Assembly: GCA_045616985.1 (NCBI GenBank)
Contig: JAZLHU010000051.1
Location: 5,884 to 69,883 of the forward strand
Length of the DNA: 64,000 bases
Direction: 5' to 3'
Source: Anaerovoracaceae bacterium
GTDB taxonomy: Bacteria; Bacillota; Clostridia; Peptostreptococcales; Anaerovoracaceae
Shown in pieces: positions 1 to 64,000 of the stretch. How positions within the stretch are numbered: the stretch's first letter is position 1; every line of letters starts with the position of its first letter. The notes under the pieces are model-generated. The model saw nothing but the letters and a program-made list of their open reading frames with translations. It did not search any database and was not told the DNA's origin. A program made the position numbers and the translations under genes.

Positions 1-2
1 GC

Positions 3-815
3 TCACTTGAGATGCTGCCGACCGGATTTATGAACCCGATCACCACCTGGCAGGAAGTCATTTCCGGCCTCGGCTGGAGTCTGGGCTACTTTGGAATGCC
101 GCATATTATCATCAGATTTATGTCCGTCAAATCTCAAAAAGAGCTTAAAAAGAGCGCAAAAATCGGAATAAGCTGGACAGCTCTTATACTGATTTTCTCG
201 GTTGCGTCGGGTGTCATCGGAAGAATGTTTTTGGGCTTCAACGAAAGCATTTCAGAAAATTCCCTGGTATTTATAACAATGGTTCGCAGGCTTTTTCCGG
301 CTGCCATATCAGGCATCCTGCTTTCGGCAGTTCTGGCAGCCGCAATGTCCACAGCCGATTCGCAGCTTTTGGCTGCATCCTCGGCTTTTGCCTCCGACGT
401 ATACAAGCCGATCATAAGGAAAAACAAGGCCGGCGAAAAGGAAATGAACCGGGCAGGAAGGGCAGTTGTCCTTGCAATTTCAATACTTGCGCTGATTATT
501 GCCTCCGATCCTTCCGCAGGCTCGATCATGGATCTGGTTTCCAACGCCTGGGGACTCTTCGGCGCTGCCTTCGGGCCGGCGATAATGCTCTCCTTATTCT
601 GGAAGAAGTTCACATTTAAAGGCGCCGCTGCCGGAATTCTGACCGGAGCAGCAGTAGATATCCTTTGGCTGATCTTCCTCTCATCCACCGGAATATACGA
701 AATAATCCCGGGCACCCTGGCAGGGCTTCTTGTTTGCTACATCGTTTCCAAAGCAAACCCGGCAAGCGAGGATGTACAAACCCTTTTCGAAAACTGCCTT
801 AACTACAAAGACTAA
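3..815 (+). CDS. putP: Sodium:solute symporter (SSF), PutP-like. This is the C-terminal part; the 5' end lies outside the window.
   Basis: The frame is open to the window edge. It carries a GMPHIIIRFMS motif (compare GxPHILxRFMA in PutP/SSF), an MSTADSQLL motif and several hydrophobic helices. Confidence 0.8.
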   Translation, partial: SLEMLPTGFMNPITTWQEVISGLGWSLGYFGMPHIIIRFMSVKSQKELKKSAKIGISWTALILIFSVASGVIGRMFLGFNESISENSLVFITMVRRLFPAAISGILLSAVLAAAMSTADSQLLAASSAFASDVYKPIIRKNKAGEKEMNRAGRAVVLAISILALIIASDPSAGSIMDLVSNAWGLFGAAFGPAIMLSLFWKKFTFKGAAAGILTGAAVDILWLIFLSSTGIYEIIPGTLAGLLVCYIVSKANPASEDVQTLFENCLNYKD

Positions 816-1029
816 GCAAAGAAAAATTCTCAGAATTCTTTTGTAATTTTCACCAATGAATCAAAACATATGGTATTATAAGCTGCGCCGATGTCCCCTG
901 CCTCTATAGGCAGGGGTACAGCTCAGCATTTCAGAAGGGGGCAATAGCCCCTTCTGAAACCCTGAGAAGCCGCATACGGCTTATCGGCTTGCTTGATAAT
1001 CAGGCGCCTCAGATCAAATTCAAGCGAGC

Positions 1030-1059
1030 TTGATTTGACACCTCGGCTTCGATTATAAT
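1030..1059 (+). promoter_or_regulatory. Candidate sigma-A promoter (TTGATT-N18-TATAAT) upstream of the URO-D family gene
   Basis: Hexamers read directly from the sequence. It would give a leader of roughly 110 nt containing the hairpin gcggaaaggcgg...ccgcaaagccgc. Confidence 0.4.
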
Positions 1060-1177
1060 ATAGTTATGAAAAAAAATAATAAATAACGAAAGAATCAGCG
1101 GAAAGGCGGAAATAAACCGCAAAGCCGCAAAACCAAATCAACTGTTTTTATCTGCGCAAATTTATAGGAGAGAAAAA

Positions 1178-2143
1178 ATGACACCAAGAGACAACTTTTT
1201 CGCATTTTTCAAAGGCGAGGATTATGAATGGGTTCCACTCAATTCAGACATCTGTATGTTCAACCCGGAAGAATTCCACGATTGCAAGGCAAGAGGAATG
1301 GTAAATCAGCAGGCACCGTTCGACCGCGATTCACAGGCAGGCGGACTCGGCTGGTTCGGTGTTGACTGGGAATACGTTCCGCAGGTTACAGGCTCCATGT
1401 CCAAGGGCAGAATGTTCCGGGATCTTGAAGAGTGGGAAGAAAAGCTCGTATGGCCAAACCTTGACGAATACGACTGGGAAGGAGTAAAGGCAAAGAACGC
1501 CGACTACTTAAACACAGACAAAATCATTTATACAACAGTATTCTGCGGATTCTTCGAAAGGCTTATTTCCTTCGTGGAATTTGAAGATGCAGCACTTGCT
1601 CTTATCGACCCGGATCAGGAAGAAACAGTTCACAAGCTCTTCGCAAGACTTACAGACCTTTACATCGACTACATCGGAAGAATGCACAAGTACTATAATG
1701 TAGAGCTTGTTGAATTCCACGACGACTGGGGCAACCAGAGAGCTGAAATGTTCTCCGGAAGCACTCTTAAGGAAATGATCATCCCATACGTAAAAAGAAT
1801 CGTTGACTTCTGCCACGAAAACGGAATCATTTTTCTCCAGCACTCCTGCGGAAAGATCGAAAACGTATTTGAAAACGTGATCGAATCCGGCGCTGACACA
1901 TGGTGCGGTCAGGAAATCGAAGACATGAAGTACAGACTCGTTCAGAAGTACTCCGACAGATTCATCTTCCAGGTAGGCCTTACCCCGAACGACAAGATGA
2001 CAATCGAAGAAACAGAAAAGTATACAAGAGACACACTCGAAATGTACAGACCATATAAAGTCTGGTTCCGTTACACCCCGAGAGTACTCCGCAAAGAACA
2101 GTGCGATGTTATCGACAAGATCTTAAGAGAATACAGGAGATAA
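1178..2143 (+). CDS. Uroporphyrinogen decarboxylase (URO-D) family protein, MtaA/CmuA-like methyltransferase type
   Basis: 321 aa with RBS aggagag. The C-terminal half matches the URO-D pattern (HDDWG...PYVKRIVDFCHENG..LQHSCGKI...ESGAD). Confidence 0.65.
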   Translation: MTPRDNFFAFFKGEDYEWVPLNSDICMFNPEEFHDCKARGMVNQQAPFDRDSQAGGLGWFGVDWEYVPQVTGSMSKGRMFRDLEEWEEKLVWPNLDEYDWEGVKAKNADYLNTDKIIYTTVFCGFFERLISFVEFEDAALALIDPDQEETVHKLFARLTDLYIDYIGRMHKYYNVELVEFHDDWGNQRAEMFSGSTLKEMIIPYVKRIVDFCHENGIIFLQHSCGKIENVFENVIESGADTWCGQEIEDMKYRLVQKYSDRFIFQVGLTPNDKMTIEETEKYTRDTLEMYRPYKVWFRYTPRVLRKEQCDVIDKILREYRR

Positions 2144-2176
2144 TACGAGAAGTAATACAAATTATACAAAATTAAA

Positions 2177-2206
2177 GATTGCACCCCGAGTGCAATCGGC
2201 AATTTT
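2177..2206. terminator. Candidate bidirectional terminator between convergent genes
   Basis: 8-bp stem gattgcac/gtgcaatc with a 5-nt loop. The flanks are A-rich upstream and T-rich downstream. Confidence 0.45.
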
Positions 2207-2251
2207 TATCGAAAAATCATCTTATCTTAACTTATATTAACCCATCTTACC

Positions 2252-3208
2252 CTATTTTTGCGGCCCCGCATTTCGGACAGCTTCTTGCGGCCCCGCCTGC
2301 TTTTCGCCCTGAGCCTTTTGAAGTTCATTTGCAGACTGAACCACCACATCGCCCAGAATCCTGACCACATCATTAAACAGCACAGGATCCTCCTTGCTGT
2401 TTACGGCAGCCATCTGCCTGATGCCGGCCTTAACATTCGGATTCTTAATCAAACTGTCCATCATCGGACTTCCCGCAAGCTTTTCAACCGCCGCATCGCA
2501 GCTGTCCATAAATTCTTCCTTGGTAGTATTCTTGCCGGCCTCTTCGCACGCCCGAATATACTTGTTGCACACCAAAATGCTCGCAAGCTCCTTCTTAAAC
2601 GCATCGGGCTCAAGATCCGGATCCACATACTTTAAAAACTTTGCCGACGCCGTCAACAAATTCCGAGCCGACTCAAGCCCCGCATCATTTTTTAGAACCG
2701 TTGTTTCCGCACCACGTCCGGCAGGTGCCGCAGCCGGTGCCGCATTTTTCGCCTCAAGCTCAATATTATCCAGCATCGTCATCACGCTTCGAACCTGTGC
2801 AACCTGCTCATCAAGCTCCAAATCCGGATTATCAAACATTTTCTGTTCAAGACCGTCCGCATATTTATCCAAAAGATCCCAGGTCTTAGAAAGATTTTGC
2901 AGATCCTTTTTAGACCCGGTAAACTTCTTAAGATCGCCCATCGGCTTTAAGGCAGCCTTAACCGCCCCATCGTTTTTAATTTCGTCAGGCAGTTTTTTCA
3001 GCACAACCGAAAGAAGCATCTTGTAATCGGCAAACGACTTTGCAGGCGCAAGCCTTTCAGCCTCAGTCTTTTGAATTTTAACCATCTGATCGGCATTTCT
3101 GTTCTGCTTATCTATTTTATCCTGAATCTTTTTTGCATCTCGTTGCTCTCCCGCGCGATTGCGGCGCTGGTGTGCAGCTTCGTCAAAATTTATTTCACCT
3201 TTAGGCAT
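2252..3208 (-). CDS. Hypothetical hydrophilic K/E-rich protein, 318 aa, with no signal peptide or TM segment
   Basis: The start was moved to MPKGEINF, which follows RBS GGGAGGGAAC. The upstream part of the tracked ORF has no RBS. No recognisable domain. Confidence 0.6.
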   Translation of the reverse strand: MPKGEINFDEAAHQRRNRAGEQRDAKKIQDKIDKQNRNADQMVKIQKTEAERLAPAKSFADYKMLLSVVLKKLPDEIKNDGAVKAALKPMGDLKKFTGSKKDLQNLSKTWDLLDKYADGLEQKMFDNPDLELDEQVAQVRSVMTMLDNIELEAKNAAPAAAPAGRGAETTVLKNDAGLESARNLLTASAKFLKYVDPDLEPDAFKKELASILVCNKYIRACEEAGKNTTKEEFMDSCDAAVEKLAGSPMMDSLIKNPNVKAGIRQMAAVNSKEDPVLFNDVVRILGDVVVQSANELQKAQGEKQAGPQEAVRNAGPQK

Positions 3209-3406
3209 AGTTCCCTCCCATGGTACAATGAATAATCTACCCCTATATAACAACATAAGTACGTTAGTAAAGCGTTGCAAGTTTTTACTCCCGATTCGGC
3301 TATGAGTGTTTTTATTAAAACGCCTTAAAATTACAGTGAAAAGGCTTAAAATCATTCCTCAAATATAAAGATGGGGGTCATAGTAGGTTTATATGACAAG
3401 CATACC

Positions 3407-3436
3407 ATTTCCGAGGTGCTCGGCATCGTGTGTTTT
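3407..3436 (+). repeat. Left copy of a 30-bp direct repeat flanking the lipoprotein cassette
   Basis: atttccgaggtgctcggcatcgtgtgtttt matches 27 of 30 positions with 4224-4253. Confidence 0.8.
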
Positions 3437-3584
3437 TTCAAGAGAATAAATAAAAGAAAATGTTATCTTGTAAATAGGCATTGACTTATATGATAGGATA
3501 TAAAAAAGAAAAATATGAAACATTTTGACAATTTTTTCGTCTATATGATTATGATATAGAAACATACTTTAGGAGGTAACGACT

Positions 3585-4160
3585 ATGAAAAAGATTATAG
3601 CAGTAGGGCTTTGCCTTGTGCTGGCACTCTCTTTGGTTGGTTGCGGAACAAAGGAGACTGGAAATGGTTCTTCAGTTGCTGGTGGTGCAGATATACCAAA
3701 CAGTAGTGAAGTCATTGATACAGAGAAAACACAAGAGGCAACTATTGAAACAGATAAAGACACTCCAGACAATAATGTACCATTGTATGCAGAAATGTCT
3801 ATTGCTGATGGTTCATATAAAGATAATAAGGCAACATTTATCTTAAAAAACAATAGCAACGAAGAATACAATTATGGATCTGAGTATGCTATAGAAGAAC
3901 AAGTAAATGGAGAATGGCTTGAAATTGTGCTTGACCCTCCATTGACTTGGAACGCTGTCATTATGAAACTTGAACCACAGTCTTCTATCAAGTTTGAAGT
4001 TGATTTCTCATTTGGCTATGGGGCATTGAAAGATGGCACATACAGACTTAGTAAAACTATCTGCGATAAGGACAGGAATTGGTCTATTGTATATGCAGAG
4101 TTCAGCATTCCTGAACTTTGTGGATTGCCACTTGCACCAGAGGGATTTACAAAACCATAA
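3585..4160 (+). CDS. Lipoprotein with an Ig-like beta-sandwich domain (Big_14-like pattern)
   Basis: RBS aggagg. Signal peptide with lipobox LVGC. The motif pattern is YxxxYAIEEQVNGEWLEI...DGTYRLSK. Composition is visibly AT-rich relative to neighbouring genes. Confidence 0.7.
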   Translation: MKKIIAVGLCLVLALSLVGCGTKETGNGSSVAGGADIPNSSEVIDTEKTQEATIETDKDTPDNNVPLYAEMSIADGSYKDNKATFILKNNSNEEYNYGSEYAIEEQVNGEWLEIVLDPPLTWNAVIMKLEPQSSIKFEVDFSFGYGALKDGTYRLSKTICDKDRNWSIVYAEFSIPELCGLPLAPEGFTKP

Positions 4161-4180
4161 CATTATATTGTTGATAGGTT

Positions 4181-4210
4181 GAGAGAGGTCAATTTGACCT
4201 CTCTTTTCTT
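4181..4210 (+). terminator. Rho-independent terminator
   Basis: Stem gagaggtc, loop aattt, stem gacctctc, followed by ttttctt. Confidence 0.7.
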
Positions 4211-4223
4211 ATGCAATGCAATA

Positions 4224-4253
4224 ATTTCTCAGGTGCTCGGCATAGTGTGTTTT
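4224..4253 (+). repeat. Right copy of the 30-bp direct repeat flanking the lipoprotein cassette
   Basis: atttctcaggtgctcggcatagtgtgtttt. A partial third copy, catagtgtgtt, follows at about 4263. Confidence 0.8.
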
Positions 4254-4378
4254 AGATAAAAACATAGTGTGTTCTGTTAAAAAGGCTTAATTTTATAAGG
4301 GTTATCTTGACCTGTATAATTCTGTAAGCAATTTGCTCCCAGAGAAACACTCAAATCCGAACCGGGAGAGGTTTTAAA

Positions 4379-4407
4379 TTGATGAAATTCGGCTTCGATG
4401 GTATAAT
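4379..4407 (+). promoter_or_regulatory. Candidate sigma-A promoter (TTGATG-N17-TATAAT) for the two-component operon
   Basis: Hexamers and the 17-nt spacer read directly from the sequence, about 50 nt upstream of the RBS aaggagg. Confidence 0.55.
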
Positions 4408-4458
4408 AAAGTGTTTTAGTATGCGCTGAAAAAGGAGCCCAAAGAAGGAGGATTCCTC

Positions 4459-5160
4459 ATGAAAAGAATACTCGTAATCGAAGACGAGCAGTCGATCTCA
4501 GACATCATCAGATTTAACCTTAAAAAAGAAGGGTATGAAGTTGATACGGCTTACGACGGACAGGACGGACTTGCCAAAGCCTTAAGCGAAATCGCCGCAC
4601 CCGATCTTATACTTCTTGATATAATGCTGCCGCTTATGGACGGCTTTGAAGTTTGCAAAAAAGTAAGAGAAAAATCCAATGTTCCTATCCTGATGCTCAC
4701 CGCAAAGGAAGAAGAAGTTGATAAGGTTCTCGGCCTTGAGCTCGGTGCAGACGACTACATCACAAAGCCCTTCGGCATGCGCGAGCTTATCGCAAGAATC
4801 CGCGCAAACATCCGCCGCACGGAGCAGATGAACCCGGCAGAAGATGTGCCCGCAGACATCAAGGTCTACGGCAATGTTTCCATAGACATGAACCGTTACG
4901 AGGTAAAAAAGAACAACGAGATTTTAGATCTGACCCTCCGCGAGTTCGAGCTTTTAAAATATCTTGCGGAAAGAGAAGAAAAGGTCTTTTCCCGCGAGCA
5001 GCTCCTTGAAGAAGTCTGGGGCTACGAATATTACGGCGACATCCGCACCGTTGATGTGACCGTCAGGCGCCTTAGGGAAAAAATAGAGGATGATCCGTCC
5101 GAACCGAAATTCATCTTAACAAAACGCGGCATAGGGTATTTCTTCCGCGCGCCGCAATAA
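4459..5160 (+). CDS. OmpR/PhoB-family response regulator (WalR/VicR-like)
   Basis: REC domain (ILVIEDE, LDIMLP, TAK) plus a winged-helix C-terminus (LTLREFELLKYL...RTVDVTVRRLREKIE...RGIGY). Confidence 0.9.
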   Translation: MKRILVIEDEQSISDIIRFNLKKEGYEVDTAYDGQDGLAKALSEIAAPDLILLDIMLPLMDGFEVCKKVREKSNVPILMLTAKEEEVDKVLGLELGADDYITKPFGMRELIARIRANIRRTEQMNPAEDVPADIKVYGNVSIDMNRYEVKKNNEILDLTLREFELLKYLAEREEKVFSREQLLEEVWGYEYYGDIRTVDVTVRRLREKIEDDPSEPKFILTKRGIGYFFRAPQ

Positions 5161-5185
5161 TACGAGTGCATTACATAAGCAAAAA

Positions 5186-7015
5186 GTGAAAAAAACAATC
5201 AAAGGAAGCGTTCGCCAGAGAATAATTCTGATTTACTTCCTGCTGGTGTTCATAGCAATGGCCATCGTTTCGGTCTACCTTATGAGCAGCATGGAAACAA
5301 ATCAGCTTGCCTCCTTAAAACAGAATATCGAAAGCAGCATAAACCAAAGCAATCTGCTTTCAACACTTTCAAACTACGAGCCATTGGATCAGAATTCCGG
5401 CGGACTCTCGGTTTTACTTGAAGAAAGCTGGGCCGGCGGCAGCACACAGGAAATCAGCATCGTCGGTAAAAACATGCTTATACTTGCATCATCAAACAAA
5501 ACCCTGCAGGGCAAAAGCGCTGCCGCCGTTTTGGATGCAGACCTTCTTGCAAAAACATTTTCAAAAAAGACAGCCTCGGAAAAACGCGGCAGCACGGGAG
5601 ATATAGAAATACTGTCCTTGTCGTATCCTGCCTGGGATAAAAGCGAAAGCAAGGTCATCGGTGCCGTATATGTAAGAGCGGATCTTACAATAATCAATCA
5701 GTTCTTATCAACCAGCAAGGCCCTCTTTGTGCGCGCCATTGTCCTTGCCCTCATCATTACGGTGCTTTTGGGCTTTATTCTTGCACGCAGCATCACCGTT
5801 CCGATCAACAGGGTAACGGAAACCGCAGAGGCAATGTCTAAGGGGGATTTCTCAAAATCCGTTCCCGTAAAATCCAATGACGAAATCGGCCAGCTTGCAG
5901 AGATGTTCAATATCCTTCGCGAAAAGCTCGATGCCACATTGGAAGAGATATCATCGGAAAAAAATAAACTCGGAACCATCCTGGAATATATGGCAGACGG
6001 TCTTATAGCCATAGACCTTGAAGGCCGCATCCTTCACGCAAATCCGCAGGCCCGTGAAATGCTCGGCATCGCAGAAGAGGCAGACCTTTCAAAAGCAAGC
6101 TACGATCAGCTTATGAGCGGTGTTGCGGAAGACCTTACGCTCGATAAGCTCAAAGAAAACTGCAGAGACGAGGGCGGTCAGGGAGTCTTTGAACAGGACG
6201 GCAGGATTTTTGCCGTACGCTACGACCGCTTTAAGGATGAGGATGCGGAGGACATCGGTATCATCATAATCATTCAGGATATTACGGAGCGGCAAAAGCT
6301 TGAGGATATGCAGACAGACTTTGTTGCCAATGTTTCCCACGAGCTTAAAACTCCTCTCACAAATATTAAAAGCTATACGGAAACTCTGCTCGACGGCGCC
6401 CTCGAAGATCGCGACACAGCAGACCACTTCCTTGAAATCATCAACTCGGAAGCAGACCGCATGAACCGCCTTGTAAAAGACCTCCTGCAGCTTAGCCGAC
6501 TTGACAACAATCAAGACATCACCAACATAAAAGAAACCAATGCCGTAATGCTTGTCGACACCGCTGTTACAAAAATTCAAATCACGGCAGCCGGCAAGAA
6601 TCAGCAGCTCAATAAGCTCTACGACAACGCAAAAGATATCCGCGTAAATGTTGACCGCGATAAATTCGAACAGGTAATACTAAACGTCCTTACCAACGCC
6701 ATCAAGTATACACAGGAAGGCGGCCGCATAGACGTCGATGTATTCGAGCAGGCAGCCTCGTGTAAAATCATTGTAAGCGATAACGGGATAGGTATTTCCG
6801 CCGAAGCTCTTCCGAGAATATTCGAACGCTTCTACCGTGTTGATAGAGCCCGTTCCCGAGCCATGGGAGGCACCGGTCTGGGGCTTGCCATCACAAAGCA
6901 AATCGTAGAAAACCACGGCGGAACCATTATTGCCGAATCTACCGAAGGCAAAGGCACCAAGATGATAATCGAGCTTCCGCTCGCTTTGCGTAAGGGTGTA
7001 CGTAACATTGATTAA
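5186..7015 (+). CDS. Sensor histidine kinase (WalK/VicK-like) with 2 TM segments, HAMP, PAS, HisKA and HATPase domains
   Basis: GTG start. H-box FVANVSHELKTPLT, N-box NAIKYT, G-boxes DNGIGI and GGTGLGLAI. Confidence 0.9.
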   Translation: MKKTIKGSVRQRIILIYFLLVFIAMAIVSVYLMSSMETNQLASLKQNIESSINQSNLLSTLSNYEPLDQNSGGLSVLLEESWAGGSTQEISIVGKNMLILASSNKTLQGKSAAAVLDADLLAKTFSKKTASEKRGSTGDIEILSLSYPAWDKSESKVIGAVYVRADLTIINQFLSTSKALFVRAIVLALIITVLLGFILARSITVPINRVTETAEAMSKGDFSKSVPVKSNDEIGQLAEMFNILREKLDATLEEISSEKNKLGTILEYMADGLIAIDLEGRILHANPQAREMLGIAEEADLSKASYDQLMSGVAEDLTLDKLKENCRDEGGQGVFEQDGRIFAVRYDRFKDEDAEDIGIIIIIQDITERQKLEDMQTDFVANVSHELKTPLTNIKSYTETLLDGALEDRDTADHFLEIINSEADRMNRLVKDLLQLSRLDNNQDITNIKETNAVMLVDTAVTKIQITAAGKNQQLNKLYDNAKDIRVNVDRDKFEQVILNVLTNAIKYTQEGGRIDVDVFEQAASCKIIVSDNGIGISAEALPRIFERFYRVDRARSRAMGGTGLGLAITKQIVENHGGTIIAESTEGKGTKMIIELPLALRKGVRNID

Positions 7016-7050
7016 AAACTTGCTTAAAACCAACCTGCACTTAAGCTTTC

Positions 7051-7213
7051 ACAAAGTATCACTTTCATCCGCGCAGGTGCAGTGCTGCTTTTGAAACATC
7101 AGCTCTGCTTCCTGAGCTCCCTGCTGCGGAGAGCAGCTCGCTCTTAACGGAAGTCTCGCTGTGTTCAAAGACGCAGCTTATGCAAAACGCATCTGAAAGC
7201 GATCCTTTGCAAA
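7051..7213. repeat. Family-B palindromic module, extended copy
   Basis: The core acaaagtatcactttcatccgcgcaggtgcagtgctgcttttgaaacatcagctctgcttcctgagc is shared with 12437 and 54857. A distal arm, ctgaaagcgatcctttg, pairs back to the start. Confidence 0.8.
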
Positions 7214-7265
7214 AGCATTAAAAAATATTGTATAAGCCCGGGAAGTGTGAAAAGGAATAAAAGAA

Positions 7266-7525
7266 TGGAGCTTAAAGAGTTAAGAGAAGAAATAAATGCA
7301 ATTGATGCGCAGATAGAAGATCTGTTCCAGAAAAGAATGGATGTATCTGCCAAGATTGCAGACTACAAGAAAGCAAGTGGACTCCCTACAAGAGATCCGC
7401 AAAGAGAAGCGGAAATTCTGGACAAGCATGTAAAGTCAGTTCGTCCGGAGCTTTCGATTTATGTTTACGAGCTTTTTGAAAAGCTGATGCAGCTCTCAAG
7501 AGATTATCAGAACTCTATCAGATAA
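7266..7525 (+). CDS. Chorismate mutase, AroQ class, monofunctional
   Basis: MELKELREEINAIDAQIEDLFQKRMDVSAKIADYK is the typical CM_2 helix-1 pattern. The ATG at 7266 is preferred over the GTG at 7247. Confidence 0.8.
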
Positions 7526-7597
7526 AATCAAATATCAAAGATACAAAAGATATCTGATGTTGAGAGGAAAACAAATTACAGAAACAGAGGAAATACA

Positions 7598-8518
7598 ATG
7601 AAACAAAAACCGGTACTTGTAGTAATGGCTGCGGGAATGGGCAGCCGCTACGGCGGACTTAAGCAAATCGACAAACTTGGTCCGAACGGCGAAGTCATCA
7701 TAGACTATTCGCTTTACGATGCACACAGAGCAGGCTTTGATAAAGTTGTTTTCATCATCAAGCATGCAATTGAAGAAGATTTCAAAGAAATCATAAACCG
7801 CGGCATAGGGAAACACATGGAAACGGCATACGCATTTCAGGAGGTTTCGGATATTCCCGAGGGCTTCAGCGTTCCCGAAGAAAGAGTAAAGCCATGGGGA
7901 ACGGGCCACGCAATCCTTTCTGCAAAAGACCTCATAGACGGACCCTTTGCAGTGATCAATGCCGACGACTACTATGGGCCGGGAGTGTTTAAGGCAATAT
8001 ACGAATATCTTTGCACTGCAGAAGATAGCGATAAATACGATTACTGCATGGCAGGATACAAGCTTAAAAATACAATGTCAGAAACAGGCTCCGTTGCACG
8101 CGGAGTATGCGTGGAGGAAAACGGATGCCTTAAGCGCATCGACGAGCGCACGGACGTCAGAAAAATGGATGGTACAATTAAGTTTACCGAAGACGGCGGA
8201 CAAACCTTTACGGAGCTTGATCCGGATTCAACAGTATCAATGAACTTTTTCGGCTTTACGCCCTCTATCTTAAAAGAACTGGAGGAGAGATTTCCTGTTG
8301 CTCTGGAAAACATTTTGAAAACAAACCCGATCAAAGGGGAATTTTATATACCGATCGTTTCTTCCGAGCTTATTGTTGAAGGGAAGGCAAGCATTAAGGT
8401 ACTTCCATGCAGCGATAAATGGTTTGGGGTAACAAATAAAGAGGACAGACCAATGGTGGCAGAGTCCTTTAAAAGACTGACAGAGGAAGGAGTTTATCCG
8501 ACAGAATTATGGAAGTAA
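7598..8518 (+). CDS. Sugar-phosphate nucleotidyltransferase family protein
   Basis: N-terminal VVMAAGMGSRYGGLKQ signature (GxGxR nucleotidyltransferase loop) and NADDYYG. Confidence 0.7.
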   Translation: MKQKPVLVVMAAGMGSRYGGLKQIDKLGPNGEVIIDYSLYDAHRAGFDKVVFIIKHAIEEDFKEIINRGIGKHMETAYAFQEVSDIPEGFSVPEERVKPWGTGHAILSAKDLIDGPFAVINADDYYGPGVFKAIYEYLCTAEDSDKYDYCMAGYKLKNTMSETGSVARGVCVEENGCLKRIDERTDVRKMDGTIKFTEDGGQTFTELDPDSTVSMNFFGFTPSILKELEERFPVALENILKTNPIKGEFYIPIVSSELIVEGKASIKVLPCSDKWFGVTNKEDRPMVAESFKRLTEEGVYPTELWK

Positions 8519-9552
8519 AAGATTATCTTCATCTTCTTTGCGAGCAGCAGGGTCCTTCGGGATTTGAAAGACCGATCGCAGAGCTTGCAAAAGAATTGAT
8601 AAAACCATTTGTTGATGAGATCTGTGTTGACACCTTAGGCAACCTTATCGCAACAAAAAGGTGCGGAAAGAAAAATGCAAAGAAGATGCTCATTGCAGCG
8701 CATCTTGATGAAATCGGGCTTATGGTTAACGGCTATGAGGACGGATTTCTTTCCTTTACTCAGGTTGGCGGCGTTGATCAAAGAATGCTTCCATCCCGCG
8801 ATGTGGTCGTTATGACAAAGCCGCCTCGCGTTGGTGTTATCTGTGCACAGCCGCCTCATGTGCTTTCTGCAGAAGACATGGAAAAAGCGATCCCGATGGA
8901 AAACCTGAGAATAGACGTCGGGCTTACAGATGCTCAGGCAAAAAGGCTTATACCGATCGGAACGCCGATTACATTCAGAACAGAAGGCTTTGAGCTTGGA
9001 AAGGATTCTTATGTAAGCAAGACCTTAGACGACAGAGCATGCTTTGTATCACTGATTAAAGCGGCAGAGCTTCTTCAGAATAAAACACTTCCGTGGGATG
9101 TTGTTTTTGTGGGAAGCATTTGCGAGGAAGTCGGCGGGGCAGGCGCAGCAGTTTCCGTATTTGAAGAAGCGCCTGTCGTTTGCATGGCAATCGACGTTAC
9201 ACACGCATCAACACCGGATGCTCAGCCGGAAGCTCAGACCCACGGTCTTTCGGACGGTCCGGTTCTTTGCATCGGCCCTAATATAAACAAGGTGGTCGGC
9301 GACGGCTTATTCAAAGCCGCAAAGGATAATTACATTCCTTATCAGACGGAAATCTGCCCGGGCAGAACCGGCACGGATGCATGGGCAATGCAGATTACAA
9401 AAGAGGGCATAGCGACAGGTCTTATTGAGCTTCCGCTTCGCTACATGCATACACCTGTTGAAACAGTCAGCATTTCGGATATTGAAGATTGTGCAAAGCT
9501 TGTTTGCGCTTATGCGCAAGATCCGGGAGAGGAGGTCATGTCATGGCTGTAA
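8509..9552 (+). CDS. M42 family metallopeptidase (glutamyl aminopeptidase/FrvX-like), paralog 1
   Basis: GFE...D.LGNLIA, AHLDEIGLMV, DDRA and EEVG motifs. Confidence 0.85.
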   Translation: MEVKDYLHLLCEQQGPSGFERPIAELAKELIKPFVDEICVDTLGNLIATKRCGKKNAKKMLIAAHLDEIGLMVNGYEDGFLSFTQVGGVDQRMLPSRDVVVMTKPPRVGVICAQPPHVLSAEDMEKAIPMENLRIDVGLTDAQAKRLIPIGTPITFRTEGFELGKDSYVSKTLDDRACFVSLIKAAELLQNKTLPWDVVFVGSICEEVGGAGAAVSVFEEAPVVCMAIDVTHASTPDAQPEAQTHGLSDGPVLCIGPNINKVVGDGLFKAAKDNYIPYQTEICPGRTGTDAWAMQITKEGIATGLIELPLRYMHTPVETVSISDIEDCAKLVCAYAQDPGEEVMSWL

Positions 9553-10583
9553 AGAAAAATAAACTTCCCGAAGTGACAGAGCTGCTTTCCGAGCTTACGC
9601 TCCTTGGCGGAGTATCCGGAGTTGAAAACGAAGTAAGAGATTACATCAAAGAAAAAGCTTTGCCTTATGCAGACAGCATTAAAACAGATGCTATGGGAAA
9701 TCTCATTGTCTTTAAAAAAGGCGCAAGACGTTCTCCAAAGCTCATGCTCTCCGCACACATGGACGAAGTCGGCCTCATCGTAACAAAAATAACAGACGAA
9801 GGCTATCTTAAAATTTCACCCGTCGGCGGAATAGATATTAGAGTTGTGTTCGGCCGCAAGGTTTATGTGGGGCCAAAGGAAATCCCGGGAGTCCTCGGCC
9901 TTAAGGCAATCCACCTTACAACTGCTGAAGAACGCACCAGGATTCCGAAGTGGTCCGACCTTTACATAGACATAGGTGTTACAAGCAAAGATGATGCCCT
10001 GGAGCTTGTTTCTCTCGGCGATGTTTGCACCTTTGATTCGGACTATGTGCGTATCGGAACAAATGAAATAAAAGCAAAGGCAATTGACGACCGCTTCGGA
10101 TGTGCAGTAATGCTGAAGCTTTTGGAAGAAAAGCTTCCTGTTGACACCTGCTTTGTGTTCACCGTTCAGGAGGAAGTAGGAACAAGAGGAGCTTTCGGCG
10201 CAGCATTCTCAGTAAAGCCCGACATTGCACTTGTGCTTGAAGGAACAACATCGGCAGACTTTGCAGGCGTTCCCGATTCCAAGAAGGTAACACTTCTTGG
10301 CGCAGGTCCCGTGATTGGCTTTATGGATGCAGGAACGATTTACGACCGCGGCCTCTTTGAGCAGATAAGAGACATTGCCATAAGTAAAAACATTCCGTGG
10401 CAAATCAAAGGCCGCATCGCAGGCGGCACAGATGCCTCCGCAATTCAGCGCAGCCGTGAAGGTGTCCGCGTTGCAAGCATCTCTGCTCCGATACGCAACA
10501 TTCATTCACCAAACACAGTTGCCGATCTTCGCGATATCAAGCATGCCTGCGAGCTTGCAAAAGCTTTTGTACTAACTATATAA
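9543..10583 (+). CDS. M42 family metallopeptidase, paralog 2
   Basis: The start was moved to MAVKKNK, which follows GGAGAGGAGG and overlaps the upstream stop. Motifs AHMDEVGLIV, DDRFG and QEEVGTRGA. Confidence 0.85.
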   Translation: MAVKKNKLPEVTELLSELTLLGGVSGVENEVRDYIKEKALPYADSIKTDAMGNLIVFKKGARRSPKLMLSAHMDEVGLIVTKITDEGYLKISPVGGIDIRVVFGRKVYVGPKEIPGVLGLKAIHLTTAEERTRIPKWSDLYIDIGVTSKDDALELVSLGDVCTFDSDYVRIGTNEIKAKAIDDRFGCAVMLKLLEEKLPVDTCFVFTVQEEVGTRGAFGAAFSVKPDIALVLEGTTSADFAGVPDSKKVTLLGAGPVIGFMDAGTIYDRGLFEQIRDIAISKNIPWQIKGRIAGGTDASAIQRSREGVRVASISAPIRNIHSPNTVADLRDIKHACELAKAFVLTI

Positions 10584-10589
10584 ATATTA

Positions 10590-10797
10590 GCTCGGAAAGC
10601 GTGCGAATCTATTTCTCAGACACGCTCCCGCTATTGGGGCCCCCGGCAGCAGTTCTAAGCTCTGTCTGCACGCATACTTCAGGCTCAAAGTGCCAAAGCC
10701 TGCTGCTTTGCTCTTTGCTCCTTCGTCTGCTGCTGGCCAATCGCTAAGAACCGGCTTCCCCAAATGTCTTAGAAACAGCTTCGCCCGTTTTCCGAGC
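10590..10797. repeat. Family-A foldback (long palindromic) element, copy A1
   Basis: The two arms are reverse complements of each other (gctcggaaa...tttccgagc; tattgggg...ccccaaat; ctaagaacc). It is homologous to the five other copies. Confidence 0.85.
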
Positions 10798-10815
10798 TTA
10801 ACATTCTAAAGAGTT

Positions 10816-11223
10816 ATGAATGATCCGTTTAAACAAGACATATTAGATGATGCTCTCACGGCAAAGCAGCTGGAGCGCAAGAAGAAGAGAGAGCCGGTAA
10901 AGGAACGGAAAGCTCAGAAGGAAGCGCGCCGGAAAATCGCAGAAGAAAACCGCACCAAAAGAAACAGTTTTGCTGCGGTGATTTTTGCAGTGCTTGTTGT
11001 TCTGGCCATCATCTTCGGCAAGGACTTTAAACAAATAGTAAATCTTACAAAACAAAAAAAGCAGGCACAGGCTCAGCTTGATGCGATCAATTCAAAAATC
11101 GCTCAGCTTGAAGACGAACTTTCAAGAATAAAATCTCCGGAGTATATAGAGCAGCAGGCACGAAGCCAGCTTCGCATGATCTATCCCGGCGAAATTTTAT
11201 ATGTGATTCTTGAGGATAAATAG
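10816..11223 (+). CDS. Septum formation initiator family protein (FtsB/DivIC-like)
   Basis: Single TM segment, then a coiled coil, then YIEQQARSQLRMIYPGE, the typical DivIC/FtsB C-terminal motif. Confidence 0.75.
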   Translation: MNDPFKQDILDDALTAKQLERKKKREPVKERKAQKEARRKIAEENRTKRNSFAAVIFAVLVVLAIIFGKDFKQIVNLTKQKKQAQAQLDAINSKIAQLEDELSRIKSPEYIEQQARSQLRMIYPGEILYVILEDK

Positions 11224-11235
11224 CGCAAACAAATA

Positions 11236-11400
11236 CAGATACGCTCGCGCTTGATTGGGAGCCCGGCAGCGGTGCTAAGCTCTGCCTTTGCACAGACTTC
11301 AGTTTCAAAGTGCCAAAGCCTACTGCTTTGCTCTTTGCTCCTTCGTCTGCTGCTCGTCAATCGCTAAAAACCGGCTTCCCAAACAGTCTGCTTTGGTATC
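11236..11400. repeat. Family-A foldback element, copy A2 (more diverged)
   Basis: ttgattgggagcccggcagcggtgctaagctctgcc...aaagtgccaaagcc...cgctaaaaaccggcttcccaaaca aligns to A1. Confidence 0.8.
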
Positions 11401-11499
11401 AGAATTCATTTGCTGTATACATTAATCAGGTATGTGTTTTTAGATTTTCAAATTCAGGAATGTTTTGTCAAAGAAAAAAATGCACTCAGACAAATTGCA

Positions 11500-12423
11500 A
11501 TGAAAGCAAAAAAATCACTTGGGCAAAATTTCATAAGTGATCCGGGCTTGATCAGTGCGATAGTTGATGCTACCGGAGTCGGCCCCGAAGACACTGTAGT
11601 TGAGATCGGTCCCGGCCGCGGTGCGCTCACGTTTGAGCTTGCAAGACGCGCAAAAAAGGTCATCGCCGTTGAGCTTGATAAAGACCTGATTCCGGGCCTT
11701 CGCGCCGGGGCACTTCTTGCAGGCAATGTAGAGATCATCAACGAAGATATTTTGCAATTTGATTTCAGTTCTGCAGTCAGAACGCTTAATGAAAGCCGGG
11801 ACTCTTCGTTTTCGGATAAGCTGTATTCAGCTCAAAAACCAAAGCTTCGAATAGTCGGCAATTTGCCTTACTATATAACAACACCGATCATAATGGGCTT
11901 GCTGGAAAAGAACGTGCCCGCCGCATCTCTGACCTTTATGGTTCAGAAGGAGGTGGCGCAGCGGATCACCTCGCCGCCCGGCAGCAAAGACTACGGAGTA
12001 CTCTCCATCAGCGTTCAGTACTATTGCGATACGCAGTATATGCTTGATGCCCCCGCAGAATACTTCAGTCCCCGGCCAAAGGTCGATTCCGCCGTTGTAA
12101 ACCTTTTGCCGCGGCCCCGATCACAGCGCCTGCTTTATGCAGAGCCGTTTGCACAAAAGAAATGGCAGTCTGCAGGCGAAGGATCTAAAAAGGCATCTGC
12201 AGAAAATACAGCAGAGTTTGAAAAACAATTCTTCGCTCTCGTAAAGACCGCTTTCGTTCAGCGCCGCAAGACCATGCAAAACTGCCTCGCCGGCTACGGC
12301 GGGTTAACGAAAGAGCAGCTTGCAAAAATACTGGAAAGCTGTGCCGTCGACCCGAGCCGCAGACCCGAGACCCTCTCCATTGAGGAGTTTGTGACCGTTT
12401 TTGCGAAAATACTCAGTAATTAG
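11500..12423 (+). CDS. rsmA: 16S rRNA (adenine1518/1519-N6) dimethyltransferase
   Basis: SLGQNFI, VVEIGPGRGALT, NLPYYITTP and FVQRRKT motifs. The start was set at MKAKKSLGQNF. There are two short insertions relative to the typical length. Confidence 0.9.
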   Translation: MKAKKSLGQNFISDPGLISAIVDATGVGPEDTVVEIGPGRGALTFELARRAKKVIAVELDKDLIPGLRAGALLAGNVEIINEDILQFDFSSAVRTLNESRDSSFSDKLYSAQKPKLRIVGNLPYYITTPIIMGLLEKNVPAASLTFMVQKEVAQRITSPPGSKDYGVLSISVQYYCDTQYMLDAPAEYFSPRPKVDSAVVNLLPRPRSQRLLYAEPFAQKKWQSAGEGSKKASAENTAEFEKQFFALVKTAFVQRRKTMQNCLAGYGGLTKEQLAKILESCAVDPSRRPETLSIEEFVTVFAKILSN

Positions 12424-12436
12424 CATCAAGCTATTT

Positions 12437-13008
12437 ACAAAGAATCACTTTCATCCGCGCAGGTGCAGCGCTGCTTTTGAAACATCAGCTCTGCTTCCTA
12501 AGCTCCCTGATAAAAGTGTATTTGTGGCGAAAAGAAGCAGAAAAAATCAAAAAGACACATTTTCTCAAAAAAAGAGGCACATGTGAGCCTGTTCTATGAA
12601 GAAAAAACAGCCCTTTGTGACTATTTTTAACGGGAAAAACAGTTTGGACACAAAAAGACCTTATAAATTGTACCAAATAGAAAAAACACATCATTTTTGG
12701 CACAAGTGAGAAAATTGAAAAATGTAAGCTATATCACATACACAAATGCCTTGCCTAAGCTCCGGATAAAAGTGTATTCAATGCAATTTGCAAAAGCAGT
12801 AGACACAAATGCATTCACTTAATCTCAGAAAGCGCGAAAGGTCTTTGCGAAGACATTTGGGGAAGCCGGTTCTTAGCGACTGGCAAGCGGCAGACGAAGG
12901 AGCAAAGGGCAAAGCCGGCGGCTTTGGCACTTTGAGACTGAAATCTGCGCGCAGACAGAGCTTAGAACCGATGCAGGGGTCCCCAATAGCGGAAGCGTGT
13001 CTGAGAAA
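12437..13008 (+). repeat. Composite non-coding repeat, about 570 bp, copy D1: family-B module, A-rich spacer, module C, family-A copy A3
   Basis: Aligns end to end with 54857-55425 with few mismatches and small indels. Confidence 0.9.
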
Positions 13009-13009
13009 T
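12821..13009. repeat. Family-A foldback element, copy A3. It lies inside D1 and is inverted relative to A1.
   Basis: gacatttggggaagccggttcttagcgactggcaagcggcagacgaagg...gcttagaaccg...ccccaatagcgg. Confidence 0.85.
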
Positions 13010-13060
13010 GGTATTACGAATTTTCGTACTGATAACAAGATAATAGAAAGGAACATCAAA

Positions 13061-14065
13061 ATGGAAGCACTTGAAATACTGAAGAAGCTTAATGCCTGCT
13101 TCGGTCCATCCGGAAACGAAGGCGAAGCTGCAAAGAAAATCCGCACTATGGTTCATCTGTATGCAGATGACATAAAAACAGACACAATGGGCAATTTGAT
13201 CTGTCACGTTAAGGGAAACGGGCCGAAGCTGATGATCGCAGCTCATATGGACTCTATCGGTCTTATAGTCACGCACATCGAAAAGAACGGTATGCTCAGA
13301 TTCGGTGCAGTAGGCGGCGTTCACGCAGCAGACATACTTTCAATGCCTGTCAGATTTAAGGACGGCCTTGTGGGCGTTGTAAACCAAAATGATGATGCAA
13401 AAAAGCCGGAGCTTGATTCCATGTTTATAGACATAGGCGCCACAACAAAAGCAGAGGCAGAGAAAATGATTACCTTAGGCGACATGGCTGTTTGGGATAT
13501 GCCTGTAAGAGCGCTCGGAAAAGATTACGTTGCATCACCTTATATAGATAACAGAGCAGGCTGTGCAGCGGCAATGCTTGCAATGCAGCTTCTGGGAAAT
13601 CCGAAGACCCGCAGAAAGGCTCTTTCCTATGACACGTATTTTGTATTCACCGTTCAGGAGGAGGTTGGACTTCGCGGCGCAAAGCCCGCAAGCTTCGGCA
13701 TTGATCCTCAGTACGGCATCGTTGTAGACACCACACTTGTGGACGACGTTCCGAAGTCCAGCCATACAGGCACGTCCGTTCTGGGCGGCGGCGCAGCGAT
13801 CAAGGTAATGGATAAGTCCGTTATCTGCCATCCTGAAATGGTCGAAGCACTTTGCGCAAAGGCAAAATCAAAAAAAATCAAATATCAGCTCGACGTATTA
13901 AAGGCAGGCGGAACCGATGCAGGCGAAATGAGGAAGAATGCATGCGGCGTTTGGACAGGCGGAGTTTCCGTTGCAACGCGCTACATCCATTCTCCGCAGG
14001 AGGTCTGCTCGATCTCCGATATCGAAGCCTGCGCAAAGCTCCTTGCTGAGTTTTGCAGGCAGTAA
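13061..14065 (+). CDS. M42 family metallopeptidase, paralog 3
   Basis: The start was moved to MEALEILKKL after RBS gaaagga. The upstream 84 codons of the tracked ORF run through repeat A3. Motifs AHMDSIGLIV, DNRAG and QEEVGLRGA. Confidence 0.85.
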   Translation: MEALEILKKLNACFGPSGNEGEAAKKIRTMVHLYADDIKTDTMGNLICHVKGNGPKLMIAAHMDSIGLIVTHIEKNGMLRFGAVGGVHAADILSMPVRFKDGLVGVVNQNDDAKKPELDSMFIDIGATTKAEAEKMITLGDMAVWDMPVRALGKDYVASPYIDNRAGCAAAMLAMQLLGNPKTRRKALSYDTYFVFTVQEEVGLRGAKPASFGIDPQYGIVVDTTLVDDVPKSSHTGTSVLGGGAAIKVMDKSVICHPEMVEALCAKAKSKKIKYQLDVLKAGGTDAGEMRKNACGVWTGGVSVATRYIHSPQEVCSISDIEACAKLLAEFCRQ

Positions 14066-14083
14066 AATGATATAGAAACAGTA

Positions 14084-14593
14084 ATGAAACAAAATATTGT
14101 TATAATAGGTATGCCGGGGTCCGGCAAAACCACCGTCGGCAGAGTCGTTGCCGAAAAACTTAATTTAAAGCACGTGGATGGCGATGTCATTATGGAAGAA
14201 CGCGAGGGCATGAAGCTGTGCGATATCATTGCTCAAAAAGGAAATGATTACACTCTTTGGCTTGAAGAAAACGTTCTTTCCACGCTGGACGTTGAGGGAT
14301 ATGTAATATCCCCCGGAGGAAGCTGCATCTACTATCCGAAGGCCATGGAGCATTTAAAAGAAATTGCAGCAGTTGTCTATCTTCAGGTGGACTGGCCCGA
14401 GCTTGAAAGAAGATGCAAGGACCCTGTCGGGCGCGGAATAATTTTTAAACCCGGCGAAACATTAAAATCACTTTATGATATGCGATGCCCGCTGTACGAA
14501 AAATGGGCAGAGCTTACAATCAACACAACAAACAATGAAAGCAGAGAACAATCTGCGCTCCAGGTTATAGAAGCATTGAAAGGGGTAAAATAG
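14084..14593 (+). CDS. aroK: Shikimate kinase
   Basis: IVIIGMPGSGKTTVGR Walker A and a typical length of about 170 aa. Confidence 0.85.
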   Translation: MKQNIVIIGMPGSGKTTVGRVVAEKLNLKHVDGDVIMEEREGMKLCDIIAQKGNDYTLWLEENVLSTLDVEGYVISPGGSCIYYPKAMEHLKEIAAVVYLQVDWPELERRCKDPVGRGIIFKPGETLKSLYDMRCPLYEKWAELTINTTNNESREQSALQVIEALKGVK

Positions 14594-14594
14594 T

Positions 14595-17500
14595 ATGCCG
14601 ACAAAAGAAGAATTAAGACAAGCGCTGCTTGAAAACATTGCAAAAATCCAGCAGGTAGTTCCGGACTTTGCCATGACCGAAGAACAGATTGAGCAATGCG
14701 TTTCGGACCGGAAGTACGAGATTTTTAAGAGCCTTCAGGGAAAGAAAAAACTGCACGGAAAAGAATTTGATAAAGAAAAAAACGACATTATCGATCAATA
14801 TTGCGACTCGCTGGCAACGCACAAGTCCTTTACCCGCAATATCGGACACATGTGCAAATACGAAAACAGCGAAGAGGACAAGGCATACAACAAGGAACTC
14901 TTTTCCAATCTTACCCGCGATGACGAGATAGGCGAAGAGGCTCGCGATGAATATATCAGGAGAACAATGAACATTCCGTTCAATTACGATCTTGATTTTC
15001 TTGTTTCAAATCCGAGTGATGAGGAGCTTATTAAATACAGCTTGGAGCACGAAGACGAAGGTGCCATCGGAATGGCTTTTTCGAGCTATTTAGACCAGCT
15101 CGGAACCGACGTTGAATATAAGGATCCGGCAGCAATGAAGCAGTTTGGACTTCTTGCAACATCCTTTGGTACATACATTCAGAATATCAGAAGCTTTATG
15201 GAATCCAAGTATTATTTTACAATGCCGTTTTCCTATATGAGTGGAGAGCAATTTGTGCGCTTCAGAGATAATCGTGATAAGTTCCCGGGATATAACGATA
15301 TGATAATGTCCGGTGACGATTCGCTAAACGATCTTTTGACCTTTGAAGAGATGAGAAGAGCTGTCCCTGCGGACGTTCAGAAATTCAAGAGTCTTAATTA
15401 TAAACCATGGACCAGAAGAGATTACGAATACACTGCGCCAAAGGAAGTCCGCATCGTAGGCGGATACGAAAACAGAATTGAAGCACTTATTGCTGCATGT
15501 GATATGATTGCAGGCTTGGGCGAGGAAGTCGCAGGCAATAAGATGCAGTCCTTAAAGTCCATAGCAGCAAACACCAGGCTTTTGTTCTCGTCTCTTAACG
15601 ATTTCCCGGGCGAAGAAGCACTCAAAAATCTTGCTCGGGCAGCCGGGGATCTTTCAAGAGGTATCTACACGTATATCAAGGACAAGGATGTCGCAGCAAA
15701 CGAGGATCCGCAGTTTAAGGCAAGTGTAAAGGAATTGGAAAATTCCATGAAGAGGCTTGATCCGCTTAAGACTGAGACGGGATTAAAGAGTCTTATCAGA
15801 AACGCAAAGGAAGACAGAGAGAAGATTCTTTCCTGGTACAACTCGCTTAAGGAGACTCTCAAAAACGATCCCGAGATTAATCTTGATATCACCAAGCCTA
15901 CGGACATGATTTCCATTAAGACCTGTGATTTTAAGGTTAACGAGGATACGATTTCCATAGGAGATCCTACGGAATACAAGGGATCCTTAAGCTATGCTTT
16001 TATTCCGAAAAACCTAAGCGCAGACAATCACTTTGATTCCTACTCTGCAAAAGACGAGCCCCCTTATCCGGGATCAGATGAACAGGAAGAAATCATAGAG
16101 GCTGTAAATTCGTATGAAACAGCATTTACTGTATACGGCAACAAGGTGCTGGAGCTTGAAAATGCATACAATATGAATTACGCTCCGGAGAAGCTCAAAA
16201 GGCTTGAAAATGAGCTTACGGAAGCAAAGAAGGAAAGATTCGAGTCATATAAAAGATTTGCTGAGACCAATAACAGGATATTCGGCGCAAAGCATGCATG
16301 GACATTAAAGAATCAGAAGCAGTTCGATCCGAACAACAAAGAAGATTACAAGCAGATAAAATATCTTTATCAGCAGGCAGAAAAAGGTCTTTTGTATGTT
16401 GACCTTGCGAGTGCCGATTCCGAACAGAAATATCAGATCGGAGTAAATGCAAATACAAAGACCGCAGATATTATCAAGACCAGGGGTGCCAATGCTGCAA
16501 GACCGCAGGTCATTGCCTCTGTTTTTGATGCATTAAAGAACGGTGAGCCTAAAGAAAGACTCGGACGCGGAGCGGAATACTACGATTTTATTGCCGCTCA
16601 TTATAAGGAATTCGAAAAGGAAAACGGTACTGATATCAGATTCCTTGCCGACTTTGTGGGAAAGCCGCCGGTAAAGCCGGCAGAGGTTGCTAAGCCGGGC
16701 GCTCTTTCATGGTTTAAGCGCATCATTTCTTTTGGTATCGCAAACGGCGACTTCAAAAAATACGACCAATACGAAAGAGATCTTGCGGACTATAACCGTA
16801 AGGCAGAAGAATATCCAAGATTAAAAGAAGAGGCAAGAAAAAGGAATCTTGCTTCATATGACGGTGTAATAAAGTTTATAAACAAGTATTCCAAAGAGCT
16901 TGGTATGCAGGCTCCTGAAGGTGTAGAAAGAGTCGGAGAAGTTACGGAAAACATGATCCGTATCCACTACACAGAGGAAAATCCACTGGATCTTTCGGAA
17001 GAATACGAAGCAAAGGGTATAAGCCAATCCATGCTTAAGATAGAATTCCGCGTCGATGCAGCCTTCAGAATCGAAGCACACGAAAAGCCTGAGATGTTTA
17101 ATCAGGATGGCAGCATCAAAGAAGATGCATCCAAGGAATACTGGAATCAGAAAAAAGAGCTTCAAAAGGAAGGCGATCTGGCGGGAATCAAAAAAGTAGA
17201 AGATAAGCTTTCCGAGGCAAGAGAAGGCTGGAAGAAGCGCATTGAGGAAAAGGCAAAGCAGCAAAGGCTTGAAGAAACAAAGCAGCTTCAAAAAGAGATG
17301 AAAGAAGCTGCAAAGAAAAATGCTCAGGCTGAAAGAGTTGAAATGGGAAATGCCCTCAGCGATAAGCGCAATGCCCTTTACGGTAAGAGCGTGGATATCA
17401 AAGAGCAGCTTGAAGATCTTGAAGATCTTGATGTTCCAAAGGATAAGCTTGTTAAAGTTTCTACCGGATGGGCTTCCAAATCATTTAACGAATATGTCAA

Positions 17501-18170
17501 GAATATCGGAAGACTCTTTGCGGAAAAGCCGACGGAGCTTTGGGAAAAGGGTGTTCAGGCGCTTGGAATTTTGGCATGTCAAAACCAGCAATACTATGCT
17601 GACGGAAGCGAAAAGCCGTTCAACATTTTAAAGACAAGCCCGGAAATTCTTCCGGAGGTCAATGCGCTTATCGACGTTTCCAATCATCCGGAAAGAAAAG
17701 AGGCAAATAAGGTTCTGCTGGATAAAATCAAAAATGCAATGGCAGATCCTAATCCAAGCCACAGGGAAAATACAGCAATGATAATCGATTCCATGAGTGA
17801 TATTGCATCTTGCGAATTGATCATTAACGGAGGAGTAAATAATTTTAGTGACGATATGTCAAAGGTAAGCCCGGGCCTCTTTGTTTGCGCCGGTCTTGCC
17901 CGCAGCGGAATCAGGCAATGCCAGAACAATCCGGATCTTGACTTTGATTTCAGAGAAGACTTTGCAGTTCACGAAGACCCGGATAAGCCGCCCGTATCCC
18001 TTGCCGAAGCAAGAGAATCGGTTCTTGACTTTGCAAACAAGTGCACAAGAATCAGAACTGCCGTAAGTAAGCTCAACATGTATACGCAGGAGTATAAGGA
18101 AATAAAAGAAAAGCCGCTTGAAGTTGAACCTGAGAAGCTCACAATCAAGCGTGGATTAAACATTGATTAG
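14595..18170 (+). CDS. Large hypothetical protein, 1191 aa, hydrophilic, with coiled-coil/KE-rich stretches and no signal peptide or TM segment
   Basis: A long uninterrupted ORF that starts 1 nt after the aroK stop. No motif I recognise. Confidence 0.7.
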   Translation: MPTKEELRQALLENIAKIQQVVPDFAMTEEQIEQCVSDRKYEIFKSLQGKKKLHGKEFDKEKNDIIDQYCDSLATHKSFTRNIGHMCKYENSEEDKAYNKELFSNLTRDDEIGEEARDEYIRRTMNIPFNYDLDFLVSNPSDEELIKYSLEHEDEGAIGMAFSSYLDQLGTDVEYKDPAAMKQFGLLATSFGTYIQNIRSFMESKYYFTMPFSYMSGEQFVRFRDNRDKFPGYNDMIMSGDDSLNDLLTFEEMRRAVPADVQKFKSLNYKPWTRRDYEYTAPKEVRIVGGYENRIEALIAACDMIAGLGEEVAGNKMQSLKSIAANTRLLFSSLNDFPGEEALKNLARAAGDLSRGIYTYIKDKDVAANEDPQFKASVKELENSMKRLDPLKTETGLKSLIRNAKEDREKILSWYNSLKETLKNDPEINLDITKPTDMISIKTCDFKVNEDTISIGDPTEYKGSLSYAFIPKNLSADNHFDSYSAKDEPPYPGSDEQEEIIEAVNSYETAFTVYGNKVLELENAYNMNYAPEKLKRLENELTEAKKERFESYKRFAETNNRIFGAKHAWTLKNQKQFDPNNKEDYKQIKYLYQQAEKGLLYVDLASADSEQKYQIGVNANTKTADIIKTRGANAARPQVIASVFDALKNGEPKERLGRGAEYYDFIAAHYKEFEKENGTDIRFLADFVGKPPVKPAEVAKPGALSWFKRIISFGIANGDFKKYDQYERDLADYNRKAEEYPRLKEEARKRNLASYDGVIKFINKYSKELGMQAPEGVERVGEVTENMIRIHYTEENPLDLSEEYEAKGISQSMLKIEFRVDAAFRIEAHEKPEMFNQDGSIKEDASKEYWNQKKELQKEGDLAGIKKVEDKLSEAREGWKKRIEEKAKQQRLEETKQLQKEMKEAAKKNAQAERVEMGNALSDKRNALYGKSVDIKEQLEDLEDLDVPKDKLVKVSTGWASKSFNEYVKNIGRLFAEKPTELWEKGVQALGILACQNQQYYADGSEKPFNILKTSPEILPEVNALIDVSNHPERKEANKVLLDKIKNAMADPNPSHRENTAMIIDSMSDIASCELIINGGVNNFSDDMSKVSPGLFVCAGLARSGIRQCQNNPDLDFDFREDFAVHEDPDKPPVSLAEARESVLDFANKCTRIRTAVSKLNMYTQEYKEIKEKPLEVEPEKLTIKRGLNID

Positions 18171-18183
18171 CAAGGAGCATGTC

Positions 18184-19599
18184 ATGACAGCAAAAGAGTA
18201 TCGCGACGCCATAAGCGCAAAGCTTCAGGAAATCAAGGCAAAAGGGATCCCGTTTGTAGTATTTATCGACGGCTGGGATTCTGCCGGAAAGGGATATACG
18301 ATCAACGAGCTTATCAAGGGTATCGACCCGAGATTCTACAGCGTTGTATCCGATAAGATATATGCGGAGTTCGAGCGTTTTCCTTTTCTCTACAGATATT
18401 ATGTTCAGCTTCCCATAGACGGAACATTTAAAATTTTCGACGGAAGCTACATGACATCAACGATCAGCGATTGCTTTAAGGGCAATCTCTCTGTTGATGA
18501 TTATCATGCAAGAATCAGATCCATCAACGATTTTGAAAGGACGCTTCAAAACAACGGCTATATTGTATTAAAGCTTTTCTTAAACATCAGCGAAAAGGAA
18601 CAGCTTAAGAGAATGAACAAAAGCCTTTCGGCAGGCTATAAGTCATGGAAGGTCACAAAGGAAGACAGAAGCCAGAACGCCAATTATAAAAACTGGAAGA
18701 AGAGCTTTGCATCCTTTATGACAGACACAGGCGTAAATGCTCCGTGGCATATCCTTGATGCAGCAGACAAAAAGGATGTTAAGCTTGAAGTCCTTAAGCT
18801 TTTATACGAAACGATAGAAATCGCTCTTGCAAAGGGAAAGCTTGTCGGAGAACCGTACGAAGAGGAATTTGAGCTTGCTCCGTTTACGCCGCTTGCCGAT
18901 ATTGATTTAAGCCCGGCGCTTACAGAAGATGAATACGAAGAAAAGCTTAAAAAGCTTGAAAAGAGGATCCATAAGCTCCACTCAAAGGTTTACAAGAAAA
19001 AAATTCCCGTAATTCTTGCATTCGAGGGCTGGGATGCTGCCGGAAAGGGCGGTGCAATCAAAAGAGTTGCCTATCCGCTGGACCCGAGAGGCTTCTGCGT
19101 AATCCCCGTTGCTTCGCCCCAAGCTTACGAAAAGAAGAGACACTTCCTCTGGAGATTTTATACAAAGCTTCCGAAGACAGGTCATGTTCACATTTTCGAC
19201 CGTACCTGGTACGGAAGAGTTATGGTTGAAAGGCTTGAAGGCTTCTGCGAAGAAGACGACTGGAAGAGAGCATACAACGAGATCAACGAGTTTGAGCGCG
19301 ACCTTACAGACTGGGGCGCAATAGTTCTTAAGTTCTGGCTTCAGATAGATAAGGACACTCAGCTTGAAAGATTTACGGAAAGACAAAACACTCCTGAAAA
19401 GCAGTGGAAGATAACAGATGAGGATTGGCGCAACAGAGAAAAGTGGGATGATTATGAAGCCGCAGTTAATGAAATGATTTCAAAAACATCCACAAAGGAT
19501 GCGCCATGGCATATCATAGAAGCAAAGGACAAGCTTTACGCAAGGATCAAGGTGATGGAAATCGTTGCCGATGCAATGGAAAAGGCGGCAGAGGATTAG
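18184..19599 (+). CDS. Two-domain polyphosphate kinase 2 (polyphosphate:AMP phosphotransferase-like)
   Basis: Two PPK2 repeats, each with a P-loop (IDGWDSAGKG and FEGWDAAGKGG). The start is at the ATG after AAGGAG. Confidence 0.85.
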   Translation: MTAKEYRDAISAKLQEIKAKGIPFVVFIDGWDSAGKGYTINELIKGIDPRFYSVVSDKIYAEFERFPFLYRYYVQLPIDGTFKIFDGSYMTSTISDCFKGNLSVDDYHARIRSINDFERTLQNNGYIVLKLFLNISEKEQLKRMNKSLSAGYKSWKVTKEDRSQNANYKNWKKSFASFMTDTGVNAPWHILDAADKKDVKLEVLKLLYETIEIALAKGKLVGEPYEEEFELAPFTPLADIDLSPALTEDEYEEKLKKLEKRIHKLHSKVYKKKIPVILAFEGWDAAGKGGAIKRVAYPLDPRGFCVIPVASPQAYEKKRHFLWRFYTKLPKTGHVHIFDRTWYGRVMVERLEGFCEEDDWKRAYNEINEFERDLTDWGAIVLKFWLQIDKDTQLERFTERQNTPEKQWKITDEDWRNREKWDDYEAAVNEMISKTSTKDAPWHIIEAKDKLYARIKVMEIVADAMEKAAED

Positions 19600-19623
19600 A
19601 CAGAAGAAACGAGGGGTTTGCAG

Positions 19624-21714
19624 ATGAAGATTCCGAAGAATTGCTACATAAGCAGAGATCTTTCATGGCTCGCTTTTAACGAGAGAGTTCTGATGCAGGC
19701 GAAAACAGAAAGCATTCCGATTCTGGAACGCCTTAAGTTTTTGTCCATTTACTATTCTAATCTTGAAGAATTCTTTATGGTAAGAATCGGTTCTCTTGAC
19801 CACAGGGCAAAATATATTCCGAATTTCAGGGACGAAAAGACGGGAAGAACCGCAGCCGAAGAGCTTAAAAAGCTTTTCGCGGCAGTTGCCCGTCAGCAAA
19901 AAAAGGCTCAGGAGATCTACGATAAGCTTGTATCAGACCTTGCCGGCTTCGGAATAAACAAGCTGGACTTTAAGCATCTGTCAAAGGCAGATGAGCTTAT
20001 GACAAAAAGGCTCTTTACTCAATATAAGGACCTTTTGTCTCCAAGGATCATAGACAGCCAGCATCCGCTTCCGTTCCTTACGGGCGGCGAGAGCTATGCC
20101 TGCGTACTCCTGTCTAAAAACGAAAGAGAAAAGCTCGGGATAATTTCCCTGTACAGGCTTCCGAAATATACAAGCTACGAGGATGCGGACGGCAGACAGA
20201 AGCTGGTTATTGTGTCCGAGCTTATCAATTACTATGTTGCAAGCCTGTTCAAAAAATCCGTTGTCAAATCAAGGGCGATCATCAGGGTGACCAGAAATGC
20301 CGACGTTTTCTTTGAGGATTACGAAAAGGAAGAAAAGGAAGATTCCCGCTTTGATATGAAAAAGCTCCTTAAAAAGCGCAAGCGGGCCATGCCTGTAAGG
20401 CTTGAGCTTTTCGGAAAGCCCTCCGAAAAGCTTATCAGTATTCTGACTGAGCAGGTCGGTCTGTCTCCAAAAGAGGTATTTATCGGACAGGTTCCGTTCG
20501 ATCTTAACTTCCCGTCGGTAATTTCCGCAAAACCGGAATACAAATATCCGCCAAGAAAGAGCGTAAAGACGGTTCAACTGGCAAAGGGAGAGTATTTTGA
20601 ATATCTTAAGCACAACGATATTATGCTCAGCTTCCCGTACCAGAGTATTTCAAGCTTTATAGACCTTGTATATGAGGCTGCCGATGACCCCGGCGTTGAA
20701 TCCGTCAGCATTACTCTCTACCGGCTGGCTGCTTCAAGCCGTCTTGCGGCCGCTCTTGCTTATGCGGCAGACAAGGGAAAGGACGTTTTGTGCCTTTTGG
20801 AGCTTCGCGCCCGCTTTGACGAGCAGAATAACGTAGACTACAGCGAGGTTTTGGAGGAGGCGGGCTGCTCCGTTATATACGGTCTGGAAAAGTTTAAGGT
20901 CCACAGCAAGCTTATGCTTATAAAGAAAAAGGACCAAAACGGGGCAATTTCATATATAACCCAGCTTGGGACCGGCAATTACAACGAGGTCACATCGGAG
21001 CAATACACCGATATTTCGATAATTACGGCAGATGAGGCTGTCGGAAGGGATGCGGATCTTGTGTTTAAGGCGCTTGCCATAGGGGAAATTCCGCCTGATA
21101 CGGAGCATCTTCTCATGGCGCCTAAGGGATTTAAGAAAAAGCTTCTTAAGGCTCTTGATAAGGAAAAGGAAAAAGGCCCTGCCGGCAGGGTGAGCATTAA
21201 GGTAAATTCCTTAAACGACCTTGATATTATGCAGAAATTCATAGAATGTTCCCGGGCAGGGGTCAGAATCGAGCTCTTTATAAGAGGTATCTGCTGCCTT
21301 AAGCCGGGTCTTGCCGGATTTACGGACAATATCAGCGTAAAGAGCATAGTGGGACGGTATCTGGAGCATTCCAGAATATATATAATAGGAAGCGGATCCG
21401 ACAAAAAGGTATTTGTAGGATCGGGCGACCTTTTAAACAGAAATACCGAAAGAAGGGTCGAGGCCTTCATTGAAATCAAGTCTCCGGCAATTATGTCCGA
21501 TGTTCTTGAAATTATGGAAGCCTTCAGGGCAGACATAAATAACTCCTGGATCATGCAGCCGGACGGTGCTTATCAGAAGCTTCCGTATGCCGCAGGCAAT
21601 GATTCCTTTGAAAAGCTGTATGATTATTTCAGTAAAAGAGTTATAACACCGGGCAAAATATTAAAGCCAAAGGCTAAATTCAGGTTAAAAGAATTATTTG
21701 CTCTTGCAAAATAA
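19624..21714 (+). CDS. ppk: Polyphosphate kinase 1
   Basis: About 696 aa. N-terminal RDLSWLAFNERVL, then RFL.I...NLEEFFMVR, and a PLD-like HSK motif (KVHSKLMLI). Confidence 0.9.
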   Translation: MKIPKNCYISRDLSWLAFNERVLMQAKTESIPILERLKFLSIYYSNLEEFFMVRIGSLDHRAKYIPNFRDEKTGRTAAEELKKLFAAVARQQKKAQEIYDKLVSDLAGFGINKLDFKHLSKADELMTKRLFTQYKDLLSPRIIDSQHPLPFLTGGESYACVLLSKNEREKLGIISLYRLPKYTSYEDADGRQKLVIVSELINYYVASLFKKSVVKSRAIIRVTRNADVFFEDYEKEEKEDSRFDMKKLLKKRKRAMPVRLELFGKPSEKLISILTEQVGLSPKEVFIGQVPFDLNFPSVISAKPEYKYPPRKSVKTVQLAKGEYFEYLKHNDIMLSFPYQSISSFIDLVYEAADDPGVESVSITLYRLAASSRLAAALAYAADKGKDVLCLLELRARFDEQNNVDYSEVLEEAGCSVIYGLEKFKVHSKLMLIKKKDQNGAISYITQLGTGNYNEVTSEQYTDISIITADEAVGRDADLVFKALAIGEIPPDTEHLLMAPKGFKKKLLKALDKEKEKGPAGRVSIKVNSLNDLDIMQKFIECSRAGVRIELFIRGICCLKPGLAGFTDNISVKSIVGRYLEHSRIYIIGSGSDKKVFVGSGDLLNRNTERRVEAFIEIKSPAIMSDVLEIMEAFRADINNSWIMQPDGAYQKLPYAAGNDSFEKLYDYFSKRVITPGKILKPKAKFRLKELFALAK

Positions 21715-21752
21715 GTTAAAACGAGTTAAAATAAGTTAAAAAACAAGTTAAA
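21714..21752 (+). promoter_or_regulatory. Four phased AGTTAAA direct repeats upstream of the AAA ATPase gene
   Basis: AGTTAAA starts at 21714, 21724, 21734 and 21746, giving spacings of 10, 10 and 12 bp. Confidence 0.5.
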
Positions 21753-21771
21753 CCTATTTCAGAGCAGGGAA

Positions 21772-23475
21772 ATGACCAAAGAACAAAGAGAAGAATTAAA
21801 AAAAGAGATGGACAGCCTGCCGAAGGGCGGTATTACTTATAAAACAATAAACAATACTCCCTACGCATATTATCAGTGGCAGGAAAACGGAAAGCAGAAA
21901 AGCAGGACCGTAAAAGGCGATGAGCTTGAAGAGCTTTCGGCAAAGCTTGCCAGAAAAAAAGCCGTAAGAGCCGTCTTAAACGGTTCGGCTCCCCTTGAAA
22001 GCCTTGGAATTTCAAGCAAGATTCAGGATAGGACTCAAAGAGAATACCTTTGCAGCGTAATTGCCGGAGGCGATCTTAAGCATTTAATCGCAAATTCCGA
22101 GGGGAAAATACCGAGATTTGCCCTTAAGGAGCTTGAAGGCTATCTGTATTCCGAGCCAAACGGTAAGATATTTGTACTTTACGGACTTAAGCAGAGCGGA
22201 AAAACCACTCTTATGTATCAGGCCCTTGCCGATATGAAGCCTGCAGACAGAAAAAAGGCCGCTTACGTTCAGCTCCGGGGCAATCAGAAGATAGAAGATC
22301 TTCAAAAGGATCTTTGGAAGCTCCATACCCGGGGCATAAGGTATGTTTTTGCGGATGAGATCACCAATGCAGACGATTTTATTGAAGGCTCGTCTGTTTT
22401 TTCGGAGGTTTTCATTCCTCTTGGCATGAAAATAGTGCTTTCAGGAGCAAATTCTCTGGAATTTGTGTTTGCCGGAAGAAAACATTTGTATGATAAGTGC
22501 ATTTTTTGCCATATAACACCGCTTTTATACAAGGAGTTCTGCGAATTGTTCGGAAAAGTATCCTTTAATGACTACTTAAAATACGGCGGACACTTAAAAT
22601 ATGCAGAAGAAAGGGATATATTTTTGCAGAAAGGCAGAGCCGACGAGCATATAGACAGCTCTGCAACACAAAATATTTCGGCATCGCTTGCCGCATACCG
22701 CAACGAAGTTGCTTACGGATCACTTTGGGATCTTCAAAACACAAAAAAACTTGAAAGTGCCGTCAATCGGTACATAAAGCACATAAATCAGGAAGATTCA
22801 TTTGAAATATTCAAAGAGGCCTTTAAGCTTGAAGGCATTTCAAATCTTAAGGATCTGATTTCCGATGGCTTTTCTGACACAATCACGCCTGATGCCGGAG
22901 AACAGATAAGAAGTTATCTGGATCTGACGGATCTTACCGCGGAAATATCGGAGGATACGGCTGCATCCCGCAGGCTGACGGAGCAGAAGCAGGTCTTTTT
23001 GATTCCGGCGCTTCGCTATGCACAAAGCACGGAGCTTCTTAAAACCCTTATATTCGATTTGATTTTTGCTGACGAAAGCGGCGAAGAGAAGAAAAAGATA
23101 TTAAATATCTCAACGGCGAGGCTTTTGGATGCAATGGTCCGGGACCAGGTGCTTTTGGAAACGTCCATTGCGTTTCTCGGCCCTGACAGAAAAAAACCGA
23201 AGAGAAATGTTGAAATCCAAAGGCTGAAGCTTGAAAATTCAACGGTAGATATGCTTATTTTCTGGCCGGAAAAAAGAGTCTGCCAGATTTACTGCGTATC
23301 TGCCGAGGATGCCGCTCAAAAAGAGCTTGCATCGGCAATTACCGATGAGAAAAATCTTGAAACAATCGAACGCTTGTACGGCAAAATCACCGGCAGGGGC
23401 GTTTTATATCTTGGCCCAAGCTGCGAATTCAACGGAATAATGTACTTGAACATAGAAGATTATCTTACGAAATAA
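21772..23475 (+). CDS. AAA-family ATP-binding protein (AAA_14/DUF4143-like) with an extra N-terminal domain
   Basis: Walker A LYGLKQSGKTTL and Walker B-like YVFADEIT. Confidence 0.6.
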   Translation: MTKEQREELKKEMDSLPKGGITYKTINNTPYAYYQWQENGKQKSRTVKGDELEELSAKLARKKAVRAVLNGSAPLESLGISSKIQDRTQREYLCSVIAGGDLKHLIANSEGKIPRFALKELEGYLYSEPNGKIFVLYGLKQSGKTTLMYQALADMKPADRKKAAYVQLRGNQKIEDLQKDLWKLHTRGIRYVFADEITNADDFIEGSSVFSEVFIPLGMKIVLSGANSLEFVFAGRKHLYDKCIFCHITPLLYKEFCELFGKVSFNDYLKYGGHLKYAEERDIFLQKGRADEHIDSSATQNISASLAAYRNEVAYGSLWDLQNTKKLESAVNRYIKHINQEDSFEIFKEAFKLEGISNLKDLISDGFSDTITPDAGEQIRSYLDLTDLTAEISEDTAASRRLTEQKQVFLIPALRYAQSTELLKTLIFDLIFADESGEEKKKILNISTARLLDAMVRDQVLLETSIAFLGPDRKKPKRNVEIQRLKLENSTVDMLIFWPEKRVCQIYCVSAEDAAQKELASAITDEKNLETIERLYGKITGRGVLYLGPSCEFNGIMYLNIEDYLTK

Positions 23476-24176
23476 TGAAAAAAAGAGTTTGGGAACTTGA
23501 TTTTATAAGAGGCGGAGCCATCCTCATCATGATAGCAATCCATCTGGCGGTGGATCTGATGCTTGCCGGAAAGATTGAATACATAGAAAGCTCATTTTTC
23601 TGGTTCGTGAAGCTCTACGGCGGAATAATCTTTGTGCTTATTTCCGGAATATGCGCCGAGTTTTCTAAAAACAACCTGAAAAGAGGACTTGTGGTCTTCG
23701 GATGCGGAATGCTGCTTACCATTGTGACCGCAGCCCTGTATAAGCTCGGAATATGTCCGCAGGACATCCTTATTCAGTGGGGAGTTCTGCATCTGATCGG
23801 ATTTTCAATGATGATTTATCCCCTGTATAAAAAGCTCCCGAAACCCGCTGCGCTTATCCTTGCTTTGGCAATTCTGGCTGCCGGCTATTACCTTCGGGCA
23901 GAGGTCTGGACAACGAATCCTTACCTTCTTCCTTTGGGAATCGAGCCGGTAGGCTTTAAAACAAGGGACTGGTACCCGATACTTCCCAATACAGGCTGGT
24001 TTATGCTCGGAAGTCTTTTGGGCAGGACTCTGTACAGGGAGAAGCTGAGTCTTTTCCCCGACGGTCCGCAGGAAAACGCAATAGTAAGCTTTTTATCACG
24101 CGTCGGAAGAAATTCACTCCGGATCTATTTGATTTCACAGCCTCTTACTTATATAGCGGCAAATTATCTGATGTGA
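23475..24176 (+). CDS. DUF1624 / heparan-alpha-glucosaminide N-acetyltransferase-like membrane protein
   Basis: RVWELDFIRGGAILIMIAIH N-terminal signature and a polytopic membrane profile. Confidence 0.65.
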   Translation: MKKRVWELDFIRGGAILIMIAIHLAVDLMLAGKIEYIESSFFWFVKLYGGIIFVLISGICAEFSKNNLKRGLVVFGCGMLLTIVTAALYKLGICPQDILIQWGVLHLIGFSMMIYPLYKKLPKPAALILALAILAAGYYLRAEVWTTNPYLLPLGIEPVGFKTRDWYPILPNTGWFMLGSLLGRTLYREKLSLFPDGPQENAIVSFLSRVGRNSLRIYLISQPLTYIAANYLM

Positions 24177-24204
24177 AACGCAATACAAACGAAAAATACA
24201 TATA

Positions 24205-25521
24205 ATGATGATAACGAATTCAGGTACAATATATCGTGGCATATCCTTGGGACTGGATGCATTTTCGCTTCTGATATCTTTGGTTTTGGCATATGCAATA
24301 GGAACGGAAAAGGCTGTAAAAAAGGCCGAAATGAAATATTTTTCAGCCATTGTAGCTTTCAATGCACTTTGCTCAGCCTGCGATTTCGGCGTATGCATAA
24401 ACGAAGGAAACATAAGCACTGCTTCAAGTGTTGAAATGCTTGCCAATCTTTCCTTTGTATTTTCGATGTTTGTATTGCTGTTCTTTTGCTTTTATCAATA
24501 TCACATGATGAGGCAAAGAGTATATGTTTCCGGCGGAATAAATTACAGCTCTGCGTTTACCTGCAACACCTTATGGATAGTATTCTTAATCGGAAACATC
24601 CAGGAAAAGCCCTGGTTTATCAGCGTCAGTTCGCAAGGAATGGTTGAAAGACAGCCTGCATATATTGTTCTTCCTATTGTGGTATGCGTAATCCTGCTGT
24701 TTAATTTCTTCCTTATCCTTTCGGACAGAAAGCATTTAAACAGACACGAGCTTTTCGCCTGGATATCCTACGAGATTTTTCCGGGAATCATATACATAAT
24801 ATATTTTGCGACAGGATTCTTTAGGGAAGCGTTTATGTACGCTGCGGCAAGTCTTTCGCTCATACTTTTATATATCAATATTCACATATCCGGTATAAGA
24901 GAAAGTATTGAAACGGAGAACAGGCTTAGCAAATCCCAGATGCAGCTTATGGTAAGTCAGATACAACCGCATTTTTTGTACAATTCCTTAAATTCCATCT
25001 ATGCCCTCATAGATCAGGATCCGGAAATTGCCCAGGAAGCGGTAAGCACCTTTTCGGATTATCTTCGCCAGAACATCAACGCCTTAAAAAAAGACGAGCC
25101 CGTTGAGTTTGAAGAAGAAATGGAACACACAAAGGCATATTTGTATCTGGAAAAAATACGCTTCGGAGATAAACTCAATATAGAGTTCGATATAAAAGCA
25201 AAGGATTTTAAAATCCCGCCGCTGTCGGTTCAGCCCCTGGTTGAAAATGCAATAAAGCATGGAATAAGCCAAAAGGCTGACGGAGGAAATCTTAAGATAG
25301 CAAGCCGGGAAAACGAAACGGATAATATTATTCAGATTACGGACGACGGCAAGGGCTTTGAAGCCGGAAGGTTTTCCGACGACAAAAAAAGCACTCATAT
25401 CGGAATGGTTAATGTAAGCACAAGAATTCAGACTATGGTATCGGGCAAACTGAATGTAAGCAGTGTGCCCGGCCGGGGAACGATTTGCACAATTACAATA
25501 CCAAAGGATAATAAGAGGTAA
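24205..25521 (+). CDS. LytS/YehU-type sensor histidine kinase (polytopic N-terminus, His_kinase PF06580-like, HATPase)
   Basis: QIQPHFLYNSLNSIYALI H-region, ENAIKHG N-box, DDGKGF. Confidence 0.85.
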   Translation: MMITNSGTIYRGISLGLDAFSLLISLVLAYAIGTEKAVKKAEMKYFSAIVAFNALCSACDFGVCINEGNISTASSVEMLANLSFVFSMFVLLFFCFYQYHMMRQRVYVSGGINYSSAFTCNTLWIVFLIGNIQEKPWFISVSSQGMVERQPAYIVLPIVVCVILLFNFFLILSDRKHLNRHELFAWISYEIFPGIIYIIYFATGFFREAFMYAAASLSLILLYINIHISGIRESIETENRLSKSQMQLMVSQIQPHFLYNSLNSIYALIDQDPEIAQEAVSTFSDYLRQNINALKKDEPVEFEEEMEHTKAYLYLEKIRFGDKLNIEFDIKAKDFKIPPLSVQPLVENAIKHGISQKADGGNLKIASRENETDNIIQITDDGKGFEAGRFSDDKKSTHIGMVNVSTRIQTMVSGKLNVSSVPGRGTICTITIPKDNKR

Positions 25522-25526
25522 GGAAG

Positions 25527-27620
25527 ATGCCAAAAGAATGGTACGAACAATTTAAAGCTATAGTCAATGGCATGTTGGGAGCGGATAAAACTGCGGGCAG
25601 CATACTTGGAGTAGACGGAAGGCCTCTGCTTGATTTTGATACTGTCATAAAAGGAACCAAGCTTACGGAGCTTACCGAGGCACAGGCAGGCATATTATAT
25701 GAGGCGGCAAAAACAGGCGGTCTTATCATTCCTGCCGAGAATAAAGCAAATTCTCAGGTAATTTATAACGATAAAGAGAATAAGCCGCAAATCCTTGCTC
25801 CGAATATGAACATTATTAATGAAGAAAATCCGGACGCGGAGGAAGTTAATAAGTGGCAGCAGCCTTTAAAGGCAGCCGTAGAAAAATTTTCACAGCTTGA
25901 TGATTCTGAAATTGTCAGCGAAGAAAAAATAAGAGACTATTCCATCGCCGCCAAAACAATGACAGACCTCTACGGCGGTCCTGATGCTGAAAAGGTTCTC
26001 GATGCAGAGTGGGTTCTTGATGCAAACGGAAATCCTCTTAAAAAAGGGAATGATGTGTGGGCTTCATACGGGGCAATCGACAGCGCTCTTAAGGGAGAAT
26101 CAGATGTATATTTCCAGGGCATATACAACAAGGAGACGGGCAAGGAGGAAAGCTACAAATTCCATAAGAATCCCGAGACAAATAGGCCTGAAAAAACACT
26201 TCAGGAAGAGCCTATTATGAGAGGCGCCGTTAAGGAAGATGTAATTAAAGAGCTTGAACCGATTGCCAATGCCCTGACACTCCATAAAACAAAGAATCCT
26301 TTCCTTAATAGGATAAAGAACAACATCAATAAGACAATTGAGGATCTGAATGAAATAACGGGTAAGGAAGAATTTAATAAAAAACTGGAGGAGCTTGCTC
26401 ATGATGCCGATTTGTACTTTATGGTAAAGTCCGGCACCAAGCTTTCAAAAACAGGTGCAGATAAGCTTGAAATGGTAAGCAGAATCAAAGAGGTCAGAGA
26501 CGCCTCCCTTAATGACAAACTTCCTTCAGAGATTCCGCTGGATAAGGTAAAATTTATGCAGACTCAGCTTGCCGCAAAATTTGTCAAGGGCTATGCCGTA
26601 TCCATGAGAGATTACAGCAAGGATCCTGTTTTGGCGGAAAAGGCAAGAGATATGCTTCTTGACCATAAGGCCTTTGAAAAGGGAGTAAATGAGATCATGG
26701 CAAACCCTGCCTTCCAATATCTCTACGGAAGCAGAAAAGAAGGAGACATGCTTGATACAATCCATAGAATCAACGAGGGCATGGATCTTAAGGCTTCGCA
26801 GCTTGTAAAGAAAGTCAAGGTGGAAGCAGAGCTTCCGAGCAAGGACAGACCTGCATTTGAGTCTTACATGAAGCAGCAGGCGCCAAGGCGCATTGATGCC
26901 ACCAGGGGTATCAACGGAAGACTTGCTTTAAGCAGACATGCGGAAATTCTGGATGCCCTTGAAGATATGAGAAAGCAGCTTACCGCCGTAGGAAGAAGCG
27001 GCGCCGCATCTGCAGAGCTTCAGAATCTTGAAAAGGAGCTTGCAATTTCAACCATAAGACTTCAGAACGGTAATAACTTTATGAATGTAAAGGCTCAGCT
27101 TGCACAGCTTGGCGATGCCGCCGATGCGTACATGAGCAAGGTCATGAACAGCAAGATGAACGGCAGGCGTTTCCAGCGCTTTAACATTGCAAACCAAATA
27201 AAAGAGGTCTGCGATGCCGTTGCAGAGGACAAGCCTGTTGCCCAAAACGTAAAGCACGGCGACGAGCTTAAAAAGGACAGCCTTGCAGCAAGACTTGCAA
27301 ATCAGGTTGCCAAAGAGCTTCTTAAAAGCGACAGCCCGGCCGCTCAAAAGCGCGGCAAGAGAATGCTCTTAGAGCCGAAGATTTTTGAAGCCGAAAAGGA
27401 AAAGCTTATGGACAGCGAGGCATTCCAGAATCTTTATAACACAAGCGGCGCTATAGAAGATGCAATAGAATCGAAGCCGGAAAGCATCTACAAAGACTTC
27501 CTTGCCGAAAAGAAGAGGACCGAGCCTGAAATAGAAAAGAACGGACCGGACAGAAAGAGGCTCGAAGAAAAAGCGATCGAAAAGGAAAAAGAGGACAAGA
27601 TGATAAGCCTCAGCTTCTGA
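25527..27620 (+). CDS. Hypothetical hydrophilic protein, 697 aa, no signal peptide or TM segment, KE-rich tail
   Basis: A long ORF 5 nt after the kinase stop and 19 nt before the next gene. No recognised domain. Confidence 0.7.
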   Translation: MPKEWYEQFKAIVNGMLGADKTAGSILGVDGRPLLDFDTVIKGTKLTELTEAQAGILYEAAKTGGLIIPAENKANSQVIYNDKENKPQILAPNMNIINEENPDAEEVNKWQQPLKAAVEKFSQLDDSEIVSEEKIRDYSIAAKTMTDLYGGPDAEKVLDAEWVLDANGNPLKKGNDVWASYGAIDSALKGESDVYFQGIYNKETGKEESYKFHKNPETNRPEKTLQEEPIMRGAVKEDVIKELEPIANALTLHKTKNPFLNRIKNNINKTIEDLNEITGKEEFNKKLEELAHDADLYFMVKSGTKLSKTGADKLEMVSRIKEVRDASLNDKLPSEIPLDKVKFMQTQLAAKFVKGYAVSMRDYSKDPVLAEKARDMLLDHKAFEKGVNEIMANPAFQYLYGSRKEGDMLDTIHRINEGMDLKASQLVKKVKVEAELPSKDRPAFESYMKQQAPRRIDATRGINGRLALSRHAEILDALEDMRKQLTAVGRSGAASAELQNLEKELAISTIRLQNGNNFMNVKAQLAQLGDAADAYMSKVMNSKMNGRRFQRFNIANQIKEVCDAVAEDKPVAQNVKHGDELKKDSLAARLANQVAKELLKSDSPAAQKRGKRMLLEPKIFEAEKEKLMDSEAFQNLYNTSGAIEDAIESKPESIYKDFLAEKKRTEPEIEKNGPDRKRLEEKAIEKEKEDKMISLSF

Positions 27621-27639
27621 GATAAAGGGGATGTAAAGA

Positions 27640-28530
27640 ATGGAAGAATTAAGAAACACATTAAGTCCTGTAGTAATAGACCTTATACTTGCAGCCCTGA
27701 TACTGCTTGTTGCCTGCCTTAAGGCAAAGGCCGGAATATTTCACAGCGTTATGTCTGCAGTGGTAGTGATACTCGCTATTGCCATCGGCTTTGTTGCATC
27801 AAAGTATTTGCAGGAGCCTGTAAGCAATTACGCCTGGCAAAAATACGGGCCTATAGTTGAAGAAAAATTTGATGCCGAGGTCGAGGCTTCGATCACGGGA
27901 GAGGAAAGTCTGGCTCAGGTCTTCCGGAGAAACTGGAACAGAATAATCGAATCCTTTGATCTTGAATTTCTGGAAGCTCTTGAAATTCAAGATACAAACC
28001 CTGATTTCAGCACCGATGAAATGATAGCCAAGGTCAAAGTAATTACTCTGACCAAAGCAAAGCTTCTTTGCGACAGGGTTTGCAAGGTAGCTCTGTTTGG
28101 TATCATTACTGCCATCGCCTTGCTTGTGCTTACCATCATTAAAAACATTTTGGATAAGGTTGCAAACTTCTCTGTTGTGGGCTGGGCAAATCACCTGCTG
28201 GGCTTTGTTTTCGGCTTGGTGGAGATGACGGTAATACTTCTTGTTATCATCAGGTTTGTCGGAATGATAAACATCACCTTCTTCCAGGAGCTTTCGGAAG
28301 GGACCGTGCTTCTTAAGTGGTTTATCGGAGGAGACATCAACGCAACGCTTTATTCAATTCAGAATCTTTCCTGGGAAGATGTAAAGAATATGGATCTTAA
28401 GCTGGAGGATTTTACAACAGTAGATTTTAAATCCGTAGGGGAACAGATTAAGAGCATAATGCAAAACATTAATATCCCTAAAGAACTTACACAAACGGTT
28501 AAGGATGTTGCAGGAGAAATAATAAAATAA
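27640..28530 (+). CDS. CvpA-family membrane protein with an extended C-terminus
   Basis: The N-terminal helices resemble CvpA (VIDLILAALILL...). There are four or more TM segments. Confidence 0.55.
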   Translation: MEELRNTLSPVVIDLILAALILLVACLKAKAGIFHSVMSAVVVILAIAIGFVASKYLQEPVSNYAWQKYGPIVEEKFDAEVEASITGEESLAQVFRRNWNRIIESFDLEFLEALEIQDTNPDFSTDEMIAKVKVITLTKAKLLCDRVCKVALFGIITAIALLVLTIIKNILDKVANFSVVGWANHLLGFVFGLVEMTVILLVIIRFVGMINITFFQELSEGTVLLKWFIGGDINATLYSIQNLSWEDVKNMDLKLEDFTTVDFKSVGEQIKSIMQNINIPKELTQTVKDVAGEIIK

Positions 28531-29328
28531 ATGAAAATACTTGCAGTAGACGACGAAGCTCTGGGTCTTAAGGCCCTTACAAATGCCATAACAAAAACGC
28601 TTCCGGATGCGGAGGTGGCAGCTTTTAATTCCTCAAAAGAGGCCCTGGCCTTTGCAAAGAAAAATGACATTTATGCCGCCTGCCTTGATATTCAGATGCC
28701 GGAAATGAGCGGCACCGAGCTTGCAAAAAGGCTTAAGCTTTTGAATCCTGCGATTTATATTATTTTTGCCACGGGCTTTGATGCCTATATGGGCGATGCC
28801 TTTGCTCTTCATGCAAACGGCTATCTTTTAAAGCCCATTACGCCGGCAAAGGTAAAAAAAGAGTTTGACAACATTCAGGCTCTGGCTGCTGCTTATGCAA
28901 AAAATGCGGCTAAGGATAAAAAGCAATTGAGATTTCAGTGCTTCGGAAATTTTGAGGTCTTCTTCGGCAGCGACCCTGTCCGTTTCAAATACGATAAAAC
29001 AAAAGAGGTTCTGGCTTATCTTGTCAGCAGACGCGGCGCCCTGTGCAGCAATGATCAGGTTATATGCGCAGTCTTTGAAGACGATAACGATCACGAATCC
29101 TATCTCCGCGGAATAAGAAAGGATCTTGTAGACAGCTTAAGGGCCGCAGGCGCAGGAGATGTGATTGAAGTTCAGCGCGGCAAGATGGCTGTCTTAACAG
29201 AAAGCGTAAGCTGCGATTACTACGATTTTTTAAACGGCGATGCCGCTGCCATCAACAGCTTTCGGGGCGAGTTTATGTCCCAGTACAGTTGGGGCGAATT
29301 TATCAATGCCGAGCTGATCGGAGAGTAA
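28531..29328 (+). CDS. Response regulator with a REC domain and a SARP/BTAD-type winged-helix DNA-binding domain
   Basis: REC motifs ILAVDDE, CLDIQMPEMSG and LLKP. C-terminal FGNFEVFF...VLAYLVSRRG...IRKDL...DYYDF resembles SARP/EmbR-type regulators. Confidence 0.8.
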   Translation: MKILAVDDEALGLKALTNAITKTLPDAEVAAFNSSKEALAFAKKNDIYAACLDIQMPEMSGTELAKRLKLLNPAIYIIFATGFDAYMGDAFALHANGYLLKPITPAKVKKEFDNIQALAAAYAKNAAKDKKQLRFQCFGNFEVFFGSDPVRFKYDKTKEVLAYLVSRRGALCSNDQVICAVFEDDNDHESYLRGIRKDLVDSLRAAGAGDVIEVQRGKMAVLTESVSCDYYDFLNGDAAAINSFRGEFMSQYSWGEFINAELIGE

Positions 29329-29349
29329 GCAAGGTTTTTCCCGGGTGCT

Positions 29350-30960
29350 ATGTCAATAAGAAAAAAGTTTAAACAGAATATTTCGTACAGAGTAAGCTTT
29401 GTGTGCTTTTGCTGCGTATTTCTTGCACTTATGATACTTTGCAGCGTGATAGGACTTGCCTTTTGGAATTATCAATACGAAGAAGTAAGGGATGATTTAT
29501 CCACATATACCGGTTTAATTGCCAAGCTTATCGATCCGGACAAGACAGCAGCCTATCTTGCCGGAGAGCCGCAGGATGATTATTATTTCCAGATACAGGC
29601 CGGCATTGAGGCGCTTCAAAAAGAAGCGGGATTGGGTTATTTTTACGTGTTCTATCCCTCCGGGGAGGGCATAAGATATATTTGGGATACGGATCCTAAT
29701 TATCCTGTCGATATCGATAACTGCGAGGCGTACGAGGAATACGAGTATAAAAATATAAATGCAGCCTTAAGCAAATATCCTGAAATTACGGCGGATATAT
29801 ACGAATCGGAGTCGAAGGATTACGGAAGGCAGCTTATTTGCTACAGACCTGTATATCGGGATGCTTCCGGGGAGGATCTGATTGCGGTGATAGGGGCAGA
29901 TCTGGATGCCGAAGAAACCTATCGGGCAATGCAAAGCTACGAATATAAGATCATTGCAATAATCTTTTTAACAGCGTGTGTTGTTTCGTGGGTACTTAGA
30001 TTTTTGATCTCCCGTCAATTGGTAAAGCCCTTAAAGGAAATTTCGCTTACGGCAAAACAGCTTTTAAATGATATAGACAGTGATGCTGAAACGGTTTATA
30101 CCTCAAAGTTCAGAAATCACGATGAAATATACGATTTAGGCAATTCGATCAAGGGCCTGCACCACGAGCTTAAGGATTATATCAAAAAATTATCCGCGGC
30201 AACGGCGGAAACGGAAAGGATAGGAGCAGAGCTCAGGATTGCAGGCGAAATTCAGCAGGTTTTCCTGCCGAAGGCTTTTCCGGATAATGCGTACTACGAT
30301 GTATATGCTTTAATGGACCCGGCAAAAGAGATAGGAGGAGATTTTTACGATTTCTTTCCTCTTGACGAAGACCGCATTGCGATCGTGGTTGCCGACGTGT
30401 CCGATAAGGGCGTTCCGGCATCAATCGTTATGTCGATTACCAAAACTCTGATTTACGACCATATAAAAACAGATAAAGACCTCGGCAAGGCTTTGTCTCA
30501 TGTTAATAATTTAGTTTTCCGTCCGGGAGAAAACGGTATGTTCGCAACGGTATTTGCAGGTATATTAAACCTTGAAAGCGGAGAGTTTTCTTATGTAAAT
30601 GCAGGGCACGAGCCTCCGTTTATCAGTAAGGCGGGCGGAGCATTTGAAATGATAAAGCTCTCTCCCCAGATTGCCGTCGGTGTTTTTGAAAACGTTGTGT
30701 ACAAGCCGGAAACCATGCTTTTAGAGCCGGGAGACAGGTTTTTCCAGTATACGGATGGTCTTACGGATGCAACTCCGGATAAGGAAGAAGGCGTTTTCTT
30801 TGGAATGGAGCGTATCAAGACCAGTCTGAATACCCATAAGGATCTTAAAATCAGGGAGCTGCTCGAAGCTGTCAAATCCGATGCGGATGCTTTTCAGGCA
30901 GACGGTCCTCAGTACGACGATATAACAATGCTCTGCCTTGAGTTTAAGAGAAAAAAATAA
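29350..30960 (+). CDS. Membrane-bound PP2C (SpoIIE/RsbU-type) serine phosphatase with a sensor loop and a HAMP-like linker
   Basis: Two TM segments flank a roughly 170-aa loop. Motifs EIQQVFLP, GGDFYDFF, VADVSDKGVPAS, NAGHEPP, YTDGLTDA and DDITML. Confidence 0.85.
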   Translation: MSIRKKFKQNISYRVSFVCFCCVFLALMILCSVIGLAFWNYQYEEVRDDLSTYTGLIAKLIDPDKTAAYLAGEPQDDYYFQIQAGIEALQKEAGLGYFYVFYPSGEGIRYIWDTDPNYPVDIDNCEAYEEYEYKNINAALSKYPEITADIYESESKDYGRQLICYRPVYRDASGEDLIAVIGADLDAEETYRAMQSYEYKIIAIIFLTACVVSWVLRFLISRQLVKPLKEISLTAKQLLNDIDSDAETVYTSKFRNHDEIYDLGNSIKGLHHELKDYIKKLSAATAETERIGAELRIAGEIQQVFLPKAFPDNAYYDVYALMDPAKEIGGDFYDFFPLDEDRIAIVVADVSDKGVPASIVMSITKTLIYDHIKTDKDLGKALSHVNNLVFRPGENGMFATVFAGILNLESGEFSYVNAGHEPPFISKAGGAFEMIKLSPQIAVGVFENVVYKPETMLLEPGDRFFQYTDGLTDATPDKEEGVFFGMERIKTSLNTHKDLKIRELLEAVKSDADAFQADGPQYDDITMLCLEFKRKK

Positions 30961-30988
30961 AAAATCAGCGTTTTATAATCAACAACGC

Positions 30989-31018
30989 TTGTGAAACGCT
31001 CGGTTTTTATAATATAAT
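30989..31018 (+). promoter_or_regulatory. Candidate promoter (TTGTGA-N18-TATAAT) for the T4SS-like operon
   Basis: Hexamers read directly from the sequence. It is preceded by the hairpin agcgtt...aacgct. Confidence 0.35.
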
Positions 31019-31078
31019 CAGTCAAATTATTGATGTTCAGAATTGACAGCAGATTGTTATTTTATGGAGGAAAATATA

Positions 31079-31459
31079 ATGTTAAACGAAAAAAGAATTT
31101 GCAGAAGAACACTTATCTCTATGCTTACTGTAGCTGCAACAACAGCTTTAAGCTTTGCTGCTACCCCATCTGCAGTACAGGCAAACAGCCTTACAGATGT
31201 AGTTAGTCCAATCGTTGCACTTCTTAACGATATGCTCGGACCTCTCCTTTTGGTTGTTGGTGCTGTAGGCGCTCTCTACTGCGTACTCCTCGGAGTTAAG
31301 TATGCAAGAGCAGAAGAACCGCAGGACAGAGAAAAGGCAAAGGCACACCTTAAGGGTGCTATCATCGGTTTTGTACTCATCTTCGTACTTATCGTAGTAC
31401 TCAACCTGCTTCTCCCGTACATGACAAAGTGGGCATCTAACTATCAGACAGGACTTTAA
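31079..31459 (+). CDS. VirB2/TrbC-like pilin-type small membrane protein
   Basis: The start follows GGAGG. There is a signal peptide (..PSAVQA|N), then two hydrophobic helices separated by the charged loop YARAEEPQDREKAKAHLKG. This is the classic T4SS pilin topology. Confidence 0.65.
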   Translation: MLNEKRICRRTLISMLTVAATTALSFAATPSAVQANSLTDVVSPIVALLNDMLGPLLLVVGAVGALYCVLLGVKYARAEEPQDREKAKAHLKGAIIGFVLIFVLIVVLNLLLPYMTKWASNYQTGL

Positions 31460-31484
31460 TTGATTTGACCGGAAGTCATAAAAA

Positions 31485-33077
31485 ATGAGAAAGAAAATCT
31501 CTAAAATTTATCGCAAATACGCAAGGCGGACACTGGCAATGGTGCTCTGCCTTGTTGCCTTGTTCTGCGCTTTTCCGCTTCAGAGCTTTGCAGCCACCGG
31601 TCTTGGATACACCTGGACCAGAGTAAAGTCTGCAGATGATATGAAGAAATACTTTATTCCGGGAAAAACGGATCACGATCCGAATAAACCTTTGGTTGCG
31701 GACGCTTTTGTAAGCAATAGCATGAGTTCCATGACCGGCGATTCCAACGCGGACCACTGGTTCAAGGTTCTTATCGTATACGACGATAAGTATTTTTATT
31801 CCGGAAGCAATACCTGCAGCGGTGGTGAATCCCTTTCTGCAACTCGTATCCTGCCGTCATATCATATGGATGTAACAAAAGACAGCTTTGAAACCTCAAA
31901 AGGCTATATGGCACCATACATAAGATATGCCGGAAAAGATAAGGATAATTCACAGGCAGGAGATCAGATGCAGAAATACGTTTTCAGAGTGTCAAACTCT
32001 GATGATAGTATGGGAAGCAATGTCATTGCATTTAATGCAAGCTGGTACGGAATCAAATATGCTGCTTCTGTTTACGGAGAGTTCAGAATAACCGATGCAT
32101 GGGGTCTAAGCTCAAGCACTCATGGCGCCGCATGCAGCTCAACCCTTCATCCGGATGCAGTATTTAAGTGGGTGGACGGAAGAGTTAATATGTTCTACAA
32201 CCTTAAAGGTGCCGTAGACAGAGACTGGACATACGAAGATCACGATAACGAAATTTCCATAACCAAGTATCCGGGCAACAGTGAATGTCTCTTCAAGATT
32301 TTTATCGGAGCGCCAAAGCCGGTTTCTCAGACTATTGAAGACCTGGTCGTTGCAGCCGGACTTACAACAACCTACACAAGCAACATCTTTGTTTCAGGTG
32401 TTAAGGTAACCGTTCCAAAAAATGCGACCATGGTTCTTGAAGGCTTAACCCAGAACAACGGTCTTATCTATGTTGATGGCGGAACGCTTATTATCCGCGG
32501 CAATGTTGATAATGATTTATCGTATCAGGAAAATGGCAATGCCGACGGAGACCAAGATAGCGATATTGCATATGGCTCCATTGTCGTGGACAATGGAGGC
32601 CTATTGTACATAGAAAATAACGGAACCCTGCTTGAGAGAAGCAGCGGATCGGTACTTAAGCTTCTTAACGGCAGTTCATGCGTAATAGACGGAAGCTGTG
32701 TAGTAAGAAAAAAGATAGTGGTAGACAATTCTTCGCTCAGCGTCAGAGCCGGCGCAGCCCTGCTTTTGGGAGTTGTTCCGGGTAAATTAACCGCAACGGA
32801 AACCTTCGGAAGAGCCTATATACTTGGAAACGGAAAAGAAGAGTATCTGTCAACCCTTGTATCAAAGAGTCAGCACGTTGAGGGTTTAGGAACTGTAATC
32901 CCAAGGCTTGTAGACGATGGCAAATTATTAATAGAGGGTTACGGCTCCTTTGTTTCTGATGGTTTGTTCTTCTGCGGCGCAGATGATCCTGTTCTCTGGA
33001 ACGACAATGCATATTATGATTATATGCAGTCTAAAAATATTGACGCAAAAATCAAAGACATGGTTCGTAAATGGTAA
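31485..33077 (+). CDS. Secreted protein of unknown function, 530 aa; the C-terminal half looks like beta-helix repeats
   Basis: Signal peptide ending QSFAA. Repetitive N/G/V-rich segments (NNGLIYVDGGTLIIRGNVDN, VVDNGGLLYIENNGTLL, VVDNSSLSV). Confidence 0.6.
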   Translation: MRKKISKIYRKYARRTLAMVLCLVALFCAFPLQSFAATGLGYTWTRVKSADDMKKYFIPGKTDHDPNKPLVADAFVSNSMSSMTGDSNADHWFKVLIVYDDKYFYSGSNTCSGGESLSATRILPSYHMDVTKDSFETSKGYMAPYIRYAGKDKDNSQAGDQMQKYVFRVSNSDDSMGSNVIAFNASWYGIKYAASVYGEFRITDAWGLSSSTHGAACSSTLHPDAVFKWVDGRVNMFYNLKGAVDRDWTYEDHDNEISITKYPGNSECLFKIFIGAPKPVSQTIEDLVVAAGLTTTYTSNIFVSGVKVTVPKNATMVLEGLTQNNGLIYVDGGTLIIRGNVDNDLSYQENGNADGDQDSDIAYGSIVVDNGGLLYIENNGTLLERSSGSVLKLLNGSSCVIDGSCVVRKKIVVDNSSLSVRAGAALLLGVVPGKLTATETFGRAYILGNGKEEYLSTLVSKSQHVEGLGTVIPRLVDDGKLLIEGYGSFVSDGLFFCGADDPVLWNDNAYYDYMQSKNIDAKIKDMVRKW

Positions 33078-33092
33078 AAAGATAAAAGCTGT

Positions 33093-35096
33093 ATGAAAGA
33101 TTTTATTGATACTTTAAAGGAAAAAAACATAGGGAAAATATTGCTTACTATCCTCTTGGGCCTGGTTGGCGCATGGGCTTTAGGCTATATTCTTCTGATG
33201 TTTGTAAGCAATGTCGGCAATATGATAGGCGGCGCACCAATAGACCCGAAGCTTGAACTCCTGTTCAATCCCTTGAGTTTATTGGTAGGCGCTGTGGTCG
33301 GCGGTATTGTATGGTTTTGCTTTTTCGGAAAAGACCTGCTTAAGGGCGGAAGGAATCTGTTTTCCGGCAGCAAGAATTCCGATCTTACGGATTCTGTGTT
33401 GGAAAACAGCCGCTTTATGACAGATAAGGAAAGGGATTCTAATTTTACTACCTTCCTTTACGATGACATAGAAAAGCAAAAGGTGGACGGCGTTCCCGTA
33501 AGAGCCATCCTGAATAAAAAGGGCAAGCTCGAAGTCAGCGTTATGAAGGGCGCACATGCTCTGGTCATCGGTTCCACGGGCTCCGGTAAAACAACCACCT
33601 TCATCAATCCTATGATACAGCTTCTCGCCGCATCGTCTTGCGGATCCTCAATGATTATGACAGATCCTAAGGGCGAGCTTTTTGATCTTCATTCGGGCTT
33701 TCTTAAGGAAAGAGGATATGATGTACTTCTTCTTAATTTAAGAGACACCTACGAATCTTCACGCTGGAATCCGCTCGACGGAATCTGGGATATGTATCAG
33801 GAATATCTGGCCATGAGCAAGGGGATTAAACTCCATAAGGATGCCATGGCAGATTATCCGGACCTTAAAAAAATCGATGGAGATGCAGAAGATGGTGCAA
33901 TGTGGGCAGAGTATAACGGAAAGGCTTATGCAGACCTGAGGCATTGCCAGGACGATGTATCCGTTGCAAAACAAAAAATTTACGATGAAATGTACGAGGA
34001 CCTTAACGACCTCGTTTCCGGTATTTGCCCTATTACAAATGATAAGGATCCTTTGTGGGAAAAGGGTGCAAGGTCCATCGTTCTTGCAACCTGCCTTGCC
34101 ATGCTTGAAGACTCAGAAAATCCGGAGCTTGGCATGACAAAAGAAAAATTCAATTTCTTTAATGTTACAAAGATTCTTACCAACAGCACGGACGGATATA
34201 AAGAGCTTAAGGATTACTTTGAGGGAAGAAGCAGTCTTTCCGCAGCCTATACCCTTTCAAGACAGGTGCTTGCCGCTGCAGAACAGACCATGTCTTCCTA
34301 TATGTCTATTACCTTTGATAAACTTAATATCTTCAATGACCGTGGTATCTGCGGACTTACTTCTGCAACAGACATTCATGCAGATCAGTTTGCATCAAGG
34401 CCCACGGCTTTGTTTATTAAAATTCCTGATGAAAAGGATACTCGTCACGGACTTGCATCCTTGTTTATCTTAAGTATTTACAAAGCCCTGATTAAGGTTG
34501 CTTCTGCAAGAGAGGACTTAAGTCTTCCGAGAAACGTATACTTTATCATGGACGAATTCGGTAATATGCCGAAGATAGAAAAATTCGATAAGATGATTAC
34601 CGTAGGCCGCAGCCGTAAGATCTGGTTCAGCATGGTTGTACAATCCTACAGCCAGTTAAACAATGTGTATGGCGAAACCTGCGGAGATATAGTTAAGTCT
34701 AACTGCGCAATGAAGATGTTTATCGGTTCCAACGATATCGGAACCTGCAAGGAATTCTCGGAATTGTGCGGTAACAAGACAGTAAAAACCACATCAACTT
34801 CCTCCAATATAGGAAGCAAAGAGGGCGATATAAGTGTTTCTGCCCAGATGCAGACCAGACCTCTTATTTACCCTTCGGAGCTTCAGAAGCTCAACAATAA
34901 GGTTTCAACAGGAAATGCCATTATAGTTACCTTTGGTAATTATCCTCTTAAGACCAAGTATACTCCTTCGTACAAGTGTCCGTTCTACAAGCTTGGCAAA
35001 ATGGATATGGACGAAATGAGATCAAATGTATTCAGAGCAGACGAAGTATTCTACGATGTTGCTGAAAGAAACAAAATGATTCTTGGTGAACGATGA
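33093..35096 (+). CDS. Type IV coupling protein (VirD4/TraG family ATPase)
   Basis: Two N-terminal TM segments, Walker A VIGSTGSGKTT, Walker B-like YFIMDEFGNM (compare the VirD4 LDEF motif), and a length of 667 aa. Confidence 0.8.
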   Translation: MKDFIDTLKEKNIGKILLTILLGLVGAWALGYILLMFVSNVGNMIGGAPIDPKLELLFNPLSLLVGAVVGGIVWFCFFGKDLLKGGRNLFSGSKNSDLTDSVLENSRFMTDKERDSNFTTFLYDDIEKQKVDGVPVRAILNKKGKLEVSVMKGAHALVIGSTGSGKTTTFINPMIQLLAASSCGSSMIMTDPKGELFDLHSGFLKERGYDVLLLNLRDTYESSRWNPLDGIWDMYQEYLAMSKGIKLHKDAMADYPDLKKIDGDAEDGAMWAEYNGKAYADLRHCQDDVSVAKQKIYDEMYEDLNDLVSGICPITNDKDPLWEKGARSIVLATCLAMLEDSENPELGMTKEKFNFFNVTKILTNSTDGYKELKDYFEGRSSLSAAYTLSRQVLAAAEQTMSSYMSITFDKLNIFNDRGICGLTSATDIHADQFASRPTALFIKIPDEKDTRHGLASLFILSIYKALIKVASAREDLSLPRNVYFIMDEFGNMPKIEKFDKMITVGRSRKIWFSMVVQSYSQLNNVYGETCGDIVKSNCAMKMFIGSNDIGTCKEFSELCGNKTVKTTSTSSNIGSKEGDISVSAQMQTRPLIYPSELQKLNNKVSTGNAIIVTFGNYPLKTKYTPSYKCPFYKLGKMDMDEMRSNVFRADEVFYDVAERNKMILGER

Positions 35097-36019
35097 AAAA
35101 ACTAATTTGTATTTGTTTCAGTTTAATATTGGTGCTTTTGTGCGCGGGCCCGTGCTTTGCGGAGGTATATATTTATTCTCCGGACGGAGAGCTTCTTGAC
35201 GGAAATACCGGAACATCATCAACAAAAATTCAGCTTGAAAGCACATGCTACTATGACAAACCGAATAAGAGGTATGTGTACTCAACGGATATTTCTCCTG
35301 ATGCAAAGGTTGAATCATCCGTTTACAGCGGAATGATGGTAAGAGATTTCGTTGAGCTGATAATCGACCCTGCTGCAAATGTCGAGGTTTTCAGAGACGG
35401 ACAGCCTGTAGATTCTTCGGAATTTCCATACCTCACAATCCCCGGTGCTTACGTTGTAAGAAATCGTGCAACAGACAGAGAGGTATTGTCCTTTACTATT
35501 GTAAATGAAATTACGGGAGCAGTTAATTCATATAAGCTTCCCTCCCTGTTCTATTATTCATCTGCAAATTACGAGGGTGAGGCTGTTCCGACTGATTTTA
35601 ATTCCGTCAGCTTTGATAAGGATGGTTGGTACACTCTCACATACAGATCATCGATTGTTGATGCTGAATATTCACTTAGCGTAGTAATAGATCACACATA
35701 TCCCGAGCTTGAGATTATCGGTGTTGAAAATGATGTTGCCAACGGCCCTGTAAGCTTTGGTCCCACAGAAGAAGGTTCAAGCCTGACACTTACCTTAAAT
35801 GGTGAGCCTTTGGATTTCTACAAAGACGACATCCTTAAACAGGCCGGAAAATATGTGGTTAAATATACAGACCGTGCAGGAAATACCAGCTCTTATTATT
35901 TCACAATGAACATCTTTCTTGATGGCGGAGCATGGATATTTGTCGGCATGGCCGCTGCAATAATTATTGCAGTAGTTGTTTATATGATTCATTGTAAAAA
36001 ACATACACGTGTAAGATAA
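35093..36019 (+). CDS. Surface-exposed protein with a C-terminal TM anchor, function unknown
   Basis: Signal peptide (..PCFA|E) and a C-terminal TM segment GAWIFVGMAAAIIIAVVVYMI with a basic tail. It overlaps the upstream stop by 4 nt. Confidence 0.6.
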   Translation: MKKLICICFSLILVLLCAGPCFAEVYIYSPDGELLDGNTGTSSTKIQLESTCYYDKPNKRYVYSTDISPDAKVESSVYSGMMVRDFVELIIDPAANVEVFRDGQPVDSSEFPYLTIPGAYVVRNRATDREVLSFTIVNEITGAVNSYKLPSLFYYSSANYEGEAVPTDFNSVSFDKDGWYTLTYRSSIVDAEYSLSVVIDHTYPELEIIGVENDVANGPVSFGPTEEGSSLTLTLNGEPLDFYKDDILKQAGKYVVKYTDRAGNTSSYYFTMNIFLDGGAWIFVGMAAAIIIAVVVYMIHCKKHTRVR

Positions 36020-36038
36020 AGAAAGGAGGGAAAAACAT

Positions 36039-38000
36039 ATGTCAGCGATTATTCTTCTTGGCGTATTGATGATCTTCATAGAAAAGATTCTGTTTGCAAT
36101 AGAAGCTTTGCTTTGTAGGATTGTTGATATTTTATACGATGCTTTCGAGATGTTTGCCGGAATCACGCCGGTTACATACGAAGGGAAAAATACATATTTT
36201 TTAGATGTTTTTTTCTCCAATAAGGTTGTTTCCACAGTATATTGGGGCATGGCCTGCATAGGCTTTGTTATGATATTCGGCTTTGCCATTGCTTCTATGG
36301 TCAGAAAGATGTTCGACCATACAGGAGAAAAGGTTAAGGCCACATACGGCATGATACTTTTGAATGCATTTAAGGCTTTCCTGATTATCCTGCTTTTGAC
36401 CGCCATTGTCAGCGCTACGATCAGCGCTACCGGTGTACTTCTGCAGCGAGTCGATTTTCTGTTTGACAACGCGGAGGATATGGCAAACCCCAGCCGCATA
36501 GTCTTTGGTGACGATGATTTTGCAACCATGTTCCGGATATTTGATACCATCGGAAACTATTCTCTTAATCCGTCCTATGACAGCAGGTTTAATATAAACT
36601 CGTGCTTTAATGCCATACGCTATGATATGCAGCTTCTGGATAAGAAGGGGGCTTTCAATTTCTCATATACGGCACCCGAGGCAAGCGAGTATCAAAATAA
36701 CAGCAGCTGGCAGTATGCACTCCTTCGGGTATTTACTGCACATGATATATACGAAGAAATGCCGATAGATGCATACGACGAGAATGTTATGCAGGCAATT
36801 CAGAATTGTATGTATCAGATAAAAACAAATAAAGAATTCAAACCTCTTGCTGCTTACAGCGAGCCGGGTTATACAGATAATTTCGGAACAACTCTGGGAA
36901 GAACGATTATGCTTTCCTGCTCCTTCGAATGTGCAAAAAACAGCAAATACAATAAGGATCCTTCCGTTGTAGACGGCTTAAGACGTCCTTACTATGTTGG
37001 GGATAAGAACGTATTCTCATACGATCAGATGTCCGAGGACTTTGACATAGGGCTCTTCTCCTGGAACCATGTTGTCTGTCTGTTTGTTGCAATTATTATT
37101 ATTATTGAAATGGCAAAGATTCTTATCAATGCCACCGCAAGAGTATTCAATATAATATTGCTGTACCTTACGGCGCCTGCCTTTGTTGCGGTAATGCCGC
37201 TTGATGACGGCGGAAAATTCAAGCAATGGACAACGGCATTCGTAATACAGAGTCTTTCCATTTTCGGTTCGCTCTTTGCCGTAAGACTTATCATGATATT
37301 TATTCCTATTATCTTAAGTCCGCAGCTTATTCTTTTCAAAGTTCCTATTGCAAATATGTTTGCAAAGCTTGCATTTATAATCGGAATTTGCATCACAGCT
37401 GCCAAAGCCAGCGGAATGATCAGCGGTATTCTGGCAGACAATGCAGGATATCAATCCATTATGGCAGGCCAGGTTGCAGACGGTGTTGTAGGAAGAGCAA
37501 CGGCACTGGCAGGAAGAGCAGTTGTCGGCGCAGCAAAGCTTGGGTTCAAGGTCGGTACAAAAGCTTTAAGCGGTGTCGGATATGCAGCAGGAGTTTCCCA
37601 AAAACTCGATAAAGCCGGTGAAGGCATAAAGAATATGGGCCAATCCATCAAGGACAAGGGCCTTAAGGGTGCCTATAAGAGCGGCTTTACAACAAAAGAG
37701 CAGGACGACAAGAAGAAACAAGAGCTGAAAGAAGAAGCAAAGGAAAGAGATACAAAAGAATTCAGGGGTGCTATCCTTGATTTTATGGGCAATATGAGCG
37801 GCGGCGGAGGCCCAAAAGGCGGTGGCCAGGGCGGCAATCAGCAAGGTAGCGAAAACGAATCCGATCCGCAGTCGCAACAGAGTAAGAATTTCACCAATCT
37901 TTTTGGTCCTGATCCAAAACAGCAAGGCGGCAGTGGTTCCGGTTCCAAGGTTGCAAAAGCGCCTCCTGTAACCAATTTATCAAATAAGGTCGGAAAGTAA
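36039..38000 (+). CDS. Polytopic membrane protein (VirB6/TrbL-like role inferred) with a disordered G/Q/K-rich tail
   Basis: Strong RBS GGAGGG. There are at least six hydrophobic helices. The tail reads GGGGPKGGGQGGNQQG. The role is inferred from position and topology only. Confidence 0.55.
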   Translation: MSAIILLGVLMIFIEKILFAIEALLCRIVDILYDAFEMFAGITPVTYEGKNTYFLDVFFSNKVVSTVYWGMACIGFVMIFGFAIASMVRKMFDHTGEKVKATYGMILLNAFKAFLIILLLTAIVSATISATGVLLQRVDFLFDNAEDMANPSRIVFGDDDFATMFRIFDTIGNYSLNPSYDSRFNINSCFNAIRYDMQLLDKKGAFNFSYTAPEASEYQNNSSWQYALLRVFTAHDIYEEMPIDAYDENVMQAIQNCMYQIKTNKEFKPLAAYSEPGYTDNFGTTLGRTIMLSCSFECAKNSKYNKDPSVVDGLRRPYYVGDKNVFSYDQMSEDFDIGLFSWNHVVCLFVAIIIIIEMAKILINATARVFNIILLYLTAPAFVAVMPLDDGGKFKQWTTAFVIQSLSIFGSLFAVRLIMIFIPIILSPQLILFKVPIANMFAKLAFIIGICITAAKASGMISGILADNAGYQSIMAGQVADGVVGRATALAGRAVVGAAKLGFKVGTKALSGVGYAAGVSQKLDKAGEGIKNMGQSIKDKGLKGAYKSGFTTKEQDDKKKQELKEEAKERDTKEFRGAILDFMGNMSGGGGPKGGGQGGNQQGSENESDPQSQQSKNFTNLFGPDPKQQGGSGSGSKVAKAPPVTNLSNKVGK

Positions 38001-38038
38001 ACAGTGATTAAATCAAGTGCATTTTAAGGAATATTGAT

Positions 38039-41000
38039 ATGAGAATCATTCCGGGTAATACAAAAGTTCAGATAGAAATCTTTAAGGGCGTAGGCCTGTG
38101 GGATCTTTTTATAGCTGCAATAGGCGCAATAATGCTTACCCTTATCTTGGTTTCTACACTTCCGTTTAAGTATGTATTTGCGGTGATCCATTTTTTCATT
38201 GTGGCCTTGCTGCTTATACGGCTTGACAAAGAACCGAACTATCTTTATCTGCTCCATATAATCAGACACTTTGCATTCAGCAGAAGGTTTGAAAGAACGG
38301 ATAAGGATGAAGTTCTCTTTGACATTGCAGACAGAGGTGAAAACGAAGTAGCTTTTGATGAAATCTTCAAGGAAGAAAAAGAGCCGGAAGAGGAAGAGAT
38401 TATTGAAACGGCTGCCGAAAGGAAAGAACGTTTAAAAAGAGAAAAAGAAGAATATAAAAGAGATACAAAGCTTTTAAAGAGCAAAAAGCTTACCAAAGAG
38501 GAAGAGGACGCAATTTGGCTTAAGCGTGCAAAACAGTCCGAGGCAAACAAAGCACAAAAAAAGACAGCAGCAAATAAAAACAAAAAGAAGAAACAGGTTT
38601 GGGAAGAGATGGAAGACCTTAATGCCTTTACCGGCATTAAGGATGGTTTTATTGAATACGGAAGACATTATTATGGTGTCGCTTTGGAAATTGACAGCGT
38701 TGAGTTCAGATTCTTCAGCGAATTTCGAAAGACCAATTCCATCGAGAACGGACTCGGTTCTGTTTTTCGCGGATTAAAATCAGATTATTCTGCAAACCTT
38801 ATTAAGATTGAAAGACCTGTAAGCTATGAAGAGCATCTGCGGCAGGAAAATGAAAAATTGGAACGCCAAAGGCGTGCCTTCGAGCATGGCTTAATTAACG
38901 AAGAAGAATTAAAGGCAAGAATAGCAATTATATACGACAGAATATACGAGCTCAGCGATTACAAGGATAAATCAAGAGTGGTTATTCCGTTCTATTACCT
39001 TGTATTCTTCGACAGTGACAAACAGCAGCTCGATTTTGCCATAGATTTTACTATAGACATGCTGCGTTCGGGAGAAATAAAGGCAAAACGTCTTAATGAC
39101 AAAGAGCTTGCACTCTTCTTAAAGTACTCTAACCAAATTGATTTTGACGAAAACGATATAGAAAAAATTCGCCCGGAGGATTATACAAAATGGGCTATGC
39201 CGGAAAAGACAGAGTTTACCATGAGACATGCTTTGGTAAACGGAATGACAACGCACAACTTCAGGGTTACAAACTATCCGGTTACTGTTAATGATGCCTG
39301 GCTTGCCACCCTTATGAGTTATCCTGCAGTTAAGGTTATGGTAAAGTTTAAGCCGATGGACAGCGGAAAGGCCATAATTGCCATCGATAAATCTTTGGCG
39401 GAGCTGCGTGCAACCGTTGCATCTGCCAAAACAGATTCTGCAGCATTGGAAGCCCAGACGCACTTAGAAACCCTGCAGATGCTGCTCTCTTCGCTTCAGG
39501 GAGATAATGAAACCCTGCTGAACACAAATATTTATGTTACTGCTTATGATGCCGTGCTGACAGATGAAAATCCTAAGTACGAGAATCTAAAGTACGATAC
39601 CGTTCGTGCACGCATAGCAAATATGAAGAAGCTGCTCAGAAGAGCATGGTCTGAGGCGGGCTTCAGGCTCAATAATATGGAATTCAACCAGGCCACTGCA
39701 TACATTGGCTCTCAGGTTTCAGGTTATGACCCCATGGAAAAGGACGGAAGAGGCATTCCGAGCAACTCCGTTGCCGCTTGTTATCCATGGGTATTCCCAT
39801 TTGTTATGGATGAAAACGGAAACAAGATGGGCAACAGCGATGGTGTGCCTGTATTTGTCGATTTCTTTAAGAGAAATTCCGAAAGAGTCAACTCCAACAT
39901 GGTTATTGTCGGAAAGTCAGGTTCCGGTAAATCCTATGCCACAAAGGCCCTTCTTTCCAACCTTGCAGCAGACGGCGCAAAGATCTTTATCTTAGACCCT
40001 GAAGATGAATATACGGATCTTTCCAGAAATCTTCACGGTAAGTTTATCAATGTTGCAAATGCCCAATACGGAAGACTTAATCCTTTCCATATCATCACCA
40101 ATCTTGATGATGATGAGGATGTGGGAAATGACTCTGCAGGCAACAGCTATGCAACTCACCTGCAGTTCCTTGAAGAATTCTTTAAGCAGATTCTTCCTGA
40201 TTGTGACAGAGATTCACTTGAATACTTAAATGCCCTTATTGACAGAATCTATGCTACAAAGGGCATAACACAATATACGGATTTCTCAAAGCTTAAACCG
40301 GAAGATTATCCGATATTCGACGATCTTTACGACGAGATATTAAAGGAATTCCAGCGTGTAGACAGCGAATACATCAGAGGTCTTTTAAGAACTTTGATGA
40401 ACTACATTTCGAAATTCTCCGAAGGCGGAAGAAATGCAGTTATCTGGAACGGACCATCAAGCATTACAACCGAAGAAAACTTTACTGTATTTAACTTCCA
40501 GACTCTGCTTGCCAACAGAAATACGACTGTTGCCAATGCTCAGATGCTCCTGGTGCTTAAGTATATTGATAATGAAATAATCAAAAACAGAGACTACAAC
40601 GAAAGGTACGGACTCGACAGAAAGATTGTTGTAGTTATAGACGAAGCCCATGTATTTATTGATACGAAGTATCCTGTTGCTTTGGACTTTATGTTCCAGC
40701 TTGCAAAGCGTATCAGAAAGTACAATGGTATGCAGATTGTAATTACGCAGAACATAAAAGACTTTGTCGGAACGGAAGAGATTGCAAGAAAGTCCACTGC
40801 AATCATCAATGCCTGCCAGTACTCGTTTATTTTCTCGCTTGCTCCAAACGATATGGACGACCTTTGCAAGCTCTATGACAAGGCCGGCGGAATTAATGAA
40901 AACGAACAGGAGCAAATAGTTCAGGCTCCCAGAGGAAGAGCATTTGTTGTAATGAGCCCAAGCTCAAGAACAAACATCAAGATTACCGTTCCTCCTGATG

Positions 41001-41917
41001 TAAAAGACCTCTTCAGCGATCCGAATTACGAAAACAAATACTTCACCGGAGAAGGCGGAGAAGAAAACTGGGCAGACTACATAGGAGATTCTCTTAAGCT
41101 TCGCGCCGAGAATCTTGCCGAAATAGGTATTGAGGAAGAAAAGCAGGAGGCAGTTGAGGAAATAAACTCTCACGTTGGACTCAGCTTCAGCGAAATCTCC
41201 TTCAGTGAGTATGATGCTCAGCAGAAGATGGAAGCAGAAGAAGCAAAAGCTGAAGTTTCTGAAATTGATATGGGCGGCCTTAGTCTTTCGGAAATGCTCT
41301 CCGATGCAAACGATGCTTTAGCACCGGCAACCAAGGTAATTATTCCCGCTCCCGTGGAGGTCCCGGCAGCGCCTTCAAAGACGGAAGAGCTTTTGGCAGA
41401 GCTTACCTTAAAGCTCGGAACCGAATCCATTGCCAACGAAATAAAGAAGGCGGTAAGAGAAGAGCTTGATAAGGAAATCCTTACAAGACCTGCTGTGGCA
41501 GCAGCTTCTGCGGAAGCCCCGCTGCCGGCTTCAGAACCTGCAGCAGAAGACCTTGATCTTGATTCGCTCTTCAATCTTACGGATACACCGGAGGAAAGCA
41601 CAGAAGAAACAAGCCGGCCGCTCGGAAGCATATTCGACTTTGCCGGTATCGACGATACTTCAGTTATTGATGATGACAAGGTTGAGGCTGAAATCGAACA
41701 GGAAGCTGCATTTGATGAAGACGACGAATTCATCGTTGGCGGCTCTGATGACGATGAAGACGGTGAATTCGATGTTATGGGCTTCCTTGCTCAGCAGGCC
41801 GCAGAAATCGAAGTTGATGAAAATGACACCTCTGTTGATGAATTTATAAACAGTAGTGAAACAGTTCTTGATGTAACATTAGAGCAGTTAGCAGCTTATA
41901 ACAAGAAGAGAAAATAG
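38039..41917 (+). CDS. Fused PrgI(VirB3)-like membrane domain plus VirB4-family conjugal-transfer-type ATPase, 1292 aa
   Basis: The N-terminal two-TM PrgI-like segment is followed by a KE-rich linker and then the VirB4 core with Walker A VGKSGSGKSYATK and Walker B VVVIDEAHVF. The last roughly 250 aa form an acidic, low-complexity tail. Confidence 0.8.
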   Translation: MRIIPGNTKVQIEIFKGVGLWDLFIAAIGAIMLTLILVSTLPFKYVFAVIHFFIVALLLIRLDKEPNYLYLLHIIRHFAFSRRFERTDKDEVLFDIADRGENEVAFDEIFKEEKEPEEEEIIETAAERKERLKREKEEYKRDTKLLKSKKLTKEEEDAIWLKRAKQSEANKAQKKTAANKNKKKKQVWEEMEDLNAFTGIKDGFIEYGRHYYGVALEIDSVEFRFFSEFRKTNSIENGLGSVFRGLKSDYSANLIKIERPVSYEEHLRQENEKLERQRRAFEHGLINEEELKARIAIIYDRIYELSDYKDKSRVVIPFYYLVFFDSDKQQLDFAIDFTIDMLRSGEIKAKRLNDKELALFLKYSNQIDFDENDIEKIRPEDYTKWAMPEKTEFTMRHALVNGMTTHNFRVTNYPVTVNDAWLATLMSYPAVKVMVKFKPMDSGKAIIAIDKSLAELRATVASAKTDSAALEAQTHLETLQMLLSSLQGDNETLLNTNIYVTAYDAVLTDENPKYENLKYDTVRARIANMKKLLRRAWSEAGFRLNNMEFNQATAYIGSQVSGYDPMEKDGRGIPSNSVAACYPWVFPFVMDENGNKMGNSDGVPVFVDFFKRNSERVNSNMVIVGKSGSGKSYATKALLSNLAADGAKIFILDPEDEYTDLSRNLHGKFINVANAQYGRLNPFHIITNLDDDEDVGNDSAGNSYATHLQFLEEFFKQILPDCDRDSLEYLNALIDRIYATKGITQYTDFSKLKPEDYPIFDDLYDEILKEFQRVDSEYIRGLLRTLMNYISKFSEGGRNAVIWNGPSSITTEENFTVFNFQTLLANRNTTVANAQMLLVLKYIDNEIIKNRDYNERYGLDRKIVVVIDEAHVFIDTKYPVALDFMFQLAKRIRKYNGMQIVITQNIKDFVGTEEIARKSTAIINACQYSFIFSLAPNDMDDLCKLYDKAGGINENEQEQIVQAPRGRAFVVMSPSSRTNIKITVPPDVKDLFSDPNYENKYFTGEGGEENWADYIGDSLKLRAENLAEIGIEEEKQEAVEEINSHVGLSFSEISFSEYDAQQKMEAEEAKAEVSEIDMGGLSLSEMLSDANDALAPATKVIIPAPVEVPAAPSKTEELLAELTLKLGTESIANEIKKAVREELDKEILTRPAVAAASAEAPLPASEPAAEDLDLDSLFNLTDTPEESTEETSRPLGSIFDFAGIDDTSVIDDDKVEAEIEQEAAFDEDDEFIVGGSDDDEDGEFDVMGFLAQQAAEIEVDENDTSVDEFINSSETVLDVTLEQLAAYNKKRK

Positions 41918-41943
41918 TTTATCAGTACATAAGTAGAATAAAG

Positions 41944-44900
41944 ATGAAAAGATTCTTAAAAAGATTTACAACTTTATTATTGATTTTCGTAATGCTTTTG
42001 GAGATTGCTCCGCTAAGCGTCTTTGCAAGCGGTGGTGGCAGTTCGTCGCCCGCTACTCCGAGTGTAAATCACAACGCGGTAAATACAACCACTACAAAAG
42101 ATACACTTCCTGGTACTCCGGGCTATTTTACAAGCGGTCATGTCGGAAGAAGCGAAGATACGGCTAATATGCAGTCGTATATTTTGGCTGTTTCCCTGGG
42201 GCTTAAACAGGATGTGGAAATTGACAGCGTAATCATTTCGTATTATACAGACGCAGATAACGAAAAAAACGGTACCCCGTTCCATCAGGTTCTTGAGGTT
42301 AACAGAGTTGAGGGTGATGCGGGGATAAATGCTGCCATTTTAGAGGGCGTGAATGCCATCTATGATACCTCTCAGAACTGGCCTTTCTACGGCAGTAAAT
42401 ATGCAACCTTCAGAAGTCTTGTGGGAGACGGAACCTCCGCAAGTTCAAGCTACTACACTTTTAACAATACCAGATATCGCAAAAACTTCTCCAATTATGC
42501 AGCTTGGGCAAAAAGTCTTGTTCCGGATGTTGATACAAGCAAGTTCCCAAGCGCTGCCGAAAAATACGGAGTGTCTTTTCCGGCTTTCAGTACTGAATAT
42601 ATAAGATTCAGACTTGAGTACAATCTCTATACATTGGTATCAGTAGAATTTATTGTGTCTAAGACAGAAGGTCCGGGCTTATCGGGCGAATTTGCCATAA
42701 ACGGCTGGTCGCTATTTAAAGAGGCGACAAGTAAGAGTAACGGAAAGACTGTCAGTGCAGGTCTTTCTGCAACCAACTATGCTTTTATTTCTGATAGATT
42801 AGGTCTTACCTTCAGCGGAACGCCGCTTGGTAAAAGCACAGACATTGCAAATACAAAGACAAACACCGGTGTTGTTGTAACCAAAAACAGCTCCATAAAA
42901 TACTTTAATAAGTATGCAAAGGTTATGCCTGTTGATAAACTGGATAGTAAAGAAGAATTTCCGAATTCAAAAGACTACGATATCTACAGAACAGATACTC
43001 TGGACGGAAATCTTATAACCTTATGCTGCACTTGCACTCCGGAACTTCTTACTGATGTAAGCGCTCCTGTTCTTGAAATTTATAATTTTGAGATTGCTCT
43101 TGCGGATGTTTATGAGGGCGGAATTGAGGGCTTTAACGTTGTTAAAGGCCTTGGAGAAGCAGGCAATCCTTTAAATCTGCACGATATGCTTACTGCAAAC
43201 ATAGAATATGTGGACTCCTACGGAATATTGCAGACTGTCTCTGTTCCGGTTATTTCCAATGCGCTTTTGGAATATGGCATACCTGTTGATGCAAATCTCA
43301 GCCAGGCATTTGTAGATGCAGTCAAAAACGGACAATATGTAAGCTTTGCTCAGCAGGGCGATAAGCTCTACTTCTCGGTTGAATTTCCGGGAATTCAGAA
43401 GATTAATGCCGTAAATTTGTCGTATTTTAACCCTGTAAGCTTAAACGATCAGGTTGCAATTTCCAGCATCGCAATCTATAGCAATGGCGAAATGCCGAAT
43501 GTGATTAAACAAAAGCTCCATGAATTAGAAAGTGCTTGGGCTAACTCAGTCAATGAACGCAATGAAGCTGAAGACAGAGCTGAAAGATATTATATGAGTC
43601 ATTACAGAATAGGGCGTCAAACTTATAGTAGAGAGCAATTGGCTGAAAGGGATTTTGGGTACAGAAGCTGGCTTGAGGATGTAGAGAGGCTTCGTGCAGA
43701 GGTCGAAAGCAAGAAGTTGGCTATGGAAACTTTTGAGAGAGCTGTCGGCGGTATGGCGAAGAAAGAGGATTCCCACAATCAGGTTGCAAGAAGAGATTTA
43801 TATGTAAAAGAGCCCGGCGAGATTATTTCAATGGACATAGGCAAAAACTTTATGCTTTATCTCAGCACAAATCCGGAAAACATTTGGCTGGATAACGGAA
43901 CCCTGGAATACAGATTCGAAATGAAGGATGTTTCCGACATTCCTTCGGAAAACCAGGCAATACCGAATCGTATTGATGTTAATGATATGTACCTTGTAAG
44001 TCTTACTGCCTCAAACATCGGCGTTGCATCGACTGTTGACGATTTGTACTTTAGCCTTGAATATATTGATAATCAGGATAATAAACAGGAAACCTCGGAA
44101 ATTCTTGTCCAGGAAGCAGCTCAGGAATTTGCAGGCTATGTTGCCGGTGTTGTAACAAAGGATACAAAAGGTGTAACAGGCGTAAAGGTAAATACTGCAG
44201 TTGATGTTGCCTACTATTACGGAATGAACCACGGCAACACCATGCAGTTCCTTGTAAGGGCAAAGAATGCCAAGCAGTTTACTGCAGCCAACTTCAGAAT
44301 GGGCGACGGGGAAGACGAATGGCAGATGAATCATATGACCATAACAAGACTTGAGTCATACGGTAAGCGTCAATTTATAAAGCTGAATGCAACAGATTAT
44401 ACATCCGTCACGGATACAGGTGAGGTTGATTTTTCATTAAATCATACATACAAGAGAGACGTAAAAGGTCAGCTTTTAAACGATGTTGACATTGTAATGC
44501 TGCTCCAAAGAAAGGGAGAAGGCCGCATAGATCTTATTAAGGGCTCAACAGAGACAAAAGAAGAAAAGCGCGAGAATTACGAAGAATACGAATACTCAAT
44601 GACCTACGAAATGGCAACATCAGACCTTAAGTTTGATACGGCAGTTCAGCAATATGAAGTAAGGGTTAAGGTTGCTCCAAACTCCAGTAACTCTGTTGTA
44701 TCCGATAACAGCGGATCGAACAATATGTTCTACTTCCAGCTTGTATTTAAGAACGGCAAGAAGTCAGGATATGTTCTTGCAAATAAACAGCTGTCTTCGG
44801 ACGGCTTCAGATCCGGCGTAACGGAGAGCTTCATCATCAGCACAAATACAGACTGCGGAGATGTTTCTGCCGTTTACGTTATTGCCGATGATATTTCAAG

Positions 44901-52070: not shown

Positions 52071-54482
52071 ATGACCGACAGAGTAAAACGAATGATAGAG
52101 AGCTTAAGAATCAATAAGTATCCTCTCTGCGTAGAAACATTCAGACTTGCAAATGAATCCCTGGACCGGACAGCCGGCGAGCCGATGATTACAAGACGTT
52201 CCAAGCTGCATGCACACATCCTTGACAACATGACCATATTTATCGAACCTGAAGATCTTCTTTGCGGTTCAGGCGCATCTAAGCCGTTCGGACTTGAAAT
52301 GTGCTACGAATACGGCGTTTGGACAAAGGACGAGGTTGAATCCTTAAAGTCAGAACTCTATACAATTACACCGGAAGATGAAGAAGAATTGTATAAGCTT
52401 AACGACCGTTTTGCAAACAATGCTTCAAACTCCAACTTGGTTGATGCAATGTCAAAGTCACTCGGTCTTAACGACAGACTTTGGCCGTTCATGAAGTCGG
52501 GCACGATACTTCCCCCATGGAAGGACAGAAGAGGCGGCTCCGGCGGCGGATTTGCCATGTCGGGCTACGGCCTCGGACCGGGCTTTGCTCTTGTTGCAGT
52601 TGATTACGCCAAGATCTTAAAGGTCGGAGCAAAGGGCATTATTGAAGAAGCAAAAAAGTGCATCGAAGATATTCGCTTTGAAGAACCGGACATCATGGAA
52701 AAGCGTGATTTCTGGGAAGGCACCATTATGGTATTCGAAGCATGGGTTCGACTTGCAAACAGGTATGCCGATCTTGCGGAAAAGATGGCAGGAGAAGAAA
52801 AGGACGAAAAGAGAAAGGCAGAGCTTCTTGAAATGGCAAGGATTTGCCGCAAGGTTCCTTATGAACCGGCAGAAACCTTCAGAGAGGCACTCCAGTCCTT
52901 CTGGTTTACCTTCCTTATGTGCCTGCCTTCACCGACAACATCCGCAGGAAGATTCGATCAGTACATGTATCCTTACTACGAAAAGGATATTAAGGAAGGA
53001 AGGATCACAAGAGACGAAGTATTGGAGCTTCTTGAGATAATGCGCTGCAAGGTCATGAAGATCAACCGTGTATCCGGAAAGGCAAACCGTGCTAAAAACT
53101 CCGGTATGGCAAAGTGGTACAACTGGACTATCGGCGGACAAAAGGCCGACGGCTCCGACGCAACCAACGAGCTTTCATACCTTCTCCTTGAAGCAGCAGA
53201 AGAAACACATCTTCCGCACCATACGGTTACAATCAGAGTTCACAAGGATACACCGGAAAAGCTTCTTGTTAAGGGCCTTGAGTGCGTAAGATCCGGAATC
53301 GGTATGCCTGCATTTGTCGGCGACGAATCCTATATCAACTTCTTTACAAGCCAGAGCGAAAAGAACAAGCTCTCGATTGAAGAAGCCCGTGACTGGTGCT
53401 GCACAGGCTGCGTGGACGGAAATGTTCAGGCTGTAACAAGAACACAGGTAGCCTGCTTCTTTATCATTGCCCAGGCAATGGACATCGCTCTTCACAACGG
53501 CTTCTGCCGCTTCACAAAAGAGATGGTCGGCAAAGAAGTCGGCGACGTAAAGGAAATGAAATCCTTCGATGAGGTTAAGAATGCAGTTTACGACGAAATC
53601 CGCTACCTCATGAGAATGGCAAACGAAAGAATCAACGTAGAGCTTATTGCAGAAAGAGATCTCTTCCCTGACGTATTCCGCTCCGCTCTTATGAAGGACG
53701 GCGTAAAGGTTGGAAAGGATATGTATAACCGCAGATTCGAATTTGAAAACGGCGCAGTACTCGGCGCTGTAGGCGGAGTTAATACAGGTAATGCCCTTTA
53801 TGCAATCAGGCAGCTCGTATTTGAAAAGAAAAAATATACAATGGCTCAGCTTATGGAAGCACTCGATGCAGACTGGGTCGGATATGATGAAATGAGAGCA
53901 GATTTTCTTGCAGAGCCAAAGTACGGCAATGACATTGAAGCTGTTGACGAAATGGTTGCGGAAATCTATAAGCTCCACGCAGATACATGCATGTCACTTC
54001 CATGCGTATACGGAGACAGCTTAAAGCCAAATGCAATTTCCATTTCAGCTCACCAGCCGGGCGGGGCTTGCACAGGCGCAACGGCAGACGGAAGAAAGGG
54101 CGGTGCAATTCTTGCAGACGCATCACTTTCTCCGGAACACGGAACAGACAAGAACGGCCCTCTGGCAGTATTCAATTCCGCAATGAGAGTTCCTCAGGAT
54201 GCATATCAGGGCACGCTGATGAACATGAAATTTGCTCCCGACAACATGAAGACAGAAGACGATCTTAAAAAACTCGGCTCCATGGTCAAGACCTATCTTA
54301 CCCACGGCGGAAAGCACGTTCAGTTCACCATCGCAAACCGCGAAGAAATGGTAGATGCAAAGGTAAATCCCGATGCACATCCGGAGCTTATCGTCCGCGT
54401 TGCAGGCTATTCCGCATACTTCACAAGACTGTCCGAAGGAATCCAGCAGGAGGTCATCGACAGAACATCACAGACACTGTAA
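52071..54482 (+). CDS. Glycyl radical enzyme, PFL2/dehydratase-lyase clade, 803 aa
   Basis: C-terminal glycyl radical fingerprint IVRVAGYSAYF. Putative thiyl loop WCCTGCVDGN. Confidence 0.85.
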   Translation: MTDRVKRMIESLRINKYPLCVETFRLANESLDRTAGEPMITRRSKLHAHILDNMTIFIEPEDLLCGSGASKPFGLEMCYEYGVWTKDEVESLKSELYTITPEDEEELYKLNDRFANNASNSNLVDAMSKSLGLNDRLWPFMKSGTILPPWKDRRGGSGGGFAMSGYGLGPGFALVAVDYAKILKVGAKGIIEEAKKCIEDIRFEEPDIMEKRDFWEGTIMVFEAWVRLANRYADLAEKMAGEEKDEKRKAELLEMARICRKVPYEPAETFREALQSFWFTFLMCLPSPTTSAGRFDQYMYPYYEKDIKEGRITRDEVLELLEIMRCKVMKINRVSGKANRAKNSGMAKWYNWTIGGQKADGSDATNELSYLLLEAAEETHLPHHTVTIRVHKDTPEKLLVKGLECVRSGIGMPAFVGDESYINFFTSQSEKNKLSIEEARDWCCTGCVDGNVQAVTRTQVACFFIIAQAMDIALHNGFCRFTKEMVGKEVGDVKEMKSFDEVKNAVYDEIRYLMRMANERINVELIAERDLFPDVFRSALMKDGVKVGKDMYNRRFEFENGAVLGAVGGVNTGNALYAIRQLVFEKKKYTMAQLMEALDADWVGYDEMRADFLAEPKYGNDIEAVDEMVAEIYKLHADTCMSLPCVYGDSLKPNAISISAHQPGGACTGATADGRKGGAILADASLSPEHGTDKNGPLAVFNSAMRVPQDAYQGTLMNMKFAPDNMKTEDDLKKLGSMVKTYLTHGGKHVQFTIANREEMVDAKVNPDAHPELIVRVAGYSAYFTRLSEGIQQEVIDRTSQTL

Positions 54483-54518
54483 TGTGTATTCAGGTCTTTT
54501 GCACATAAAAGCATTACA

Positions 54519-54560
54519 TAAGCTCCGGATAAAAGTGTATTCAATGCAATTTGCAAAAGC
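54519..54560 (+). repeat. Module C repeat (isolated copy)
   Basis: ataagctccggataaaagtgtattcaatgcaatttgcaaaagc is also present at about 12756-12797 and 55172-55214. Confidence 0.85.
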
Positions 54561-54856
54561 ATTACTACAGAACGCAGAAATATTAAGCGATTTGTTGAAA
54601 TCTTAATCAGCAAGACCTGTTCTGACACCCTTATAGGGATGTGCATCGGAGCAATTACTACAAAAAGTTTATATTCTAAGGGCTTTGTAGTAAGATTTGA
54701 ATATTTTTACTACAGAAATGCAAGTTTAAATGAGATGTGTAGTAAAAGGGCAAAAAGACAAGAATTATCTGCCCAGACAAGCCGCAATTCACACTGTTTT
54801 ACTACAATATCAAGTTTATAAGCGTTTTCTGTCGTAATACTTGTGAGGGGAAGTTT

Positions 54857-55425
54857 GCAAAGTAGCACTTTCATCCGCGCAGGTGCAGCACTGCTTTTGA
54901 AACATCATCTCTGCTTCCTGAGCGCCGGATAAAAGTGTATTTGTGGCGAAAAGAAGCAGAAAAAATCAAAAAGACACATTTTCTTAAAAAGCGGTACTTT
55001 TGACCCTGTTCTATAAAGAAAAAACAGCCCTTTGTGACTATTTTTAACGGGAAAAACAGTTTGGACACAAAAAGACCTTATAAATTGTACCAAATAGAAA
55101 AAACACATCGTTTTTGGCACAAGTGAGAAAATTGGAAAACATAAGCCGTATCGCATACACAAATGCCTTGCATAAGCTCCGGATGAAAGTGTATTCAATG
55201 CAATTTGCAAAAGCTTTGCACATAAATGCATTCACTTAAGCCCGGAAAGCGCGAAAGGTCTTTGCGAAGACATTTGGGGAAGCCTGTTCTTAGCGACTGG
55301 CAAGCGGCAGACGAAGGCGCAAAGGGCAAAGCAGCAGGCTTTGGCACTTTGAGACTGAAATCTGCGCGAAGACAGAGCTTAGAACCGCTGCAGGGGTCCC
55401 CAATAGCGGGAGCGTGTCTGAGAAA
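54857..55425 (+). repeat. Composite non-coding repeat, about 570 bp, copy D2
   Basis: Collinear with 12437-13008. Confidence 0.9.
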
Positions 55426-55447
55426 CAGCCTTTCGCGCGTTCTGAGA
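55239..55447. repeat. Family-A foldback element, copy A4 (inside D2)
   Basis: The outer arms ggaaagcgcgaaagg / cctttcgcgcg pair with each other. The core is nearly identical to A3. Confidence 0.85.
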
Positions 55448-55490
55448 TTACACACAAATTCGTTAACACTATAAGAGAATTAGAATTGTT

Positions 55491-56219
55491 ATGTTAGAAA
55501 TTCAGAATCTGTATTTTAATCCAACCGGAGAACGGAACATCTTAAATGGAATTGATCTCACTATTCCGGACGGGAAGCTTATAGTTCTTACCGGTCCAAA
55601 CGGCGGCGGCAAAACCACGCTGGCAAAAGCAATTGCTGGCATCAATGCTCCAAGCTCCGGCAGGATCCTGCTTGACGGCGAAGACATCACATCGCTTGAT
55701 CCGACCCAACGCGCAAACAAGGGCATCAGTTTTGCTTTCCAGCAGCCGGTTCGCTTTAAGGGAATCAGAGTGAAGGATCTCTTAAACCTTGCTGCAAAAA
55801 AAGAGCTCAGTGATGCCGAGCTTGAAGATATTTTAAAACGTGTCGGTATGGATTGGAAAGCTTATGCGGACCGCGGTGTCGACACATATCTTTCCGGCGG
55901 TGAAATAAAGAGAATAGAAATTGCCACGGTGCTGCTTCGTCAGTCTCGCCTGGCGGTTTTTGATGAGCCTGAAGCAGGCATCGACCTTTGGTCTTTTAAC
56001 AATCTCATCAGAGTTTTTGAAAATCTCCGCGACCAGCGCGACATTACGCTGCTTATTATTTCTCATCAGGAAAGAATTCTTTCGATCGCCGATGAAATCG
56101 TTATGATCCAGGATGGCAAGGTCGGATTGAAAGGTGACGGCAGGAAGCTCTTCCAGAGCCTGCTCTGCAAAAATGATTGCGGCGATTGCTGCGAGATTCA
56201 TACAAAGGAGGCAAACTGA
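55491..56219 (+). CDS. sufC: Fe-S cluster assembly ATPase
   Basis: Walker A GPNGGGKTT, signature LSGGEIKR, Walker B LAVFDEPEAGID, H-loop SHQ. Confidence 0.8.
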   Translation: MLEIQNLYFNPTGERNILNGIDLTIPDGKLIVLTGPNGGGKTTLAKAIAGINAPSSGRILLDGEDITSLDPTQRANKGISFAFQQPVRFKGIRVKDLLNLAAKKELSDAELEDILKRVGMDWKAYADRGVDTYLSGGEIKRIEIATVLLRQSRLAVFDEPEAGIDLWSFNNLIRVFENLRDQRDITLLIISHQERILSIADEIVMIQDGKVGLKGDGRKLFQSLLCKNDCGDCCEIHTKEAN

Positions 56220-57238
56220 TGGCAGATAATATATTAAGCAAAAATGCCTTTGATTTGAAAACTGAGAATAATGCAGCAGGCTTTGAAGCTGAAAAGAAGA
56301 TAATTGATCTTGCCATGGATAATCAAACTAAGGAACTTCTTAAAACCGTTGCAGGCGAAGAATCAGAACTTTTCAGGGGAGCATTCAACATCAGATCCAA
56401 CATGGGCTGCCTCGGCCGCCGGGATTCCGAAAATATAAAGATCACAGACAAGTCCGACGGAAAGCCCGGACTTGAGGTTCATATTGCTCCGGGCACGAAG
56501 GCGGAAAAAGTTTTTATCCCTGCCTGCGTAACGAAAGCCGGAATAGATGATCTTGTTTACAACGATTTTTATATCGGCGAAGGCGCTGACGTTACCATTG
56601 TTGCAGGCTGCGGCATTCATACGGAAACCGGCGAGCCCGCAAGACACAACGGCGTGCACAGATTTTTTCTCGGCAAAAACAGCCGGGCTCTTTACGAAGA
56701 AAAGCACATCGGAACAGGTGCGGATGAGACAAAGAAAATTATAGATCCGGTTACCGAAGTCTTTATGGAAGAAGGCTCTTACCTTGAGATGGACACGGTG
56801 CAGCTCGGCGGTGTTTCTTCAACAGACAGAAGAACAACGGCAAAGCTTGATGCACACGCAGCTCTTGTTATCAAAGAAAGACTTCTGACCGACAACGAAG
56901 AAACCGCAGATACCTTCTTTGAAGTTGAATTAAACGGCGAGGGCAGTGGTGTAAACCTTATGAGCAGAAGTGTCGCAAGAGGAAATTCTCATCAGGCATA
57001 TACATCAAATATTATCGGCAACGCCAAGTGCACAGGCCACTCCGAGTGCGATGCCATCATTGCCGAAAACGGCAAGGTGGATGCCAGCCCTAAGCTGATC
57101 GCAAACTCCGGCGATGCCGAGCTTATACACGAAGCTGCCATCGGCAAAATTGCCGGCGAGCAAATCCTTAAACTCAGGACTCTCGGTCTCAGCGAAGAGG
57201 AAGCTGAATCCGCGATCATCGACGGCTTCCTGAAATAA
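56219..57238 (+). CDS. SufB/SufD-family Fe-S assembly protein
   Basis: The start ATG overlaps the sufC stop (TGATG). The C-terminal pattern HEAAIGKIAGEQILKLRTLGLSEEEAESAIIDGF is typical of SufB/D. Confidence 0.75.
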   Translation: MADNILSKNAFDLKTENNAAGFEAEKKIIDLAMDNQTKELLKTVAGEESELFRGAFNIRSNMGCLGRRDSENIKITDKSDGKPGLEVHIAPGTKAEKVFIPACVTKAGIDDLVYNDFYIGEGADVTIVAGCGIHTETGEPARHNGVHRFFLGKNSRALYEEKHIGTGADETKKIIDPVTEVFMEEGSYLEMDTVQLGGVSSTDRRTTAKLDAHAALVIKERLLTDNEETADTFFEVELNGEGSGVNLMSRSVARGNSHQAYTSNIIGNAKCTGHSECDAIIAENGKVDASPKLIANSGDAELIHEAAIGKIAGEQILKLRTLGLSEEEAESAIIDGFLK

Positions 57239-57293
57239 AGCTTTCCTGAGCCAAGGTCTTATAACCTGCACCCTCTTAAGCGGGAATTTATTG

Positions 57294-57617
57294 TCATTCT
57301 TCCTTATATCCGTGCGCTTTTGCAAGAGCAAAATATTCGGCGGCTTTTTCCGGACTCTTTTCAACATAGAGTCCTTTTTCGTACATAAGTCCGAGATTGT
57401 ATTCCGCCATAGGAAAGCCTGGAGCCGCCGCCGTAAAAAGCTCAAAGGCTTTTTGAAGATTTTGTTCGACGCCTATGCCTTCTCTGTACATATAGCCAAG
57501 ATAGCATTTTGCTTCAGCGGTATCTGATGCGGAATAATGCTCGGCGGCTTTTTGTAAATTCAGCTCAGTGCCTTCACCATAATAGTACTGATTTCCGAGT
57601 TCAAGTTCTTTGCTCAT
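57294..57617 (-). CDS. Sel1-like (TPR-family) repeat protein, 107 aa
   Basis: The start follows GGAAGGAG. There are repeated A..YLG.MY..G.GVE.N..KA motifs. Confidence 0.75.
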   Translation of the reverse strand: MSKELELGNQYYYGEGTELNLQKAAEHYSASDTAEAKCYLGYMYREGIGVEQNLQKAFELFTAAAPGFPMAEYNLGLMYEKGLYVEKSPEKAAEYFALAKAHGYKEE

Positions 57618-57697
57618 GAGTTGCTCCTTCCGTGAAAGTCCTGCTTTTCTAATTTGAATTATATCATACAAGTGTATTTATCATGAAGTTGAAAATA

Positions 57698-57894
57698 GAA
57701 TTGGTACCCGGCACTAAAGCAGAATGTTTGGGAAGCCGGTTCTTAGCGATTGGCAAGCAACAGACGAAGGAACAAAGGACAAAGCTGTAGGCTTTGGCGC
57801 TTTGAGCCTGAAGTATGTGCGCAGACAGAGCTTAGAACCGCTGCTGGGTTCCCAACCAAGCGAGAGCGTGTCTGCGTAGTGCCGGGTACCAATT
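57698..57894. repeat. Family-A foldback element, copy A5
   Basis: A perfect 18-bp terminal inverted repeat, gaattggtacccggcact / agtgccgggtaccaattc, encloses a diverged family-A core. Confidence 0.85.
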
Positions 57895-57988
57895 CTTTTA
57901 AACATGTTGCAATATATAACAAAAAAGAACATAATACTCTCATAAGACAGGTGACCACATCAGCGGCACCGAGTTGGAGGTTGGAAAA

Positions 57989-59635
57989 ATGAAATATTTA
58001 AGTGATACTGAGCTGCAGGCCCGGATCAGGAAGGAAGTAGTTGCAACACTAATGCTTACCGTGATCTGCGCAGCATGGCACATCATTACTGCGTTTGCTT
58101 TAAACGGCAGCGGGCTTTATTTTCTGGGAATGCCTGCGTGGTTTTCTGTGAGCGTGCTTGGCACGATTCTGATTGCGATAGTTGGGGTCGTTTTTTTAAT
58201 TAAAAAAGTTTTTACAGATTTTGATTACGGGGCGGAAGTATCGGGCGACCCGGCGGCTGCAGACGATTTAGGCAGTGCTTTGGGTGGAACACTGAAGGCC
58301 ACGCAATCTGAGCGAAGATTTTTTATAGGCAACCGTTCCATGGGAGGTCTTGTTCTTGCAATGACCACCATGGCAACCTATACTTCCGTAAGCTCTTTTG
58401 TTTCGGGTCCGGGCGCGGCCGCAATAACCTATGGCTATGCGCAGGCATGGATCGCTGCAGTGCAGGTGCCTGTTACATTTCTGGTGCTTGGCGTTCTGGG
58501 TAATTCATTTGCGGTTTTTGCAAGAAGAACCGGTGCCGTCACCGTTGCCGGATTCCTGCGCGAAAGATACAAATCCGATGCTCTTGTAATTATCACATCT
58601 CTTCTGATGGTTGCCTTTTTCATTGCACAGATGATCGCGCAGTTTCAGGGCGGCGCAACACTGATCGAATCAGTATTCGGTCTTGATTACAAAAAGGCAC
58701 TCATCATATTCGGTGCAGTCGTAATTCTCTATACATCCTTTGGCGGCTTTAAGGCTGTGGCTCTTACCGATGCAATTCAGGGGCTTATCATGTGCGTAGG
58801 CACGATAATATTTGTTGTTCTTGTGTTAAAAGAGGGCGGCGGACTTTCCGGAATCGATGCGGGGCTTAACTATCATCTTCCTGATGTGTACGATAATCTG
58901 ACCGCGATTTACAAGCCTGGCACTCTGCTTTCCTACTGGGTGCTGGTTGGCTTTGGTACCATCGGTCTTCCGCAGACTGCAGTCAGAGGAATGGGATTTA
59001 AAAACACAAAAGCGCTTAAGAGCGCAATGCTGATAGGCGTTATCACCTGTTCTCTTATTATGGTCGGAATGCACACCGCAGGAACCTGGGCAGGTGCGCT
59101 GCTCCCAACGGAGTTCGACCTTCCAAGCTCGGACTATTTTATTCCGTTTATCATTCGGAAAATTATGCCGGGAGCACTTGGATACATCTTCCTTTTGGCT
59201 CCTGCTGCTGCAGTAATGTCGACCGCTGACTCGCTTCTTCTGTTGGCGTCCGCTGCAATCATTAAAGACTTGTACAGGACATATATCGTAAAGGACAATC
59301 CTGTAAGAATAGAAAAATACAATAAGCGTGTGGGCCTCGCTTCAATGCTTTGCACCTTAGTGTTGGGCTGCATCGTAGTTGTTCTTGCACTGGATCCTCC
59401 GGGTATAATTTTCTTCCTGAATCTCTTTGCAATGGGCGGCCTCGAGTGTTCCTTCTTCTGGCCTCTTGCAGGCGGCGTTTTCTCCAAGCGCGCCACAAAG
59501 CGCTCGGCCCTCGCCGGCGCCATAACCTCCGTTGCAGTCTATATCTTCTGCTACTACAACGTTAGCCTTCTTGGCATCAATGCCGTTGTCTTCGGCCTTC
59601 TCGCCGGCGGCATAGTATTCTTTTTGGTAAAGTAA
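57989..59635 (+). CDS. Sodium:solute symporter (PanF-like) with an N-terminal YhdT/DUF997-like two-TM extension
   Basis: The start follows GGAGG. Residues 1-80 resemble E. coli YhdT (MPAWFSVSVLGT vs FPRWFEMACILT). The rest matches the PanF N-terminus (GNRSMGGLVLAMTTMATYTSVSSFVSGPGAA). Confidence 0.75.
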   Translation: MKYLSDTELQARIRKEVVATLMLTVICAAWHIITAFALNGSGLYFLGMPAWFSVSVLGTILIAIVGVVFLIKKVFTDFDYGAEVSGDPAAADDLGSALGGTLKATQSERRFFIGNRSMGGLVLAMTTMATYTSVSSFVSGPGAAAITYGYAQAWIAAVQVPVTFLVLGVLGNSFAVFARRTGAVTVAGFLRERYKSDALVIITSLLMVAFFIAQMIAQFQGGATLIESVFGLDYKKALIIFGAVVILYTSFGGFKAVALTDAIQGLIMCVGTIIFVVLVLKEGGGLSGIDAGLNYHLPDVYDNLTAIYKPGTLLSYWVLVGFGTIGLPQTAVRGMGFKNTKALKSAMLIGVITCSLIMVGMHTAGTWAGALLPTEFDLPSSDYFIPFIIRKIMPGALGYIFLLAPAAAVMSTADSLLLLASAAIIKDLYRTYIVKDNPVRIEKYNKRVGLASMLCTLVLGCIVVVLALDPPGIIFFLNLFAMGGLECSFFWPLAGGVFSKRATKRSALAGAITSVAVYIFCYYNVSLLGINAVVFGLLAGGIVFFLVK

Positions 59636-59681
59636 TGCCAAATCGACCCGGAGTCGAAATGGCAATAAAGAGGAATAAAAA

Positions 59682-60131
59682 ATGAAATTTGTGATTCAAA
59701 GAGTAAAACACGCATCGGTAACAGTGGACGGACAAACAGTCGGCCAAATCGAAAAGGGCCTGCTTGTTTTGGTTGGCGTTGCGCAGGATGACACAAAAGA
59801 AATAGCCGATAAGCTTGTCAAAAAGCTCATCGGCCTTAGAATATTTGAAGATGAGAACGACAAAACAAATCTTGATCTCTCCAGCGTCGGCGGAAGTCTT
59901 CTTATGGTTTCGCAGTTTACGCTATATGCTGATTGCAAAAAGGGGAATCGTCCGAGCTTTACCAATGCCGGCGTTCCGGAACTTGCAAACGAGCTTTATG
60001 AATATATTTGCGCCGAGTGCAAAAAACAAGTTCCGATCGTGGAAAAAGGAATCTTCGGCGCAGACATGAAGGTCAGCCTGTTAAATGACGGGCCGTTTAC
60101 CATCATACTCGATTCCAAAGACTTACTGTAA
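59682..60131 (+). CDS. dtd: D-aminoacyl-tRNA deacylase
   Basis: MKFVIQRV...VSQFTLYAD...KGNRPSF...FGADM...NDGPFTI are canonical Dtd motifs. Confidence 0.9.
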
Positions 60132-61979
60132 GCTCATCCATTCTTCAAGCGCCCGGTCGAGGGCTTCTTTGTTCGACGACAGCTTTGCGGCAAGCTCTGC
60201 AAGGCGGCCTGCATCTGATGCAATTGCGGGGTCTTGGATTTGCAATTCGAGTTCTGCGATTTTATTTCCAAGTTCAGTAACTTTATCTTCGGCAGCAGAG
60301 ATCGCCTTTGCTGCTTTTCTTTCTTCTCTTTCGCGGGCTTTCTTTTCTTCCCAGCTTTCCGGAGTTTTCGGTACGGCATCTGCTGCTTCGTCGCTTTTGT
60401 AAAAATCGGCGGATGTGTCTCTCAGCTTTCCCGGCTTTGCCTTAAGGCTTTTTCTTTTTTCCTCGTAGTAATCAAAATTACCAAGGTACTTCACGGCGCC
60501 TTCAGATGTAAGTTCAATAATATAGTCAGGAATACTCTGCAGCAAATATCGGTCGTGAGAAACGATGATAACGGTTCCGGGGAAGGCTTTGATCGCTTCC
60601 TCAAAAACTTCTTTTGCCGAAATATCAAGATGGTTTGTGGGCTCGTCAAATATAAGCAGATTGCAGCCGCTCATCATAAGCTTTAAAAGCGAGAGCCTTG
60701 CCTTTTCGCCGCCCGCAAGATCGCCCACGGTTTTAAATACATCGTCTCCGTGGAAGAGAAATCCTCCGAGAAGCTTTCTTAGATCAGTTTCGTTATATCG
60801 GACATATTCCGAATGTATTTCATCGAGTACGGTTTTTGAAGGATGCAGATTCTTCTGCTCCTGATCGTAGTATCCCGGCATAACGTTGGTTCCGAGGATA
60901 ACACGCCCGGAGTTCGGATAAAGCTCTCCGAGCAGAATTTTAAGAAGGGTGGTTTTCCCTATTCCGTTTGCTCCGACAATGCAGACACGATCGCCCTTTT
61001 TGATGTCGAGATCAACATTGCGGAAAAGCAGGGACTCATCTTCGCGGCCGGAGGGATTGCCGTATCCAAAGCTAAGGCCGCTCGCCAGAACCACATCATT
61101 TCCGCTTTGCAGCTTCTGGTCAAAATTGATTTTAAGAGCCTCCTTAAGCTGAGTCGGCTTCACCGGCCGCGTAATATGCGCCAGCCTCTTTTCTCTGGAC
61201 TGCGCACGCTTAACAAGATGCTCTGTGTTGTGCTCTTTAAAGCGTCTTATGATTTCCTCCTGGCGTTCTATTTCCTCCATCTGATGCTCGTAGTGCTTCA
61301 GGTCGATTTCGTAATTGCGCTGCTTTTGTTCTTTGTATGAAGTGTAATTTCCGTTGTAGGCTTTGAGTGTGCAGTTTTCAATTTCAAAAATTTTATTTAC
61401 ACACCTGTCAAGAAAATATCTGTCGTGGGAAACAATTAAAAGTGTGCCGCGGTAGGATTTAAGATAGCTTTCCAGCCATGCAAGCGTAGGAAGGTCGAGG
61501 TGGTTTGTGGGCTCGTCCAGCAAAAGAATGTCCGGTTCTGTTACCAGCAGCGCGCAAAGCGCAAGGCGCGTTTTTTCGCCGCCGGACAGCACGCCGACAT
61601 CAGTATTGTAATAGCTCTCGTTAAAGCCCATGGATGTTAAGATGCCCTTAACGGCACGGCTGTAATCGTAACCGTGCTCCTGTGCAAATTTCGCCTTGAC
61701 CTCATCGGGCACTCTGTCCATAACTTCAAGCACCGTCTGCCCGGCATCGAAGTGTTCGCGCTGCTTAAGGTAACCCAAAGCAGCGCCGCGGGAAATAAAG
61801 ATCTCGCCGCTGCTTGGCTCGTACTCGGAGGCAATAAGCTTTAAAAGCGTGGATTTCCCCGCACCGTTTACTCCAACTATGCCGACACGGTCGCCATTGT
61901 TAACATTAAAGGTAACATCCTCTAAAATGACATCCACACCCAGTTCGTAATTCAGTTTTGATGCGGCTAAAATGCTCAT
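60123..61979 (-). CDS. ABC-F family ATPase (translation-factor type) with a C-terminal coiled coil
   Basis: Two ABC cassettes (GVNGAGKST / LSGGEK / [11 protein letters not shown] and GANGIGKTT / LAGGEK / [11 protein letters not shown]) and no TM domain. Confidence 0.9.
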
Positions 61980-62065
61980 AACTATTGTATTTTACAACAT
62001 TACTCCACTTGTCACAAGGCTGCATTGTGTGATAAAATATCCAATCATATATATTGTAAGAAAGT

Positions 62066-64000: not shown

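Follow-up and report, generated by a model that had tools for sequence, protein, structure and literature searches.

Copies of the repeat in the window

Within the window (the whole stretch of 64,000 nucleotides analysed here), the gaps between an M42 peptidase gene and divIC, between divIC and rsmA, and between rsmA and a second M42 peptidase gene hold one copy apiece of a palindromic repeat. Our repeat search and six-way alignment confirmed the six copies described in the initial annotation (A1-A6, Table 1), which occur in both orientations and are all intergenic, each lying between long open reading frames; their mean column identity was 75%. Copy A1 occupies the gap between the stop of the M42 peptidase gene (10583) and the start of divIC (10816). 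Its outer arms read gctcggaaagcg... and ...cgttttccgagc, and its core includes a one-sided bulge, ACGCTCCCGCT, a TTGGGG/CCCCAA helix and the helix CAGTTCTAAGC/GCTAAGAACCG with an A·A mismatch.

Table 1. Positions in the window of the repeat copies and of the parts of copy A1
Feature	Position	Strand	Basis
A1, full long form	10588..10801	+	repeat search, six-way alignment, folding
A1, conserved core (CAGAC...GTCT)	10617..10769	+	alignment
A1, apical extension of ~65 nt that defines the long form	10668..10733	+	
A2, divIC-rsmA gap	11233..11411	+	repeat search, alignment
A3, upstream of the second M42 peptidase gene	12820..13020	-	repeat search, alignment
A4	55237..55442	-	repeat search, alignment
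A5	57692..57903	-	repeat search, alignment
A6, clipped by the window end (reaches about base 64002 on the contig)	63816..64000	+	

The arm pairs previously quoted for A1, A5 and A6 are all present in the alignment. The arms of A5 are its own and contain a perfect 18-bp pair (gaattggtacccggcact/agtgccgggtaccaattc), with the right arm related to that of A2; the left outer arm of A2 has been mostly lost by a partial deletion, as seen in the six-way alignment. A third arm type is found in A6 and also on the contig C4 and C23 copies. A non-coding block of ~570 bp, detected as the repeat families D1, D3, D4 and D8, is present twice (12437-13008 and 54854-55447), and A3 and A4, which are 94% identical over 127 nt, are the right ends of its two copies; they are therefore not independent copies of the repeat.

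The HMM and covariance scans proposed in the initial annotation placed copies throughout the genome and in many further genomes, which identifies a dispersed family and not a duplication limited to the window. The draft genome of 1.34 Mb contains ~22 copies, many of them at contig ends: a profile search with nhmmer revealed 17 full copies, two short forms and three divergent copies on 13 contigs, and the covariance model of the element also found 22 copies. The divergent copies (C12, C19 and C32) lie directly after genes, are followed by T runs and have a terminator-like hairpin at the tip. Within the genus, 1-22 copies were present in 14 of the 20 species and none in the other six. The core was further detected at >120 loci in rumen and gut MAGs labelled Lachnospiraceae, Butyrivibrio, Eisenbergiella, Mogibacterium and others, and in a class-wide sample the element occurred in only 8 of 400 genomes, mostly of one other family. 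Such a patchy occurrence is as expected for a mobile element.

The family appears to be undescribed, as had been assumed. Searches against Rfam 15 gave no match in the window at the gathering score; with the threshold relaxed to E<=10 the element still had no match, and at E<=1 neither did eight related loci. No match to the core was found in plasmid and phage collections, and IMG/VR yielded a single one. Literature searches by core words returned one match, to an unrelated primer, and those by topic yielded only irrelevant CRISPR papers, so that no described family was found in the literature searched. A metagenome scan with DivIC revealed no relative, and an exact look-up of the DivIC protein gave no entry.

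Folded core and paired arms

Folding bore out the earlier statement that each copy is a long imperfect hairpin, with z values of about -6 to -7. On both strands, copy A1 forms a single long hairpin (-85.1 kcal/mol, z -6.95, and -92.9 kcal/mol, z -5.93), and none of 200 shuffles reached as good an energy. Across the family, the unit measures 130-290 bp overall and has a conserved core of ~100 nt, comprising the helix CGGTNCTAAGC/GCTAAGNACCG, an A·A mismatch and a one-sided ACGCTYNCGCT bulge. This core stands on arms of 20-90 bp that are unlike between copies and complementary within a copy. The conserved part is thus the folded centre and not the ends. Ordinary MITEs have conserved ends; here, in contrast, it is the centre that is conserved, whereas the termini vary between lineages.

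The core pairs with covariation: paired cells made up 68.1% versus 59.0% in shuffles, the score was 0.246 versus 0.123, and none of 500 shuffles scored as high. Compensatory changes in the CGGTNCTAAGC helix were observed even inside one genome, and departures from Watson-Crick pairing in the core leaned to G·T on the forward strand (160 versus 94, in an alignment that was not structure-aware). All three features are what would be expected if the copies were structured non-coding RNA genes or cis-regulatory RNAs, in which the core would be the part that functions as RNA and the variable stem at its base would only close it. However, we consider such an origin improbable, because orientation relative to neighbouring co-directional genes was unbiased (31 ++ and 29 --), orthologous copies are flipped, and the hairpins adjoin genes on both sides, leaving no room for a promoter; a scan of 10400-13200 revealed no promoter-like site within any copy. 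In addition, near-perfect arms of 50-90 bp are not typical of RNA genes, and the absence of an Rfam match and the target duplications described below also argue against this origin. Transcribed within operons, the copies would give long RNA hairpins in either orientation, and there is no support for a sequence-specific RNA role.

Complementarity of the arms within a copy was far above the between-copy controls, in agreement with the initial description of arms that differ between copies and pair within each. The local-alignment score of the arms had a median of ~18 and a maximum of 64 within copies, compared with a median of 8 and a maximum of 12 between them. In genome G041 the arms are 54-77 bp long and near-perfect, yet unlike from copy to copy, and they share semi-conserved blocks. 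Mismatches in the arms comprised 136 G·T versus 187 A·C, that is, no G·T excess on the forward (core-orientation) strand, in an alignment that was likewise not structure-aware; this slight lean, opposite to that of the core, would fit homogenisation at the DNA level better than selection on RNA. Arm-to-arm conversion would be expected to erase the A·A mismatch and the one-sided bulge, and their persistence implies that selection must act on the core.

The lack of relationship between the arms of many copies could also mean that a small core inserts specifically into the tips of existing hairpins or palindromes, such as terminators or other MITEs, so that the arms are the target. The long form, which bears its extra ~65-nt module exactly at the tip of the core, and the terminator-like hairpin at the tip of the divergent copies agree with this. 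Nevertheless, palindromes of 50-90 bp that are nearly perfect are improbable as pre-existing targets, the semi-conserved blocks in G041 indicate homologous arms instead of random targets, and in the Lachnospiraceae MAG G437 the arms belong to the transposed unit. Furthermore, no empty hairpin corresponding to a filled site was found, and the apical module never occurs alone; we regard insertion into tips as very improbable. The apical module was absent from the short forms and had no occurrence outside the element in this genome, and it was rejected as an independent nested element. Just two pairs, both nearly invariant, were found for a side hairpin in the conserved bulge, which gives a three-way junction no support.

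Orthologous sites and signs of transposition

In three sister species, a short-form copy orthologous to A2 occupies the corresponding site with unchanged orientation. For the copy that follows rsmA, L162 has the long form, L164 the short form and L166 a short form in inverted orientation. Across the species that keep orthologous copies, RsmA identity is about 62-65%, and element-bearing intergenic blocks have been exchanged wholesale between sister species. The copies of this genome give the impression of being old and reshuffled, and not of recent insertion.

Retention at orthologous sites over such deep divergence could reflect use of the element by the host. According to this reading, the hairpins are exapted structural elements like REP/BIME of E. 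coli, useful to the host whichever way they face, e.g. as stabilisers of mRNA 3' ends, insulators between cistrons, or sites for nucleoid proteins or topoisomerases on cruciform DNA. It would be consistent with a core that is more conserved than its flanks and keeps its asymmetries, with hairpins that often occupy the entire gap between co-directional genes, and with the keeping of ~22 copies in a small, compact genome; the divergent copies, with their T runs just after genes, point the same way. At the same time, most copies lack a T run and the scan for intrinsic terminators gave chance level, blocks carrying the element are swapped between sister species, copy number ranges from 0 to 22 inside one genus, and the element is absent from six of its 20 species and from 98% of the sampled genomes of the class. 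We therefore consider host exaptation rather unlikely as the main explanation.

The clearest signs of mobility come from G437, which has at least 40 copies that are 76-96% alike over arm and core and have common terminal inverted repeats (TAGGY-GTTTGCGAAAC and its complement). Of 37 matches in G437, 16 lie between perfect 8-mer direct repeats, compared with 0 of 37 in a mismatched-flank control; the repeats are 8-12 bp long. Target duplications of this length around whole hairpins indicate insertion by a staggered cut. Elsewhere, a few cases were found among 108 loci of other genomes, and none was seen for the copies in this genome. Terminal sequences are common within subfamilies only.

The initial annotation had suggested searching for a partner such as an IS200/IS605 TnpA or a RAYT. 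The search was run, and such a partner is ruled out by the presence and absence of Y1_Tnp (PF01797) across the genus: no match was found in G002, G005, G008, G011 and G012, which hold 4-22 copies, and matches were found in G003, G006 and G009, all of which are without copies. In the genome studied here, Y1_Tnp is represented by one 32-bit fragment at a contig end. ISL3-type and IS66-type partners were also rejected; this genome has one gene of each, with ends unrelated to the arms of the element, ISL3 is absent from G437 and G041, and IS66 in G437 is only a fragment. No transposase partner and no multi-copy transposase were found in this genome, and among 120 loci there was neither a recurrent neighbouring protein gene nor a recombinase gene nearby.

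Based on these results, we think it fairly probable that the family is a non-autonomous, MITE-like foldback DNA repeat with arm-to-arm homogenisation, which occurs widely but patchily among Clostridia of the gut and rumen. The original view of an undescribed foldback family of the MITE/REP/Correia type gains support from the related subfamily in G437 with its target-site duplications. The repeat would spread by a transposase acting in trans. After insertion, recombination or gene conversion between the two arms may keep them complementary, and the same process may flip the centre and lengthen the palindrome. Exchange of segments between copies would explain why all main-family copies of this genome have the long apex. 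The core sequence is probably constrained because a protein recognises it as a folded single strand.

A bolder reading is that the ~100-nt core is a functional folded nucleic-acid module, read in single-stranded form by a putative protein and marked by the CGGTNCTAAGC/GCTAAGNACCG helix, an obligatory A·A mismatch and the ACGCTYNCGCT bulge. This is a speculative proposal, which we regard as unlikely. If true, the module could represent a novel mechanism for mobilising hairpin DNA, or a host-exapted regulatory hairpin common to several families of Clostridia, and the co-evolving arms would be a by-product of palindrome dynamics.

Relation to known repeats

The element resembles bacterial foldback MITEs, such as Correia/NEMIS of Neisseria, RUP of S. 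pneumoniae, ERIC/IRU and YPAL of enterobacteria, and bcr1 of the B. cereus group, in being a non-coding, intergenic, multi-copy unit of 130-290 bp that occurs in both orientations and folds entirely as a hairpin. In at least one lineage (G437), it shares with them terminal inverted repeats and target duplications. ERIC variants carry internal insertions, and so do variants of this element. Thus, it is short, non-coding, multi-copy and dispersed between genes like other bacterial MITEs, whereas terminal inverted repeats common to the family and matching an autonomous insertion sequence were not found. Unlike those MITEs, it has a central core common across bacterial families, termini that vary by lineage and even by copy, co-evolving arms of up to 90 bp, and no known parent insertion sequence.

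Similarities to REP/BIME and REPINs include palindromic intergenic repeats at orthologous sites, mosaics with other repeat modules, maintained pairing and a possible host role. However, REP/REPIN units are palindromes of 20-40 bp with a tetranucleotide tag; the unit described here is three to five times longer, its alignments contain no GTAG-type tag, and several carrier genomes have no RAYT or Y1 transposase. HUH enzymes are not known to make target duplications, and the duplications in the relative G437, together with the absence of Y1_Tnp from carriers, distinguish the element from HUH-mobilised REP and from elements derived from IS200/IS605. Inverted repeats around an asymmetric centre and both orientations at orthologous loci also recall the invertons of gut bacteria. 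The element nevertheless differs from them: flips between orthologous loci were seen, but there was no promoter-like site, recurrent neighbour gene or nearby recombinase gene, and the repeats on either side vary, although an invertase site would be expected to be conserved.

Because its centre is conserved, its arms co-evolve and its orthologous sites show flips and swapped apices, the family is a natural model of how palindromes in bacteria are kept, extended and flipped. Should the core be read by a dedicated protein, this would point to a factor for mobilisation or regulation that has so far gone unrecognised in an important bacterial group of the gut. The repeat is present in tens of copies per genome in uncultured gut and rumen Clostridia and is named in no RNA or repeat library; it fills gaps within housekeeping operons and breaks MAG assemblies, with many copies located at contig ends.

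Copies in the window and their spread

Repeat search of the window recovered the six-copy foldback family described in the initial annotation (A1 to A6; see table), in both orientations, at the coordinates claimed and, as had also been stated, always between long ORFs. Mean column identity in the six-way alignment was 75%, with long invariant runs in the centre. The count of six is qualified by two observations: A3 and A4 each form one end of a ~570 bp non-coding block that is present twice (repeat families D1, D3, D4 and D8), and most of the left outer arm is missing from A2. The predicted hairpin was borne out for A1, which folds into a single long hairpin whichever strand is used (−85.1 kcal/mol, z −6.95, and −92.9 kcal/mol, z −5.93); none of 200 shuffles was as stable.

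The host draft genome comprises 1.34 Mb in 56 contigs (43% G+C, 98% estimated completeness). A profile built on the six copies detected 17 full copies in it and two short forms without the apical 65 nt, besides three divergent copies and several fragments, and a covariance model found 22 copies. The model-and-scan check proposed initially has returned a dispersed family. Contig ends are no more than a few hundred bases away from many of the copies; the repeat thus breaks the assembly, and 22 is a minimum.

Within the genus, 1 to 22 copies were present in 14 of 20 species and none in the other six. A scan with the core words CAGCGGTNCTAAGCTC...CTAAGNACCGG, one genome per species, returned at least 120 stretches in MAGs of ruminant and other animal guts; among the matches listed, the labels were Lachnospiraceae, Butyrivibrio, Eisenbergiella, Wujia, Mogibacterium, Anaerovoracaceae and Eubacterium, with one MAG labelled Selenomonadaceae and one Muribaculaceae. 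In an evenly drawn class-wide sample, only 8 of 400 genomes carried the element, and six of the eight belong to a single other family. It was not found in the plasmid and phage collections and was nearly absent from IMG/VR. The patchy yet broad spread of a near-identical core points to horizontal movement.

The view that this is not a described family agrees with our searches. The window had no Rfam 15 match at the gathering score; nothing fell on the element at E ≤ 10, eight related loci were without a match at E ≤ 1, and the core words met only one unrelated primer in the literature searched. The family is undescribed in the libraries searched, but the element is of a familiar kind, and it is the architecture that is unusual. 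The MITE-like foldback repeat of the initial annotation is the best-supported account.

Features of the foldback family and its surroundings
Feature	Location	Detail
A1	window 10588-10801 (+)	
A2	window 11233-11411 (+)	
A3	window 12820-13020 (-)	
A4	window 55237-55442 (-)	
A5	window 57692-57903 (-)	
A6	window 63816-64000 (+)	cut by window end
~570 bp non-coding composite	window 12437-13008 and 54854-55447	76-nt module + 300-nt module + foldback copy
76-nt module, further copy	window 7048-7123	3' of histidine kinase gene
Three adjacent genes	window 7598-10583	between histidine kinase and divIC; last an M42-type peptidase according to the initial annotation
Another M42 gene	window 13063-14065	3' of rsmA
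~870 bp non-coding unit	C35:159-1035	bracketed by main-subfamily outer arms AGCTCGGAAAGCGCGCAAGGCTTTTG / AAAAGACCTTTCGCGCTTTCTGAGCT
Divergent second subfamily	C12:3174-3329, C19:4593-4745, C32:35619-35763	bulge ACGGCTCTCGCC, helix CTGCGG/CCGCAG
ISL3-type transposase gene	C16:21-596	cut by contig end
IS66-type transposase gene	C42:6516-8123	
Head-to-head copies, L195	G041:C148:500-1200	
Closing helix	core, level 1 (base)	sequence-variable; GGAC/GTCC, GGGG/CCCC, AAAAA/TTTTT
One-sided bulge	core, level 2	ACGCTYNCGCT, highly conserved
Second helix	core, level 3	freely variable; in this genus TTGGGG/CCCCAA, beyond it GAAAAG/CTTTTC among others
Invariant helix	core, level 4	CGGTNCTAAGC/GCTAAGNACCG; conserved A·A mismatch and covarying N
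One more helix	core, level 5	followed by variable tip

Core and arms

Alignments of diverse copies resolved the core as an irregular hairpin of ~100 nt. Over 65 diverse copies, counted on a plain MAFFT alignment with a hand-written structure, 68.1% of core cells were paired, against 59.0% after shuffling, and the covariation score was 0.246 against 0.123; none of 500 shuffles reached the observed values, and every slid register scored below the chosen one. Part of the central helix's invariance in this set was imposed by the search word itself. G041, an Eisenbergiella-labelled MAG found via a different word, has many compensated variants of that helix (e.g., GGTGCTAAAC/GTTAAGCACC, TGGTCCTAGGT/ACCAAGGACCA and CTAGGC/GCCAAG), with the A·A mismatch kept. 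A mini-hairpin within the conserved bulge was not supported, having only two pairs, both nearly invariant.

The inverted arms flank the core for 20–90 bp per copy, giving whole hairpins of 128–295 bp. The claim that they vary among copies yet pair within each copy was confirmed by local-alignment scores: arms of the same copy reached a median of ~18 and a maximum of 64, whereas a left arm set against the right arm of another copy gave a median of 8, the highest value being 12. The at least 42 copies of G041 have the core and ~20 bp of adjoining stem in common; their arms (54–77 bp) match within a copy at 53/54 to 74/76 positions and show, across copies, hypervariable blocks interspersed with semi-conserved ones.

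These data bear on a rival explanation, that the element is a structured RNA. Arm mismatches on the core's own strand comprised 136 G·T and 187 A·C, with no G·T excess, a pattern that would accord better with DNA-level homogenisation than with an RNA stem under selection; we infer that arm complementarity is kept by arm-to-arm recombination. The core leans the opposite way, towards the RNA reading, with 160 G·T against 94 A·C on the same strand in an alignment that is not structure-aware. What is unusual in the foldback repeat is that its centre is the part under sequence constraint, and that this extends to asymmetries which arm-to-arm conversion should erase. Such constraint implies that the folded core is under selection, and recognition by a protein would be the simplest reason.

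Transposition and long residence

The element has transposed in one lineage, the Lachnospiraceae MAG G437. Copy ends there were set by a profile and each copy was matched on both strands, so that the 37 matches count both; perfect 8-mer direct repeats surrounded 16 of the 37, against 0 of 37 in a control that combined flanks from different copies. The repeats span 8–12 bp (e.g., TTACAAATC, AGAGAGATG, AACATATAGGTA, ATTAGAGGAAT and TGTTCGTCTTAA), and the element ends at approximately TAGGY-GTTTGCGAAAC. Enrichment was weaker at 108 loci of other genomes (four perfect 8-mers, none in the control), with clear target duplications at L062 and L096, and no target duplication was seen at the copies of the window's genome. 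Insertion into pre-existing hairpin tips is a rival account, opposed by the semi-conserved arm blocks of G041 and by G437, whose at least 40 copies are 76–96% alike across the whole arm and core. At L195, the central helix of one copy is split by the arm of another, possibly by insertion of one copy into the other.

Persistence, flipping and apex exchange were observed in the window's own lineage by site-by-site comparison with contigs of three sister species (L162, L164 and L166; RsmA 77–83% identical). All three carry a short-form copy in the divIC–rsmA gap, with the flanks and orientation of A2; A2 was thus inherited and gained its long apex later. At the site 3' of rsmA, L162 has a long copy and L164 a short one, whereas L166 has a short copy that is flipped, arms included. 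More distant species (RsmA ~62–65% identical) have a copy upstream of divIC, in G008 oriented opposite to G002 and G005, with three adjacent compensated arm changes (TAT/ATA vs GGT/ACC). The long apex was never found outside the element in the window's genome. These comparisons indicate long residence, inversion via arm recombination and segment exchange between copies.

The histidine kinase–divIC gap holds a foldback copy in L162 and a different repeat module, the 76-nt one, in L164 and L166; in all three the kinase immediately precedes divIC, where the window has three genes in between. In L164, serS occupies the place of the M42 gene 3' of rsmA. These gene differences from the window are probably local rearrangement bounded by repeat modules.

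Gene context, partner search and other repeat modules

A further rival, on which gene context bears, is that the element serves the host as REP/BIME elements may do. Many copies take up the whole gap between co-directional genes and would thus be transcribed with the operon in either orientation; promoter and terminator scanning of 10400-13200 gave chance-level results. Relative to the orientation of the core, flanking genes were ++ at 31 loci, -- at 29, convergent at 17 and divergent at 13, and no neighbouring protein family recurred over 120 loci.

The autonomous REP-associated or IS200/IS605 partner suggested initially is opposed by the distribution of Y1 transposases in the genus: none (RAYT, IS200/IS605 TnpA) is present in G002, G005, G008, G011 or G012, which carry 4–22 copies, and they occur in G003, G006 and G009, all without copies. 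The only multi-copy proteins in the window's genome were spurious frames across the repeat. The single ISL3-type and IS66-type transposase genes of this otherwise compact genome were rejected as partners: the ends of both are unlike the arms, ISL3 is absent from G437 and G041, and IS66 in G437 is only an 80-residue fragment. MAGs often lose insertion sequences, so transposase absence is weak evidence.

Several repeat modules together give the intergenic DNA of this genome a mosaic make-up. The two ~570 bp composites are 87–97% identical, each directly upstream of a gene, the two genes being unrelated. The ~870 bp unit encloses one full foldback copy, and main-subfamily outer arms also occur as fragments; arm sequence may thus form the inverted termini of larger units as well. 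The divergent copies lie just 3' of genes and are followed by T runs, and their tip is a terminator-like A-run/T-run hairpin. Their closest relatives (L086, L122 and L048) are in MAGs labelled Clostridiales and Mogibacterium.
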